Origin: a virus
Taxonomy: Duplodnaviria; Caudoviricetes
Direction: 5' to 3' (one strand)
Length of the DNA stretch: 57,961 nucleotides
IMG/VR virus record: IMGVR_UViG_3300038406_000153
Span: 1 to 57,961 of that record
The translations under genes were made by a program, and so were the position numbers. Shown here in pieces: positions 1-57,961 of the stretch. Positions within the stretch are counted from its first letter, which is position 1. Each line of letters begins with the position of its first letter. The notes beneath the pieces are model-generated. The model saw only the letters and a program-made list of their open reading frames with translations. It was not told the DNA's origin and searched no databases.

Positions 1-515
1 GTCAGGCCCTTCGGTCAACTTTGCGTGTCCGACCGGCCCCCCTACCCCGTATGGGGTGCAGGTTTTTGTCCATCTGCGTCCCTTATGTCCGTTCTCGGGG
101 TGTAGGTGGTAGCGGGTGGGGCTATGGCGTGTTCGTTCTCATAATCAAGCGGTAGTGCCCCACCGTGTGCCCCGTCGTGTGCCTGGGTGTCACCGTTGTT
201 GTCGAGTTGATTCGTTCCGCTGTTGCTGTGTCGTATGGGTGGGTGCAGGCACCATGGTGGTGGGGTGGGTACCGGGGTGCCGTACCGCCGGCCATGGCCA
301 GTGGCTGTGTCGTCTGTTGTGGTGGTGGTGTTCGCGGGTTGTCGTGTTCACTATCAGGTTGCTGTTGACTCGTTGGGGTTACGTGCCGCAGGCTGGAACC
401 GTGGGTGGGGTGGCGTGTCCCTACCGTGGGTGCCCTCGATGTTGAGCCCCCCGTTTTTGCTGCCCCTTGATTAGTTGGTGCCCTTAAGCATGGGGGTTGT
501 TGGTACCGCCCCCGA

Positions 516-860
516 TTACTGGGTGCCTTTGCGGCTGTTGCATGACCGGCAGAGTACGGCGAGGGGCGCGTCCTCGTCGCCTCCTGCACCGACAGGTACG
601 GGGTGGTCTGCGGTCAGATCTGTGGATTGGTGGGGTTGTCTCTGCCAGCCGGGGCAGATGTCGCCGTGGTCTGCCCGCCATGCTTGGACTGCTTCGGCTC
701 GGCGTTTACGGATTGCTTCAGTGTATGGACGGCGGCGGCGTTTACCCCGTGTGGTGGCGTTGACGATCAACCGGGTGCATGGGTCGCATCGGCCGTTGCG
801 GTTGGAGGTGAGGGTGTGGTTCATGGGGTGGAGTGTCGAGCCGAGGCAGGGCCGCATCAT
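516..860 (-). CDS. HNH endonuclease (packaging-associated type)
   Basis: LTADH...LCRSCNSRKG; last gene before the genome end/terminase. Confidence 0.85.
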   Translation of the reverse strand: MMRPCLGSTLHPMNHTLTSNRNGRCDPCTRLIVNATTRGKRRRRPYTEAIRKRRAEAVQAWRADHGDICPGWQRQPHQSTDLTADHPVPVGAGGDEDAPLAVLCRSCNSRKGTQ

Positions 861-876
861 CGGGTGTCTACCTCGC

Positions 877-1302
877 TCAGTTGTCGCCCTCGTTGCTGGT
901 TTGCAGCCAGTCGGTACCGTGCTGGCGCGGCTGGTCTTCGAGGTGGCGGAGCAGGGTCACGTCGATGTCTTGCTGGAAGAAGTACACCGCCTTGACGTTG
1001 AGGGCCTCGCGCATCTGCCGCAGCCCGAACCGTTGTGCCGCCTCTTCAGTGATGTCACCGATGTTGCCGATCAACAGGACATCGCTGGGTTTGATGTGCA
1101 GCACAGTGGCCTTGCTGGCGAGTTCTTGTATCGCCGGGTCACTCATGACTGTTCCGTCAGGGCTGGGGTTCTGGTATGTGCCGGTCTTCAACGGGGGCAG
1201 GTCTGGAGGATCGGGGATGAACGATGGGGTGTTGTCCGGTGGTTCAACAGGTTCGGGGGTTGAATCTGTTGGTGCCCAGCGGTGGGACTGTCTGCGCATC
1301 AC
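877..1302 (-). CDS. Hypothetical protein
   Basis: GGAGG RBS; co-oriented with neighbours. Confidence 0.6.
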   Translation of the reverse strand: MMRRQSHRWAPTDSTPEPVEPPDNTPSFIPDPPDLPPLKTGTYQNPSPDGTVMSDPAIQELASKATVLHIKPSDVLLIGNIGDITEEAAQRFGLRQMREALNVKAVYFFQQDIDVTLLRHLEDQPRQHGTDWLQTSNEGDN

Positions 1303-1317
1303 TGTGCCTCCGGTCGG

Positions 1318-1539
1318 TCAGTCATTGGTGATCTTGATGCAGATGTCATGGGTCGCTGCCTCGGTACGGGATTCGGTCAGATACCGGTCGCCGTCGCCGT
1401 TGAGCGCATACACCTTCGCGTGGACTGTCTCAAAGTCACAGTGAAGACCGATCAGATCGTCAATGTCCAAGCCGAGAGCCTGAAGGAGTTCGTCATACCG
1501 CTTGCGGGGGATCGTGTCCGGGACACCGGTGATGTTCAT
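1318..1539 (-). CDS. Hypothetical protein
   Basis: 73 aa ORF in operon. Confidence 0.7.
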   Translation of the reverse strand: MNITGVPDTIPRKRYDELLQALGLDIDDLIGLHCDFETVHAKVYALNGDGDRYLTESRTEAATHDICIKITND

Positions 1540-1597
1540 GCTGGGTCTCTTTCGGGAAGTTGGTTCCGGCCGGCACTTCCCATACCGGCCGGAAGTC

Positions 1598-1735
1598 TCA
1601 AGTAATGGTGGGTAGTGCGTACGCCAGGAGGGCGCATGCCGCGCCCAGCAGAGCCAGGGACACGCGGGAGCCGGTGGGGAACGCCGCGACCACGAGCAGG
1701 ATCACGGCAGTGAGGTACAGGATGGTTTGCCACAT
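1598..1735 (-). CDS. Small two-TM membrane protein (45 aa, not in ORF track)
   Basis: Hand translation MWQTILYLTAVILLVVAAFPTGSRVSLALLGAACALLAYALPTIT fills the gap. Confidence 0.7.
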   Translation of the reverse strand: MWQTILYLTAVILLVVAAFPTGSRVSLALLGAACALLAYALPTIT

Positions 1736-1747
1736 TGCGGGCTTCCC

Positions 1748-1996
1748 TTACATTGCGGGACAGGTCGTGTATGCGCGGCGGTGCGACCTGTTCGTTTTCT
1801 GCCGGGTGTCGCGTTCAGCGATCACGAGTTCGTTGAAGTAGTAGAGGCGGACACCTTTACGGTTGTGACCTGCGACGTTGAGTTGCTGGCGTTGTCCGTT
1901 TTGGTTGGTCCAGCCGCGTGTGTGCCAGTGCCGTATGGCTTTGGGGTTTACGCGGAGTCGCTGGCTGGCTTGGCTGGCGGTGACGAGTTCCTGCAT
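1748..1996 (-). CDS. MerR-like HTH DNA-binding protein
   Basis: VTASQASQRLRVNPKAIRHW...GVRLY. Confidence 0.75.
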   Translation of the reverse strand: MQELVTASQASQRLRVNPKAIRHWHTRGWTNQNGQRQQLNVAGHNRKGVRLYYFNELVIAERDTRQKTNRSHRRAYTTCPAM

Positions 1997-2013
1997 TTCA
2001 ACCCCCGTACATG

Positions 2014-2038
2014 ACGAAACCCCACCATAAGTGGGGTC
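2014..2038 (-). terminator. Promoter-proximal hairpin/terminator
   Basis: ACCCCAC-TTATG-GTGGGGT-TTCGT on the minus strand. Confidence 0.5.
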
Positions 2039-2055
2039 GCGGATTGCCTAGCTTT

Positions 2056-2084
2056 AAACTATAGGGACACACGAGTTTTGTCAA
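2056..2084 (-). promoter_or_regulatory. Sigma70-type promoter (candidate late promoter)
   Basis: TTGACA-N17-TAGTTT on the minus strand. Confidence 0.65.
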
Positions 2085-2112
2085 CTCCTGCGCCCACTGC
2101 CGTTGAAGCTGG

Positions 2113-2358
2113 TCATGATGTCCGTTCCTGTTGGTCCGGGTGGCCTGGGAAGTAAATGCCGCAGGACGTGTGGGTGCAGGGATCGTCGGGTGGCAGTAGT
2201 TCGTATTCGCTGGTTTTGATGTTGTAGTGCCCGTGCCGGTGGTCGGCGGTCAGGAACCAATGGACGTAGCCGCCGCAGCCAGCGGCGTGAACAATGTTCA
2301 AACCGGTTGTCTGGGCGATACGGCGGGTCGATCGTGGTGATAGTTTTCGCCAACCCAT
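2113..2358 (-). CDS. Hypothetical protein
   Basis: Start coupled to the upstream stop. Confidence 0.65.
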   Translation of the reverse strand: MGWRKLSPRSTRRIAQTTGLNIVHAAGCGGYVHWFLTADHRHGHYNIKTSEYELLPPDDPCTHTSCGIYFPGHPDQQERTS

Positions 2359-2846
2359 TACGGTTTCCATTCCTGTTGATAATCCGGGTGGTCAGCGAAC
2401 GGCAGCGCCAGCTGTTGCAGCACTTCGTAGTAGGTTTCCGGGCCGTCGCCGCCGCACACATGAGTCGTGCCGTTGTCCTCGGACAGGTCAACGTGGGTGT
2501 AGACGCCAAGGATCGCCCGTTTCGCGGCGATGTCGGCTAGGACGTACGCGGGGTCATGCATGATGATGTGTTCGCCGGCGCCGGGGTGTATCTCCTCGAT
2601 GTCACCGGTGAGGAACGCGGGCAGACTCCCGTATCCGGTGTCAGGCGGGTATTCGACCTGCTCCACTGTTCGGAGCGACAGGGGCTGGTGTCCCTGTGCT
2701 TCCCCTATGTCGCCGCGCGCGACAACGGTGTCGTTGTCGGACGCCACCCACTGCCAGTGAATGCCGGGGCGTTCTGAGTCAATCGCTGCCTTCGCCGCGG
2801 CCTCGATCTCGTCCAGCCTTGCGGTCACGAACTCTACGATGTTCAC
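2358..2846 (-). CDS. DUF6221-like protein
   Basis: IVEFVTARLDE...HDPAYVLADIAAKRAIL...LALPFADHPDYQQEWKP. Confidence 0.8.
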   Translation of the reverse strand: MNIVEFVTARLDEIEAAAKAAIDSERPGIHWQWVASDNDTVVARGDIGEAQGHQPLSLRTVEQVEYPPDTGYGSLPAFLTGDIEEIHPGAGEHIIMHDPAYVLADIAAKRAILGVYTHVDLSEDNGTTHVCGGDGPETYYEVLQQLALPFADHPDYQQEWKP

Positions 2847-3223
2847 GGTGTCCATTCCGTTCTGTAGTCGGGGTGATCAGCGAAGACGGCGGCGAGTATC
2901 CGCACCACACGGTGCTGTGGGTGTTCTGCCGTGAATTCGAGGCCGTCTTGCCGGTAGAGCTCAGCGTCTTTCAGGTAGGGCGCGAGGATTGCCCGGTTGG
3001 CTTCGATCACCTTCAGCTCGTACGCCGGGTCATGCAGCGCAATGTGTTCGGCAGTCCTGCGGGTCTGGTTGCTGCTGAGCGCGAATGCAGTGCACACTTC
3101 CACGTCGTCGACGGCGATCACTTCATCATGTTCAGCGTTGAGGTGCCACGGCCCGGGCGAGGCGGCCAGCGCGGCGGTTTCGATCTCTGCGTACCGCGCT
3201 TGAAGGAACTCCACAATGCTCAC
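2843..3223 (-). CDS. DUF6221-like protein (paralogue)
   Basis: IVEFLQARY...HDPAYEL...FADHPDYRTEWTP. Confidence 0.8.
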   Translation of the reverse strand: MSIVEFLQARYAEIETAALAASPGPWHLNAEHDEVIAVDDVEVCTAFALSSNQTRRTAEHIALHDPAYELKVIEANRAILAPYLKDAELYRQDGLEFTAEHPQHRVVRILAAVFADHPDYRTEWTP

Positions 3224-3600
3224 TTCTTGTCCTCCCGAACAATCAGACTGATCTGACCCAGCTTCGCCCGTGCAACGTGCATCTGGCGGACAGCCTTGTC
3301 TCGTTCAGCTATCGCAGTAGCAAGGTGCTCTTTCGCTGCGTCCTTGCCGTCGACCTGGCTGATAGTGGCCGATTCGCTTTCGTCGCTCCAGTCCTCTGGC
3401 CGCCCGAATATTGGAGACCAGCTCGCGTGGTGATTCGAGTCTTCAAGGTAGATTTCGCCGTCGTCCTGGTGTCTCACCCGGCCGTCGTTGATGCCCCGAA
3501 AGCATCTACCGAAGTGATCGGGTGAGTCGCATGACCAACCGACGTGAACGAAACCGTCCGGGGTTTCCCCCGGTTCGGGTGGATACGCGAAGCTACTCAT
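3220..3600 (-). CDS. Hypothetical protein
   Basis: 4-bp overlaps with both neighbours. Confidence 0.7.
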   Translation of the reverse strand: MSSFAYPPEPGETPDGFVHVGWSCDSPDHFGRCFRGINDGRVRHQDDGEIYLEDSNHHASWSPIFGRPEDWSDESESATISQVDGKDAAKEHLATAIAERDKAVRQMHVARAKLGQISLIVREDKK

Positions 3601-3854
3601 GACTCGTCCTTCCAAACGATTTCGCCGTCTACTCGATACCCGAGACGGTCCAGGATCAACGCGAGCAGGGCAGTCTGCGGGCCGTCGCCGGTACCGGTGT
3701 AGGTGAGATTCCCGTCAGTCTCTTTGGCGACCCACACGCGGGGTTCTGGGTGTTCGTAGGTGATGTCGCCGCCTATCCAGGTTCCGGGAAGAACGATCAT
3801 GTAACCGTCTTTGTCGCGGTCGAAAATTTCCATGCATCGGTCGAAAATGGTCAT
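3597..3854 (-). CDS. Hypothetical protein
   Basis: Start MTIFDRC; ATGA overlap; GGAGG RBS. Confidence 0.7.
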   Translation of the reverse strand: MTIFDRCMEIFDRDKDGYMIVLPGTWIGGDITYEHPEPRVWVAKETDGNLTYTGTGDGPQTALLALILDRLGYRVDGEIVWKDES

Positions 3855-4210
3855 GTCGTGTCCTCCTTGACTTCCAGCACCAGGACGCCCGCCTTCAACG
3901 CGCGGGCCACCATGTCTGCGGTGCCTCGGCCACCGGGAAACGCGATCAGCACATCCAACCCGGAATCGACCATTGCTTGGTTCCTCATAGGCCCGGCTGC
4001 GTTGCCATAAATGTGCCAGTTGGCGGGGTGCGGCTCGGTATCCCAACCCAGATCGATGGCCTTATACAGGGCTAGTCGGTCCGCGCCAGAGGCGTCCCCG
4101 TGGACAAGTACGGGGGTTCCGGTGCTCTGTGGTTTGTCAAACATCCAAAGAGCTTTTTGGACAACGCTCGGCTTGTAGTAGGTCCGGCCGCCGGTTACTC
4201 CGATTCTCAC
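3851..4210 (-). CDS. SLOG family (DUF2493/YspA-like) protein
   Basis: [36 protein letters not shown]. Confidence 0.85.
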
Positions 4211-4854
4211 TGGCTGTCTCCTGTAGTGATTCGTCGGATTGTCTCGGGGTCAGTCACATCGTGCTGGGACATGCCGAGGTTGCCTGTCGCCCAGGTCTGC
4301 CAGTTCTCCCACGCCCTGCTGGGTGTCGGTCCGGCCTGGCTTTGATAGCGGGAACCGGCAGCGCCAGAACCGTACGGTGCCTCAGCTGGCGAGGACAGTT
4401 GGAACACACACAGTTGCCCGATCTTCATGCCCGGCCACAGCGTGATCGGCAGGTTCGCCACATTCGACAATTCGAGAGTGACTTGTCCGGAGAAGCCCGG
4501 GTCGATGAACCCAGCTGTGGAGTGAACCAGCAGGCCGAGTCTCCCCAACGAGCTTTTGCCTTCAGCGCGGGCCGCCAACGACGCATCGAGGCTCACGGTC
4601 TCCAGGGTCGAACCGAGCACGAATTCACCCGGGTGCAGCACGAACGGTCCATCTTTCACTTCGACCAGCCTCGTGAGGTCCGCTTGCTCCGTGGACGGGT
4701 CGATGTGGGTGTACTGGTGGTTGTTGAACACCCGGAACCATTTATCCAGCCGGACATCAATAGACGCGGGCTGGATCAGCGATTCATCGAACGGCGTGAT
4801 GGTCAACGCCTCAGCGGCAATATGCCACTTCAGGCCGCGGTCAGACAGCAGCAT
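4207..4854 (-). CDS. dcd: dCTP deaminase
   Basis: [50 protein letters not shown]. Confidence 0.95.
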
Positions 4855-5207
4855 CAGGTGTCCTTTGTTTCGGTACGGCAGTCCTCACAGTTGACTATCC
4901 GCCAGTTGGCAGATACGAGGGTGTCAGGTGATGCACCGCATTTCGGTGCTCTATTGAAATCGTCACCGAAATGGATGGTTCCGTTGAACCCCATCGGAAC
5001 CACCCGGAGCTTGGACAACTGCTCATTGATGTACTCGGGATCGAACGGTGGTTTGTTCATGCGGGCATGCTCAGCTACAACGATTCCGAGGGCCTCGAAT
5101 TGGGTCGCCCAGTTGTTTAGCCATCGACCAATCCCAGTCAACGGGCTACCGTCGACTGTAACGCCATCCTCATCAATATGGACGAACTCGATGTTTGCCT
5201 CACTCAT
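4854..5207 (-). CDS. Hypothetical protein
   Basis: Coupled ORF; C-terminal CxxC. Confidence 0.65.
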
Positions 5208-5775
5208 GATCTGCCCCCTCTACCGGAAAGTCGCGGCCCTTCAGCTTTGCCATCCTCCCGTCCGGGTGATGCCAGACGATGCCCTCGTGCCCATACTTGG
5301 CGAGGTCTAGCACCGCACGCCGGCACGTCGAGTAATCGAGTTTCGACGGCAAGGTGAACACCTCGGCGTCATCGTGCGAGATGAGACGGTGCACCGGAAA
5401 GTTCTCGGGGTTCCTGTTGACCTTCGGTCCGCACAGCTCATAGGTGCCTTCGTGGTATCGCGCCTGAGCGTCAAGCGCTTGGGCGTGGAACTTCGCGAAC
5501 GATGACTGCTTGATTGGTTCCCAACCCGTGAATTTGCCGGTCGTCTGGTCGTGGCCTATTTCGACAAACCCGGGCGGTGGTTGTTTCCCGGGTTTCACCT
5601 CTCGGCGCGCCCACCATTGGCCATCGTTGTCCAGCATCACACAGGTTCCGTCATATTTGCGGGTGGCGACACCTTCGCCGTTGAGTACCCATTCGCAGCC
5701 CGGGGCGACTTTCTTTGTCACATATCGGGGGTCGTGGTCGAAATCGCGAGCAAACAGGGTCGGAATCTTTTTCAT
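5200..5775 (-). CDS. RNA ligase-like nucleotidyltransferase (DUF5565-like)
   Basis: ATRKYDGT (KxDG), GTYELCGPK, EGIVW, MAKLK. Confidence 0.8.
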   Translation of the reverse strand: MKKIPTLFARDFDHDPRYVTKKVAPGCEWVLNGEGVATRKYDGTCVMLDNDGQWWARREVKPGKQPPPGFVEIGHDQTTGKFTGWEPIKQSSFAKFHAQALDAQARYHEGTYELCGPKVNRNPENFPVHRLISHDDAEVFTLPSKLDYSTCRRAVLDLAKYGHEGIVWHHPDGRMAKLKGRDFPVEGADHE

Positions 5776-5812
5776 GTTGCTGTCCTTTGTTTCGGGATGG
5801 TGGCGGTATCGG

Positions 5813-6697
5813 TCATGATCTTCCGCCTCTGCTGTTCAGGTCCTCAGTGACCGAGATGGTCCGGTGCACTCGCGTGGTCCGCTGCCTCGGTATGGGCCGC
5901 CGGAACGTCGTCTCGCATTCCGCGCACTCCCACAGGGACAAACCGGGTGTGGAGGTGTCTTTCAGTTCGCCGTGGCCACGCTGCCCACAGTCGCGTTGCC
6001 GCGGCGTCAATTTCAGGTGCAGGTATTTCAGCCACCTGGTGTATTCCTCGGGGTTGAGGAGGCGTCCACAGCGGTCACACTCGACATAGATGTCACCGGC
6101 GGTCCGGTAGAGAGCCATCATGTCGCACGTCAAACCAGGGCAGGGGATACCAGCCATGTGTTCCGGTTTCGCCGCAGCATGCCCGTTGACTGCATACAGG
6201 GCGCCGATGATTTCTTTCACCTCGGCCGCGAAATCGTCGATCGCCGGGTGGTGCTTGCACGCCCAGTCCAACCGGGTCGGCACCGACAGCCAGCCTGTAA
6301 GGATTTCCACGGTCGGGGCGGGTTGGACACTGCCGGGAGCTCCCGTGTCGATCCAGTCGGCGACCCACGCCGCGAGGCGGGTCGCCACCGGTACGACACC
6401 AACCTGGTCCGCGTATTCGTCGCGGACGGTTGCAAGGCTCGCGGGGACGATCAGATCCAAGACACCCACCCGCACACCCAAGTTCTGTTCTTTCGACCCG
6501 GATATGCGGGACCCACCCGGGGTCCCACCCGGAGCCGCATCGAGTTCCCGGTACTGTTCCGGGATCTCTTGCAGGTGCCGGCGGACGCGTCCTTGGCATT
6601 GCGGGCACACCAACCAGCCATGCTCGGTCTGGTTGGGTGGGAGCTTCCCGGGGTCGCCGGTCCGGCCATACACCGGACAAACTTGACAGTCACTCAC
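5813..6697 (-). CDS. Multi-zinc-finger actinophage protein
   Basis: Several CxxC pairs; position at the end of the early region. Confidence 0.75.
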   Translation of the reverse strand: MSDCQVCPVYGRTGDPGKLPPNQTEHGWLVCPQCQGRVRRHLQEIPEQYRELDAAPGGTPGGSRISGSKEQNLGVRVGVLDLIVPASLATVRDEYADQVGVVPVATRLAAWVADWIDTGAPGSVQPAPTVEILTGWLSVPTRLDWACKHHPAIDDFAAEVKEIIGALYAVNGHAAAKPEHMAGIPCPGLTCDMMALYRTAGDIYVECDRCGRLLNPEEYTRWLKYLHLKLTPRQRDCGQRGHGELKDTSTPGLSLWECAECETTFRRPIPRQRTTRVHRTISVTEDLNSRGGRS

Positions 6698-7374
6698 TGG
6701 AACCTCCGCGCTGATCTATTGTGTTCCCGCATCGCGGGGTCAACAACTGAGTCCGGTTGTGGGTTGTCCCGGCTTCCAACCCGGAACCCGCAGGTACAGG
6801 ACACCCACGCACGATTGGACGGAGTCAGGCTCACCGAACCGGCGTGCCCAAACCACCACTCCATGGGTTCCTCGCGTTCCCACTCAACCTGATGGTCGAT
6901 CACCGCAGGATCACCAGGGAAAATCCCGTAGCTTGTTGGTGTTGTGCTGCTGTCGAAAGGGGCTGCCAGTTGATTGACTTGCCGAGCACCGTTCTGGGAT
7001 TCTGGCAGCATCGGGAACCAGTGGTCCTCATAGAGGCGATTGATGTCCGTCTCAATCATGTCGGGAGGAATCCCATAAACAGCCACAACCCTGTTGATCC
7101 AGTGTTGTCTGGCGGGAACGGATTCCTGCTGCCCGGGTGTTGACCGCATCGCGTCAGCAATCCCGGACCGGTCCTCACCGTAGGAGTCCCATACTGTCCC
7201 ATCGGATTGAGACCTGATTGCGTCGGCTTGGCATGTCTGATCGCAGAACACGTCAGACGGATTGTCTGGTGTGATCTCTTTCCCGCAGCCCATGCACTGT
7301 GGTTTGGTCACAGTGTCGATCGCGGCCAGCATCGCGTCGACTCGGGCGTCCCGTCGCGCCGCATAGTCACTCAT
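6694..7374 (-). CDS. Hypothetical protein (Cys motifs)
   Basis: Start MSDYAARR; CMGC...FCDQTC. Confidence 0.65.
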   Translation of the reverse strand: MSDYAARRDARVDAMLAAIDTVTKPQCMGCGKEITPDNPSDVFCDQTCQADAIRSQSDGTVWDSYGEDRSGIADAMRSTPGQQESVPARQHWINRVVAVYGIPPDMIETDINRLYEDHWFPMLPESQNGARQVNQLAAPFDSSTTPTSYGIFPGDPAVIDHQVEWEREEPMEWWFGHAGSVSLTPSNRAWVSCTCGFRVGSRDNPQPDSVVDPAMREHNRSARRFQ

Positions 7375-7801
7375 CAGACGATCTCCCACTCGTTGACCAG
7401 TAGTAACGGAACCCGTCGTCAACTTCCGAAGGCGGGTCCTGGGCGAGGTGCCCTTTCTCCTGTTCGAGACCGCGTGGCCCGGTGACACCCGGGCGTTGAC
7501 TGGTCCACGCCCCTATCGATTCACCGTCCGAGAAACACTCTGCGATGAGGTACGCGTCGGGGTGCGGTTTGTCGAACGGCGGGTATTCGGGTGGCGGCCC
7601 GTAACTGTTGTGGTCGCCGGTGTGCCCTTCAACGCATTTGCACCACTTCGCTTCGTCGCGGGGGTCGACGGCCCCGCACTCGCCGGGACGGGCGTCCCCG
7701 TGGAACCGGTTGCCTAGCAGCATGTGGGCTATGAACTGTTCGGCGGTGAGATCGTAGGGCCGTCCGGCCTCGGTGGCGGCGACGGTGAGGAAGTCGTTCA
7801 C
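7367..7801 (-). CDS. Hypothetical protein
   Basis: GTG start overlapping the upstream stop. Confidence 0.6.
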   Translation of the reverse strand: MNDFLTVAATEAGRPYDLTAEQFIAHMLLGNRFHGDARPGECGAVDPRDEAKWCKCVEGHTGDHNSYGPPPEYPPFDKPHPDAYLIAECFSDGESIGAWTSQRPGVTGPRGLEQEKGHLAQDPPSEVDDGFRYYWSTSGRSSDE

Positions 7802-8034
7802 GGCTGGATCTCCCATGTGTCGTATGCGGTGTCCCGGTTGTGGCGGGCGAGTTTCCTGCGTGCGACTCGTTCGGCTGCCCTTTTGGCGGATCGTTTGGTG
7901 GGCCGCCACACGAACCAGCCCCCCTCGGTTTGGAGTCGTATCCAGTCGGGGGCGTCTGGCACACCATGGGAGAGATCGATCATGTAGGAGCGGGGGCCGA
8001 TCTGCTTGATTCTGGCGCGAGCGTCACCGTTCAT
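7798..8034 (-). CDS. Hypothetical protein
   Basis: ATGA coupling. Confidence 0.65.
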   Translation of the reverse strand: MNGDARARIKQIGPRSYMIDLSHGVPDAPDWIRLQTEGGWFVWRPTKRSAKRAAERVARRKLARHNRDTAYDTWEIQP

Positions 8035-8303
8035 CGGTTTCCCCATTCCGCGCGTTCAGCTTGCTGCTTGAACCGTGCGAGCCACCGCGCGTCCCTTTTG
8101 TTCTGGTAACGCTGCCACCCTGGGTAGATGACGTGATCCCACAGCAGTGCCCACGGGCCGAGTACGGCCATCAGCGGCCATAGGCTGCCAAGTGCCAACG
8201 CTAGGCCGGTCGCGCCGTTCCTGAAGCGAACGTCCTCAATAGCGGCTGCGATGACGAGCAGGACCCATCCGCCCAGCCAGACCCAGAACACGATGTCACT
8301 CAT
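8031..8303 (-). CDS. Membrane protein
   Basis: Two hydrophobic segments. Confidence 0.7.
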   Translation of the reverse strand: MSDIVFWVWLGGWVLLVIAAAIEDVRFRNGATGLALALGSLWPLMAVLGPWALLWDHVIYPGWQRYQNKRDARWLARFKQQAERAEWGNR

Positions 8304-8373
8304 CGCTGTCCCCTCGGGTCGATAGCTGCGAGAGTCCGCTCAACACCCGCGTCCCGTTGTGCCGCATAGTCAG

Positions 8374-8712
8374 TCATGAGTCCTCCATCGGAAGGTCATA
8401 TTTACGCGCCAACTCCCGTAGCCGTTCCAGCTCCGCACGGTCCTCAGCGTCAAGCTCAGCAGGTGTGGGCCGAGTGATCCACTGCCACGGCAGGTACCCG
8501 ATCGCCGCGAGAGGCCACACCACGGCAACCGCAGCACCCATTACCGCCGCCAAGGCACGGTCCTCGCCGTCGATCGTCGCGGGCTCACTGAAACGGTTAC
8601 GGGCGTTGGAGTGGGCGTTGTCTCGCACTTGCAACGCGATCATTTTCGAGTAGACGGCCCGGCAGCAGGCCAGGAACCCGGCAATGTAGATACCAGCTAT
8701 AAGCCAGCTCAT
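8374..8712 (-). CDS. Membrane protein
   Basis: Start MSWLIAGIY; two TM segments. Confidence 0.7.
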   Translation of the reverse strand: MSWLIAGIYIAGFLACCRAVYSKMIALQVRDNAHSNARNRFSEPATIDGEDRALAAVMGAAVAVVWPLAAIGYLPWQWITRPTPAELDAEDRAELERLRELARKYDLPMEDS

Positions 8713-8951
8713 CAGACGCTCCTTCCGAAATGCCGGGCCGACAAACGACCGCTCGGGCTGTCGTCGGAGTCGATATGACCTCCCGAGGAGTCGCCGCTCG
8801 CCGTGCAGACGTACCGCTCCTCGCAAGGGGTGTCGCCGTCTGTCGGGTACCGCCATTGAGGTAGTTCCCCGTCAATGAACTCGGGTGTCTCGGTTGTTTC
8901 GGGTCGCGCAGCAGCGGAGCCGGGTAGGAGCGGGCGACGGCGGAAGGTCAT
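8712..8951 (-). CDS. Hypothetical protein
   Basis: Coupled ORF. Confidence 0.55.
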   Translation of the reverse strand: MTFRRRPLLPGSAAARPETTETPEFIDGELPQWRYPTDGDTPCEERYVCTASGDSSGGHIDSDDSPSGRLSARHFGRSV

Positions 8952-9226
8952 GATTTCACCTCCACTTGCGATTCGTATTCGAGGGCTTTCTTCCGGTGGT
9001 CGTCCCGAACGAGTTCCAGCGCGTCATACACAGCCGCTGTGGTCGCTTCATCAAGCACGAACGGTTCTTCGTTCTCGCGTTCCGCTCGGCGCCAAAAACC
9101 CAACAGACCGCGCTTCACCTCTGGCTGCTCGAATAGTCGAATCAACGTTCGCGCGAACTCGGCGGCGTCGGCTGTCCTTTTCGCGTCATCGGCTGCGGCC
9201 AACAATTCACGGGGTGTCTTGGTCAT
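8948..9226 (-). CDS. Hypothetical protein
   Basis: ATGA coupling. Confidence 0.65.
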   Translation of the reverse strand: MTKTPRELLAAADDAKRTADAAEFARTLIRLFEQPEVKRGLLGFWRRAERENEEPFVLDEATTAAVYDALELVRDDHRKKALEYESQVEVKS

Positions 9227-9510
9227 GACTCGACCTCTTCCCATTCGGCGCCCGGCTGGTCCGCTCTGACGCGCATGACTTTCCCGTCCCAGTAGGACAG
9301 TTTCGTGTCAGCGATACTGTTGGCCTCTTGCCGGGTCAGCCCGGTTTCCAGGACCCGCCGCCCAGGAGAGCTGTTGTGTTCAACCGCGTAGTCGTACAGC
9401 TCGTCCTCTGCTACCAGCACAAGCAGGGCGGCGGCGAGGTCTTGCAGGGTCACTTTCGGGTCGCCGAGGGCCGCAGTCTCGATCACGCCAGCGGCTTCAC
9501 GTCTATTCAC
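9223..9510 (-). CDS. Hypothetical protein
   Basis: GTG start, GGAGG RBS. Confidence 0.6.
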   Translation of the reverse strand: MNRREAAGVIETAALGDPKVTLQDLAAALLVLVAEDELYDYAVEHNSSPGRRVLETGLTRQEANSIADTKLSYWDGKVMRVRADQPGAEWEEVES

Positions 9511-10063
9511 TGGTGACCTCCGTCCACTCTCCGTGCCAGCGGGGGCGTTGAACGACTCGCTGGTCCCATCCGAGACTCGCATCGGCCAAGGCCGCCTCGG
9601 GCTCCTCACGGTTGTCGTAGGGGCCGTGGTAATAGGTCAATCCGCGAGTGGTGATAACCCGGAGTCCGTACTCGGTTCCCTGCTCACCCAGCAGCGGGAG
9701 TTCGGCGGCCAGGTTCCCTGCCTGCTGGCCATCCCGGGCAGCTTCGAAAGCGACCTTCGCCAGCAATTCCTCGCGCTGGGTCGCCTCTGTCCGCAGCCGG
9801 TCCACCCACCGCAGTAGCGAGACAATGCGTGGTCCCCAGTCACGGTCTCCGCTGTCCTCCACTGTCGGGAAGATGTCTTCCGGCCAATGCTCATCCAGGA
9901 GAGACATGAGGCCCTCCCATGAGTGCAGGCGGTCTACCTCGGCCAGCAGCGCGGGAACGTCGTCGGCCGAAGCGGTCAGCGCATCAAGACTGGCGTATGC
10001 GGCGGCCGGGCGGGACCTTTCCCGGATCTTCTCCAGCTCTTCAGAGGACAGTGGGTCAGTCAT
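9503..10063 (-). CDS. Hypothetical protein (ead/Ea22-like motif)
   Basis: ELEKIRER...DVPALLAEVDRL. Confidence 0.65.
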   Translation of the reverse strand: MTDPLSSEELEKIRERSRPAAAYASLDALTASADDVPALLAEVDRLHSWEGLMSLLDEHWPEDIFPTVEDSGDRDWGPRIVSLLRWVDRLRTEATQREELLAKVAFEAARDGQQAGNLAAELPLLGEQGTEYGLRVITTRGLTYYHGPYDNREEPEAALADASLGWDQRVVQRPRWHGEWTEVTSE

Positions 10064-10505
10064 TGGTGTCTCTGTCCTCATCAAGGGCGCGGGCGGTTTG
10101 GCTCAGGCACGGTTCATGTTGGTGCCCAAGCGTCGGGTCCAGGGCGGTTTCCATGTAGAGCGCCGGGCACTCGCAGTGGTGCCGGAGTACTGCCCCGGTG
10201 TCAGGGTCAGTGGCGATGCCACGGTCCGGGTCGTCGCATTCGCAGAGTTGTCCCGCGAGTTTCAGCCCACGATCGAGTTGGGCGGCTAGGCGGGTGTTCT
10301 CGTCCCGTAGCGCCTGGTATCGAGGTGCCGCACCGACCATGCGGGCGTCGCCCTGGTGTGTCGCTTCTGTCCAGTACGCGACCTCGTCCAGCAGGTACCG
10401 GAGGTCATCCGGGGCGTGCTGAAGCAGCTTGGCAAAGAACAACGCCCCCGTCGCAGCGGCTTCGAGTCTCGCCCGGATCTGTGCGGTGCGGTCGGTGTCA
10501 GTCAT
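10056..10505 (-). CDS. Hypothetical protein
   Basis: QIRARLEAAT...HAPDDLRYLLDEV. Confidence 0.65.
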   Translation of the reverse strand: MTDTDRTAQIRARLEAAATGALFFAKLLQHAPDDLRYLLDEVAYWTEATHQGDARMVGAAPRYQALRDENTRLAAQLDRGLKLAGQLCECDDPDRGIATDPDTGAVLRHHCECPALYMETALDPTLGHQHEPCLSQTARALDEDRDTND

Positions 10506-10717
10506 CGTGGCCACCCTCCAGCGAACGTGGCCAGAGCATCAGCACCAGTCGCGAACGCGTAATGCAGATACCCGCCCGCCTGGTGAGGCTCACGGACCTG
10601 CCAGTACCCCGCAGGGAGTTTCCGGATCCGCCACTTGGCGTGCTCCATGTCGTTCCTCTTGTGTGCATTCCGGATACTGGCGTGGATGTCGGCGTAGTTC
10701 CACAGTTTCTCGGTCAT
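10502..10717 (-). CDS. Hypothetical protein
   Basis: AAGGAGA RBS; start MTEKLW. Confidence 0.65.
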   Translation of the reverse strand: MTEKLWNYADIHASIRNAHKRNDMEHAKWRIRKLPAGYWQVREPHQAGGYLHYAFATGADALATFAGGWPR

Positions 10718-10748
10718 GTCGTTCTCCTTCCTAAGTGCCCCAGGGGCT

Positions 10749-11309
10749 TTACTGGCCTTGGCGCTTCCGTGTCTGGTAGGTCGCGTATTTCCGCTGCCGT
10801 TCACACACCCGGCAGGCGCGGCAGCCGTTCCGGTTGATCCGGGTGTTCTCGCTGTTGAATTCGTGTCCACGCTTGCAAGCCGTCAGAGGACCTCGCTTGA
10901 CTCGTGGGCGGACGTTGCCGGAGGCGCCTTCTCTGCGCCCATTGCCTCGTCGGTTTGCCTGGTACTCGGCGTTGGCGTCTTTGCAGCCATCGCAACCGCA
11001 CCCCCGCTTGTAGGCGCCTCGACTTGGGCATGCCTCAACAACACGCTGCCGCTTCGTTTTCGCGACATGACATGAGTGGCAAAGCACTTGGCACTTAGCC
11101 AGCTCGGCTACTCGCTTCGGATTCGTACGAGCCATAGTCCACAAGCGACCTGCGGCAATTTCTTTCTTGGCCGGATCGATATGGTCGACTTCCAGCTGCT
11201 CATTTGAGCCACAGGCAGCGCAGGGGCCATTGGCTGTTACCCACTCCGCTCGGCGAGCGGCTTGCCACGTCCGACCGTATTCGAGTTTCCGTTGTCCGGT
11301 GTATCCCAT
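10749..11309 (-). CDS. HNH endonuclease with C-terminal Zn domains
   Basis: CAACGS..LEVDHIDP..CQVLCHSCH; CKRGHEF..NTR..RACRVC. Confidence 0.9.
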   Translation of the reverse strand: MGYTGQRKLEYGRTWQAARRAEWVTANGPCAACGSNEQLEVDHIDPAKKEIAAGRLWTMARTNPKRVAELAKCQVLCHSCHVAKTKRQRVVEACPSRGAYKRGCGCDGCKDANAEYQANRRGNGRREGASGNVRPRVKRGPLTACKRGHEFNSENTRINRNGCRACRVCERQRKYATYQTRKRQGQ

Positions 11310-11447
11310 GTCGTTCCCTTCTGGCTTGTTCTAGCGCCCTTGCGAGGCACCGAGCCTCGCCTCCCACCGGGTGTGGTGGACTCCCCTCGACCTATCCGGG
11401 TCGAACTCCATGGAGGGCGTGTGCCCGGTGCCGTACCGGGCGGGTGG

Positions 11448-11702
11448 CTACTTGAACGGCTCGATCTTGGCTTGCTCGTTCTCCACAATGCGGCGGATAT
11501 CCCGCAAGTGCCGAAGAGCCTCTTCCACGTGGTGCCGCATGTCGTCGAGGCCTTCGGTGGACACTTCCCCGTCAACGCCGCCTATGTCAGTGTCGAGCTG
11601 GTCCAGAGAGCCGGGCATCGTCGCTATGTTCAGGTCCGCGTATTCGGCGGCGGCGGCAAGGTCTTTCAGGTGTTTCAAACTGGCTTCTGCGATGTCGTAC
11701 AT
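11448..11702 (-). CDS. Small acidic hypothetical protein
   Basis: GAAGGAGA RBS; start MYDIAE. Confidence 0.7.
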   Translation of the reverse strand: MYDIAEASLKHLKDLAAAAEYADLNIATMPGSLDQLDTDIGGVDGEVSTEGLDDMRHHVEEALRHLRDIRRIVENEQAKIEPFK

Positions 11703-11745
11703 TTCGTTCTCCTTCGATTGGTGGTGCCGTACCGGGCGGTAGAGG

Positions 11746-12027
11746 TCAGGTGCAGTCTTCGCAGACGGGCTCCTGCAAATTGGTCGTGCAACCGCATTCA
11801 CGGCAAGCCCAGCCCCCACGAACCGCGTGGACCGGAGTGTCGTAGGCGCTGGTCTTACAGTTGTGGCAATCGAACTGCTCGGTCCTCGTGTCGAGGACGG
11901 TTTTGACCACGATGCTCAGCGGTGCGTTGACCCAAGGTCCAGCGTCGGCGGGTTGGCGGTGGTCGATGGCGCCGATTACTTCCAGCGCTTCGGCTACGGC
12001 CTGCTCGGTTTTCAGTTGGTCGGTCAT
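11746..12027 (-). CDS. Zinc-finger hypothetical protein
   Basis: Three CxxC pairs. Confidence 0.7.
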   Translation of the reverse strand: MTDQLKTEQAVAEALEVIGAIDHRQPADAGPWVNAPLSIVVKTVLDTRTEQFDCHNCKTSAYDTPVHAVRGGWACRECGCTTNLQEPVCEDCT

Positions 12028-12078
12028 TTCCTTGCCTTTCGTTGTGGTGGCCGGAGAGCCGGGCTCCGGCCGGGTGGG

Positions 12079-13137
12079 TTAGATGTGGCAATCCAGGACA
12101 ACTAGGACAGTGGCCGGGTCCAGCTGGTCTAGGTATTGGTTGACACCAACCTTGTAGGCGCTTTTCTCGCCGGGTCCGTCGCTGGACATCCCGAACCAGC
12201 CCATGCGCCCGGGTGCCACCCATTCGCGTTCCAACGTGACCAGGGCATAGCCGGGGATCGCCTCACGGGCAGCAGTGGCCACGTATTCGGTTTTAGTGGT
12301 CGTGAACTCCTGGACAATGCAGCCGGAGTAGCTAGAGAAATTTGCCGTGTCAGCTGCTTTGATCAGCGGCTGAACTCCGTATTCGGTTCGGGCTCTACGC
12401 CAGGTGATTTCGCCTAGTTCTGCCAGGTCGCGGAAGTGTGCCCAGGATTTAGCGGGCGGGTTGCTCTTGGCCAACTCTTCCCACTGCTGGTATCGGATCT
12501 CGGCGTCACCGGCTGCTCCCGCGCGTAGGGTCGCCAGGTCCAGATCCTTGATGGCCCCGCCATCGCAGCGGCCTTCACCAGCGGAGTCCTTCGGTGAATC
12601 CCAGTGCTTTTCGCTGGGGATGACCATCGATCCGGGCTTGGCGGTGAAATAGCCAGACCACCTGCCCCCGACCCTCCAGTAGTCCCATTTCGATTCCGGG
12701 TTGTACGTGCTCATTGTGTACGCGCGCCCCATTTCGGGGTCGTAGCTGAGGGGCTGGGATTCGTTCTCGCTGTACCGCTCGTTGTGGAGCGTCACCACGG
12801 TTTCCCATGTCGGGTTCTCGCCCAGCCTTTCAGACCACTTTGCTTTCTCTGCGAACTCGGCGCGCTGCTGGTCTGGCGTGTCTTTGGTGGACTCAGAAGA
12901 CCAGCCGAGCATGTCCGGGGTGTGCTTCTTCAAACCCGTGCCGTTGCGGTGGTGCTCGGCTCCGGTGCGCATCGAACTGACGAACCAGAAGTCCTCGATG
13001 CCGCCGTCCTCGTAGTCGCGGTACGGCTCCACATCAGTGTTCTCGTCCCAGGGGGCCATAACGTCGGCCAGCAGGTCATTGACCTTGCCGAGCTCAGTAC
13101 CGGGTGGCAAACAGGCTAGGACTGAAAAGTGACTCAT
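12079..13137 (-). CDS. Conserved-looking phage hypothetical protein
   Basis: MSHFSVL..., STYNPESKWDYWRVGGRW, GRMGWFGMS, VLDCHI. Confidence 0.8.
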   Translation of the reverse strand: MSHFSVLACLPPGTELGKVNDLLADVMAPWDENTDVEPYRDYEDGGIEDFWFVSSMRTGAEHHRNGTGLKKHTPDMLGWSSESTKDTPDQQRAEFAEKAKWSERLGENPTWETVVTLHNERYSENESQPLSYDPEMGRAYTMSTYNPESKWDYWRVGGRWSGYFTAKPGSMVIPSEKHWDSPKDSAGEGRCDGGAIKDLDLATLRAGAAGDAEIRYQQWEELAKSNPPAKSWAHFRDLAELGEITWRRARTEYGVQPLIKAADTANFSSYSGCIVQEFTTTKTEYVATAAREAIPGYALVTLEREWVAPGRMGWFGMSSDGPGEKSAYKVGVNQYLDQLDPATVLVVLDCHI

Positions 13138-13193
13138 TGGTGTTCTCCTTTCTGGGTGGCCCGGCTCCTCCGTGCGGAGCCGGGCGGGATGGG

Positions 13194-13439
13194 TTAGTTG
13201 TTTGCTTCGTGGCAGGAGGTGCAGAGCTCGGCTTCGTTGTCGGCGGCCAGTGCCCCGCATCCCTCGTAGCACCAGGCGGGGCACGTCTCGCAGTGCCACT
13301 GCTCGCCGCCGCCAGTTCCCCGGTTGGTTGACCACCCCTCCATGACCGCCAGGTCCCGCAGTTCGTCGAGTCCGTCGGTGCTGGTGATTTCGTCACCGCA
13401 GTTGTTGTCGCAGGTGACCGTGTAGGTGGTGGTGATCAT
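13194..13439 (-). CDS. Cys-rich small protein
   Basis: AAGGAG RBS; four Cys pairs. Confidence 0.7.
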   Translation of the reverse strand: MITTTYTVTCDNNCGDEITSTDGLDELRDLAVMEGWSTNRGTGGGEQWHCETCPAWCYEGCGALAADNEAELCTSCHEANN

Positions 13440-13454
13440 CGGGGGCTCCTTCCG

Positions 13455-13603
13455 GGGGAACCGGGGTCCTGAGCGGGGTCGGGTGCAGGGCGGTTACTAA
13501 TCCACCGGTGCATATCGCCAGATGCCTCTGGCGGTCCGGTTGCCGATCCTGTCTCCCATCGGCCTCCCCGGCACCCGGCCCCTATCAGAGCCTCGGTTCC
13601 CTG
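13455..13603 (-). ncRNA. Candidate structured leader RNA
   Basis: Nested complementary helices (see findings). Confidence 0.45.
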
Positions 13604-13726
13604 TGTAGTTGTTGTTGCTATGTCTCTACGATAGTCCTCATACCGAGGTACAGCATCGTACTTTCGGTCAGAGTGTGGGGACATGCGTGCGTCGATCGTG
13701 GGTACACATCGGGTACCATTTCCACC

Positions 13727-13921
13727 ATGACGACCGACAACACAACCCCGAGCAGGAACATCCGCATGTCTGACGACCTGTGGGACCACTTGGGCGCTGT
13801 CGCGGCAGTCACCGGCACCAGCCGGGCAAAGATCATCACCGAGCTGACCCGCTGGTACGTTGACGAATACGGGAAACCAGCCATGCCGCATCTGCCCGTT
13901 CCGCCGCGCCCCACCGAATAG
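13727..13921 (+). CDS. Ribbon-helix-helix regulator (leaderless)
   Basis: TPSRNIRMSDDLW..GTSRAKII; TACCAT -10 at 13714-13719, 7 nt before the ATG. Confidence 0.75.
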   Translation: MTTDNTTPSRNIRMSDDLWDHLGAVAAVTGTSRAKIITELTRWYVDEYGKPAMPHLPVPPRPTE

Positions 13922-13923
13922 CC

Positions 13924-15438
13924 TCATACGGCACCGCCGTTTAGTGCGGCTTTGACGCGTTCGCCTATCCAGCGGGCCACGTTGACGCTCACGGCGTTTC
14001 CGGCTTGGGCGGTCTGCTCGCCGCCGGTGCCGTGCACGATGTAATCGCGGGGGAACCTTTGCGCCAACAACTGCTCGCGCGGCTGGATCATCCGGAAATA
14101 GCAGTCCGCAACGTCGATAGATTCGATCCCGGTTAGCAGTCCCGCCGAGTCGACCGTGCCCAATGTGTGCATGGGATGGTTGGTCGGGCGGGGGGTTGCT
14201 TTCCTGTACGGAATGACCAAACCATGATGGTTGCCGCCAGCGGAGATGGTGGCCAGCGGCCTGGCGATGGATTGAGCTTTCCCGTGGTTGCGTAGCTCAA
14301 CAATGTACGGAGGCGAAAACAACGCCTCATAGCCCTTGGGGTTGGCCATGCGGGTGCGCATCGGATCGGCGGTGGGTGTGGCGGTGGTGTTGCGTTGTCC
14401 ACCGCAGGGCACCAACAGCCCGTCACCGATTTTCGCGGTACGCGCCGGAAGCGGCGCTGTCCCGGGCAGATAGGCGCGGCCATCATGCCCGGAATGGTTG
14501 ACCGTCAACAGGGACGGATCAGTGGGGTACATGGCCAGGCCGGAGCGGATACGCCGCATGGTGGCCGGGGCAAGCCCCTCAGGTTTGTTGACAGTCCGTT
14601 TACGGTCACCGATGCGCTTGCCCGGGTTGTCCCAGTCGATGATGTCTGAGGCCGGTCGGACGTACGGTTCCACGATCGAGTGTCGACATGCTGAGTTGGG
14701 GCACCGGTAGTCGTATTGCTGCCGGTATTTGCCGACCGTGCGGCCGTTCCGCCACGACTGGCGGGCCGCCACGTCCGTGCCGCAGTCGGCGCACCAGGCC
14801 CCCGGCCGCAGATCCAGGTCGGGTTTGCGTATGCCTTTGCGGGTGAACACGATGTAGATCCGGTCCCGCCATTGTGGGGCATGCAGGTTGTCGCCGTCAC
14901 CGACGTGCGCCGAGGAGAACGACACCACCTGGGAGGTGTAACCCAGCTGGTGCATTCCCTCACGCCACCAACCAAACAGTTCCCAGTCCGTAGCGAACTC
15001 GACAACGTTTTCGCACAACACCGCGTCGTACCGCCACACCTCGGTCGCCCGGATCACGTCATGGGCGGTGGCCCTGGTCCGTTCCCATACCCCCGTTTCG
15101 ATGGGGCCGAATTCCTCCAGTGGTAGCGGCTGCATGCCGTTGGAGCGGCGTCGACCACCGGCCGGGGAAATCTCAGTGCAGATCGGGGACGCCCACAGCA
15201 CTCGCGCCGGCGGCAGGTGCCGCATGTCGTAGGCGTTGATGTCCACACACAGGTGATCGGCGTCGGGATGGTTGGCTTCGTGCGTTTTGATCGATACCGG
15301 CGAATGGTTGGCCGCGGCCAGCAACCGCCAACCCGCCTCGACTAGGCCGGTTGCCGAACCGCCTCCACCGCAGAACAGGTCCACGAACGTTAGGTCGTCG
15401 TCGACCGTCACCTGCCGGATACGAACACGGTTAGACAT
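13924..15438 (-). CDS. DNA cytosine-5 methyltransferase
   Basis: DLFCGGGG, SPIC, ENV, PQWRDR, QAGNAV. Confidence 0.93.
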   Translation of the reverse strand: MSNRVRIRQVTVDDDLTFVDLFCGGGGSATGLVEAGWRLLAAANHSPVSIKTHEANHPDADHLCVDINAYDMRHLPPARVLWASPICTEISPAGGRRRSNGMQPLPLEEFGPIETGVWERTRATAHDVIRATEVWRYDAVLCENVVEFATDWELFGWWREGMHQLGYTSQVVSFSSAHVGDGDNLHAPQWRDRIYIVFTRKGIRKPDLDLRPGAWCADCGTDVAARQSWRNGRTVGKYRQQYDYRCPNSACRHSIVEPYVRPASDIIDWDNPGKRIGDRKRTVNKPEGLAPATMRRIRSGLAMYPTDPSLLTVNHSGHDGRAYLPGTAPLPARTAKIGDGLLVPCGGQRNTTATPTADPMRTRMANPKGYEALFSPPYIVELRNHGKAQSIARPLATISAGGNHHGLVIPYRKATPRPTNHPMHTLGTVDSAGLLTGIESIDVADCYFRMIQPREQLLAQRFPRDYIVHGTGGEQTAQAGNAVSVNVARWIGERVKAALNGGAV

Positions 15439-15730
15439 GGCCACCCCTGATGTCCCAGCCGCACGCCACGGCGACGGTCGGATAGAAATGGCCGATGTGG
15501 TCACGCTGCACACCGTCGGCCAGCAGCGCCGCTATCTCAGCGACGGGAACCCGCGTGCCGGTGATGCACGGTTCGCCGCCCCGGATGTCGGGGTCGACCG
15601 TGGTGTGTGCGGCCAAGTTCAGGGTTTCGGCGGTTTCCTTGAATTCGGGGTCACCGTTTTCAGGGAACCGTGAATTCGGTCGCGTCATCGAGATCGGGTT
15701 GGGTGTCGGTTCGGCCAGTGGGTCACGCAT
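15431..15730 (-). CDS. DUF433 domain protein
   Basis: VDPDIRGGEPCITGTRVPVAEI..LLADG. Confidence 0.8.
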   Translation of the reverse strand: MRDPLAEPTPNPISMTRPNSRFPENGDPEFKETAETLNLAAHTTVDPDIRGGEPCITGTRVPVAEIAALLADGVQRDHIGHFYPTVAVACGWDIRGGHV

Positions 15731-15995
15731 CGCGCGTCTCCTTCGTTAGCTCGGCCATCGCCGGGTACAGGCTGGGTATCAATCGGCAAGCGGAGATGAC
15801 CTCAGCGCGGATGTCGGCGTCCGAGGGGATCGGGTCATTGAGGTGGGCACCCCGCACGTACCCCATAACAGCGGCTTCACCGACGAGACGTTGTTCGCGT
15901 TCGGTCATCGCGGCCAGGGTCCGGGCCACGTCGTCGGCGCGGTCCTGGTCTCTGGCGGCCAGATAGGCGACCAGATCGACGGGGAGCTGAGTCAT
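15723..15995 (-). CDS. Hypothetical protein
   Basis: Coupled ORF. Confidence 0.7.
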   Translation of the reverse strand: MTQLPVDLVAYLAARDQDRADDVARTLAAMTEREQRLVGEAAVMGYVRGAHLNDPIPSDADIRAEVISACRLIPSLYPAMAELTKETRDA

Positions 15996-16318
15996 CGGCC
16001 CGCCTCCAGTTCGGCGATGCCAGCGCGAACCAGGAAAGCGCGCGCGGCTTCAGAATGATCGGGGTCGTCCTTGTGGTCCCCGGCCCACTCGGCGAAATCC
16101 TCCTGGCCCACGCCTTCATCAGCTGAGGACCAATCCGCTACGACGCTGATGAGGTCATTGCACGGCTTGCAGTTCACCCAGTCGTAGACCTGTCCGTCAT
16201 AGACGTATGTCCGCCGCTCGTAGGTTTCCCCGGGCTGGACGGCCGGGGCAGTGCAGATACAGCACGGATGGGCCTTGCGAGCCGTCAGTTTTCGGAGCTT
16301 CAGCAGGTCAGGCATCAT
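15992..16318 (-). CDS. Hypothetical Zn-binding protein
   Basis: TARKAHPCCIC..PGETY..CKPC. Confidence 0.7.
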   Translation of the reverse strand: MMPDLLKLRKLTARKAHPCCICTAPAVQPGETYERRTYVYDGQVYDWVNCKPCNDLISVVADWSSADEGVGQEDFAEWAGDHKDDPDHSEAARAFLVRAGIAELEAGR

Positions 16319-16652
16319 CGGTGTCCTCCATTTCGGCCACAGTGAACGGGCCACGCAGGTGCCGGTTGCACACCGGGTACGGGTCCTCTGTAGGGAATTC
16401 GGGGTCGATCCGGCGGCCGACCGCGAACCGTTCGCACGGTTCCTCGCTGCCGTTGCGGTCAACCGCTTCATGGCATTCGTGGTAGGTGACGTGCCACGTC
16501 GGATGCCATGGAGCCCTCGACCCGTCCTCGTCGAGCCGCACGAAGATCGATTCGTTCGCGGACGTGATCCGGCCGTTGTGACCGTCCACGGTGACCAGGC
16601 CACCCCGGTACGCGGGGACGCGGTAGTAGTTGCGGACATAGGACAGACTCAT
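16308..16652 (-). CDS. Hypothetical protein
   Basis: MSLSYVRNYYRVPAYRG..HPTWHVTY. Confidence 0.7.
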   Translation of the reverse strand: MSLSYVRNYYRVPAYRGGLVTVDGHNGRITSANESIFVRLDEDGSRAPWHPTWHVTYHECHEAVDRNGSEEPCERFAVGRRIDPEFPTEDPYPVCNRHLRGPFTVAEMEDTDDA

Positions 16653-16942
16653 CGGTTTTCCTCCAGTTCGGTGGCGCGGTGCCGTAGCGCCCCTGCGGAC
16701 CACTCGATGCCCTGCGTCATGGCCGGGTGTCCGGTCAACGCGGTATCGGCGCACTTGTCCAACGTGGCCGCCATGTCCCGCAGCACCTGCGCGGCGATGA
16801 TCGGCTGGACAGCAGCCACCACGTTGCATGCAATACCAGTCACGGTGGCCAGGTCTCCGATGTCACAAACCCCCTGTACGCGAGCTTCCTCACCGCCCAG
16901 GGCTTTAAAGGCCGCCTCTTCGGCGGGGGTCAGGTCAGACAT
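16649..16942 (-). CDS. Hypothetical protein
   Basis: AGGAG RBS; start MSDLTP. Confidence 0.65.
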   Translation of the reverse strand: MSDLTPAEEAAFKALGGEEARVQGVCDIGDLATVTGIACNVVAAVQPIIAAQVLRDMAATLDKCADTALTGHPAMTQGIEWSAGALRHRATELEENR

Positions 16943-17129
16943 TGGTTTCTCCTGTGGTGGTGGCCTTTGCGGGCCGTAGGTGGTCGGGTGGCAGTGGCTG
17001 GCCGGTCTCGGTGCGGTGTTCGCACAGGCGTTCCCATATATCGGCCAGCAACAGATCGCAGAGGTCGGACCAGGCGGCGGGGCCTCGGTGGTCACGCCAG
17101 GTGCGGCGCAGCGGCGGGTGCAGGTTCAT
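16935..17129 (-). CDS. Hypothetical protein
   Basis: Coupled to the dnaB stop. Confidence 0.5.
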   Translation of the reverse strand: MNLHPPLRRTWRDHRGPAAWSDLCDLLLADIWERLCEHRTETGQPLPPDHLRPAKATTTGETNV

Positions 17130-18439
17130 GACGGCTCCTGGATACCAATGTCGACAATCCGGGAGTAATGCAGTTGAGCTGCAGCGGTGACAGTCTCGAT
17201 GGGGCCGTTCCTGTTTTTCGCGACGATCAGGTCAATCTCCCCGGCCCGCATGTGCTCAGAATCGTGGTAGTCGGGGCGGTGCAACAGGATGACGATGTCG
17301 CTGTCCTGTTCGATGCTGCCGCTCTCACGCAGGTCCGCCAGTTGAGGACGGTGGTCGGAGCGTTGTTCAGCACTGCGGTTCAGCTGTGCTGCAGCCACGA
17401 TCGGGACACCCAACTCGCGGGCAAGGATTTTCAAACCCCGAGAGATCGCCCCGACCTCTTGGGCGCGATTGTCGCCGGAGGTGGAGCCCATCAGCTGCAG
17501 GTAGTCGACGACGATCAACCCGAGCCCGGTGTCAGCCTGAATTTTGCGGGCGGTGGATCTGATCGACGCCAAATCCATGGACGCCGTGTCATCAATGTGG
17601 ATCATCACGCCGCGCAGTGCGTCGGCCCGGTCGGCCAGTTTCATGGTCTCGTGGGGCTGCAGCGGGCCGTTCAATATCCGGGACAGGTTGACGCCAGCTT
17701 CAGCGGCCAACATGCGGCGTTGCACTTCCCCACGGCCCATCTCCAGGGAGAACATCAGGGCCGGCTCGTATTGCCGGACAGCGCACGCCCGAACGAAATC
17801 AGTAACGAGCACGGATTTACCGGCGCCCGGTCGACCTGCAACAACGATCAGCTGCCCGGGTTTCAGGCCGCCGATCACGTCATCCAGCGACCCCAAGCCC
17901 GTCGACAACCCCCGGGCCGGTCCTTCAGGGTGAAACACTTCGGCCAGCGTGTCGTCAAGGATTTCGGTGAACAGGACGGTCGCATCGTCGCGGCGGGTCG
18001 TAGCACCGTGGACAATCGACTGGACATGCTCGACCACATCGGGAAGGTCGGTACCGGTGTTGCGGGCCGCCTGGATCGCTTTGGTCGCCGCGGCGACGAT
18101 CGCTCGGCGGGTCGCATAGTCACTGACCCGCTCGGCATACCAGGGTGCTTGTGCTGCCACAGGAACGGCTGACATGAGGGTGTGCAGGTACGGTCCGCCG
18201 CCGATACGGGATAGGTCGCCGTCAGCGTTCAGGCGGTAGGCGATCGCCTTGGGGTCGGCGGGTTCGCCGGCGGCCAGCTGTGAACGGATCGCGGTGAACA
18301 GGATCTGGTGTGCCGGGGTGTAGAAATCGGTGGGTCGCAGCAGTTCCGCGACTTGCTCGGCGGCGCGGGGGGATTCCATCATCGCGCCGAGCACGACCTG
18401 TTCAATCTGGTTGTCGGCCAGGGGAGCGTATTCGTTCAC
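17126..18439 (-). CDS. dnaB: Replicative DNA helicase
   Basis: AGRPGAGKS, FSLEM, IVVDYLQLM, DLRESGSIEQDSD, AKNRNG. Confidence 0.96.
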   Translation of the reverse strand: MNEYAPLADNQIEQVVLGAMMESPRAAEQVAELLRPTDFYTPAHQILFTAIRSQLAAGEPADPKAIAYRLNADGDLSRIGGGPYLHTLMSAVPVAAQAPWYAERVSDYATRRAIVAAATKAIQAARNTGTDLPDVVEHVQSIVHGATTRRDDATVLFTEILDDTLAEVFHPEGPARGLSTGLGSLDDVIGGLKPGQLIVVAGRPGAGKSVLVTDFVRACAVRQYEPALMFSLEMGRGEVQRRMLAAEAGVNLSRILNGPLQPHETMKLADRADALRGVMIHIDDTASMDLASIRSTARKIQADTGLGLIVVDYLQLMGSTSGDNRAQEVGAISRGLKILARELGVPIVAAAQLNRSAEQRSDHRPQLADLRESGSIEQDSDIVILLHRPDYHDSEHMRAGEIDLIVAKNRNGPIETVTAAAQLHYSRIVDIGIQEPS

Positions 18440-19308
18440 GGTTGGGTTCCAATCTGCTCGGCGCGGCACAGGCCGCATGTGGCGGCACGTTTGCGGTGCT
18501 CGCATTTCTCGGATTCGGGGATGACATCGGGTGCGGTGGACGCCGGGGTCTCGTTCCGCGTGGTGGTGGTGCGTTGCGCGGCCAGCCGCAGCTGGTCGTA
18601 CTTGGTGCGCAGCGTCGGCATCGACATGACGTTGCCGCGCCAGAAGTCGCTGGCCTGGCACCAGTCGATGGCCTTGAGGATCTGCTGCTCGGTCCGGCCA
18701 TCAGCGTCGATCATCAGCCGGGCGGCATCCCGCCAGCGTTTCCCGATCACTGGGCGCTTGGAACCGTTGGCTTCGATCTTGTCTGCCAAATGTGTACAGA
18801 CGCTTTCAACGTCGTCGCGAATCTCATTCGCGGACGAAGGTTTTTCTATAGGTTGGGTAGGGCTGGGTAGGGCTGGGGTAGAGCGAACAGATTGCGAACT
18901 TCGCGCGAACTTCGCGGTAGGTTCGTCCGAAGTTCGCGTTTCGTTCGCGCGAACAGATTGCGAACGTTTTGCCTTGATCTCACGGACCTTTTTCATCCGG
19001 TCGCGAGCCTCGGCGCGCTTCTCCAACACCTCTGAACGTGACCGCTGGATCTGGTCCCATTCGTGGAACGACCAGCCCTTTTCTCCGTCCTGCTCGTCCT
19101 CGACCCACAGGCCAGCGCGCACCAACGCCGCAGCACTTTCCCCGAAATTGGGGTCCATTTTCGCGGCGATGTAGTCCGGCACCCACCCGTCCGACAGGTG
19201 CTGTGCCGCCCATGAGCCCGCCAGAACCCACAACCCAAGGGCTGCAGCACCGGCGCGCGCGGCCTTCTTGTGGCTGTGAAAGCTGTCGTCGACCATGAAC
19301 CACGGCAT
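18436..19308 (-). CDS. Replication initiator
   Basis: MPWFMVDD N-terminus; upstream of helicase; internal iterons; WCQASDFW..LRTKYDQLRL. Confidence 0.8.
   Translation of the reverse strand: MPWFMVDDSFHSHKKAARAGAAALGLWVLAGSWAAQHLSDGWVPDYIAAKMDPNFGESAAALVRAGLWVEDEQDGEKGWSFHEWDQIQRSRSEVLEKRAEARDRMKKVREIKAKRSQSVRANETRTSDEPTAKFARSSQSVRSTPALPSPTQPIEKPSSANEIRDDVESVCTHLADKIEANGSKRPVIGKRWRDAARLMIDADGRTEQQILKAIDWCQASDFWRGNVMSMPTLRTKYDQLRLAAQRTTTTRNETPASTAPDVIPESEKCEHRKRAATCGLCRAEQIGTQP
18839..18970. repeat. Iteron cluster / probable origin
   Basis: GCGAACAGATTGCGAAC at 18883-18899 and 18949-18965, further GCGAAC/GTTCGC units, GGGTAGGGCT x2, T-rich tract. Confidence 0.7.
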
Positions 19309-19760
19309 CAGTCGATCTCCCCGGACAGGTCGGTGATGGTCACCGTGACCACACACTCAGGTCCATAGACGTTCTTCGGCAGGGCCTTGCCGATCGTCAC
19401 GTGCGGGCCATCCAGGTATTGCGGGGTGTCGTCGGCGATCAGCCCATACCCGGGGGCGTAGACGAGCTCGCGGTGGCCGCCACGGTTCCGCCAGTACTTG
19501 ATCTCCGGGCCTAGCGCATCCACAATGGGTTTCGCGGTGTCGTGCCAATTCGCCTCGTCGCGGTGCCGATTGGTGGCGAACCGCAGGGCAATATCAATCC
19601 GGACCCTGACCAGACCCTTCGGCAACTTGGCCGACTGAGCACACTGGAACGCTCTGTTCCGCCACGCTTTGACAATCTGTGCCCGCCTAAACCGGCTAGG
19701 GGCAGAGTTTTTCGACAACGGGGCGGTCGGCGCCGGGATGTGCAGCACGTAGTCAGCCAC
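19308..19760 (-). CDS. RusA-like resolvase
   Basis: RHRDEAN..AKPIVDAL..IADD. Confidence 0.7.
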   Translation of the reverse strand: MADYVLHIPAPTAPLSKNSAPSRFRRAQIVKAWRNRAFQCAQSAKLPKGLVRVRIDIALRFATNRHRDEANWHDTAKPIVDALGPEIKYWRNRGGHRELVYAPGYGLIADDTPQYLDGPHVTIGKALPKNVYGPECVVTVTITDLSGEID

Positions 19761-20073
19761 CGTTGGCCGTCCTCTCGGCGTCAGCGTTAGACAGTGCTCT
19801 CAGCCATGCCTGACTGGTCGCCAGCTCGGCGGTCATCAGTTGGATGGTTTCGGCCAGCTCGTCAGCGTTCTCAGCCTCAGCAGCCAGGTCATCCCACTCG
19901 ATTACGTGAGGGATACGACGGCCAGCGTTGCGCCACGTTTGGGGAGCCCAGTTCTCGCACGGGTGGCAAGAGCCGCACGGCAAATCCAGTTTCGTTTTCA
20001 GCCTGTCCCGTTCGTCGTACAGCTTCGCCAGCTCGGCATCCGTCAGTTGCGAAACGTTCTTTCGGACAGTCAT
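19753..20073 (-). CDS. Hypothetical protein
   Basis: Coupled ORF. Confidence 0.65.
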   Translation of the reverse strand: MTVRKNVSQLTDAELAKLYDERDRLKTKLDLPCGSCHPCENWAPQTWRNAGRRIPHVIEWDDLAAEAENADELAETIQLMTAELATSQAWLRALSNADAERTANGG

Positions 20074-20258
20074 GAGGCCCTCCTGTGACCGAAATGGAGC
20101 AGTCCACAACTGCACTGGTAGATACAGAAATCGGAGGCGTCCTCGCCCAAACGTTGGGCCATGGAATGCATCGCGTCAGCGGCTTGCTCCCACGTGGGCC
20201 AGGCCCTTTTGCGGTCGCAGCGCCGCCACTTGACCCACTGGCTGTACGGCGTAGTCAT
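20070..20258 (-). CDS. Small Zn-binding protein
   Basis: C..KR...YQCSCGLLHFGH. Confidence 0.65.
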   Translation of the reverse strand: MTTPYSQWVKWRRCDRKRAWPTWEQAADAMHSMAQRLGEDASDFCIYQCSCGLLHFGHRRAS

Positions 20259-20689
20259 GACTGCTCCTCGTTGGCGATGGCCAGCAGGACAGCGGCGTGG
20301 CAGGGTTGATCCAACGGGCACCAGCACGCCAGGTCTCTACCAGCGAGCTCGGCGCGGATCTGGTCGACGGTCACCGCCGCAGTCCCCCACCCGATGTCCT
20401 GCCGGAACAAGTCGACCGCGTGGTCGACCGCCTCCAGGCGTTGCGCGTCGCCCACAGGCTCGGGACCCCGGTTGAGGACGATTCCCACCGGCGACGCCTC
20501 ACCCCGCGCAACGGCGTGGTCGACATGGTGTTTCACGCCGTTGTCGTCGATTACGTCCCAGTGGTCGCAGCAGGCGCAACGGTAGACGCGGAATGGGTTG
20601 CCCCACCTGGATGGACGGGCCACGATCACCGCATCGGGATTGTCTGTCCGCCACGGGTGCCGGCGGGACATTTGGATACGTTTAGGCAT
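20255..20689 (-). CDS. DUF4326 domain protein
   Basis: VARPSRWGNPF..LAGRDLACWCPLDQPCHAAVLL. Confidence 0.88.
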   Translation of the reverse strand: MPKRIQMSRRHPWRTDNPDAVIVARPSRWGNPFRVYRCACCDHWDVIDDNGVKHHVDHAVARGEASPVGIVLNRGPEPVGDAQRLEAVDHAVDLFRQDIGWGTAAVTVDQIRAELAGRDLACWCPLDQPCHAAVLLAIANEEQS

Positions 20690-21020
20690 CGCGGGCCTCC
20701 CGGACGATTCCCAGGTACCGGCGGGACCGGATCCACCCATCCACAGTGTCATCGGCAGGGATTGAGACCCAACGGTTCCCGTCTCGTTGCGTGATCCGGT
20801 TGTCGTCCAAATCCAGCTGGAACGCCTCAGAGTCAACGCGCTGATAGGACGGAGCCAGAGCGTCAATACCGTGCTGCGTCAAATGTTTCGCCAGGGTCGT
20901 GACACCCCCGGGCCTCCACGCCGGGTCTTCGCAGTGCATGCATTTGAACTGCGGCGTCTTGGCGGGGTCTATCCCGCGCCTCGGTGCGTTCCAGTTGCGG
21001 GTGGCCACAGTCAAAGTCAT
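20682..21020 (-). CDS. Hypothetical protein (C2H2-like)
   Basis: FKCMHC..LAKHLTQH. Confidence 0.6.
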   Translation of the reverse strand: MTLTVATRNWNAPRRGIDPAKTPQFKCMHCEDPAWRPGGVTTLAKHLTQHGIDALAPSYQRVDSEAFQLDLDDNRITQRDGNRWVSIPADDTVDGWIRSRRYLGIVREARDA

Positions 21021-21163
21021 GTCGCCTCCCGGTAGTACCGGTGCCGGGCGATCGCGTCCCGGCAGGACTGTGCACATTCGGGAGTGCAGAAAGCGTTATC
21101 GGGGAGGCGTGGCGTGAACTCAATACCGCATTCCTCGCAAGGACGTTTCGCGCGGGTGGTCAC
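21017..21163 (-). CDS. 48 aa zinc-finger protein (not in ORF track)
   Basis: MTTRAKRPCEECGIEFTPR..FCTPEC; 4-bp overlaps on both sides. Confidence 0.65.
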   Translation of the reverse strand: MTTRAKRPCEECGIEFTPRLPDNAFCTPECAQSCRDAIARHRYYREAT

Positions 21164-21357
21164 AATGCCTCCCTGGTGTTGTCGCCCAGCAGGACCGCGA
21201 TCTCGTGAGGCTCCGCACCAACCCGGATAGCATGCCGGGCCTCCGCGATACGGGCCTCCAGCATGGAGTTCTCTTCATTCAGGAACGCCGCCCAATTCCG
21301 CAGGGATTCAAGCTTGGCCGCCAGATCAGCCACAACAGTGGTCCCGGTGTCGCTCAT
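21160..21357 (-). CDS. Hypothetical coiled-coil protein
   Basis: GGAGG RBS; ATGA coupling. Confidence 0.65.
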   Translation of the reverse strand: MSDTGTTVVADLAAKLESLRNWAAFLNEENSMLEARIAEARHAIRVGAEPHEIAVLLGDNTREAL

Positions 21358-21707
21358 GCGTCCTCCATTTCGGGAGCGTTCTGCGAGTAGGTGCCGTGAG
21401 GTGTCAGCCAGACCGGGCCGGCAGGCATATGGATGGGGACATCGACGGGATTCAGGCCGGAACGGCGCTCGACGAGGAACCCGACCGGCGCGCTCTTTTT
21501 CGGGAAACTGTGTGTCCATTTGTGGCAAGAAGTGCACAGGTACGCCAAGTTTTCGACGTTGTGCCGGTCCGGCCGTGAACTACCGCCGTTGCCTTTGGGG
21601 CGGCGGTGGTGGAGTTCCCCAGCCCCCCAGGCTCCGCAGCGTTCACAATGGCCCAAGGCCCGGGCGGTCACAATCTGCCGGTTCGCGGTAGGGATCGGAT
21701 CGCTCAT
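21354..21707 (-). CDS. HNH endonuclease
   Basis: CERCG..ELHHRRPK..NLAYLCTSCH. Confidence 0.85.
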   Translation of the reverse strand: MSDPIPTANRQIVTARALGHCERCGAWGAGELHHRRPKGNGGSSRPDRHNVENLAYLCTSCHKWTHSFPKKSAPVGFLVERRSGLNPVDVPIHMPAGPVWLTPHGTYSQNAPEMEDA

Positions 21708-22090
21708 GCGCCGTCACCCCACTTTGATCCCCGGTATGCCTCACGAACCGACGCGTTGATCGACATGTACGCCTTCAAATCAGTGCGCAGGCTCGCGGCA
21801 TGGTCCTGAGCGGCCCGTAGTGCGGCCTTGGCCACGTCAACAGCCCCGGATTGTTCGGCGGTCGCTATGACCACCTGGGCGTTGCGCTCGGGGATGGTGC
21901 CGGTCGAGTTGATGTAGGCGTACGCCTTGGCTTCGGCCAGCTCTTTCTCGGCTTCCATGAGGGTCTGCCGGAGTTTGTCGATAATGCCGACCCCGGTACG
22001 AATCCGCCCGGCCACATGGTTGATCGCGTATTCGCAGCCCGGCGGGGTTGTCAGGTCGTAGACGGGGGCGATGTTCTCGGTGTTATTCAT
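21704..22090 (-). CDS. Hypothetical coiled-coil protein
   Basis: Coupled ORF in the recombination module. Confidence 0.7.
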   Translation of the reverse strand: MNNTENIAPVYDLTTPPGCEYAINHVAGRIRTGVGIIDKLRQTLMEAEKELAEAKAYAYINSTGTIPERNAQVVIATAEQSGAVDVAKAALRAAQDHAASLRTDLKAYMSINASVREAYRGSKWGDGA

Positions 22091-22976
22091 CGGTTGGCTC
22101 CTCGACTATTTCGCCTTCAACGGGTTGTCCGGCCTGGATCTCGTCTCGGCGTGCGGTGAACAGGGCCGTCAACTCATCCGAGATCGGGCCGTCCTTCGTG
22201 GCCTGGGAGTGCACGTCGTACAGGGCCTCCACAGTGCGGGCCGCCTGGATCAACGACTCATAGTCGACAGTCGCGGTGATCGCGGTACGGGACTGTCCAT
22301 CTATGGCGGCGGCACGTCTAGCGGCGGCCAACTGGGGGACGCGTCCCGACATGAGTTGAGCGGGCGTGAACTCAGCGATATCCAGGACGGGCACCACGAA
22401 ATGTTTGGTCTTGCCGTCACGGGTGACCGACCGCTGATCCAGAATGAACCGACCGGGGATGATGCCTTGGGTTTGCGACAGGATCGCTGCCACACCGGGT
22501 AGCTCCAGAGCCGCGTAATACGATCCAGTGTCTATTCGCCACACCCCGATGCCGGGGATTTCCTCCAGCATCACGTTCACGCGGGTGTGCATCTGACACA
22601 ACCGGGCCTGCGGGTCACACAGACACGAACCACCGGAGATCATTTCCCGCTGACCGTTGCAGCGCCGCTGGCATCCGCCCTTGGACCACAACTCCAGCCA
22701 CTGCGACTGCGAAGGGTCCTGCGGTGGCACCATCACCGGGACTTCCGTGACGTTAGTGATGACCTGCCACTGTGCGTTCCCCTTGGGTGGCTGCCACTGC
22801 TCGACAGTCCCCCCGTACGCCGAAGCGATCTTGTCTATCAGTTCTTTACGGGGCGACGTGAAACGGAGCTTGTCCAGTTTGGCGGGACGGCTACGGCCGT
22901 CCTTCATCGCGACTTTCACACCCAGGCGGATACGACCCACCTCGGTTTGCTGCTGCTGCAACCCAATGATGGCCAT
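22083..22976 (-). CDS. Gp3-like/RDF-like recombination protein
   Basis: EVGRIRLG..RPAKLDKLRFTS..RRCNG..GVWRIDT; next to an exonuclease. Confidence 0.7.
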   Translation of the reverse strand: MAIIGLQQQQTEVGRIRLGVKVAMKDGRSRPAKLDKLRFTSPRKELIDKIASAYGGTVEQWQPPKGNAQWQVITNVTEVPVMVPPQDPSQSQWLELWSKGGCQRRCNGQREMISGGSCLCDPQARLCQMHTRVNVMLEEIPGIGVWRIDTGSYYAALELPGVAAILSQTQGIIPGRFILDQRSVTRDGKTKHFVVPVLDIAEFTPAQLMSGRVPQLAAARRAAAIDGQSRTAITATVDYESLIQAARTVEALYDVHSQATKDGPISDELTALFTARRDEIQAGQPVEGEIVEEPTDE

Positions 22977-23830
22977 AACTTCTTTCCTGCTTTCGGGAGG
23001 TTGATGGGGCGGGACAGGCCGGAACCCAAGGGGGAATTGACGGCCTCGAACAGGCGAAGGGCGTGGATGAAGTTCGCGAAGTTGGTGTCGGTGGTGTGCA
23101 CTTCGCGCATCTGGATCCGGTCAGGACGGACGTGAAGGATCAGACCCCCGCCGATGGCGGGCATGTCCTGTTCGGTCCCGTCGTCCAGGACCGCGACATC
23201 GGCGCGCGAATACGCCGTGACCTGCCAGCTTTCTTTCAACCCGACGTGCTTGCCGGACTTCTTGTCTATGACCAGGTTCAATCCGCGCAGGTGCTCCAGT
23301 TTTTCCGGCAAGGGAGAGTCATCACCGAATTTCAGGATGTTGTCCAGCGTCCCGGCGTACCCCCATTTGCGGGACACGACGGTCATTTCCGCCGCGACCA
23401 CTTCTGGTTTGTAGTGGTTGAACCATTTCTGGTAGTTGCCGTACATGGGGGCGATATCTTCATCGACGGTCCCGCCCCCACCGAACAGCTCCAAATGTTC
23501 AGTGGCTTCATGCAGGCGAGTACCGCGATCCCCGGCAGCGTCTCGATATTCGGTGTGCCGAGTGGACAGCCAGTAGATCGCGCACGCCTTGCAGGAGCCG
23601 CAGGCGTCCTCAGTTTTGGTTTCGTTGCAGGCGTCCACTTCGGAACACTTGGTGAGCCAGTCGAGTCGTTCTACTGCGGCCTCGGCGGTCAACCGTGCCG
23701 ACCAGTCGGGAATCCCGTACGTGGCGATGATCCCCAGGGCGGTCGATACCGACAGGAACCGCTCCTCGCTATTCAGGACATACCAACGGTTTCCGTCTTC
23801 GCGGGTGTCAGCGAACGAAGGTTCAGCCAC
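22916..23830 (-). CDS. PD-(D/E)XK exonuclease
   Basis: SVSTAL, RGTRLH, YAGTLD, IDKKSG, QVTAY. Confidence 0.85.
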   Translation of the reverse strand: MAEPSFADTREDGNRWYVLNSEERFLSVSTALGIIATYGIPDWSARLTAEAAVERLDWLTKCSEVDACNETKTEDACGSCKACAIYWLSTRHTEYRDAAGDRGTRLHEATEHLELFGGGGTVDEDIAPMYGNYQKWFNHYKPEVVAAEMTVVSRKWGYAGTLDNILKFGDDSPLPEKLEHLRGLNLVIDKKSGKHVGLKESWQVTAYSRADVAVLDDGTEQDMPAIGGGLILHVRPDRIQMREVHTTDTNFANFIHALRLFEAVNSPLGSGLSRPINLPKAGKKLWPSLGCSSSKPRWVVSAWV

Positions 23831-24005
23831 GGCCAGCCTCCACCGTGTACACGCCGCTATTGCAGGCCACGGTCGGGCCGGCCATCGCCCGCTCGGCAGC
23901 GATCTCGGCGCGGATCTGCTCAACCCAGGTCGACATCCGGTCCTCGAACACGGCCATCATGTCGGCCTCCGGAGGCGGAGTGACCGGCATTTCTTGCTTC
24001 TTCAT
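23823..24005 (-). CDS. Hypothetical protein
   Basis: GAAGGA RBS. Confidence 0.55.
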   Translation of the reverse strand: MKKQEMPVTPPPEADMMAVFEDRMSTWVEQIRAEIAAERAMAGPTVACNSGVYTVEAGRG

Positions 24006-24061
24006 TTCGTGTCCTTCGTGGTAGGTGGGGCGGCCCTGGGCGGGGCCGCCCCGGAATGTGG

Positions 24062-24283
24062 TCATTGAGTGAGCCGCTTAGCGAGGTCTTCCAGCTCGGC
24101 GCGCTCGTACTCGCTCAACGCCTGCCCGTACCGGGATGCGTAATCCCACAGGTCGTCCTCCAGCCGCTCCCGGTGCTGCTCCTGGAGAACCCACTCAGCG
24201 CGGAGGGCACGGATACGGCGGGCCTGCGCTAGGACCATCGCGGCCAGCAGGCTGCTCATCAGGATCAGCACGGGAATAGTCAT
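24062..24283 (-). CDS. Membrane-anchored protein
   Basis: N-terminal TM segment. Confidence 0.6.
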   Translation of the reverse strand: MTIPVLILMSSLLAAMVLAQARRIRALRAEWVLQEQHRERLEDDLWDYASRYGQALSEYERAELEDLAKRLTQ

Positions 24284-24423
24284 GACGGGAATCCCTCCCA
24301 GAACCCGGCGTCCGGGCATTCCTCATCCGGGATGTACGTCCAAGCGACACCCAGGACGGCGGCGGCCAGGCCGAGCGCTATAACACCCATGGCCATCAGG
24401 TAGACAGCAGCCACAACGGTCAT
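24280..24423 (-). CDS. Small membrane protein
   Basis: MTVVAAVYLMAMGVIALGLAAAVLGVAW. Confidence 0.6.
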   Translation of the reverse strand: MTVVAAVYLMAMGVIALGLAAAVLGVAWTYIPDEECPDAGFWEGFPS

Positions 24424-24728
24424 GACTCCTCCACCATGTTCGGGCCGGGCTCGATGTCGTACCGGACACCAGCGGATTTGATGGCCCGCAAGCGCTTCGG
24501 CCGATCCAGGCCAGCAGCCTCGCGGTACTTCGGCGCCCACTTCAACTCCCGGCCGGAACCGAAATCCAGATTGGTGATGACCGTGCCCATGCAGGGACCG
24601 CACGCCTCGTCGAAGGTGATGTCTCCGGCAGCCAAGGCATCTAGGCAGTAGTCGCCGTTCAAGTCGTCTCCGCGCTCGCACGTGAAGTAGTCGTCGAACA
24701 TCGGGGCGGTCTTAGTGAAAAGGCTCAT
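24420..24728 (-). CDS. Hypothetical protein
   Basis: Coupled ORF. Confidence 0.65.
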   Translation of the reverse strand: MSLFTKTAPMFDDYFTCERGDDLNGDYCLDALAAGDITFDEACGPCMGTVITNLDFGSGRELKWAPKYREAAGLDRPKRLRAIKSAGVRYDIEPGPNMVEES

Positions 24729-25015
24729 GACCTGCCCCCCACCACGTCTGGCGCTTTGTAGCCGACCAGCAGCGCCGAGACCTTCGCGGGCTCAGGCCAC
24801 ATCAGCGTCTTGGTAGCGGACGGGCTGGAGACCCGCCAGTACCCCGCATCGGGGCCTTGCCCGACGACCACGCGCCACCCGGTCGGGTGCCAGTGGGTAG
24901 CGAAATTCCCGAGGTGGTCGCCGTGGGTCCATTCGCCACCCAACGCGTTACGGGTGGCGTCCGCCAGAGCGGTGACAGACCTCTCGGTTACTTCGACCTG
25001 CTCAATGGTGGTCAT
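24725..25015 (-). CDS. Hypothetical protein
   Basis: Start MTTIEQ, coupled. Confidence 0.65.
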   Translation of the reverse strand: MTTIEQVEVTERSVTALADATRNALGGEWTHGDHLGNFATHWHPTGWRVVVGQGPDAGYWRVSSPSATKTLMWPEPAKVSALLVGYKAPDVVGGRS

Positions 25016-25140
25016 GATCTCCCCCAATTGGTGATCAGTAGAACGGCGATAACAGACAGGCCAATCAGGAGCATGGCCGCGCCGACAGTGAATAGTGGAT
25101 TGACGTGCACCTCGGTGCCGTTGATTTGGATGGGGTTCAT
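25012..25140 (-). CDS. 42 aa membrane peptide (not in ORF track)
   Basis: MNPIQINGTEVHVNPLFTVGAAMLLIGLSVIAVLLITNWGRS; 4-bp overlaps. Confidence 0.65.
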   Translation of the reverse strand: MNPIQINGTEVHVNPLFTVGAAMLLIGLSVIAVLLITNWGRS

Positions 25141-25421
25141 GTGACGGCCTCCGTCCCACGCGGACCCGTGTACGGCGGGTGATCAGCGCCAGGGCCGTTA
25201 GGCACCAGCGTCATGCTGGTGCTGCCCACCAGGCAACGCATCACTGAGACCGTCACACCGGCAGGAGCAGCCGGTAGAGCGGCGGCGATCGCGGTCAGGT
25301 CGATAGAGGCGACCCACGCCTCCATCACCGCGCGAGCGTCATGGACCCGAGAATCACCGGTGTGGGCGTCCATGGGGATCAGCAGCCGGACAATCCGGTC
25401 GCGTGTCGCATCGGCAGTCAT
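25137..25421 (-). CDS. Hypothetical protein
   Basis: Coupled ORF. Confidence 0.6.
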   Translation of the reverse strand: MTADATRDRIVRLLIPMDAHTGDSRVHDARAVMEAWVASIDLTAIAAALPAAPAGVTVSVMRCLVGSTSMTLVPNGPGADHPPYTGPRGTEAVT

Positions 25422-25753
25422 GACTGGTCACCCAGCAGGTCCATGTGCCGATTCCATGCGTCCATTACGGCGGCGGTGACAGCCACCGCCTGGTACTTGC
25501 AGGTGCCGATGGAATAGACGGCGTGATGGTGGGTCGTCTTGTCGGTCGCCGGGCTGCCGTCGGTGTCGGTGACCGCAACTCCGGCGGCCTCTGCGATCCG
25601 GGTTACCTCCGCGAGCTCGGTCGCATCATCGGCCTCGGTGACGGCGTGGTGGATTTTCATTCCGTGGGTGGGCATCGGAATGTCCGGGTGGGCGTCCAGC
25701 CAGTCCAGGAGTGCGCGGGCGTCAGCGATCATCTGTGCGCGAGTGGGTTTCAT
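25418..25753 (-). CDS. Hypothetical protein
   Basis: Start MKPTRAQ; ALLDWLDAHPDIP. Confidence 0.7.
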   Translation of the reverse strand: MKPTRAQMIADARALLDWLDAHPDIPMPTHGMKIHHAVTEADDATELAEVTRIAEAAGVAVTDTDGSPATDKTTHHHAVYSIGTCKYQAVAVTAAVMDAWNRHMDLLGDQS

Positions 25754-26067
25754 GATGCGATCTCCATCAACGAGTAACCGGCCTCGCCGACACCCCGCAA
25801 ATTCAGAGGCGCACCGAACTCCTTCAGAACCGCCAGGACCCCGGGAGCGTCGACCCGGTACAGGCCGATGTGGCTGCCGCCGGGAGTCGTGATGTCCACG
25901 TGAGGCCGAGGAGTATCCGAAGACACTCGCCAACCGCCGAGGAGCCACGTGTGTACTGCCACATCAGGGCGGTACAGCCACTGGTCGAGAGCACCCGCCA
26001 GTGTCTTCGTGATGTGAACGGCCTGGCCGTGCTCGACGTATTGATTCGGTCTAGGTATCGTTTTCAT
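25750..26067 (-). CDS. Hypothetical protein
   Basis: First gene after the RNA array. Confidence 0.65.
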   Translation of the reverse strand: MKTIPRPNQYVEHGQAVHITKTLAGALDQWLYRPDVAVHTWLLGGWRVSSDTPRPHVDITTPGGSHIGLYRVDAPGVLAVLKEFGAPLNLRGVGEAGYSLMEIAS

Positions 26068-26135
26068 TGCAGGAGCTCTCTTTCGTCTGTTCCTGTGTGG
26101 CCGTCAGGCGTTCGTGCGCCTGGCGGCCCTTGTCG

Positions 26136-26212
26136 TTCCTCAGGGAGGATTCGAACCTCCGTCCTCGGCGTTCGATCGACACGCCGCGCTCTGTCCACTG
26201 AGCTACTGGGGA
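26136..26212 (-). ncRNA. tRNA-like RNA with non-canonical anticodon loop
   Basis: TCCCCAG TA GCTC AGTGGACA GAGC G CGGCG TGTCGATCGAA CGCCG AGGAC GGAGG TTCGAAT CCTCC CTGAGGA A. Confidence 0.8.
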
Positions 26213-26441
26213 TAGGCCCGGCCTGGCGATTCATCTCGGGACGGGGGAATGGAATCCCAGGCCGGGGGAAATTGGGGGGCCGCCCGCCAGCACCCCAGCA
26301 GTACGGGCGACCCCAGGGGGAAGAGGAAAAACATGTGACAGCGCCTCCACTCCCCAATCCGTCCACTACGGTCACCCCTCAGCACCGGGGACGGAGATCC
26401 GCTATTCAGTTCTATTAGGTGGCCTCGGAGCCCCGCCGGGT

Positions 26442-26684
26442 CTAGTCCCGGCCGGACCGGACGGGCCGGTCCCGTCGTTTACCTCGCTCAGTGCTGTCTC
26501 CCTCTACGCATCGCAGACTCGCCAAGTACGTCTCGACATCGGTTTGCCAGATGAAGACCTGCCCCTTAGGGCGGTGCTGCGTGTATGGCAGCTCCCCGCC
26601 TCGGTAGAGGTGCCGCACCGTCTGGGGGTGACAGCGGAGCACCTTGGCGGTCTCATCCACGGTCAGCAGCGTCGGGACACTCAT
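26442..26684 (-). CDS. Excisionase-family HTH
   Basis: LLTVDETAKVLRCHPQTVRHL..GELP. Confidence 0.8.
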   Translation of the reverse strand: MSVPTLLTVDETAKVLRCHPQTVRHLYRGGELPYTQHRPKGQVFIWQTDVETYLASLRCVEGDSTERGKRRDRPVRSGRD

Positions 26685-26923
26685 GACGGCTCCTCTTGGT
26701 GGAACAGTGCAGCGGCAGGAACCCCCAGCACGGCCGCGATGTGAACCATCACGTCGGAGGTCGGGCTAGTGGTCCTAGCTCGCATGCGAGCGATTGTAGA
26801 GGCGTGAAGATTCAGAGCTCGTGCGCATGCCGCGTTGTTCTTCCATCCGCGCTCAGAAACGAGCCGGTCAAATACCTCAGTGTCGAGTACGACTCGGCTC
26901 CGGCGGGCTGGATTCTGCGACAT
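26681..26923 (-). CDS. Cro-like HTH regulator
   Basis: XRE HTH divergent from the repressor; IAAVLGVPAAALF. Confidence 0.8.
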   Translation of the reverse strand: MSQNPARRSRVVLDTEVFDRLVSERGWKNNAACARALNLHASTIARMRARTTSPTSDVMVHIAAVLGVPAAALFHQEEPS

Positions 26924-27016
26924 GCCAAAAGCGTACCTCGCTCGCGTGCGAGCGATATCAGCCGAAAGGTTGAATTCCTGTACGAGTTTTTCGCTTAGAC
27001 TTGCACGCATGCAAGG
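26778..27016. promoter_or_regulatory. Operator palindromes of the lysis/lysogeny switch
   Basis: GCTCGCATGCGAGC 26778-26791, GCTCGCGTGCGAGC 26940-26953, GCACGCATGCAAGG 27003-27016. Confidence 0.6.
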
Positions 27017-27140
27017 ACTATTGCCGGTGCGAGAAGCACCCACTCACCGCGCCACCCGACCGCCCACACGCAGTGACCTGCGCACCCACCCAGCTAACAA
27101 GCCAACCAAGCGCCGGACCATATCGTCTAGAGTCGTGCTT

Positions 27141-27521
27141 GTGAGCGCAGACGAGCTAGAACCCAGCGGATTCGGCCAGTACCTGGACGGCCTGCTGAAG
27201 CTCGCCAAACTCTCTAACGCAGACGTAGACCGGATGACCGGCATCCACCACAGCATCATCGCCAAATGGCGCACCAGTAAAACCAGTCCATCCATGGACC
27301 GGCTGCGTCCACTGGCCGATGCTCTCGGAATCCCCAGGGTCATAATGTTCATTCGCGCCGGCCTGATGGAGGCCGAGGACGTGAACATTTCCCAACTGGC
27401 TCTTGATATCGATGAGGCTTTGGCGCGGACCCCGGAACCAAAACGCGCCACTATGGAGGCCCATCTTCGGTTCGTCCTCGATGGGATGCACCGTGGCAAT
27501 GATGACCGCCGCACCTACTAG
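27141..27521 (+). CDS. Immunity repressor (XRE HTH), probably leaderless
   Basis: FGQYLD..LSNADVDRMTGIHHSIIAKW..PSMDRLRPLADALG; TAGAGT -10 just upstream. Confidence 0.8.
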   Translation: MSADELEPSGFGQYLDGLLKLAKLSNADVDRMTGIHHSIIAKWRTSKTSPSMDRLRPLADALGIPRVIMFIRAGLMEAEDVNISQLALDIDEALARTPEPKRATMEAHLRFVLDGMHRGNDDRRTY

Positions 27522-27659
27522 CAGTCAGAACGTTTAGCTAGCCTGTCTAAACCGGATGGCCGATCCTGCTCCCATGCGTCACAGTGGAAAATAGAGTAAC
27601 AACCGGCGTACCGTGGGATTAGCCTTGCCTACTATGGAGTAGGCGGGAGAGGTATCCCC

Positions 27660-28103
27660 ATGCGACCAACAAAAATCCCGACCCTTGTCATCATCCTGAC
27701 GCCCATCTGCATCGCCCTTTTCGTGGGCATGGCCGTCGCTGAACTCATCTGTATCGCAGTAGGCCACCCCGTGCCCATAGCCGCCCGACAATGGGTTCTG
27801 ACCATCGCCATCACCAGCACCATCCTGACAAGCCTACTGTGGAAAGTCCGGGCTATCGCCGACATTCAAACCCAGCTCGACCGGAATCACGCGATCCTTC
27901 AATCCTATGCGCAGCACGGAAACTCGGAACAATTGACGGAGGATCTGCGCGACATCATCCACGCAGAGGTACACACCGAATTGCACACCGAGCTGCCGTC
28001 TGCCGTGTCCCGGGCTATGGAACCGACACTTGTGGCGATCCGCGACGCCAGCCACTTCGGGAATTTCAACCCCGTAACACCAATCAACTCTAGAAAGGAC
28101 TGA
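27660..28103 (+). CDS. Membrane protein (two TM)
   Basis: Hydrophobic N-terminus; GAGAGG RBS; lies between repressor and integrase. Confidence 0.75.
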   Translation: MRPTKIPTLVIILTPICIALFVGMAVAELICIAVGHPVPIAARQWVLTIAITSTILTSLLWKVRAIADIQTQLDRNHAILQSYAQHGNSEQLTEDLRDIIHAEVHTELHTELPSAVSRAMEPTLVAIRDASHFGNFNPVTPINSRKD

Positions 28104-28107
28104 TGCT

Positions 28108-29763
28108 ATGGGACGCAAACCCGCAGCTCGTGAACCCGTATCCAAAATCTATTGGAGCAACTACGACCATCAACACCACTGCTGGGTCAACATGCACCGG
28201 CCCCGCCCAGACGGCAAACCCGACCGCCGACACCTACGCAACAAAGACCGAGACAAACTGATCGCCGCCGTCCTGGAACTGGAAGACCTCCGGGATGCCG
28301 GGATCGTTCCACCCAAGGGCCGCCGGCAGCGCGCCGAGAAATGGATGCGGTTCTGGATGGGGGAGATCGCACCCATCCGAGCCGGGTACAGCACGATGGA
28401 GATCCGGAAATGGGCTGTCAACCTGTACCTGATTCCCAGGCTCGGCAGGCACTGGTTGGACGAAATAGCGACCGGCCACATTGAGGTCATGTACTCCGAC
28501 CTGGATCAGGAGGGATTGTCTGCCAACTCGATCGGGCTGATTCACGAAACGTTGGTGATGCTCCTCAACAAGGCGAAAGATCATGCCTTCCTCAGGGGAG
28601 ACAATCCGGCAGTGAACGCCGATAGACCGGTTGTCGTGGAAACCGAAGTGGAACCGCTCGACGGCGCCGACACCATCAAGTTCCTCATCGAGGCATCCAA
28701 GCGGCGGAACTTTCTGCGGTGGGTGCTGGGGTTTCTCGGGAACCGGCAAGGCGAATGCCTGGGGAGCCGCTGGAGCGACCTTGAAAACGACGAGTGGCTG
28801 AACATTCAAGCCAAAGTGCAACGACGCAAATACCAGCACGGTTGTGGCGACCCGAAAACGTGCGCGGCGAAACACTGCCACACTAAGCCGTGCGAAGGGC
28901 CGTGGCGGCACGGCTGCGATGACCCGCGATCGTGCGCAAAACGGCACTGCAATCGTCCCAGCTATCCCAGTGACGCCAAACGGGGTATCCGTCGAAAACC
29001 GTGCCCCCCGGGCTGTACGGGCCATGAGCGGGGCTGCCCAGATCGATACCGCGGGCCGTGCCCGAAGAAGCGGCACAAGGCATGTCCGCCGTTGTGTAAA
29101 CCGGGTTGTGTCGGGCACGCGAAAGCCTGCCCGCAGCGCATCGGCGGGGTCCTGCTGATTGAGCCCGAGCAGGCTGAAGTGTCCACGGAGGATGATAAGC
29201 CTCGCCGTAAAGGGGCCAGGCGGCGAACAAAACGACGCAAGGCCACGGTCACGAAAACCAACGCCGGCACCCGACGCCAAGCCATCCCGTCGGTGTTCAA
29301 ACCCATCATTGCCACCCACCGGCTACAGCAAGAGGCCGAACGTGCCGCCGCGGGCAGCAAGTGGGTGGAGAACGGTCTGATCATCTGCGACGAGTTCGGC
29401 CGACCCATTGATCGGTCTAAGGACTGGTCGGAATGGGCCGACATTCTGGAGGTCGCCGGTATCGAGCATTTGCCGCTGCACGGTTTGCGGCATGGCGCGG
29501 CGTCGTTCCTGCTGGCGTTGGGTGTGGACCGGCGGATCGTCATGGACATCCTGGGGTGGAAGGACGAACGGATGCTGCTGCGGTACCAGCACGTAGCCGA
29601 CGAGCTGCGCAGGGACGCCGCTGACCTGCTGGGTTCTATCCTTCACGCCGATTCTGCAACCAATTCTGCAACCCCGGACAACGTTGTACCCCTGTTCCGG
29701 TACAAGGAGAAAGCCCCGGAACCTGATGTTTATGCAGGTCCCGAGGCTTCCTCGGTGGGGTGA
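28108..29763 (+). CDS. int: Tyrosine integrase with Cys/His-rich insertion
   Basis: NRQGE, KTNAG, HGLRH, LGW, RYQH catalytic motifs. Confidence 0.93.
   Translation: MGRKPAAREPVSKIYWSNYDHQHHCWVNMHRPRPDGKPDRRHLRNKDRDKLIAAVLELEDLRDAGIVPPKGRRQRAEKWMRFWMGEIAPIRAGYSTMEIRKWAVNLYLIPRLGRHWLDEIATGHIEVMYSDLDQEGLSANSIGLIHETLVMLLNKAKDHAFLRGDNPAVNADRPVVVETEVEPLDGADTIKFLIEASKRRNFLRWVLGFLGNRQGECLGSRWSDLENDEWLNIQAKVQRRKYQHGCGDPKTCAAKHCHTKPCEGPWRHGCDDPRSCAKRHCNRPSYPSDAKRGIRRKPCPPGCTGHERGCPDRYRGPCPKKRHKACPPLCKPGCVGHAKACPQRIGGVLLIEPEQAEVSTEDDKPRRKGARRRTKRRKATVTKTNAGTRRQAIPSVFKPIIATHRLQQEAERAAAGSKWVENGLIICDEFGRPIDRSKDWSEWADILEVAGIEHLPLHGLRHGAASFLLALGVDRRIVMDILGWKDERMLLRYQHVADELRRDAADLLGSILHADSATNSATPDNVVPLFRYKEKAPEPDVYAGPEASSVG
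29651..29673 (+). repeat. Integrase arm-type sites (left pair)
   Basis: ATTCTGCAACC x2 with 12-bp period. Confidence 0.7.
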
Positions 29764-29800
29764 GTGACGGGACTTGAACCCGCGACATCCTGGACCACAA
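29756..29800 (-). other. attP core = 3' half of tRNA-His(GUG)
   Basis: TTGTGGTCCAGGATGTCGCGGGTTCAAGTCCCGTCACTCACCCCA: anticodon loop, T arm, acceptor strand, CCA. Confidence 0.9.
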
Positions 29801-29811
29801 ACATGTGGGAA

Positions 29812-29883
29812 CTGTGAGTGTGAGTGAGCGTCTGTGAGTCTGTTTGAGGGATGACCAGCGAATACACTCACTCACACTCACAG
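29812..29883. repeat. Perfect 17-bp inverted repeat and TGAG array in attP
   Basis: CTGTGAGTGTGAGTGAG (29812-29828) / CTCACTCACACTCACAG (29867-29883). Confidence 0.75.
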
Positions 29884-29917
29884 GGACTCATTGACGCTCA
29901 CAGAGGCTCAACGGGGG

Positions 29918-29940
29918 ATTGTGCAACCGAATCTGCACCC
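29918..29940 (+). repeat. Integrase arm-type sites (right pair)
   Basis: ATTGTGCAACC and AATCTGCACCC with 12-bp period. Confidence 0.65.
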
Positions 29941-30507
29941 GAAAGTTAGGGTATTTCAATGACTGGGTTGGCACCTTTGGCCCTAGCCACAGCAATACTG
30001 ATGGCGTATACAGAGAGTAGCCCCCGACCTGGGTACCGTGGGAACGATGGCTGGGCCGGGGGCCTCGATCTGGCCAGCCCCAGACGATCATTGTCGGCTA
30101 TCCGACAGTTCAGCACAACCCCTCTGTAGGGACAGATTGTGTTCGCTTTTGGACCCCGCCGAGTGGCAATGGCTGGATTGCCGTATCCCGGCGAGGCCGT
30201 TGACGGACCGGCACCTCTCTAGCCCGGGTGCCGGTCCGGGTCTACATATCGGACAACGAGTCCGTCTGGATGGGGTTATGCCGTGCAGGGGGCTGGAATT
30301 TCAGATAGTGATAACACTGCACTGGCCAGCAGCCACACCGTGTACGTGATCCACGCGCCGAGCTGGAAGACCTCGCTCCAGCTATGTAATGCGACATACG
30401 CATAAAACCTCCACAATTAGGGGGACGGCCGCCATCGGGGGCGAGACGGCCGTCCCATCGGGCGAATAAAGTTCCTGCTCGGCCCCTCCGTGCGGGGCCG
30501 AGCGTGC

Positions 30508-30684
30508 TCATAGTCCGATCACGGTAAGGATGCCGGGGTACACCGCGATCACGGCCACAGCGAGGATTCCCAGCGCCCACAGTCCCGCTTTGACTTGCCA
30601 CCGCCAGTTGGGGCTGGCTTTCCACAAGATCGTGGCGACCACGCAGATGACACCGACGGCGATGGCGATCGATTTCTCATCCAT
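30508..30684 (-). CDS. Small two-TM membrane protein
   Basis: MDEKSIAIAVGVICVVATILW..AGLWALGILAVAVIAVY. Confidence 0.75.
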   Translation of the reverse strand: MDEKSIAIAVGVICVVATILWKASPNWRWQVKAGLWALGILAVAVIAVYPGILTVIGL

Positions 30685-30886
30685 GACACGGCCCGGGAGA
30701 AGAACAGTCGGGGCATGGCTGGGTTGCTGGCCGCGGCCCACCACCGCAGCGACAGCGGGTCCACGAGGCGGCTATCCGGTCAGGCCGGGCAATGGTCGCC
30801 ACCGGTGCGGCCGCCGGTTCCAGCTGAGTATGGAGACCATCCAGGAACCGTCGCGCCAGCGCGGTGAATGCCGGATGCCGGATCAT
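30677..30886 (-). CDS. Cys-rich small protein
   Basis: GGAGG RBS; CRC..CPDC. Confidence 0.55.
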   Translation of the reverse strand: MIRHPAFTALARRFLDGLHTQLEPAAAPVATIARPDRIAASWTRCRCGGGPRPATQPCPDCSSPGPCHG

Positions 30887-31047
30887 GACCGGACCTCCTG
30901 CGACAGGATCGAATCCGCCAGGTGCCGCCGCGGGCACGGATGCAAAACGGGCTGCCGATAGTGCCGTGTGCACCAGACGCACAGCTTGTCATCGTCGGGT
31001 ACGTGGATACGTTGCAGCCATTGGCATTGCTGCTCGAATATGTTCAC
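30883..31047 (-). CDS. Zn-finger mini-protein
   Basis: HVP..CVWC..HPCP; coupled GTG start. Confidence 0.65.
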   Translation of the reverse strand: MNIFEQQCQWLQRIHVPDDDKLCVWCTRHYRQPVLHPCPRRHLADSILSQEVRS

Positions 31048-31214
31048 GACCGGGCCACCTCTCGCAGCCGCTCCACAGCGGGGCACGGCCACCACACCCG
31101 GCTGTCGCGGTCGCGACTGCATGCGGCGCAGAATTCGTGCGTCCAGCCGTCCGGCGAGTGCCCGCCGTCGTATGGCGTCGTCTGCTGCTTCTGTTTTCTC
31201 GTCTGCTTCTTCAT
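31044..31214 (-). CDS. Zn-finger mini-protein
   Basis: HSP..CAAC..WPCP. Confidence 0.65.
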   Translation of the reverse strand: MKKQTRKQKQQTTPYDGGHSPDGWTHEFCAACSRDRDSRVWWPCPAVERLREVARS

Positions 31215-31414
31215 TGGTCGCACTCCCTGGCCTGCTCGATAGCGCCCTGGCACGGCCAACCCTGGTTGCACAGCATGCACAGCAGCCGCGACCAGTTCGG
31301 TTGATGCAGTTCCTCATCGGGCAGATTCTCCGTGCCGGGCGCCTCGGTGGGCGAGAGATCCGCGGCGCGCGGTTTCAGGTGCCAGCCAGCTATCCTGAGT
31401 TTCGGCTCATCCAT
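31211..31414 (-). CDS. Zn-finger mini-protein
   Basis: HQP..CMLC..WPC. Confidence 0.6.
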   Translation of the reverse strand: MDEPKLRIAGWHLKPRAADLSPTEAPGTENLPDEELHQPNWSRLLCMLCNQGWPCQGAIEQARECDQ

Positions 31415-31599
31415 GGCGATTCCAATCTCTGGATGGGTGGGGCGGCCCAGTTGCTTGGAGGCGATGGGCCGCCCCTTTTTCGTGGGCCACGTCCTGCCCA
31501 CAACTCCGACGTTATGTGACTGATACCTCAGTGTGAAGAGTTACCGCGTTCCGCGTTATGCTGCCTATGTTTCGCAGCCCTCGATTTGCTGGAGATCCC

Positions 31600-32430
31600 A
31601 TGTCAACTCAAGCGCCCACGCTCGCCAGACTCGCTCTCGGCCAGATGCTCGTCAGCCTCCGCGAGGCTGCCGGATTGGACAGGGCCGAGGTTGCAATAGA
31701 AATGGATGTTCACCCCGATACCGTGCGGCGCTGGGAAACCGGCGAACACGGCATGAAGAAACCAGTCGTCCGCGACATAGCACGGCTCTACAATGCAACA
31801 TCATCTCAAACCATTCGCATGACCACACTGGCCGAACAATCCAAGCAGCGCGGAGCGGTGGAGCGGTATCCAGGTGGCGCGTCGCCGGAGTTCCGAATGT
31901 TCGCCGACTTCGAGCCGACCGCGACTCAGATCCTCTCCTATGAACCGGAGTACGTGCCGGGGCTCCTCCAGACCCCCGAATATCTCAAGGCGATCCATCA
32001 GGCGCAATTGTCTGACCAGACACCCAAGCCGGAGGCGGTGCATCAGCTGCGAACTTCCCGGCACGAAACCATGTTCAGCCGCGACAACCTGCCTGAATTG
32101 AGGTTCGTCATCGGCGTGGCGGCGATGATCTATCTTGACGCGCTTCCGCATGAAGTGCGCACCGAGCAACTCGCCCATTTGCGGAAACTAGGCGCACTGG
32201 CATCAGTAGAGATCCGGGTCATCACCGTTATGCATCCAGGGATGAACGGGGGCTTCACCATCATGACCCCCGCCGACGGGATGCTTTCCGCGAACCGCTT
32301 TGCTTACATCGAGGCACAGGACATCTGCCGGTACGTCGAAACGGCAGAGACGGTGTCTATCTATGATCAGATTTTTCGCTCGGTCTGGGACCGGGCCATA
32401 CCGCTAGAGGAGTACATCAATGGCCGGTGA
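31600..32430 (+). CDS. XRE HTH-DUF5753 regulator (WhiJ/Scr1-like)
   Basis: HTH TVRRWETG; YEPEYVPGLLQTPEY; HPGMNGGFTI; AYIE. Confidence 0.9.
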   Translation: MSTQAPTLARLALGQMLVSLREAAGLDRAEVAIEMDVHPDTVRRWETGEHGMKKPVVRDIARLYNATSSQTIRMTTLAEQSKQRGAVERYPGGASPEFRMFADFEPTATQILSYEPEYVPGLLQTPEYLKAIHQAQLSDQTPKPEAVHQLRTSRHETMFSRDNLPELRFVIGVAAMIYLDALPHEVRTEQLAHLRKLGALASVEIRVITVMHPGMNGGFTIMTPADGMLSANRFAYIEAQDICRYVETAETVSIYDQIFRSVWDRAIPLEEYINGR

Positions 32431-32596
32431 GTGGCGCAAGTCAAGCCGCAGCCAAGGCAGCGGCAACAACTGCGTCGAAACTCGGGTGTTCGATGGTGCG
32501 CCGCAGGTCCGGGATAGCAAGATGGGCGATGCCTCGCCCATCTTGCAATTGTCCCGCTCCGATTTCGCGGCCCTGTTGGACAGCGTTAACAACTAG
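32420..32596 (+). CDS. DUF397 protein (58 aa, not in ORF track)
   Basis: MAGEWRKSSRSQGSGNNCVE..VRDSKMGDASPIL. Confidence 0.92.
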   Translation: MAGEWRKSSRSQGSGNNCVETRVFDGAPQVRDSKMGDASPILQLSRSDFAALLDSVNN

Positions 32597-32606
32597 ACAC
32601 AACAAT

Positions 32607-32637
32607 AGCGGGGCGCTCCATCTCGGAGTGCCCCGCT
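32607..32637 (+). terminator. Hairpin after DUF397
   Basis: AGCGGGGCGCTCC-ATCTC-GGAGTGCCCCGCT. Confidence 0.6.
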
Positions 32638-32689
32638 TGCTACGCCTGACGGATACCGGGGAATCAACCGAAGTGATGACCCGCCCCCC

Positions 32690-32718
32690 TTGCCGCACCC
32701 TAATTTAGGGCGTATAGT
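32690..32718 (+). promoter_or_regulatory. Strong promoter with palindromic operator in its spacer
   Basis: TTGCCG-N17-TATAGT; CCCTAA-T-TTAGGG at 32698-32710. Confidence 0.8.
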
Positions 32719-32772
32719 TGGCGTTACGAGGTCAGGGAAACAGTCCCAGACCCAACCGGAAGGACCCGGATC

Positions 32773-33084
32773 ATGAACACCCACTTCACCGCCTGGCTCG
32801 TCAACGACACCTCCGCCCTGGAGACCGCCGCCTGCGACATCACCATCCTCCAAGATGAGATCAACGGTTACCGCACCGACGATGAAGGCAACGAGACCAC
32901 CCCCGAATGGACTTCCACCGACACTCAGATGTTCCACGCCGTCACCACTGTGGATGCCAAGGAAGGCGACATCAATGACGCCATCACCGAGGCCACCGAC
33001 CTGATGTCCAAGGCGGGATGGACGACCGTCGGCGACTGGGAAGCCGTCGACATCGCCTACGTCATCACCGTCGAGCGCAACTAG
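32773..33084 (+). CDS. Small acidic protein, candidate anti-CRISPR/anti-defence
   Basis: 103 aa, 21 D/E vs 4 K/R; first gene of an operon with an Aca2-like HTH. Confidence 0.6.
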   Translation: MNTHFTAWLVNDTSALETAACDITILQDEINGYRTDDEGNETTPEWTSTDTQMFHAVTTVDAKEGDINDAITEATDLMSKAGWTTVGDWEAVDIAYVITVERN

Positions 33085-33141
33085 CAGCAACCGACCGCGC
33101 CCCAGCTGAACACTGGGGCGCGCCACTATCAGGAGGCCACC

Positions 33142-33546
33142 ATGGAACACACCGACCCGCCCGGCATGCCAGAAGACGAACGCATGACCGCCGCCGAGTT
33201 CCGTGTGGTCCGAGAATTCCTCGGCCTCACCGGTGACTGGCTGGCCGGGCACTTCGGAGTCGACCCGCGCACCGTCAGATCATGGGAACAGGGCCGGTAT
33301 CCGATACCGGACGGCATCCGCATCGGTATGGAGAACCTGGAGCAGCAGACCGGGACATTCATCGGCGGAGTCGTCGGGCAGATCATGGACATCCCTGAAC
33401 CGACCGTCATCACGTACCGGACCGACGCTGACTATCACGAGGCCCACCCGGAGGTCGATTTCCCGGCATCCTGGCACCGGGCTGTGGTTGCCCGCATCGC
33501 GCTGGAAGTGCCGGGTCTGGCAATCGACTACCCCCAAGAGACCTAA
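33142..33546 (+). CDS. Aca2/YdiL (DUF1870)-like HTH regulator
   Basis: MTAAEFRVVREFLGLT..LA..V.PRTVRSWEQG..PIPDG..YRTDADY..WHRAVVARI; AGGAGG RBS. Confidence 0.75.
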   Translation: MEHTDPPGMPEDERMTAAEFRVVREFLGLTGDWLAGHFGVDPRTVRSWEQGRYPIPDGIRIGMENLEQQTGTFIGGVVGQIMDIPEPTVITYRTDADYHEAHPEVDFPASWHRAVVARIALEVPGLAIDYPQET

Positions 33547-33554
33547 GGAGTCGC

Positions 33555-33860
33555 ATGACACCCCGCTTGATAACGGCATTCGGTGAAACTAAGCACCTAG
33601 CCGAATGGACGCGCGATCCCCGGTGCACGATTGCGGATCGAACTTTGCTGGGGCGATTGAATACCGGATGGCCACCTGAGAAAGCAATTACCGAACCGGC
33701 GAGAGTAGGCAAGAACGTCTACGCATTCGGTGAGTGGAAGACGATTCTTCAGTGGGTCCAGGACTCTCGGTGCCCGATCACTAAATCGACACTGCAACGT
33801 CGCCTTAGGCGGGGATGGCGCGCCGAGGACGCAATCACCTACCCATCGACTACCAAATAA
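33555..33860 (+). CDS. Tandem-repeat DNA-binding protein (homing-endonuclease-type repeat)
   Basis: Two copies of AFGExK..W..DxRC.I...TL..RL..GW..E.AIT.P. Confidence 0.65.
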   Translation: MTPRLITAFGETKHLAEWTRDPRCTIADRTLLGRLNTGWPPEKAITEPARVGKNVYAFGEWKTILQWVQDSRCPITKSTLQRRLRRGWRAEDAITYPSTTK

Positions 33861-33865
33861 CGATG

Positions 33866-33898
33866 CCGCCCCCGCTGGCCGTAGCCAGACAGGGGCGG
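33866..33898. terminator. Hairpin between convergent genes
   Basis: CCGCCCC..CTGGC CGTA GCCAG..GGGGCGG. Confidence 0.5.
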
Positions 33899-33908
33899 AA
33901 GTGCGCGG

Positions 33909-34793
33909 TTAAGTCGCTTCCACCTGGAACAAAGCTGGCTGACCGGTTTCAGCAATGACGGCCTCGTGCAGTCGTTTCCTCAGATACCGCAACCCTTCGG
34001 CGGTAACTCGCACTTGATCGCTGGCGCGGTCGAACCCCAGATTCCGGTCAGTCCACTTGGTAGCCCGGAGACAAACATGGTGCGCGTGGCGCGCATATGG
34101 AACATTGCCAGCGTCCAACAGCCCCAAGTCTCGCAGCAGCTTGAACAGCCGTTTCTGGCCAGTGGAAATATCAGGGTCGCGGTTGAGAATGTTCGCGGCT
34201 TCCCGCACCGAGTAGTCGCCCTTCGCTGACGCCAGCACATCCCAGGCGTCGGCTTTGGGTTCGGCTGTCGCCAGTGCAGTCTTGACGGCTTCGCATTCCT
34301 CCACGATCGTAGCCAGCTCCCGCAGAGCCTCGGCGTAGGACGAAGGCAACCGGTGTTCTGCGACCTCGTACTTTCCTGTGGCCCGGATCGCGGGTAGAAC
34401 TTCGTGGGTGACCCACCGTTTGAACGCGCGTGCCCCGGATGCCTTGCTGGCAACTACTAGGTCGTAGAAGCCAGGCTCAGTGATGAACCACGCTTCGGTG
34501 TTCACGCCCTCAGCGAAGTTTAGGGCGGCTCCACCTGCGGAAACATCGCGCATGTCGAACTTGTGCTTGTCTTCGTCCTCAACAAGGCGAATCGCCATGG
34601 ACGGATTGGTGTGCTCCAAAACCGCACAGACATCGGAATGGTGGATCCACCCCATGCCGTCAACAGTGATGGTGCGAATGTTCTGCTGGGTCAGTGGGTA
34701 TGTGAACCCCTGCGCTGCTGGTATCTCAGGCTCACCCGAACGTTGGGTGGGGATATGGGCCGAACCGCTGATTTGCCTGCGTGTTTGATGCAT
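33909..34793 (-). CDS. BRO-N/ANT antirepressor
   Basis: ITEPGFY..ARAFKRWVTHEVLPAIRATGKY; PSSYAEALR; EPKADAWD; RVTAEGL. Confidence 0.9.
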   Translation of the reverse strand: MHQTRRQISGSAHIPTQRSGEPEIPAAQGFTYPLTQQNIRTITVDGMGWIHHSDVCAVLEHTNPSMAIRLVEDEDKHKFDMRDVSAGGAALNFAEGVNTEAWFITEPGFYDLVVASKASGARAFKRWVTHEVLPAIRATGKYEVAEHRLPSSYAEALRELATIVEECEAVKTALATAEPKADAWDVLASAKGDYSVREAANILNRDPDISTGQKRLFKLLRDLGLLDAGNVPYARHAHHVCLRATKWTDRNLGFDRASDQVRVTAEGLRYLRKRLHEAVIAETGQPALFQVEAT

Positions 34794-35000
34794 TAGACTT
34801 CACCTCGATTGTTAGATCCCACCTAGGGCGGTAACCCGTAGGGTGGGATTTCTTATGTGCACTCGCTGGAGGGTTGGGGTTGCAGCCCCAGCCCTCCCTT
34901 TCTTGCCGCTGCGTGGCAAGGTCGGCCAGCCTAAACCTGCCTTCTCTCACTGTCGCAACCGATCCCCGAGAATCCCCAGTAGGTACCCCCAGCAACGCAC

Positions 35001-35016
35001 CGGAACTGATGTTCGA
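35001..35016 (-). promoter_or_regulatory. LexA (SOS) box-like site
   Basis: TCGAAC-ATCA-GTTCCG vs actinobacterial consensus TCGAAC-N4-GTTCGA. Confidence 0.55.
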
Positions 35017-35029
35017 TGCATCGAGGGAC

Positions 35030-35051
35030 AGCCTATACCTGTGGTGCGACA
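35030..35051 (-). promoter_or_regulatory. PafBC/RecA-NDp-type promoter
   Basis: TGTCGC-N10-TAGGCT vs consensus TGTCGG-N10-TA-N3-T. Confidence 0.55.
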
Positions 35052-35403
35052 CTTAGTGCGTGTGGGCAGTTATGTCCTGTGGGGAGGACAGGCGTGCTTG
35101 TGAGCAACGCTGCCAGGGAATCCGCAGAACAGACATTCAGGGACATGTCACTTTGGAGTGACATCTCTGCCTCCACCGAACGGCCAATATCCGATACGAA
35201 CCGAACGGCTGAATCCAGACACGCCAGGGCATGCACAGGCACACGAGAAGACCCCGGACGGGATGGCGTGGTCCGCGCATTGTCCAGATCCCGCCACCGG
35301 ATATCCAGAAAACGCACCAGCCTCCGTGGCAGTCTCGGACCCGGGTGGGGACTGCGGGCGCGCTGTCGGTCATGCTGGCGCGCCCGCACCCCAGCATGGA
35401 CGC

Positions 35404-35440
35404 AAAGAAAGCCGCCGCCCTCCCGAAGGAGAGCGGCGGC
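35404..35440 (-). terminator. Intrinsic terminator of the late operon
   Basis: GCCGCCGCTCTCC-TTCG-GGAGGGCGGCGGC-TTTCTTT after the holin. Confidence 0.85.
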
Positions 35441-35479
35441 GGCCTTGCTGGTACTTCTACTGGCACGTAGGCATAGAGC

Positions 35480-35695
35480 CTACTCGCGGTTGTCCGGCTG
35501 GATATACACCGGAGGGTCACTGCGGCGCCGGAACGTTTTGACCGCGGCCATCAGCATCACTATCGTCGCCAGCACTTGCGCGCCAGCCTCCGTGTACGCG
35601 GCCTGCTCGTCAGCGTTCACCAGACCCAGCACAGACAGCAGTCCCAAAATAGCGGTGAAAACACTGTAGATCGCAGCTCTTACATTGTCAGACAT
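35480..35695 (-). CDS. Holin
   Basis: 71 aa, two TM; VRAAIYSV..LLSVLGLV. Confidence 0.75.
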   Translation of the reverse strand: MSDNVRAAIYSVFTAILGLLSVLGLVNADEQAAYTEAGAQVLATIVMLMAAVKTFRRRSDPPVYIQPDNRE

Positions 35696-36358
35696 CTAAT
35701 CTCCTTCAGGTTCTTCGGTGGATTTGCAGATCACGGCCTCGATGGGGCCGTCAGTGGTCAGTACGGTCTCGGCGCTGGCCTCGTACCCGGTCGGGCACAT
35801 CGGCAACGGGTGGTCAGACAGATAGCTCTCAACCGCCGCGGCGACTTCCTCAGCAGTCGGTGGCGGACCCCGTTCACCTTGCGGCCCGGGCGGACCGGAG
35901 GCGGGCGGATTCGCCGTCAGGTAGTCCGCGACGGCGGTAGCGATCTGCTCAGCAGTCGGCCCCGGACCCCGCTCGCCGTCTGCCGGCGGGTTCTCCGTCA
36001 AGTAGTTGCTCACCGCCGCGGCGATCGCCGACGGCGTCGGCTCCACCGCCTCCACAGGATTCACCGAGAAATACGACTCCACAGCCGCATACACCTGCTC
36101 ATCAGAAGGAGGCGGACCTTGCTCGCCAGCCGGGCCGGGTTCACCGCGCAGAGAATCCGGGTCCTTCACACACGTATATCCCGCGGCCTCGACCTGCTGG
36201 CACAACGCCTCAGCGGCAACCACCGCCTCATCGGCGCGGTCCTTCTCGTCCTCAGCGCGCAGCCAGGACGACAGAGCCCCGTACCCGATCGCCCCGATGG
36301 CCACAGCCAACGCCACGACTGCAATCAGGACACGGTTACGAGGCAGGCTCCTAGTCAT
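35696..36358 (-). CDS. Membrane-anchored collagen-like repeat protein
   Basis: N-terminal TM, G-X-Y triplets, four P(T/S)..AV..Y...NP repeats. Confidence 0.75.
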   Translation of the reverse strand: MTRSLPRNRVLIAVVALAVAIGAIGYGALSSWLRAEDEKDRADEAVVAAEALCQQVEAAGYTCVKDPDSLRGEPGPAGEQGPPPSDEQVYAAVESYFSVNPVEAVEPTPSAIAAAVSNYLTENPPADGERGPGPTAEQIATAVADYLTANPPASGPPGPQGERGPPPTAEEVAAAVESYLSDHPLPMCPTGYEASAETVLTTDGPIEAVICKSTEEPEGD

Positions 36359-36678
36359 GGCACTGTACCCACCACATCCCGAAGCCGAGCGATCTCCGCC
36401 CGTAGGCTCGCAACCTCTTCACGCAGCTGCCCGACCTGGAGAGCCAGTTTCGCTTCACGGTCCTCAGCGGCACGCCGGTCCCGCAAAACCTGATCCAGAC
36501 GTTCTTGAAGCTCCGCCTCACGTTTGAGCGCCGCGTCAGCCCGCTGGTTGGCTTGCTTGATCCGCTCCAACGCCTGCCCACGGTCGCTCCGGTTGGAGCC
36601 CAGCAGGTAGATGATGACCACGGCCAGGATGCCCAGGCCACCACCGGTACCCAGCAGCGGACCAACATACTCAGCCAC
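36355..36678 (-). CDS. TM/coiled-coil lysis accessory protein
   Basis: N-terminal TM plus coiled coil. Confidence 0.7.
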   Translation of the reverse strand: MAEYVGPLLGTGGGLGILAVVIIYLLGSNRSDRGQALERIKQANQRADAALKREAELQERLDQVLRDRRAAEDREAKLALQVGQLREEVASLRAEIARLRDVVGTVP

Positions 36679-36683
36679 ACCTG

Positions 36684-37562
36684 TTATTCGCCGTCCAGGG
36701 AGCCGAGGACACGCCGCAGCGCCGCCTCAACAGCGTTGGTGTCCAGCGTGTGATCCACCAATCCGGCAACGGCTTCGGCCATAGGCCCGATCAGCGCCTC
36801 ACGCTCGGCCGCCCGCTCGGTCCGCTCAGTGGCCGCGGCCTTGTCAAGTTCAGCCTTGACGACCTTCTGAATATCGGGCGCGCTGGCACCCGCCACAGCG
36901 GCAAGGATCGCAGCTTGGCCGGCCAGGACTTCATTCTTGATGAGCTGCTTGGCTTCACGGGAATGCCCGTAACCGCTACCCAACAGGGTCTGAACAGACA
37001 GGGATTTACCCAGGTCGCCCCCGAGCTCACGAATCCACGCCGACAGCGGTACTTGATCGCTTAGTTCCATGTCGTCTTCTCCTTCAACGTAGCGTCTAAA
37101 TAGGGAGGTCTTATCGCGTTTCTCGCTGTCACGGAAATACGAAATGTGGGTGTGAGTCAAATGGGAGCCGTCTCCAGAACTGCGTTTCCCCAGACGATCC
37201 CAACGCTTCACCACCCGGCCATCCGGCGAGTAGATGATCTCCCGAATGTCCTTCGTGTCCGGTGCACCGGCTGCGCACTGGGCGACCAGCCACAGCGACA
37301 AATGCCGCAGATTCATGACACCCTTAGAGAACATCCCGATATCCAGGGCCATCGCGCCGTCAGTCGGATTCGCATCCCGCGAGGACTCAGAAACCGAATA
37401 GTCGCCCCAGCCGTAGTTGGCGCGGATCCGGTCCCACCCCAAGTGGTAGCCAGAGAAATGCGTGGCCTCGTTCCCGACGATCCCCACAGAGTTCGCCGGG
37501 ACCCCCAGGGCATCAATCACGTACGACCGGGCCGTTGACAGGGTTTGCGGTGCGTAGCTCAT
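36684..37562 (-). CDS. Endolysin (Zn-peptidase, M15-like)
   Basis: GYH, AMALDI, SHLTHTHISY; head of the lysis cassette. Confidence 0.75.
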   Translation of the reverse strand: MSYAPQTLSTARSYVIDALGVPANSVGIVGNEATHFSGYHLGWDRIRANYGWGDYSVSESSRDANPTDGAMALDIGMFSKGVMNLRHLSLWLVAQCAAGAPDTKDIREIIYSPDGRVVKRWDRLGKRSSGDGSHLTHTHISYFRDSEKRDKTSLFRRYVEGEDDMELSDQVPLSAWIRELGGDLGKSLSVQTLLGSGYGHSREAKQLIKNEVLAGQAAILAAVAGASAPDIQKVVKAELDKAAATERTERAAEREALIGPMAEAVAGLVDHTLDTNAVEAALRRVLGSLDGE

Positions 37563-37900
37563 GGGTTCTCCAGCGCGGCTACTCGCGCTTCAAGCGCGTC
37601 GAACTCCGCCATCGTCGGAACCGATTCAAATCCCGCCGCAAGATGGGCGGCAGGCCAAACCCCATTGAGATACCAATTGTCAGCGGTGGCCCATTTCGTT
37701 ACACCATCCCCTAGAGACATAACCAGTTGGAAAGACAGGGCACTATTCGAGAACACCTGGACAGTGAGAACTCCAGATCCTTCGGAGGCGACCTGGTATG
37801 TCATTTCAGGTGCCCCGCAGGGTTCCAGAAAATCCACAATGTCTGCGCTGTTGGTGCCGTCGTATGCGATCACGTGGATCGGCGTCGTATTAACTGTCAC
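37559..37900 (-). CDS. Hypothetical tail-region protein
   Basis: Coupled ORF. Confidence 0.65.
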   Translation of the reverse strand: MTVNTTPIHVIAYDGTNSADIVDFLEPCGAPEMTYQVASEGSGVLTVQVFSNSALSFQLVMSLGDGVTKWATADNWYLNGVWPAAHLAAGFESVPTMAEFDALEARVAALENP

Positions 37901-38840
37901 GGGTATTCTCCAATGCGTCTAGTCGGGCCGACAGCGCGTCGATCTGCTGCTGTTGGGACTCCAGCCGGGTTTGTTGGTTTTTGGCGACGGCCAGCAGCGC
38001 TACAGTCAGCCGGTCATACGAGATCGCTTCAGGACCTTCATCGTCATACGTGACGAACTGACCCATCCCGCATTCATCCAGCTGCTCAGCGATCAAACCG
38101 ACATGCCGTGAGGAGTCCTCTTCGTTGGCGGCCGTGAACGTGACCGGTTCCATAGCCAACACCGTGTCGGCGTCGAGTTCCAACGGCTGGATATGAGCCT
38201 TGTATCGACGGCTGGACGAAGATCGCAGGACCCGCCCGGTTGCCGGATCAAGGTTGCAGTTCGCGCCGTTGACTGTCGTAGCACCGTGCGGGACGATCCG
38301 GACATCATCCGTATCCGAATCCAATTTCACGGGCCCGCCCCGGGCCTCCACCAGGACCCCGAAGACACCCGAAGAGATCAGCGAAACACTGAAATCACCG
38401 AACAATCCCGCATGCTGCGAGTAGACAGTGAAATGATAGACCGGGTTCGGTAGGCTCCCGATCCGTACCTGTGAACCCGAAGTCCGGTCGGTCGCATTGA
38501 AAATATCGGTCGCGTCTGGACGTTGCACAATGAACCCATACCCCGGTTCACCGTCATCGTTGAAGGACCCAGCCCATGTGGATGCTTTTCCGTTGGGGTG
38601 GAGCGTCAGAACTTGCCCGCCGTCAAACGCGATGACTTTCCCGCCGTCGCGGACGTTGACGTTTCCGCCGCCCTCAACATCCAGCGACCCTTTGTCGTAG
38701 ATACGCAAGCCGTCTTCACCGATCGAGGATTGTCCGAGCGACCGAGCCCGGGCCTGTTCATCTATCCGGTTGGACTGTTTCCGCAGCTCACGAACCGTAT
38801 CGACTCGCCCGGCAGACATCATGTGGCTATATCGACCCAT
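37890..38840 (-). CDS. Tail protein with C-terminal S74 intramolecular chaperone
   Basis: SSRRYK..I..GLIAEQL..ISYDRLTVALL, then coiled coil; start uncertain. Confidence 0.85.
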   Translation of the reverse strand: MGRYSHMMSAGRVDTVRELRKQSNRIDEQARARSLGQSSIGEDGLRIYDKGSLDVEGGGNVNVRDGGKVIAFDGGQVLTLHPNGKASTWAGSFNDDGEPGYGFIVQRPDATDIFNATDRTSGSQVRIGSLPNPVYHFTVYSQHAGLFGDFSVSLISSGVFGVLVEARGGPVKLDSDTDDVRIVPHGATTVNGANCNLDPATGRVLRSSSSRRYKAHIQPLELDADTVLAMEPVTFTAANEEDSSRHVGLIAEQLDECGMGQFVTYDDEGPEAISYDRLTVALLAVAKNQQTRLESQQQQIDALSARLDALENTRDS

Positions 38841-41283
38841 TACTGCCCTCCAACACTAGTTCCACTTCGGATTTTTGAAGGTCGAGGGTCCAGCCGATGA
38901 CCCGGCCCTGCCCCATCACGCCAGTCGGGTGACCGGAGCCCTTCACGACCCAGGCCACGTCATCCCCCAAATACCAGTCCACGCCCAGCATCGGGTAGGC
39001 GTCCCACCGTGTCGTGAGTCGCCATATTGTGGTGCCAGCGTGGATCCGGTCGTACTCGGCTTGGGCGTGACCATCCAAAATCAGTGGATCGGTGATGTCT
39101 GTACCCGGCTGGAAATAATGTTCGATGATCGGCCAGCCGTCCGCCAGAGCAGCCAAGTCGATGACCGGTTGCGATTCGGGTTGATCCTCGCCCTGGCCAC
39201 TGGAATACGCTCGCATCCAGTTTCCGGCTTTACCGCTACTCCAGTCCTCAAGGTACTTATAGCGTGCTTCAGCCGAAGATTTCGACTCGAAAATACTGTT
39301 CGCGGTGACCTCGAAGATCACCGGCAGATCCGCTTGAGCCCCGATACGCGGTTTGAGTCTCGCGATCTTGTCTATCCTGGTCTGGGATGTATCCGACCAT
39401 TCGACATCTACAGTGAACTCCGGGCCACCCGGCGACATGGACAGTTCATCCAACGCCGGGAAAATGTGCTTACGCGACTTCGCGAAATACTCCCGGGAAG
39501 CAATGACCCCTGTCGGTACGGCGTCTACCAGGAACCCCATGCCCTGCCCGATACCGTCCTTGGACTCACCATCAGCTATCAAACTACCGGCGATCACGGA
39601 CCCAATATCCTGGTCCACAAAGTTGTGATCGTTGATGGTCCGGCGGAGCCAATACCCCTCCAGGGAGACGACCCCCAGCTGACAGTACGGGTCGGTCCCC
39701 AGTTCGCGAGGCAGGATCCACCCCGCCCCAGCAGGGATATCATTCACAATCGGGACGATCATGGTCCGGCCAGGATGCGTCGCGGCGACAATCTGGTCAA
39801 TGTTTCGACCGGGGGAACCGATAGGTGTCGTCAGGTTCGTGGATGTGTGTTCACACAGGACCCGCCCGAAGCTCCCCGTCAAATCAGGGAGTTCGTCGAT
39901 GACGGTTCCGTTGACCGCGTTGCACGCCAACCAGGTGACAGAGGTCCGTTTCCTGGCCTCTGTTGGGGGCGGCAGAATGATCGGCGGTTCAGGGTCCGGC
40001 CCCGGTTCCTCATCCAACGTGATGACGTGCGAGTAGGAGCCCAGGGCCGTGCTGAATGTGTACGCCGTGGCGGTGATCGTGATCGATGAACCAACATCAG
40101 CAACAGAGAGAGTCCCGTACTGTCCACGTTGGGACGATACGGCGAGGTCTTTCCAGGACTGTGCGCCAGACGGCGACGCATCCAGTGCCGCGAACTGTGC
40201 GACCGGGAATCCTCCGTATAGGTTCTCCCGCCGGATTCCGGTGGAGTGCGCGTCGCCTTGGACCAGCCACATGCGAGGCAGCCAAGACCTACTGGCGTCA
40301 CCACCAGGCGCACCGAGAATGTCGATGACTCTTTGTCTGGCGTGGGTGAATGAGGCCCACGTGTCCACACCGGTGGGGTGCTCCCACTGTGCCGTAGACA
40401 CCAGGACGAGAGCCTGAGCCGTCGAAGCAAACAGCGTGTTGCTCAGCCACGTTTCTTGCTCCACGCCGAGCATCTGTTTAGACGGTGTGTCGGCATCCGA
40501 GTTGGGGTCACGGTTGGCTCTACAGTCCAACACGACAAACAGGATTCGCCCTATCTGGAACGAATGGTAGTTCGCTCCCAGTGGATCGCCCGAACCCCTC
40601 AGGTAGTGGGGTGTCCGCTCCTGCCACGCAGCGACGGCGTTATCCCGACCCGGCGAGGTCCGGTCACTGTTGTCGGGACCGAAATCATGGTCGTCGTACA
40701 TGGCGACCGTGTTGACACTCCGGTACAACTCATGCTGGCGGGACTGCAACAGCACATCGTCCCATGCCCGCCGGTACTCCGTGATGCTTGCGCCGACGAT
40801 CCCATGCTTATCGCTGCCCAGGTCGTAGTAGTGCCAGTCGCCCATCCCGATCCATGCACGCCAGTCCTCGGCCAGCGCGCGGACCCTGATCGTGTCGAAA
40901 ATCGTCGAGTTAGACAACCTGCTGGGCGCCAGGACAGCGCCCTCACCCTCCACATCCGGGGTAGACCCGGCGCAGGACGCGGCGCCGATCGTGAATGATG
41001 CGGGAGCCCCGGCAGGCGGGAGTGTCCGGACCTGGCCGGGGAAGGTTGTATCCTGCCCGTCCGAGTCCTCAATGGCATAGTGGTAGCGGGTGTCCGGGTC
41101 GAGGTCCGTGACGGCAACCGTGGCGATGCCTTCCCCGGTGGGCGTGAAATCCGGAGTCGTGATCGGGGAAGTCAACCCGACATCGAGGGCTACGACGGCG
41201 CGCGCGAACGTGCCCGTCGTTTTCACTCGCAGGACGAACCCGGTCGGTGTGGCCGCACCCACCATCACACTCGTGACTGTCAT
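38827..41283 (-). CDS. PhoD-like metallophosphatase fused to a minor tail (hub-like) domain
   Basis: GDWHYYD, YDDHDFG.DN, LDCR, QGDAH; Pro linker; C-terminal half resembles actinophage minor tail proteins. Confidence 0.85.
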   Translation of the reverse strand: MTVTSVMVGAATPTGFVLRVKTTGTFARAVVALDVGLTSPITTPDFTPTGEGIATVAVTDLDPDTRYHYAIEDSDGQDTTFPGQVRTLPPAGAPASFTIGAASCAGSTPDVEGEGAVLAPSRLSNSTIFDTIRVRALAEDWRAWIGMGDWHYYDLGSDKHGIVGASITEYRRAWDDVLLQSRQHELYRSVNTVAMYDDHDFGPDNSDRTSPGRDNAVAAWQERTPHYLRGSGDPLGANYHSFQIGRILFVVLDCRANRDPNSDADTPSKQMLGVEQETWLSNTLFASTAQALVLVSTAQWEHPTGVDTWASFTHARQRVIDILGAPGGDASRSWLPRMWLVQGDAHSTGIRRENLYGGFPVAQFAALDASPSGAQSWKDLAVSSQRGQYGTLSVADVGSSITITATAYTFSTALGSYSHVITLDEEPGPDPEPPIILPPPTEARKRTSVTWLACNAVNGTVIDELPDLTGSFGRVLCEHTSTNLTTPIGSPGRNIDQIVAATHPGRTMIVPIVNDIPAGAGWILPRELGTDPYCQLGVVSLEGYWLRRTINDHNFVDQDIGSVIAGSLIADGESKDGIGQGMGFLVDAVPTGVIASREYFAKSRKHIFPALDELSMSPGGPEFTVDVEWSDTSQTRIDKIARLKPRIGAQADLPVIFEVTANSIFESKSSAEARYKYLEDWSSGKAGNWMRAYSSGQGEDQPESQPVIDLAALADGWPIIEHYFQPGTDITDPLILDGHAQAEYDRIHAGTTIWRLTTRWDAYPMLGVDWYLGDDVAWVVKGSGHPTGVMGQGRVIGWTLDLQKSEVELVLEGSNGSI

Positions 41284-42839
41284 TAATGGACTTCTACATA
41301 TACGGCGCCGCTGCCGCCGGTACCGCCAGAGCGTGCCGCTTGTGAAGCACGGTTGTGGCCACCACTGCCGCCACCGCCCTTGCCGACCGCCGCGAACCCG
41401 TTGCCGCCCTGCGTCGCCGCAGAACTCAACCGGTGGCCAGACAGATGCGACCCGCCGCCGTCACCAATAGTCAACCTCTGAGGAGGCGAAACGTTGCCGT
41501 CGACACTGCCGTGGAATCCATCGCCGCCGGGAACATTCAGCATCCCGCCGGTCGCGGTACCGCCCACACCTCCGTCACCAATATTTGATCCGGTAGACGC
41601 CGCGACGCCCTCACCAAAACCGCCACCAGTAGCCGAACAGTGAGCACCAAACGCGCTATTACCTCCAACGGTGCCGTTGTTGTTTCCCGCACCGCCGCCG
41701 GCACCCGCGACACCAACCGTCACCGTTTCGGAAGTGGCCAGATCACTGAAGGGAATGATTTTGTAGCTGTACCCGCCGGCGCCGCCACCGCCTGCGGCCG
41801 CCGCTTGGGATGCTGAGGTTGCTGCGCAACCGCCACCGCCACCGCCAGCAGCTTGGACGTGCACGATCACATACCGGCCCCACTTGTAGTTGGACTTCGA
41901 GAAGGCCCCGTTCGTCGCGAATTCCACCATTGAAGGGGTGTTGGCCGACGCGACGATTTCCCACGCGGAACCAGAAAACCGGACCAGCGCGTCAGCGTCC
42001 GCCAAATCCGCGTAGTCCGCTTCCCGCCGGAACGTGGCAGGAAGCCCCGCAGTTGTTCGGACAGGAAGGATCCCGCCCTTGGCGACAGTGAAATCGCCGT
42101 CGAAATCCAGAGTGGCTGCACCCGGAGACACGGGGACAGTCGCGGTCGCGAGCAGGAGCGTCCCGGCAGGAGTCGCCGGAGTACCCGCCCCAGCCGTCCC
42201 GGGGACATACCGGGTCCTGGCTAGACGCTGACCGGAGGAATCCTCGTCATCGTCTAGGACCTCAGCGACAATCAGGTCAATCCTGGTGTTGGAGCCGTCC
42301 GGCGGATTCAAATCATGAGTACCAGCAGGGATCGCCACCAGGTACGGTCCGGCTTGTGTCCCGCCGTCCGTAGGATTGACCACACAGGTCAGATCCCCGA
42401 CAGTCACCTGGGTACCAGACAGGGAAACCTCAGACACGGACGTGTTTTGCAGGATCCCTGGCCGGGCACCGAACCGCCCAGTACCAGGCAGATCCGGGCG
42501 GCCCTTGTACATGAGCCCGCCGAACGGCCTGCGCAGTTCCGGGGCGTCATACACCGGCTCGGCCACATACACATCAGCTCCGCCGTCAGCGCCGAACTCC
42601 ATAACATTGCCGCCAGGCGATGCCGACAGCTGGAACGTATCGGTAGTGACATTCCTGGTCCAATAGGGTGCATTTTCGACGAGGACGCCGACAGCGCCAC
42701 CGGTGACAGTGTCGACCCTGACCTCCGTCAGATCAGCCATATTGTGCGTCGTAATCGTTGCGACATCACCGGCCGCCGCAATCGTTGCGGTTCCTTTGGC
42801 TTCACCGTTTCCGGTGGCCATCCACAGAGCATTACCCAT
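41283..42839 (-). CDS. Minor tail protein, Gly-rich C-terminus
   Basis: RIDLIVA motif; Gly-rich tail; position. Confidence 0.8.
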   Translation of the reverse strand: MGNALWMATGNGEAKGTATIAAAGDVATITTHNMADLTEVRVDTVTGGAVGVLVENAPYWTRNVTTDTFQLSASPGGNVMEFGADGGADVYVAEPVYDAPELRRPFGGLMYKGRPDLPGTGRFGARPGILQNTSVSEVSLSGTQVTVGDLTCVVNPTDGGTQAGPYLVAIPAGTHDLNPPDGSNTRIDLIVAEVLDDDEDSSGQRLARTRYVPGTAGAGTPATPAGTLLLATATVPVSPGAATLDFDGDFTVAKGGILPVRTTAGLPATFRREADYADLADADALVRFSGSAWEIVASANTPSMVEFATNGAFSKSNYKWGRYVIVHVQAAGGGGGGCAATSASQAAAAGGGGAGGYSYKIIPFSDLATSETVTVGVAGAGGGAGNNNGTVGGNSAFGAHCSATGGGFGEGVAASTGSNIGDGGVGGTATGGMLNVPGGDGFHGSVDGNVSPPQRLTIGDGGGSHLSGHRLSSAATQGGNGFAAVGKGGGGSGGHNRASQAARSGGTGGSGAVYVEVH

Positions 42840-42842
42840 TTC

Positions 42843-43709
42843 CTACCACCACGTGTGTCTATAGCGGACCTCAAGAGACCCGGCATCGAAATCGGACGCC
42901 CCGAAACGGATCGTGGAGACCCCTGGGGGAAGAAGCGGAAAATCACCGGAAACTTGGCCGCGGCGAGTCGAAACACCATTCAGCAGGACACTGTGAGATT
43001 TCGTGTCAATGTCCAGCCACTGGCCGTCAGTCAGATCGAAAAGGACCTGAAGACGTTGCGGTTCCCGCCCGAAATGTTGAAGAGTCACCGAAGGTCGGGA
43101 GATTGGGCCGTTGATGCGCAGGTTAAGCCCAGTATCCGCGGTACCCTCGTTCGTCAATGTCGCTCGGCCGCCCAAAGACCTCGACCGGATACGAAACGGG
43201 ACACTTACCGGAACCGAGAGGCCACCCAGTTGAGTGGTCGCACCAATCCCCGTAACCTCCACCAGCTCACCCGAATAGTTGAACGGGTCGTTCGCGACGA
43301 AACCACATTGTACGAACCCGGTCCCACCCGGAACCGTCGACAGTTCTGGTTCCACCATTCTGGGTCGGCCGAACAGGACATATTCACGGCCGCCCTTGTG
43401 GTACCGCAGCTCCACGTCAGCGATCACGTCACCGATAGGTCTGAAAGCAGCAGCCAACACCTGGTATGCGGCCCAATACGTGGCCTCTGTGGAGGTGTCG
43501 ATCATCAGGCGTATAGGGACGATCCGTTCGCCCAGCCACTCGGCCGCAGAATACGACCCGTGGTTCCACGCCCTAGGGCCAGTCCCCGTGGTCCTGGTGT
43601 TCATCGTTAGTGGGTTGAATTCGTGCGTGACCCGGTACACTGTGCCTGGTCTGGCGGCACTATCCAGGACCAGATCCCGGATCGAGATCTGGCCATCCAA
43701 AAGCGCCAT
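42843..43709 (-). CDS. Distal tail protein
   Basis: After tape measure; FVANDPFNY, NEGTA..I.GP..P, LPPG. Confidence 0.8.
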   Translation of the reverse strand: MALLDGQISIRDLVLDSAARPGTVYRVTHEFNPLTMNTRTTGTGPRAWNHGSYSAAEWLGERIVPIRLMIDTSTEATYWAAYQVLAAAFRPIGDVIADVELRYHKGGREYVLFGRPRMVEPELSTVPGGTGFVQCGFVANDPFNYSGELVEVTGIGATTQLGGLSVPVSVPFRIRSRSLGGRATLTNEGTADTGLNLRINGPISRPSVTLQHFGREPQRLQVLFDLTDGQWLDIDTKSHSVLLNGVSTRRGQVSGDFPLLPPGVSTIRFGASDFDAGSLEVRYRHTWW

Positions 43710-46343
43710 CTATGTCGCCCCGCTAAACGCCAAATGCCAGGCGAGGTTGTCTTCGACCTGTTTCGCGTCGAAATGGTCGGACCACGCCTGCATGTTCAGG
43801 TTTTCGATGTGGAAGCTCCGACCGCCAGCATTGCCGAGTGCGGGGTCGGCCCCGGCGTTGATCGCCTGCAACAGAGGAAGATGTCGTCTCGTGGCGGACT
43901 CGCGGACCACGAACTCGTTGTTGGTGAGCCGAGCAAAGCCAGCGTCGACACCCGGGGGACCACCGGTCACCAAACCACCAGTCTGATAGGTCGGAATCGC
44001 GCCACCACCAGGCCTCCACGGTGGAGTCCCTTTTGTCGTATAGTTTGTAATAACGTTTACCGGGTAGGTACCTTTGAGATCTTCGAGGACATCTATGTAC
44101 TCCTCGACTTCAGCGGCCGTCAAACCCATTTCTTCGGCGTTGTCACGTAGAGACTGGATCTGGTCATCAATGACCTCCGTTGCAGCCTCATTGCTGAGCG
44201 TCGCCTCGAACGTTTCTGTTGCCATATCGGCTATCGAGCCCGTCAGGTCCTCCATGTTGCGGCGGTTCTCTCTCGCCGCCTCCGAATTTCCCTTCAAAGC
44301 ACCGCCGTTTTCTTTAGCGGCATCCGTGGTTTTCTTGATTTGTTCTTGGAGGGCGTCTTCTGCCTGAACCAAACCGAACGCGTGATCCAGGAGGGCTTGG
44401 ATCGCCTGATCCAAATCATTGAGCGCATCAGAACCCTCGCGAGCCTGTTCAGATGTCAACCCAAGAGACTCCGCAAGCTGCTGTTCAGCACCAGTCAGCT
44501 CGATCGTTTCCTCTTTGTTGTCTTTCATGGCTTCGCGCATGTTTTCGGATTCGGCTTGCGCCTCACCGAACGTCTCACCCAGATCCGCCATGATCCGATC
44601 CAAAGCGGCAACCCTGGCAGAGTTCTCCTGCTCCTCAGTAGATAGAGTCGCGAACTCGCCCCCAGTCTCAGCAGCCTCTTTTTTCAGCTCCGCCAAACGT
44701 TCCCGCTGCTCCGCCATCGCGTCAGTACCATTAAGGACCGCATCGACCAGTTCAGACTGCGAGATACCGAGCTTCTTGGCCGACTCGAAAGCACCCTCTT
44801 CTTGCAGCTTGTTGGCGATAAACGCCCTAGTGTTGTCGGTGATCGCGCCGGTCTGCTCATCCAACGTCGCGGTCAGCTCGTCAACCTCTGCCTCGGCAGC
44901 AGCCTCGGCAGCAGCCCAAACCCCAAGGCCAATAGTCACCCCAGCCAGGGCAATACCCACCGGCCCCATCAAAATGTTTGACAGTTTGGACAGCCCGGCT
45001 CGGGCAGCGCCAGCCACCGGACCCGACATTTGAGCCAGGGCAAGGTTGAATGCATGGATTTTCGGGACAGCGATCAACGCCGCCCCACCCACAATCCCAA
45101 TCACCGCAGCCAGAGACGCCACAACCACCAGCAGCGTCTGAATCGGACCCGGTAGCGACCCGAGAACGTCAGCAAGGCCACCCAAGAACGACGCGACCTC
45201 ACCGATTATCGGCAGAAGAACCTCACCCATGGAAATCGCGAAATCGACAACCCGGTTCCGCGCGATCGCCATCTGCGCCTCAGTCGTGCCGTACCGTTTC
45301 TCCGCCTCCTCCATGAGTGCCTTGTTCTCGTCCCACGCGGTGTTGGAGGTGCCCAACGATTTCGTGAGCAGATCAGAAGAGTTCGCGAGTCGCAGGAGCG
45401 AATCCCTGACCCGCATCTCACCCAGACCCAGATCGGTCAACGTCGCGAAAACGTTGTCGCCCGCGTTCTGGGCTCTACCCAAACCGACAACGAAAGCGTC
45501 GATCGCTCCGGCAGCGTCATCCCTGTAAGCCGTTGTGAAGTCTGCTGACGACATGCCCGCCACGGCCGCGAACTGCTCCAACGCGTCCCCGCCCTCACGG
45601 ACAGCCTGATCAATCGTCGCGAAAACACGAGAAATCGCGGTGCCGCCGGCCTCCGCCTCGACACCAGCCGAAGACAGGGCCGCCGCGAACGCCAGAACAT
45701 CCGATTCGGAGAGACCAATGGTTTTACCGGCACCGGCGATCCGCATCGCCATCTCAACAATCTCAGCCTCAGTCGTCGCCGAGTTGTTTCCAAGATCCAC
45801 TATCGCGGAACCAAGTTTGTCGACATCGGACGTACTCGTGCCCATGATGTTCATGAACCGCGCGAGAGCGATTGAAGCGTCCTGAGCGGACAAGTTCGTC
45901 GTCTCACCCAGGTCAATCATCGTCCGGGTGAACGCAACGATGTCTCCACGCTTGATACCCAGTTGACCAGCCGCTTCAGCGACCCCAGCAATCTCTTCAT
46001 GGGTCGCCGGGAGAACCCCCGTCAAATCCCGTAGGGACTGTTCCAGGGCGGCCATCTGCTCCGGAGTACCGTCGACGGTTTTAAGGACACCCGTCCACGC
46101 GGTCTCCCAATCGATCGCGGCTTTCACGGTGAGCCCGAGACCGACAGCGATCGCGGCACCAGCAGTCAACATGCCGGTGCCCACACTGGTCATCGCAGAA
46201 TCGACGCGCGCCTGCTGTTGTTCGAGTTTCCGCAGTTCCCGGTCGAAACCGCGAGTGGATTTCCCGGCCTCCTCCAGGCCCCGCTTGAAACCGGCAGGGT
46301 CGGCGGTCATCCGATAGATCAGGTCACGGCGAGAACTCGACAT
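43710..46343 (-). CDS. Tape measure protein
   Basis: 877 aa, Ala-rich; AIDWETAWTGVLKTVDG, LGNNSATTEAEI. Confidence 0.95.
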   Translation of the reverse strand: MSSSRRDLIYRMTADPAGFKRGLEEAGKSTRGFDRELRKLEQQQARVDSAMTSVGTGMLTAGAAIAVGLGLTVKAAIDWETAWTGVLKTVDGTPEQMAALEQSLRDLTGVLPATHEEIAGVAEAAGQLGIKRGDIVAFTRTMIDLGETTNLSAQDASIALARFMNIMGTSTSDVDKLGSAIVDLGNNSATTEAEIVEMAMRIAGAGKTIGLSESDVLAFAAALSSAGVEAEAGGTAISRVFATIDQAVREGGDALEQFAAVAGMSSADFTTAYRDDAAGAIDAFVVGLGRAQNAGDNVFATLTDLGLGEMRVRDSLLRLANSSDLLTKSLGTSNTAWDENKALMEEAEKRYGTTEAQMAIARNRVVDFAISMGEVLLPIIGEVASFLGGLADVLGSLPGPIQTLLVVVASLAAVIGIVGGAALIAVPKIHAFNLALAQMSGPVAGAARAGLSKLSNILMGPVGIALAGVTIGLGVWAAAEAAAEAEVDELTATLDEQTGAITDNTRAFIANKLQEEGAFESAKKLGISQSELVDAVLNGTDAMAEQRERLAELKKEAAETGGEFATLSTEEQENSARVAALDRIMADLGETFGEAQAESENMREAMKDNKEETIELTGAEQQLAESLGLTSEQAREGSDALNDLDQAIQALLDHAFGLVQAEDALQEQIKKTTDAAKENGGALKGNSEAARENRRNMEDLTGSIADMATETFEATLSNEAATEVIDDQIQSLRDNAEEMGLTAAEVEEYIDVLEDLKGTYPVNVITNYTTKGTPPWRPGGGAIPTYQTGGLVTGGPPGVDAGFARLTNNEFVVRESATRRHLPLLQAINAGADPALGNAGGRSFHIENLNMQAWSDHFDAKQVEDNLAWHLAFSGAT

Positions 46344-46346
46344 TCG

Positions 46347-46667
46347 TCACCCCCGTCGCAGCGTGATGAAATTGCCCGGAAGGGGATTCGTAGACTCGCC
46401 ATGTCTCTTTTGAGCCATCTGGATTTCTGCGCAGCCCTGGCAGTGACCTAGTTCAGCTTTGTAGGCGTCCCTCGACCCGCCCTTTTCGGGATCCCATTCC
46501 TCTGGCCGGGTACCGCATTTACAGACCCGTTTAGCTCTCACATATTGGACGATCGCCTTGTCGCGGTCTGATTTAGACCACGACAGGAACACCGAATGTG
46601 GGAGGCGGTAGTGGGCTGCTACTTCAAGTTCTGTAGCAAAGACAGGATCTGCGTCGAGCCTTTTGGG
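46347..46667 (-). CDS. -1 frameshift extension of the tail assembly chaperone
   Basis: C CCA AAA slippery site (46661-46667) opens RLDADPVFATELE..FLSW..DRDKA. Confidence 0.85.
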   Translation of the reverse strand, partial: PKRLDADPVFATELEVAAHYRLPHSVFLSWSKSDRDKAIVQYVRAKRVCKCGTRPEEWDPEKGGSRDAYKAELGHCQGCAEIQMAQKRHGESTNPLPGNFITLRRG

Positions 46668-47149
46668 AGCACCATCGGATCAACCGTCCTCGACTGTTCA
46701 TTGACCCTTACGGCCTCAACAAACAGTTCCTGACGTTCCCCGGCAGACATGTTGTTCAGGGCGTCCCGCCAATCGTCGGCGGTCATATCATCCTCAACGC
46801 ATTCGGCCAGAAGAGCAGGCCGGAACGTAGATGTGTTCCACACTGGTGGCGGCTCTTTTTTGGCTTGCGCTTCAGCGACTTCTTTCGCCTCCGGCGGGTG
46901 TGCCTCGACCAGAGCCTCATAGTCATCCGCCGGCAGGGCAGTGAGCACAATGCTCTCGTAACAGGCATCCAGTGCCCGCCGAGCAGCTTTGACTTTCTTG
47001 TCAGCGGCCTTGGCTTTATCGCCCGTCGCTCTCCGTGCGGCACGTTCGGCCGCCTGTACCTTCGCCTGCGCGTCACTAGGATCAGTGATCTGGAGACGGT
47101 ACGTCGCCTGCGCCCGCTGACGTTTAGCCAGCCGGTCTTTCAGGCTCAC
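46619..47149 (-). CDS. Tail assembly chaperone
   Basis: Between tail tube and tape measure; YEALVEAHPP..TFRPALLA. Confidence 0.85.
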   Translation of the reverse strand: MSLKDRLAKRQRAQATYRLQITDPSDAQAKVQAAERAARRATGDKAKAADKKVKAARRALDACYESIVLTALPADDYEALVEAHPPEAKEVAEAQAKKEPPPVWNTSTFRPALLAECVEDDMTADDWRDALNNMSAGERQELFVEAVRVNEQSRTVDPMVLPKGSTQILSLLQNLK

Positions 47150-47637
47150 GGAGCAGCCGGGATCGTGACATTCTCGGCGGGCTCCCGAGTGATCGAAAAC
47201 TGGACAGTCACCATGGTCGCGTTAGACGCCGGGTAGTCGATCGGTTTCGAGACACTGCGGACACGGACAGGAAATATGTCCATCAGCTGGCCTGCGATGT
47301 TTCCGCCGTGGAAGACCACGACAAACCCGGAATCTTTACGTTCTATAACAGTCCGCACATCGTCGGTGTCACGGCTCGCATAGAACGCGATCGACGCGTC
47401 ACCAGGGTTGATCCGGCCAGGGATCTGCCCCGTGAACAGGGTCCCACCATCGGGGACAGCCACGTTATCGGCGGCAACCTCGAAACCCTCAGCCGTCGAC
47501 ACCTCCGAGGTCAAATCGATACCGGCATCCAGTTCCGCATACAGTGGAGCCGTATAGTCGGTAATCGACACCACCCAGTAGTGTTTCGCGGTTTCTGGCG
47601 CTACATACCGGTCCGTGGGGTTGAGTGTGGTCACCAT
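47146..47637 (-). CDS. Major tail (tube) protein
   Basis: PLYAELDAGIDLT..QIPGR..FSIT..P.ENV. Confidence 0.85.
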   Translation of the reverse strand: MVTTLNPTDRYVAPETAKHYWVVSITDYTAPLYAELDAGIDLTSEVSTAEGFEVAADNVAVPDGGTLFTGQIPGRINPGDASIAFYASRDTDDVRTVIERKDSGFVVVFHGGNIAGQLMDIFPVRVRSVSKPIDYPASNATMVTVQFSITREPAENVTIPAAP

Positions 47638-47807
47638 CAGTCGGTCTCCTCAGAGCTCTTGCGGCCACGCCGCTTAATTGGTTTCTTGGGTTCGGATTCG
47701 ACATCACTGGGATGCCAGCCGGCGGCGATCCACGTCGCCATTGCCCGGCGCCGAACCGTCATGGTCCGGCCGGGTAGATTCGGGTGTTCCAAAGTCACGT
47801 CATTCAT
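47637..47807 (-). CDS. Small virion-region protein
   Basis: HPNLPG..W..AGW. Confidence 0.65.
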   Translation of the reverse strand: MNDVTLEHPNLPGRTMTVRRRAMATWIAAGWHPSDVESEPKKPIKRRGRKSSEETD

Positions 47808-48121
47808 GCCACGACCTCGAACGTCACGCTGGTCTCCAACGACCATTGAATGTGGACAAGGTTGTCGGCTTTGTTGCGATAGACCGTGGTGGCTGCTACA
47901 TACTTGGATCCGCTGGCGGGGATGGCGATCGTTCGGTCCGCAACAGCCAGATCGCCGTCTACGGACTGCGGTGTCACCATCGTCATATCGACGCTCGCGC
48001 CGCTACCGTTTGTCACACGCAGGATCGCGCCTGGTCGTACCTGGTCGCCGCCGGCCGACGCCAGGTTCACGGCAGCGGTGATACCACTCGATGTGACACG
48101 CTCAGTGTCTACAATAGCCAT
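47804..48121 (-). CDS. Virion structural protein
   Basis: AAGGAG RBS; beta-rich. Confidence 0.7.
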   Translation of the reverse strand: MAIVDTERVTSSGITAAVNLASAGGDQVRPGAILRVTNGSGASVDMTMVTPQSVDGDLAVADRTIAIPASGSKYVAATTVYRNKADNLVHIQWSLETSVTFEVVA

Positions 48122-48133
48122 ATTGTTTGCTCC

Positions 48134-48556
48134 TTATCGGAATCCCGCTGCTGCGGCAGCTTTACTGACTGCTTTATCGAGTGCTTTCGCGAAGCTCTCT
48201 GCGTGCTGGGCGATCGCAGGAGCAATGAACGGCCGGACGTTTTCCACAACCCACGGATCGTGGCCGTACGTTTGGTGTCGGAACGTCGCCCCGTTCGCGC
48301 CGAACTCGTAGAGCCGCGCGTGGGGAACCGATTTGGATACTTTGATCGTGGCTCCCGGCAGACGCTGACTCCGGCTCGTACCGACCGAGATCGCTCCTGG
48401 AATCCGGGTAGACCAGGAAGCATTGCGTTTCGCGGTTTCTGCGACAGGCCGGGCGGCTTCCCGCATCTCGCGGTTCATGTGGCGAGGAATATCGCCCTTC
48501 ATCTTGTTGATGTCGTTGATGAGTTTCCGAACGTCAGCCGAACCGGTTCCAGCCAC
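48134..48556 (-). CDS. HK97 gp10-like tail completion protein
   Basis: HARLYEFG..RPFIAPA. Confidence 0.75.
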   Translation of the reverse strand: MAGTGSADVRKLINDINKMKGDIPRHMNREMREAARPVAETAKRNASWSTRIPGAISVGTSRSQRLPGATIKVSKSVPHARLYEFGANGATFRHQTYGHDPWVVENVRPFIAPAIAQHAESFAKALDKAVSKAAAAAGFR

Positions 48557-48647
48557 AACGCCCCCTCATGCCGCGCTACGCTGTGTGAAGGTCTGTTAGG
48601 CGCCGCCCGCCTATCGGCAGCAGGCCAACCCCCGAGGAAGTCAGAAA

Positions 48648-49103
48648 GTGAAAAAGGAGCTGGCCGTGATGGCCACGGCTGTCTGCCTGTTTGCTGGATG
48701 CACGGCCACCATTGATGAACCCGCAAAAAGTAAGTCAGCATCCATCGAGGTGAAACTGTCGACGGCTGACCCTCACATTGGTGTCAACGCGGAAACCGAA
48801 CGGCGAGAATGCGTGTGGGTGGAAACGTCCTACGTTCTCAAAAACAGTGACGGGAAAATCGTTGCCACCGAGGACCTACCCAAAGGGGCCGCCACTGTGG
48901 GAGACCACGAAGGGGCTGTGGGGCAGCTCATTTCTTCCAAGCCACCTGACTATGAATGCATCCTGAAATTCACGATCAGACCTGAAGAATCAGACTTCTA
49001 TGAGCTGGAAGTGACAACGCTCGCGCCGCACAAACAAAAGACATACACGCAGGTCAAGACGTTCTCGGTCGAAGATAGCCCTGTCACCATCACCTTCGAC
49101 TAA
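48648..49103 (+). CDS. Lipoprotein moron
   Basis: MKK-hydrophobic-LFAG/C lipobox; antisense to the late operon. Confidence 0.75.
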   Translation: MKKELAVMATAVCLFAGCTATIDEPAKSKSASIEVKLSTADPHIGVNAETERRECVWVETSYVLKNSDGKIVATEDLPKGAATVGDHEGAVGQLISSKPPDYECILKFTIRPEESDFYELEVTTLAPHKQKTYTQVKTFSVEDSPVTITFD

Positions 49104-49549
49104 CGGTCGAACGCGTCCACGAACACACTGAACCGCAGATTCACGGCCATTCCCGTCGTCGCGGGGTACGCCGAATAGTCGATGATGTCCATGTAGGCAC
49201 GCAACACACCCTGGGATATTGGGTGCTCGGATTTCAACCCAGCCACCAAGGCTGTATAGGTGGTGAACACCAGCGCCCGTAGCGCTTTCGTATCACTGTC
49301 ACCTGAACTGGCCGCGAGGAGACAGTTCACGCGGTACATTTCCCGCCGGTCACCGACACCACTCTCCAGATCAATATCGGCTTCTAGGACGGCCCCGGAC
49401 TCGGACCAGCCGACAACAATCCCCAGATCAGTTCCGTCCTCATTGACCTCAACCAGGTTGGAGACTGGCCCGTCATCGACACGCGCATCAGGTGCTGCTG
49501 TACCGAAGATCGTGACGAGTCGTTCTAGTACAGCCGGGATGGTACTCAT
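49100..49549 (-). CDS. Tail terminator-like protein
   Basis: Position; STIPAVL..V.DGP. Confidence 0.65.
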   Translation of the reverse strand: MSTIPAVLERLVTIFGTAAPDARVDDGPVSNLVEVNEDGTDLGIVVGWSESGAVLEADIDLESGVGDRREMYRVNCLLAASSGDSDTKALRALVFTTYTALVAGLKSEHPISQGVLRAYMDIIDYSAYPATTGMAVNLRFSVFVDAFDR

Positions 49550-50352
49550 GCGACCACCGGAACCATCTCGGATTCCAGGAGCTCCACGGCTCGTCGGGGA
49601 ATCGAATAGAACCGGCCTTTATGGTCGTGAACGTTCATCATCGTGTCCTCCGCGTAGGCGGTCGCTGGTCGCCGGGAATCGTTAGGTCGTTGGGTGTCCC
49701 ACAAATGCTGGACAATGATTTTCGCGGCCAGCACCCACCCAGCTGGGACCACCGCGTGACCGGCTTTATAGGTGACAGTGAATCGGCCCCGGAACCATCC
49801 ACCGGTGCGCATCATCCCGACATCATCCACATCCACTGAACCCACATCGATAGACCCACCGGAGGCGTACTGGATAGAAACAACTTCCTGCACCGGGTAG
49901 TGCCGCAACGGAACGACAGGACCGTTGACGCTGTGGCTTTCGGTGTAGGTACGCAGGATCGACGTTTTGACACGGAAGTCAATAACCCCGGTAGCGGCCT
50001 CCACGAAGCTCCGGATCTGTTCATCCGAACCAGTATTGGTGACCCGCAGATGGGCTTTAGCGTCGGCTAGGGAAATGATCTGCGACAGCTCGGACTGCCG
50101 GACATCAAACACATCCCGGTACGCCGTCTGCGGATCCGTCGTGGACAGGACGAACGAGTGCCGACCCGCCTGGGTCGTCGGGAAGTCGACGATCAGAACA
50201 CCCGTTTCTGCCGGCGGCAGCGAAACTGCGGGTGTCTCGGTGGTGCCGTCCGGGAGCGTCACCGTCAAACCGGCAGCGCCCGGGTTGGTCAAAACCCCGT
50301 CGAGGGTTTTGACCTCCACCCGGATCCGGAACACGTCACCCAGATCGATCAT
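49546..50352 (-). CDS. Head-tail connector with N-terminal Ig-like domain
   Basis: ISLADAKAHL..VEAAT..VTYKAG..VP..AA. Confidence 0.8.
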   Translation of the reverse strand: MIDLGDVFRIRVEVKTLDGVLTNPGAAGLTVTLPDGTTETPAVSLPPAETGVLIVDFPTTQAGRHSFVLSTTDPQTAYRDVFDVRQSELSQIISLADAKAHLRVTNTGSDEQIRSFVEAATGVIDFRVKTSILRTYTESHSVNGPVVPLRHYPVQEVVSIQYASGGSIDVGSVDVDDVGMMRTGGWFRGRFTVTYKAGHAVVPAGWVLAAKIIVQHLWDTQRPNDSRRPATAYAEDTMMNVHDHKGRFYSIPRRAVELLESEMVPVVA

Positions 50353-50765
50353 TAGCTGCGCGGGATCGGAGTACGGCGGGCACCAGACAACACAATCACG
50401 GCACTGTAGATACCACCGGTGGCAGGTGAACCCGTCACCGTGGCGACAGCCCGCAAATACCTAGCATGTCCGGTATACCCGAGTTCGAACACAGCTTCAT
50501 CGTTGTCTGAAGTGATACTGATCGCCGGCCCTTGAAGGAACTCAGCGGCAACATCAGTCCAATCCGAATCATCCGGGGAATCTTGAAGCTTGAACGCATG
50601 CGTCCCATCAGTGACCGTCCCAGCGGCGACAACGAGCATCGCCGACCGGAATGCCGACAATTCATTCGACATCCGGTCAACGGCCGTGCCATTGGCGTTG
50701 GCTGTGCGGGCCGCCGGGGTAAACGACACTTTGGCAGTACTGGAGTTGTAGACAGACGTTCTCAC
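50352..50765 (-). CDS. Capsid decoration-like protein
   Basis: NGTAVD..KLQDS.D.SDWTDV..RYLR. Confidence 0.6.
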   Translation of the reverse strand: MRTSVYNSSTAKVSFTPAARTANANGTAVDRMSNELSAFRSAMLVVAAGTVTDGTHAFKLQDSPDDSDWTDVAAEFLQGPAISITSDNDEAVFELGYTGHARYLRAVATVTGSPATGGIYSAVIVLSGARRTPIPRS

Positions 50766-51043
50766 TGTGACACCTCGGTCTCAACGGTCTCCACCTTGCG
50801 GGCGGGCTTACGTTTCTTCGGTTCCGACAGCGACCGTTTCTCACCGGGGGCCGCAGTTGCTTCCTCGATAGTCCGGTCTATGTAGTCCTGCGCAAGTTCG
50901 AAGTATTTCTCGTTGCGGAGGATGTCTTGATGGTTCTTTACTCGTGGGTCATTACTGGAAATTAGTTCGCCAGTGCGAACCACTCGGTTGGTTCCTGCGA
51001 CACCAACCACGAACGACAGTTTGCACCGGTATGTCTTAGCCAT
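50762..51043 (-). CDS. Small head-region protein
   Basis: EEATAAPGEKR; AAGGA RBS. Confidence 0.7.
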   Translation of the reverse strand: MAKTYRCKLSFVVGVAGTNRVVRTGELISSNDPRVKNHQDILRNEKYFELAQDYIDRTIEEATAAPGEKRSLSEPKKRKPARKVETVETEVSQ

Positions 51044-51096
51044 TGGTTTTTCCTTCGATGGCGGCCGGGGGCTATATGGCCCCCGGCCTAAATGGA

Positions 51097-52596
51097 TCAG
51101 GTGACGTTCAACATCCGGAAAGCACCATCGTTCACGGAATCGGCGCCAGTCCTGTACGACGCGAACCAACCACGCTGGCCGGAGGGCCGGTTGTTGGACG
51201 TGTGGAACAGGTGCGGAATGAACTCCACAGTCATGCCGACACGATCGGCGATCACGTAGTTGTTGAAGTTCCCGAACACGATGGTCCTGTTGTTCTGTCC
51301 GGCGTCGATGACACCATCCATCGCTTCGGCCTCCAAAACCCGGCGGCCGATCAGACCGTCAGGCAGATCATTACCGAGGGTGGTCCACAGCGCGGCACCA
51401 CCGGAAGTGTCGAACTGGCGGGTCGCGTTGTAGGTCTGGATGTTCGCCAGCCAAGTGCCGCGGCGACGGTGCTTGGCTGGGAGTCCGCCATGCAGCTTGT
51501 ACACGTCCTCCAGAGCGAACACGTCGGTGGTGGCCGACGAGATCTCCGAGGCTGTACCCGTCAGCGCGGTAACGATACCGGTGGGCTGGCCAGAGCCAGA
51601 TCCGGTAATGAACGCCTCTGCTTCAAGGTCTTCGCGTCCCTCCGACAACAGTTCGGCCACAGTCGCGGTGACGTTGGCTTCGTCCTGCATCGCCTGCATG
51701 GAGATCGGTACGAACCCGCGGGCCGTGTGGATCGGGATTGAAGGCTGCGCGAAGTTCGTCGAATCGTCCGACACCTCCGAGCCCTCAGCGTCCCAGCTCC
51801 ACGACACGGCGCCCGAAGAGACACCATTCCACACGTCGCCAGTGGCCACGACCATCCGGGCAACCTGCCGAATCTCCGACAGCATCCCATCAGACGTAAC
51901 GATCACGGTCGGATCCAGCTGGAACGGCACCAGGTAGCCGCCCTCGGAGTCGGTCAGCGACATGGCACGGAACGCCTCAGCGGCCTGCCAAGCGTTGCGC
52001 TCGTCGGGAGTGAACTCGGCGCCTTGAGGATCGCGAGCTTTTTTCACCCACGCGCGCATGTACGCGGGGCTGGAGGTGTGCAGGATCAACCGCGCGATAT
52101 ACGAGTTGCGGTCGTCCCAGCGCTCCAGGATCCTGGTGCCGCCGGCGCGCACCGCGTCGTTGCAGCCGGGCATCTTCTCGATGGCCGACAGAGCACGGGC
52201 ACGCAGTTCAGCGCCCACGTCTTCGGGGTCTCGCCCGAACGTGCGCACTTCGGACAGGTTCCACGGGTCCCGGAACCGGCAATCCTCAACCGAGTCAGGG
52301 TTGAGGACCGGATCCAGGTCGTAGCCTTGACCACCGCTGACAGAGGCGCCGCGTTCCACCCGCAACGCCAGCGATGCCGGCCCGCGTTCAGTGGTTTTGG
52401 TGGCCGACCGGACCCGCTCCAAAGCGGAAGTCCGCTCCAACTGGCGACGGTGCCCATCGATTTGCGCGAATTCGCGAGTCAGCTCGTCGAACTGCTGCTC
52501 ATCCTCGGAAGTGAGGTCGTCCTTTTCGCCGAGCCGTTCCAGCTCGACCTTGATGTCCTGCAAACGGATGACCGCCTGCGGGTGCGAAAGTTCCAT
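51097..52596 (-). CDS. Major capsid protein (HK97 fold)
   Basis: GGYLVP, FITGSG..QPTGI, FGNF..YVIADR. Confidence 0.95.
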   Translation of the reverse strand: MELSHPQAVIRLQDIKVELERLGEKDDLTSEDEQQFDELTREFAQIDGHRRQLERTSALERVRSATKTTERGPASLALRVERGASVSGGQGYDLDPVLNPDSVEDCRFRDPWNLSEVRTFGRDPEDVGAELRARALSAIEKMPGCNDAVRAGGTRILERWDDRNSYIARLILHTSSPAYMRAWVKKARDPQGAEFTPDERNAWQAAEAFRAMSLTDSEGGYLVPFQLDPTVIVTSDGMLSEIRQVARMVVATGDVWNGVSSGAVSWSWDAEGSEVSDDSTNFAQPSIPIHTARGFVPISMQAMQDEANVTATVAELLSEGREDLEAEAFITGSGSGQPTGIVTALTGTASEISSATTDVFALEDVYKLHGGLPAKHRRRGTWLANIQTYNATRQFDTSGGAALWTTLGNDLPDGLIGRRVLEAEAMDGVIDAGQNNRTIVFGNFNNYVIADRVGMTVEFIPHLFHTSNNRPSGQRGWFASYRTGADSVNDGAFRMLNVT

Positions 52597-53541
52597 TTAA
52601 ATGTCCTTTGTGATGGACGCGAGCTTTGTACTCATCAGCTCCGTGACTTCACGGATGTTGCTGCGGAGTTGCTTCACGTCGTCGGTATCGGTCATCGACG
52701 GGTGCCCATCACTAGGCGGCGCGTCGTCATCGTCCAACGGGTGCCCATCGGGCGGCGCGTCTTCGGAATCCCTTGCGGGTTCAGGCGAGTGCTGTTGCAG
52801 CGGCTCGTCTGAAGTTTTGGTGCCAACCAGTGCGCACGCCACTTCAGCGCGCAGCTTCGGGTCGGCAAGGTCGTCAGCGCCGGGCGGAACATCCATAGCT
52901 AGGGAGCGTCGAATGTCGCGGCGCAGTTCAGCGTCAGCACGAATAGTTGAGGCCAGGTCTCGTGCCCGCACACTCACCGAGGTTTCCTCGTAGGCAGGCC
53001 ACACAACCGGGCCGGCCTCAGCGATCTTGACTTCTCTCAAAGTCCGTTCCAGTGGGCCGCGGTCACCGGCATCCCACAGGAGGCGAGGCAGTTCGTCGGC
53101 TTTGATGAGTTTCCCGGCGTTGTCGCGCCACTCCTCACGCACCACGGAAAACCGGAACGACATGCCATCGATAGCGCCCTCAGCGATCGCGTCGCGGATC
53201 GGCTGCACCAACCAGTTATCCGTCAACCGGGCTTCCACGTACAGGCCGCGCTCGTCCTCTTTGATCGACGTGAACCGGCCAATCGGGACAGACCCAATCA
53301 ACGGATGGTGGCCGTGATCAAACTGAAGCCGCGGCGTCCGCTCCCGAACCGATTTACGGAAAGCACCCGGCGCGATCTTCTCGCTGAAAGTCCCTTCCCA
53401 CGAGTTGATCTCCGTGGCGGCGTTGAAAACCGCCGCATACCCCTCCAGCGTAAAACCGTCAGAGCCTTCATCGGCGCGCACCAAGTCGAAAGCGACACTG
53501 CGCTCCAGGTCGTCGCGTGGTGGCGCAGTCAACATCGTCAT
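52597..53541 (-). CDS. HK97 prohead protease
   Basis: LEGYAAVFN, EKIAPGAF, FDH, GMSFRF, WPAY. Confidence 0.93.
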   Translation of the reverse strand: MTMLTAPPRDDLERSVAFDLVRADEGSDGFTLEGYAAVFNAATEINSWEGTFSEKIAPGAFRKSVRERTPRLQFDHGHHPLIGSVPIGRFTSIKEDERGLYVEARLTDNWLVQPIRDAIAEGAIDGMSFRFSVVREEWRDNAGKLIKADELPRLLWDAGDRGPLERTLREVKIAEAGPVVWPAYEETSVSVRARDLASTIRADAELRRDIRRSLAMDVPPGADDLADPKLRAEVACALVGTKTSDEPLQQHSPEPARDSEDAPPDGHPLDDDDAPPSDGHPSMTDTDDVKQLRSNIREVTELMSTKLASITKDI

Positions 53542-54983
53542 GCCGTTATCTCCTGTAGTTTCGGGCTCGCCTCGGCAGGGGTCCACCCCTTGGTCATCAG
53601 CTCGGCGGCCAATCGGACATCCGTCACCGTCATGGCTTGGACACGAATGGGTGTGGAGTCGCCGGAAGTGTTGGGGGGCTGCAACTGCACTGACAACAGG
53701 CCGGTGTGACGCAGCAATGACCAGTCGTTGGCCTGGATCGAATCGGTAACCGACTGGGGTTCAAACCCGCCATCGATGAGCTGCCGGATAGACGCGACTT
53801 CGCGGGCCTGGATCTCGGCGCGGTCTTTCTCGTCCTCACGCAAGAACGGGATACCGCGGGTGTCCACAACAAGTTCGGCACCAGAAGGAGCCCCTACAAG
53901 CCATTCCAGACTGGCTGAGGCGAGCTCCCACAGTGGGTGCAGGGTCCGGTCCGCGAAATTCCTGCGGGCCGCCGAATAGTTGCCCTGATTCAGCGATGAC
54001 CCGTTCAGGCCCTCACTGAAACCGACTATCACTGGCGGTACACCAGCTGCCGAAGCGATCCGGGTCTCTCCAGCACCTTGCACGGCTTTGAAATCGAGCT
54101 CTTTAAGGTCGGAGCCGACGATCGTCACGTCCGCGCCGCTACCCAAGTAGAGGGTTTTCCCGGCGTTTCGGGCACCCGCATGGTTAGCGTCCATAACGGA
54201 CTTGAAGCGTTTGAGTTTCTCTTCACTAACGTCGGGCAGTTTAACGACCATGTTGGGTGTCGCACCCTGCTCCAGATAAGACAGTTTGTGTGAAGTAAGC
54301 TGTTTATCGGCGAGGATCTCCCGAAGAACCGGGGTCAGCCACGTCATGCCCCGCCATTCAGCTGTCGGGTCCGGATTCGGCGCCCAGTGCGCGATCTCGT
54401 CAAGAAGGAACGGAACACCTTCTCGGTCCCGGTTGCCGCCCTGGAAATAGAGGTACCCAATTTTCCGCCAACCGACCTGCCCAGCCGGTCCACGGTCAGT
54501 GACCATGCGCGGTTCCAGGACGATATCTACCCAGTCGGGGCGGAGCCGGATAATCTCGCCCTCGGTTTTCCAGCCATACCAGTTGCCGCACAAGTCGGCG
54601 TCGTCGATCATCCGCGACAGCAAGTTCGCTGTCACACCACCCGGGTACGGTTTTTCGATGGATCGCAGACTCGTCGACCCGAACAGGCGACCAACACCAA
54701 TGTCGCTGAAGTTGCGGTACTTGAACTTCGCCTGCATGAACACAGCCCGGCGGGCCTGCATACACGCGAACACGATCCCGTTGGTTTTATAGATCGAGTT
54801 GACGTAACCCTCGAACGTGTTCGGCGCTCTCTCCACATTGTTGTGAATGGTTTGCTGGACACCAGAAGTCGAATAGCCGATCCCCTGAAATGTGAACTGC
54901 TCGACCATCGCCGCGTAGTCATCGATCGTCAGAATCTGACGTTCAGATTCACCGCTACCGAACAGATTGGACCAAAAACCCAC
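53538..54983 (-). CDS. Portal protein (HK97 family)
   Basis: LRPDWV, GATP, NAGKT, IASAAGVPPVIVG. Confidence 0.93.
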   Translation of the reverse strand: MGFWSNLFGSGESERQILTIDDYAAMVEQFTFQGIGYSTSGVQQTIHNNVERAPNTFEGYVNSIYKTNGIVFACMQARRAVFMQAKFKYRNFSDIGVGRLFGSTSLRSIEKPYPGGVTANLLSRMIDDADLCGNWYGWKTEGEIIRLRPDWVDIVLEPRMVTDRGPAGQVGWRKIGYLYFQGGNRDREGVPFLLDEIAHWAPNPDPTAEWRGMTWLTPVLREILADKQLTSHKLSYLEQGATPNMVVKLPDVSEEKLKRFKSVMDANHAGARNAGKTLYLGSGADVTIVGSDLKELDFKAVQGAGETRIASAAGVPPVIVGFSEGLNGSSLNQGNYSAARRNFADRTLHPLWELASASLEWLVGAPSGAELVVDTRGIPFLREDEKDRAEIQAREVASIRQLIDGGFEPQSVTDSIQANDWSLLRHTGLLSVQLQPPNTSGDSTPIRVQAMTVTDVRLAAELMTKGWTPAEASPKLQEITA

Positions 54984-54992
54984 GGGAACCCC

Positions 54993-56618
54993 TCACATGT
55001 ACAGAGCCCACGGCTCGGATTCCTCTTCAGGTATAAGTCCATTCTCGATAGCGAACGCTCTGGCCTCATGGGCGAGAACCGCCGCCACGGCACTGTCGAT
55101 CAACATGCCGTCACCACGTTTCGCCATTTTCATGTAGTGCGTCGCAATCTCGGATTCCTCACCAGGCCGGAACTTTTTCCGGTTCCCTTTCACCAGGACC
55201 GCGTTCTTCGCATGCCGGGTAAGAACCTCTGACCCGTCATGAGTGATCTCCCCAGAACTGAACGCCGTCGTGAACCGTTCGATCGCTTTATCCATACGCT
55301 GTTCAGTGTTCGTCGCGAACTCGACCACTTTGGTTTCACCGAACTCGCCAGACCATTTGTCTAGATAGTCCTGCCACCGCCACGGGTCCGCGAACATCGT
55401 CGCCACCTTGTAAGCGCCGAACACGTCCCGAATCTTCTGGTCGACCTCTTTGGAGGGAACCCGCCAGTCCTCAGAAGCGTTCTCTGGCCGCAGCCAGACA
55501 CCCATCTGGAACAGACACCCATCGGACATACGCGACGCAATCAGGGCAGTGCCATCCCGGTATTTCGCGCCGTCGAACCCCAGGGCGATAGGCTCTCCGG
55601 CCTCCAGGGGTTTCCAGTCTTCCTCACCGTCTGCGGGGCGGGCTTGCAGATCCCACCTGGTCGGGTCCACAAAAACGCTCAAACCGACCACAATTTCGTT
55701 CAAGAAAAACCGGCGCCGGTCGGCCTCCAAATGCCGATTCGATTGCGCTTCGTGGACCATACGGCCCTTCACGTTGACCCAGCCGCCACGCTCACGGGCA
55801 CTATCACCGTATTGGCGCAACAGCTCCGGATACAGTTCGTCAACATTCATCAGGTCGGCGACACGCTTCGGTTCGATCGTGTCTACATAGATTCGCTCGT
55901 CACCGGCATCAGCAGTGACCTGCGCTTCAGAGCCTTCAGAGGGATCCCACCCGTTCGTTAGTTCCAGCCACCGGCCGTCCATACCGGCGATGTTGCGTTT
56001 CACCGCGCCGGCAACTTTCCGGTACCCACCCTGCAACGTAAACAAATGAGATTCAGTCATCGTCAGGAACGTCATCGGCGCACCCAAACGGGCTTTCGCT
56101 GAAGTGGTGACCGGTTCGATCAGGCCACCGCGCGGTAGCTCGATCCGGGTCTGCCCGGCATCCACGCCGGTAAAGTCAACGATCGGGCCGCGGCGGATCA
56201 TTTGCAGCAAAGGCCGCCACGTGTTGTCGGTCTGATCCTCCGAGGTACCCAAACAGACAATCAACGGTGTCGGGTATGGGGCGCCCACCGGGTCGCCGGC
56301 TGAATCCCAGCCATCAAACCTCGTAGGCCCGAACGCTTCAGCACAGATCATTGACGCACCGAAGGGGTCCTTGCCCCATTTTTGGACCCTGCGTAGCTGC
56401 CCGCCCGTATACCTCAAAGCATCGGGTGCGGGCCACGCCGCGGCGTGCGGGTACAACCGGTAATAGTGGACCAGGAACGTCCACATTTCGTCAGTCAACA
56501 GATACGGTTGCCCCTGCCGGTACCCGTCAGGGATTACACAATTCTGTTCAATCCATTCACCGACCTGATAACCCAAAGTCGGGAATTCGTTCTCATAGTC
56601 GGGGCCACGCCAAGGCAT
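54993..56618 (-). CDS. Terminase large subunit
   Basis: QKWGKDP, TESH, LGFDG, DPW, IDSAVA. Confidence 0.95.
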   Translation of the reverse strand: MPWRGPDYENEFPTLGYQVGEWIEQNCVIPDGYRQGQPYLLTDEMWTFLVHYYRLYPHAAAWPAPDALRYTGGQLRRVQKWGKDPFGASMICAEAFGPTRFDGWDSAGDPVGAPYPTPLIVCLGTSEDQTDNTWRPLLQMIRRGPIVDFTGVDAGQTRIELPRGGLIEPVTTSAKARLGAPMTFLTMTESHLFTLQGGYRKVAGAVKRNIAGMDGRWLELTNGWDPSEGSEAQVTADAGDERIYVDTIEPKRVADLMNVDELYPELLRQYGDSARERGGWVNVKGRMVHEAQSNRHLEADRRRFFLNEIVVGLSVFVDPTRWDLQARPADGEEDWKPLEAGEPIALGFDGAKYRDGTALIASRMSDGCLFQMGVWLRPENASEDWRVPSKEVDQKIRDVFGAYKVATMFADPWRWQDYLDKWSGEFGETKVVEFATNTEQRMDKAIERFTTAFSSGEITHDGSEVLTRHAKNAVLVKGNRKKFRPGEESEIATHYMKMAKRGDGMLIDSAVAAVLAHEARAFAIENGLIPEEESEPWALYM

Positions 56619-56627
56619 ACCGCCTCC

Positions 56628-57041
56628 TCAGCCGACCGCACGAATACGCTTCCGAACATCGTTTGCGTCACGAGCTGCCCGACGTTCCGCCAACTCATCC
56701 GGGGCGATCTCCCACAACAAAAGCCGCATCGCTTTGGGTGTCAATCCGAGCCGATCTTCCATCGCCGTCACCTGAGCCAACAACGGCGGCGCCGCTTCAG
56801 GGTGTTCAGATGCCACCATCCACCGGCAATACCGGGCGACAGTGCGAGTCCACCCCAGACGCTCCCAAATAGTCGCCTGCGGAGTCGCCCACAGTTCTTT
56901 CCACGCTTTCTTCTCATCGGCTGTAGCTGGCTGCGACAGCGGCCACTTCGGTGCCGCGCCAGTACGCCCCTCAGACGGGAGCTTCGTCATCCCGCGTCCG
57001 CGGGAACCTCTCACCGGGTCAACCTTGGGAGGATTCGGCAT
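56628..57041 (-). CDS. Terminase small subunit
   Basis: W..LW.TPQA..W..MEDRLGLTPKA; upstream of TerL. Confidence 0.85.
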   Translation of the reverse strand: MPNPPKVDPVRGSRGRGMTKLPSEGRTGAAPKWPLSQPATADEKKAWKELWATPQATIWERLGWTRTVARYCRWMVASEHPEAAPPLLAQVTAMEDRLGLTPKAMRLLLWEIAPDELAERRAARDANDVRKRIRAVG

Positions 57042-57044
57042 TAC

Positions 57045-57926
57045 TCACACCCCGCAATACCCAGAACATTCGTTGCCCCACAAATCAGTCTCGGCGGGGG
57101 TCTTCAACACCAGCGGCAACGGTTTACGCGAGTAATGAACAAACATCGGATCCGGTCGGGACCGCAACTGCTCATCGAAATCGACAGCATCCGCCCACTC
57201 GCCAGGCGCCTCGGCCGCCATCCGCTGAAACTCGCCGGCCGACTTAAACGGGCACGCGATACAACTCGACCGCGGCACATCGGTAAAACCCTGCTCCACC
57301 AAAAACCGCACACAATCGGTGCGGCTCCACTTCAAATCAATCAACGGATACACATGCTCGATATACGACACGGGAGACGGTTTCAGCCGGTATGTCTCCT
57401 CCATGGAAATCCCCAGCCACATTTCCACCGTCAAACCATGCAGCGACCCGACCAGTTCCCGCACTTTCCGGCGTATCGGACGGATCTTCCAATCCATTGT
57501 GCATTTCTGTCGCATCACCACCGGTTTGTCACCGTGGAACCCGAACACCGGCATCGGCACGAAATCCCCGAGCGCCTCATCACGAAGCGCCCCTGAAGTC
57601 ACCCGCTCAAACCGGATGCCCGCCCCGGCCGCGATCTTCTCCAACCGGTCCACGTTGTCGTAAACAACCTGCCGCTCCCACTGGGTATCAGCGAAAACCA
57701 CCAAATCCAGTCTCGGAAGAAGACCCTTAGCCGACAACACCAACAGTGCCGACGATTGCTGACCAGCGCCCAACGACAACACCCGAAACGTCCGAGCATC
57801 AACCGGTTTCCGTTGCTGGTCACGACGCCGATCCACTCGACACGAAGGACACCATTTCGGGGCCGGGCCACGCGACCCCTCACGCTCGAAAACACTTCCG
57901 CAGGTCACACAATCAGTCACGGTCAC
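57045..57926 (-). CDS. PAPS-reductase-like (PP-loop) protein with N-terminal Zn finger
   Basis: SLGAGQQSS, FADTQWE, CT.DWKI, LGIS..E, YPL, SSCIACPF. Confidence 0.75.
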   Translation of the reverse strand: MTVTDCVTCGSVFEREGSRGPAPKWCPSCRVDRRRDQQRKPVDARTFRVLSLGAGQQSSALLVLSAKGLLPRLDLVVFADTQWERQVVYDNVDRLEKIAAGAGIRFERVTSGALRDEALGDFVPMPVFGFHGDKPVVMRQKCTMDWKIRPIRRKVRELVGSLHGLTVEMWLGISMEETYRLKPSPVSYIEHVYPLIDLKWSRTDCVRFLVEQGFTDVPRSSCIACPFKSAGEFQRMAAEAPGEWADAVDFDEQLRSRPDPMFVHYSRKPLPLVLKTPAETDLWGNECSGYCGV

Positions 57927-57961
57927 CGGCCTTATGGGAACTGTCTAGATTGCGAGAGAGA

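Follow-up and report, generated by a model that had tools for sequence, protein, structure and literature searches.

Genes for a tyrosine integrase, a terminase, the capsid and the tail are present in the window (the whole 57,961 bp stretch of DNA that was analysed), which is a complete virus genome; its source is a temperate actinobacterial siphophage. A short plus-strand operon is found in the control region near the integrase of this genome, flanked by an Xre-DUF5753/DUF397 pair and by an antirepressor (Bro-N plus KilAC) gene. It comprises a promoter, a 5′UTR, a gene for a small and very acidic protein (the cargo), a gene for an HTH regulator and a gene for a tandem-repeat DNA-binding protein (Table 1). 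A preliminary description of this DNA had listed the promoter, palindrome, hairpins, acidic ORF, HTH and double-repeat ORF, and all of them were present where it had placed them. The hairpins that it had reported at both ends of the operon were recovered on folding: the upstream hairpin insulates the operon and closes the preceding DUF5753/DUF397 pair, and the downstream hairpin separates the operon from the convergent antirepressor gene.

Table 1. Features of the operon and its borders, with positions in the window
Feature	Position	Strand	Details and basis
Terminator-like hairpin, 13-bp stem	32607..32637	+	−28.7 kcal/mol, z −5.8, 0/200 shuffles fold as well
σ70-like promoter	32690..32718	+	−35 TTGCCG (32690-32695), 17-nt spacer, −10 TATAGT (32713-32718); consensus scan
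Operator, perfect palindrome CCCTAA-T-TTAGGG in promoter spacer	32698..32710	.	Presumed site of dimeric Aca2-like repressor
5′UTR stem-loop 1, GGTC-A-GGGA / TCCC-A-GACC	32730..32752	+	4+4 pairs around A/A mismatch; minimum-energy fold, covariation
5′UTR stem-loop 2, CCGG / CCGG	32756..32769	+	4-bp stem, AAGGAC in loop; minimum-energy fold, covariation
Cargo ribosome-binding site AAGGA	32760-32764	+	In loop of stem-loop 2, 8 nt before ATG
Cargo gene (family A), 103 aa	32773..33084	+	Net charge −17, pI 4.05; ORF
Intergenic GC-rich hairpin, 10-bp stem, no U tract	33096..33122	+	−21.5 kcal/mol, z −5.0
HTH ribosome-binding site AGGAGG	33131-33136	+	
Aca2/YdiL-family HTH regulator, 134 aa	33142..33546	+	Pfam, solved-structure sequence search, fold
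Third gene, 101-aa tandem-repeat DNA-binding protein	33555..33860	+	phrog_3377, 4.3e-11; tblastn
Bidirectional terminator-like hairpin	33866..33898	.	z −5.0 (+ strand), −5.3 (− strand)

The cargo had been given in the preliminary description as a 103-residue protein of charge −17 belonging to no recognised family, and searches of Pfam, PHROGs, PADLOC and NCBIfam were likewise blank. Among 1.84 billion representatives (E ≤ 1e-3) it belongs to a family of 156 clusters at 50% identity, termed family A, with a median net charge of −14 over 71 members. In these 71 members the positions conserved in at least 70% hold Trp, Ala, Gly, Val, Leu, Thr, one His (75%) and three Asp, and no conserved set of catalytic-type residues was found. 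The cargo model was very confident (pLDDT 96) and consists of a β-sheet with one helix. Foldseek searches of the PDB with this model gave nothing at E ≤ 0.001 (best GFRP, E 0.16, TM 0.32), and VIA-align against 48,161 chains gave a best Z of 5.0, corresponding to a common arrangement only; no known fold is assigned to the predicted structure, and the fold is not claimed as new. Ocr and ArdA are small, very acidic, early-expressed DNA-mimic anti-restriction proteins of phages and plasmids. The cargo resembles them in size and acidity, but its predicted β-sheet with one helix differs from the helical, DNA-shaped dimer of the Ocr/ArdA type, and no solved structure matched it with a Foldseek E of 1e-3 or less or a VIA Z above 5.0.

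Neither the operon (megablast) nor the cargo (tblastn) had a match in the phage collection, where the sole match of a divergent family A member was orf41 of Thermobifida phage P318 (387 residues, no Pfam family). Two real relatives of the cargo, phage proteins of 387 and 137 residues, were found in BFVD, and ESM Atlas returned actinobacterial clusters only, all below the score bar of 0.9. Fusions within family A were identified by Pfam with Aca2_YdiL (P0017, 30.5 bits), HTH_31/HTH_3 (P0086) and PhdYeFM (P0033, 41 bits). Inspection by eye alone also pointed to a MerR/excisionase-like tail and to an RHH-like stretch in family A members.

Judged by its sequence and modelled fold, the 134-residue HTH protein is a true Aca2/YdiL-family member, as had been proposed when it was likened to Aca2/DUF1870. 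Pfam assigned it to Aca2_YdiL (PF08965, formerly DUF1870) with 30.2 bits against a cutoff of 23.8 (E 5.7e-7), residues 15–111 aligning with positions 1–99 of the 118-position profile. The four best sequence matches among solved structures are all Aca2 (PDB entries 7ezy, 9.9e-5 over residues 15–113, 8w35, 7vjo and 7b5j). The AF2 model (pLDDT 90.8) has the whole Aca2 fold, that is, an N-terminal HTH and a C-terminal α/β domain, which in Aca2 is the dimerisation domain. Its ten best fold matches in the PDB are Aca2, YdiL (1s4k) or SO3848 (2ox6), with E values of 8e-6 to 4.5e-5 and TM scores by target of 0.56–0.83 over 116–135 columns; the next match had an E value of 0.03. HigA2 and MqsA gave weak fold matches to the HTH only (E 0.07–0.45), and the MqsA-family model of NCBIfam scored below its cutoff.

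The control region was compared over 26 operons, namely the window and 25 non-duplicate loci with an HTH 57–75% identical to that of the window. A layout of TTGnnn, 16–19 nt and TAnnnT was found by regular expression in the window and 18 loci, and by eye in the remaining loci. The palindrome (two mismatches or fewer) lies between the −35 and −10 elements in 23 of 24 loci, locus L025 being the exception, and is perfect in 21. Its sequence occurs as a single exact copy in the window; with up to two mismatches there were three matches, two of which are the operator on both strands, against 0.30 expected, and none of 100 shuffles reached three. The window was searched for further copies of the operator or UTR motif that might control other operons in trans, and none was found. 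The outer bases of the operator track residue 52 of the HTH protein in 21 of 24 loci (17 with K52 and 4 with R52), K52 going with GCTTCC and R52 with CACCC/GCCC. On the best HTH tree the four R52 rows need four changes. Independent origins of this switch were considered and not retained, as the inner branches of the HTH tree all lack strong support and a single origin is possible.

The minimum-energy fold of the window UTR contains both stem-loops (−17.8 kcal/mol, z −2.4; 4 of 200 shuffles folded as well). Weak on the window alone, this fold is strong once it is compared with the other loci: helix 1 is 96.1% paired over the 26 loci, with compensatory changes in three of its eight pairs, and helix 2 is 96.2% paired, with compensatory changes in two of four. 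Taking both helices together, pairing holds in 96.1% of the 310 cells, and compensatory changes affect 5 of the 12 pairs, values reached by 0 of 500 shuffles, and sliding the helix partners by one column lowers the pairing to 59–64%. In the first stem-loop the window has an A–U pair where most loci have G–C. The spacer palindrome and the two UTR stem-loops, the second over the ribosome-binding site, to which the preliminary description had drawn attention, are thus present, conserved and covarying, and they accompany the HTH gene regardless of which gene comes first. In Rfam the best match was to an unrelated miRNA model, at E 1.9.

This control architecture has a published precedent. According to the available excerpts of Feussner et al. 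[quoted passage not shown] (2024) as the 'actino-motif', and uncharacterised genes downstream of it are treated there as anti-defence candidates. Operons with this motif share with the window an Aca2 homologue, a structured RNA after the predicted transcription start site and a DNA motif in the promoter, as far as the excerpted description allows them to be compared (PMC13551039). The layout in the window matches the published description of Aca2 control, and the architecture is therefore known; the control region is most likely the 'actino-motif' itself, an identity drawn from the description only.

Between the cargo and regulator genes the 10 bp hairpin noted in the preliminary description was confirmed by its folding energy (Table 1). 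Each of the 26 operons has a perfect or near-perfect hairpin of 9–18 bp at this position, although the hairpin sequences are unrelated to one another; in phage P1312 the hairpin is followed by T7. We infer that it is a partial terminator or an RNA-stabilising element. The third gene had been described as encoding a double-repeat DNA-binding protein of the operon. The repeats and the likeness to DNA-binding proteins were upheld: the product resembles the DNA-binding C-terminal portion of phage proteins that bear the annotation HNH homing endonuclease. The gene does not, however, belong to the conserved module: a homologue was found in 0 of the 25 related loci (L001–L012 by search and the remainder by recurrent neighbours), and the gene is specific to this phage. 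No HNH nuclease domain was found by Pfam, and the phrog_3377 match spans only positions 98–191 of the 196 in the profile, which are the C-terminal repeats; by sequence the product is the DNA-binding repeat module alone.

The 26 operons with the conserved control region come from at least nine genera (Streptomyces, Amycolatopsis, Paractinoplanes, Actinoplanes, Streptosporangium, Lentzea, Cellulomonas, Nocardiopsis and Microbispora) and from two isolated phages. Phage copies of the HTH protein are 39–64% identical to that of the window. The HTH gene was found in 9 of the 201 sampled genomes of the genus, as a single copy in each. The control region is absent from locus L005, which has the cargo and no such HTH, and from Bipper, the HTH of which is 38% identical. 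Among the phages, Streptomyces phage Gilgamesh gave a Phage_integrase-family match (40.3 bits), P1312 a serine recombinase, and P318 neither kind. Gilgamesh had been regarded as lytic, and this lifestyle was considered as an argument against a role in lysogeny; the argument was dropped on account of the Phage_integrase-family match in its record.

The gene upstream of the HTH, for which the preliminary description had proposed a check on variation among homologous loci, does vary: at least seven unrelated acidic families precede HTH proteins that are 57–75% identical, each cargo having a net charge of −9 to −40. In the 19 loci fetched by the HTH alone (including L014, L020 and L023, on contigs shared with the cargo-fetched loci L004, L008 and L006, respectively) this gene belongs to family A in ten, to B in three, to F in two and to C, D, E and G in one each, so that the family of the window is the commonest in the slot. 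No BLAST match between families was found at 1e-3, except in fusions, no Pfam or PHROG family was found for any of the seven, and strong negative charge is their only common feature. The promoter palindrome, the two UTR hairpins and the Aca2-like gene, used together as a search handle, gave six further candidate families. Family A and the HTH form a fairly stable pair, since seven of the eight distinct loci found by the cargo also have the HTH; this pairing also fits a two-protein functional unit. Several related operons carry conserved extra genes under the same control region, among them one for an HTH_17-like protein of 168–172 residues 5′ of the cargo and one for a phrog_15934 protein of about 290 residues 3′ of the HTH, and the small acidic protein need not be the main output.

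A close known counterpart is acrIF8-aca2 of Pectobacterium phage ZF40 (PDB entries 7vjo, 7vjq and 7b5j), in which a small cargo gene likewise precedes aca2 and the regulator has the whole Aca2 fold with HTH and C-terminal domain. In the excerpts of Feussner et al. (2026; PMC13551039) the DNA motif of Aca2 overlaps the promoter, the RNA motif begins just after the transcription start site, a dimer binds two hairpins, and the ribosome-binding site is blocked. As in the window, the ZF40 operon there has an inverted repeat within the core promoter and two 5′UTR hairpins before the cargo gene that involve its ribosome-binding site (PMC13551039). The operons differ in that the HTH of the window is only 23–30% identical to solved Aca2 proteins, the operator and hairpin sequences are not the same, the host phylum is Actinomycetota, a strong hairpin separates cargo and regulator genes, the cargo has no match to AcrIF8, and operator binding and repression in the window are predicted. 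The family A fusions P0017, P0086 and P0033, which join a cargo to an autoregulator-type DNA-binding domain, recall the fused Acr–Aca proteins AcrIIA1 and AcrIF24 as these appear in excerpts of PMC9410906 and PMC13551039; unlike them the cargo of the window is unfused, and it has no relation in sequence or fold to those Acrs.

The reading preferred here, given about even chances as a whole, is that the operon belongs to the actinobacterial Aca2 type and represses itself, and that its first gene most likely codes for an anti-defence protein. Of its parts, Aca2-type self-repression is very probable, and the 103-residue cargo is a candidate anti-CRISPR or other anti-defence protein with slightly less than an even chance of being one. 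On entry of the DNA the strong σ70-like promoter would fire and yield a burst of this very acidic, putatively non-enzymatic protein, and the GC-rich hairpin after the cargo gene would let only part of the transcripts into the Aca2-like gene. The dimeric Aca2-like protein would bind the spacer palindrome and stop transcription, as its family, the position of the palindrome and the co-variation of protein and operator suggest. It probably binds both 5′UTR hairpins too and hides the ribosome-binding site, a step to which the covariation, the literature and the precedent of ZF40 Aca2 point. The acidic protein would most likely bind and block a component of host defence. Also proposed, more tentatively, is that the Actinomycetota Aca2 control region may point to a pool of anti-defence genes that is still largely unexplored, with at least seven swapping acidic families, that family A may be a non-enzymatic inhibitor with a new fold, directed at an actinobacterial defence such as type I-E Cascade/Cas3, Pgl/BREX or restriction, and that the intergenic hairpin may be an attenuator setting a high ratio of inhibitor to repressor.

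The role of Acr or DNA mimic that the preliminary description gave to the 103-residue protein is a candidate role suggested by genetic association. The cargo showed no likeness in sequence or fold to a known Acr or anti-defence protein in Pfam, PHROGs, PADLOC, NCBIfam, the PDB or VIA-align. According to the available part of Shehreen (2022; PMC9410906), known acr genes lie upstream of only 35 of 1223 Aca2-like proteins, which makes association with Aca2 weak evidence for an Acr. The acidic protein might instead be a DNA-mimic-like anti-repressor or counter-silencer, titrating a DNA-binding protein such as the Aca2-like repressor itself, the phage Xre/DUF5753 regulator or a host nucleoid protein, with the operon acting in a lysis–lysogeny or early-expression switch; this is considered unlikely. 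The repeated occurrence of family A fused to or beside DNA-binding domains (Aca2_YdiL, HTH_31/HTH_3 and PhdYeFM by Pfam) would suit such a role, as would the limitation of what the seven cargo families share to strong negative charge and the site of the operon between the Xre-DUF5753/DUF397 pair and the antirepressor gene. Specific binding between cargo and HTH is, however, hard to square with a single conserved HTH (mean column identity 75%) serving seven unrelated cargo folds, and with one operator and one UTR motif in the window the cargo would be the only regulated output of the loop. The Aca2 literature, moreover, accounts for the architecture without such binding. A predicted complex of two HTH chains and one cargo chain scored 0.00; it was run without controls and is counted neither for nor against binding.

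More improbable still is a prophage-expressed module that acts as a toxin-first, toxin–antitoxin-like system, in abortive infection or in superinfection exclusion, with the HTH as antitoxin and repressor and the upstream protein as effector. In higBA and mqsRA, as here, the toxin-first gene order places a small gene before an HTH autorepressor with a palindromic operator, and the HTH folds are distantly related: the Aca2 fold is akin to Xre-type antitoxins, HigA2 and MqsA being among the weak HTH-only matches. Actinophages often carry prophage-expressed defence genes near the integrase, which is where this operon lies, and its distribution is sporadic and single-copy. The Phd/YefM antitoxin domain in some family A members (P0033) points towards toxin–antitoxin biology, and most Aca2-like genes lack a known acr, in the available part of PMC9410906. 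Unlike known toxins, however, the cargo carries a net charge of −17 and no conserved catalytic-type residues, and it matched no toxin family and nothing in PADLOC. Single-chain fusions of the supposed toxin to DNA-binding domains are common, which also argues against it. All 26 operons have a strong hairpin that separates the first gene from the HTH gene and that carries a T7 tail in P1312; such a hairpin would disfavour the second gene and leave the putative antitoxin scarcer than the toxin, which a toxin–antitoxin pair presumably could not tolerate. The possibility that the features are accidental and the small ORF spurious is, despite the many spurious ORFs and hairpins of high-GC DNA and the modest z of the window-only UTR fold (−2.4), practically negligible in view of the 156 clusters, the model with pLDDT 96 and a control region that covaries in 26 operons from at least nine genera and two isolated phages.

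On the preferred anti-defence reading, the operon provides a concrete, testable candidate anti-defence gene for actinobacterial phages. Streptomyces and related actinobacteria include most antibiotic producers. No experimentally characterised anti-CRISPR or anti-defence protein from their phages was found in the literature searched, and the cargo, if the reading is true, would be the first inhibitor of this kind for Streptomyces and related bacteria. If the acidic proteins block defences, they would help genetic manipulation of these bacteria and work with their phages, and the Aca2 model of DNA-plus-RNA control would be extended to a second phylum, together with natural covariation data. If they are not anti-defence proteins, the Aca2-type switch serves another purpose, which would matter for searches that use aca association to find new anti-CRISPRs.

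The operon and its elements were confirmed: everything listed in a preliminary description from sequence alone was found in its place in the window (see table). Folded on its own, the 5′ UTR was only modestly better than its shuffles (z = −2.4), so the case for its two hairpins (SL1 and SL2) rests on comparison with other loci.

Features of the operon, of the surrounding phage genome and of related loci (L numbers)
Feature	Location	Strand	Remarks
Tyrosine integrase	28108-29763
Integrase to Xre/DUF5753 interval	29764-31557
Xre-HTH/DUF5753 and DUF397 genes	31558-32596	+	Directly upstream of operon
Flanking hairpin	32607-32637		Strong
Promoter TTGCCG-17-TATAGT	32690-32718	+	Consensus scan picks same site
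Palindrome CCCTAA-T-TTAGGG	32698-32710		Sole exact copy in window
UTR hairpin 1 (SL1)	32730-32752	+
UTR hairpin 2 (SL2)	32756-32769	+	AAGGA in loop, 8 nt before ATG
Cargo (first ORF)	32773-33084	+	103 aa, net charge −17
Intergenic hairpin	33096-33122	+	10-bp stem
Aca2-like HTH gene	33142-33546	+
Third gene	33555-33860	+
Flanking hairpin	33866-33898		Strong; bidirectional terminator
Antirepressor gene (Bro-N + KilAC)	33909-34793	-	phrog_130, 9.5e-51; convergent with operon
13-pair hairpin	34868-34897	+	T-rich tail
818-aa tail-region protein	38827-41283	-
168–172-aa extra protein	L011 2251-2757; L022 1483-1995; L026 1258-1773; L027 1553-2059		Also L025, L031
∼290-aa phrog_15934 protein	L016 2911-3798		5.9e-44; also L008, L011, L018, L029, L031
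Tandem duplication of SL1	L002 2040-2118; L030 1765-1837		L002 = Thermobifida phage P1312
Family A domain with HTH-like tail	L005 ∼2300-3520		Kitasatospora
orf41 with family A domain	L033 2638-3801		Thermobifida phage P318

The window, which is an entire IMG/VR record (57,961 bp, completeness 100%, G+C ∼61%), carries a single tRNA gene (tRNA-Ile), and a sediment metagenome was the only sequencing run with the phage. As its genes for a tyrosine integrase and, on the minus strand, for tail, capsid and large terminase proteins show, this phage is a temperate siphophage with an actinobacterial host; the operon sits in its integrase-proximal accessory region. The adjoining upstream genes encode a 290-residue Xre-HTH protein with DUF5753 (Pfam, 1.2e-29; phrog_9908, 4.6e-40) and a 58-residue DUF397 protein (1.8e-15) whose start overlaps the end of the preceding gene by 11 nt; they form a Streptomyces-style regulatory pair within a phage and end in a terminator hairpin of their own. 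The bidirectional terminator is common to the operon and the antirepressor gene, and a terminator scan gave the 13-pair hairpin just past the 5′ end of the latter. The stretch from the integrase to the Xre/DUF5753 gene (∼1.8 kb) held nothing but overlapping ORFs with no PHROG match (two tested) and may contain attP or small regulatory genes. The 818-residue tail-region protein matches a phosphodiesterase/hydrolase family in its N-terminal half (phrog_24476, 1.5e-94) and a minor tail protein in its C-terminal half.

The proposed Aca2-like nature of the HTH protein was borne out by a Pfam HMM, by phmmer and by structure prediction. The protein scored 30.2 bits against Aca2_YdiL (curated cut-off 23.8), and its four top matches among all PDB sequences (phmmer) were all Aca2 entries, aligned over both the HTH and the C-terminal domain. 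For an AF2 model built with 24 homologues as input (pLDDT 90.8), the ten top PDB fold matches were Aca2 of ZF40 and Oceanimonas, YdiL and SO3848 (E = 8e-6 to 4.5e-5; TM by target up to 0.83), followed after a gap by HTH-only matches (among them C.Kpn2I, HigA2 and Aca1; E ≥ 0.03). The regulator is a real Aca2-family protein.

Eight distinct loci were obtained with the cargo family and 19 genome loci with the HTH protein, the latter in Streptomyces, Amycolatopsis, Actinoplanes, Paractinoplanes, Streptosporangium, Lentzea, Cellulomonas, Nocardiopsis and Microbispora; tblastn of the HTH against a phage collection gave 33 records. Phage homologues include gp87 of Streptomyces phage Gilgamesh (64% identical to the HTH of the window), orf044 of Thermobifida phage P1312 (39%) and proteins of several Mycobacterium phages (35–42%). 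The P1312 protein has 286 residues, about twice the usual length. After removal of duplicates a close HTH homologue was present in 25 loci; the 23 genome and IMG/VR copies were 57–75% identical to that of the window, and the mean column identity of the HTH alignment was 75%. Of 201 genomes sampled from the genus, nine contained the gene, one copy each; since no more than 21 candidates were scored per genome, the count is a lower bound. This prevalence fits a mobile accessory gene.

The window and all 25 loci share one control-region layout: a −35 box, a palindrome of ∼13–19 bp in the spacer, a −10 box, SL1 ∼10 nt after the −10 box with the consensus GGTCAGGGG-loop-CCCCAGACC, and SL2 (CCGG-AAGGA[A/C]-CCGG) followed by ATG. 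This region travels with the HTH gene and not with the cargo; it was not found in Mycobacterium phage Bipper (HTH 38% identical). When the 26 UTRs were aligned, standard pairs filled 96.1% of cells, both-sided changes occurred at five of the 12 pairs and none of 500 shuffles matched the pairing score; with the 3′ partners shifted by one column, pairing fell to 59–64%. An A–U pair of the window occupies a position that is G–C in most loci, and pair 3–23 is UG in two loci; G–U wobble cells such as these are more in keeping with an RNA helix than with a DNA palindrome. Both helices are conserved and covary, which makes the case for the postulated stem-loops strong.

The operator sequence changes together with HTH residue 52. 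Lys52 went with GCTTCC…GGAAGC-type operators (17 of 17 loci), Arg52 with CACCC/GCCC…GGG-type operators (four loci: the window, L013, L029 and L031), and Gly52 and Gln52 (one locus each) with variants of their own. At the one locus with Thr52 (L025) the scan for palindromes chose an unrelated site; inspection by eye showed a GCTTCC-type repeat, one mismatch included, in its spacer. Resolution of the HTH tree is too low for independent switches of residue 52 to be counted.

All 26 operons contain a GC-rich, perfect or near-perfect hairpin of 9–18 bp between the cargo stop codon and the HTH ribosome-binding site, unrelated in sequence from operon to operon; in P1312 it is followed by seven T. It may act as a partial terminator or as a 3′-end stabiliser of the cargo message, and the repressor would thus be kept scarcer than the cargo. 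The available part of the PMC13551039 account of Aca2 contains no mention of it.

In that account (Feussner et al., 2026, PMC13551039) the binding site of Aca2 from phage ZF40 is an inverted repeat that overlaps its own promoter, and in Aca2 operons a DNA motif overlaps the promoter and an RNA motif begins just after the transcription start; two RNA motifs, the 'proteo-motif' and the 'actino-motif', are attributed to Birkholz et al. (2024), and 450 genes, fewer than half with an assigned function, are predicted to be under Aca1 or Aca2 control. Since the cassette of the window agrees point by point with this description, it is taken to be of the actino-motif type. The claim of a new operon with Aca2-type control was upheld as regards Aca2 but not as regards novelty: the Aca2 part is confirmed and belongs to a published kind. 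The control logic of the operon is well supported and very probably correct.

The gene upstream of the HTH varies among homologous loci. In the 19 loci retrieved through the HTH only, a sample unbiased for the cargo (three of them, L014, L020 and L023, share their contigs with L004, L008 and L006, respectively, of the cargo search), seven unrelated families lay directly before the HTH: family A, that of the window, in ten (one a B+A fusion), B in three, F in two, and C (also Gilgamesh gp86), D, E and G in one each. Cross-comparison by BLAST at 1e-3 gave no match outside fusions, and no family was found in Pfam or PHROG; all are strongly acidic (net charge −9 to −40, pI 4.05–4.4). Six loci have an extra 168–172-residue protein, its N-terminus weakly HTH_17/MerR-like, between the cassette and the cargo under the same promoter and UTR. 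In at least six, a ∼290-residue phrog_15934 protein, with no Pfam family and no copy in the window, directly follows the Aca2-like gene and may belong to the same operon. No homologue of the third gene of the window was found in any related locus; its product, a tandem-repeat DNA-binding module, resembles the C-terminal portion of phage proteins that carry an HNH endonuclease annotation, and lacks a nuclease domain.

A family A profile search of 1.84 billion representatives gave 156 clusters at E ≤ 1e-3 and 91 at E ≤ 1e-10, mostly of ∼100 residues; the median net charge is −14. The model, from 71 members (pLDDT 96.3, pTM 0.85), is a β-sheet with two long hairpin strands and one helix, and a fold search of solved structures gave no convincing relative. 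The conserved positions are Trp8, Trp46, Trp83, Trp89, Ala7, Ala74, Gly82, Val100 and three Asp, none of which suggests catalysis. Individual members are fused to Aca2_YdiL (P0017, 30.5 bits), PhdYeFM_antitox (P0033, 41 bits) or HTH_31 plus HTH_3 (P0086, above cut-off) by Pfam; a MerR/excisionase-like C-terminal tail and an RHH-like stretch were seen by eye only. These fusions of a cargo domain with an autoregulator-type domain resemble known Acr–Aca fusions. At its C-terminal side the domain in the Kitasatospora locus L005 is fused to an HTH-like tail of another kind; the Aca2-like gene, the shared promoter/UTR layout and the two UTR hairpins are absent, the long promoter palindrome is a different one, and the locus holds the same cargo under another regulator. 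The domain lies mid-protein in orf41 of phage P318 (387 residues), flanked by regions without a Pfam family; no integrase or serine recombinase match was found in the P318 record.

A toxin–antitoxin-like module is a less probable reading, for which the Phd/YefM fusion and the kinship of the Aca2-like fold to Xre antitoxins leave room; the internal hairpin and the acidity of the cargo speak against a toxin. Another possibility is that the acidic proteins titrate a DNA-binding regulator. That the seven cargo families are unrelated makes specific binding to the HTH protein less likely. Against an anti-defence role it counts that no member is linked to a particular defence, and the finding, reported in PMC9410906, that known acr genes adjoin few Aca2-like genes (35 of 1223) also weighs against it. 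Such a role fits the swapping of cargos in and out under a conserved Aca2 switch, proteins that are small, extremely acidic and devoid of catalytic residues, and the many-to-many links between cargo and autoregulator domains; the 103-residue protein can reasonably be regarded as a candidate inhibitor of a host component, which would act in anti-defence.
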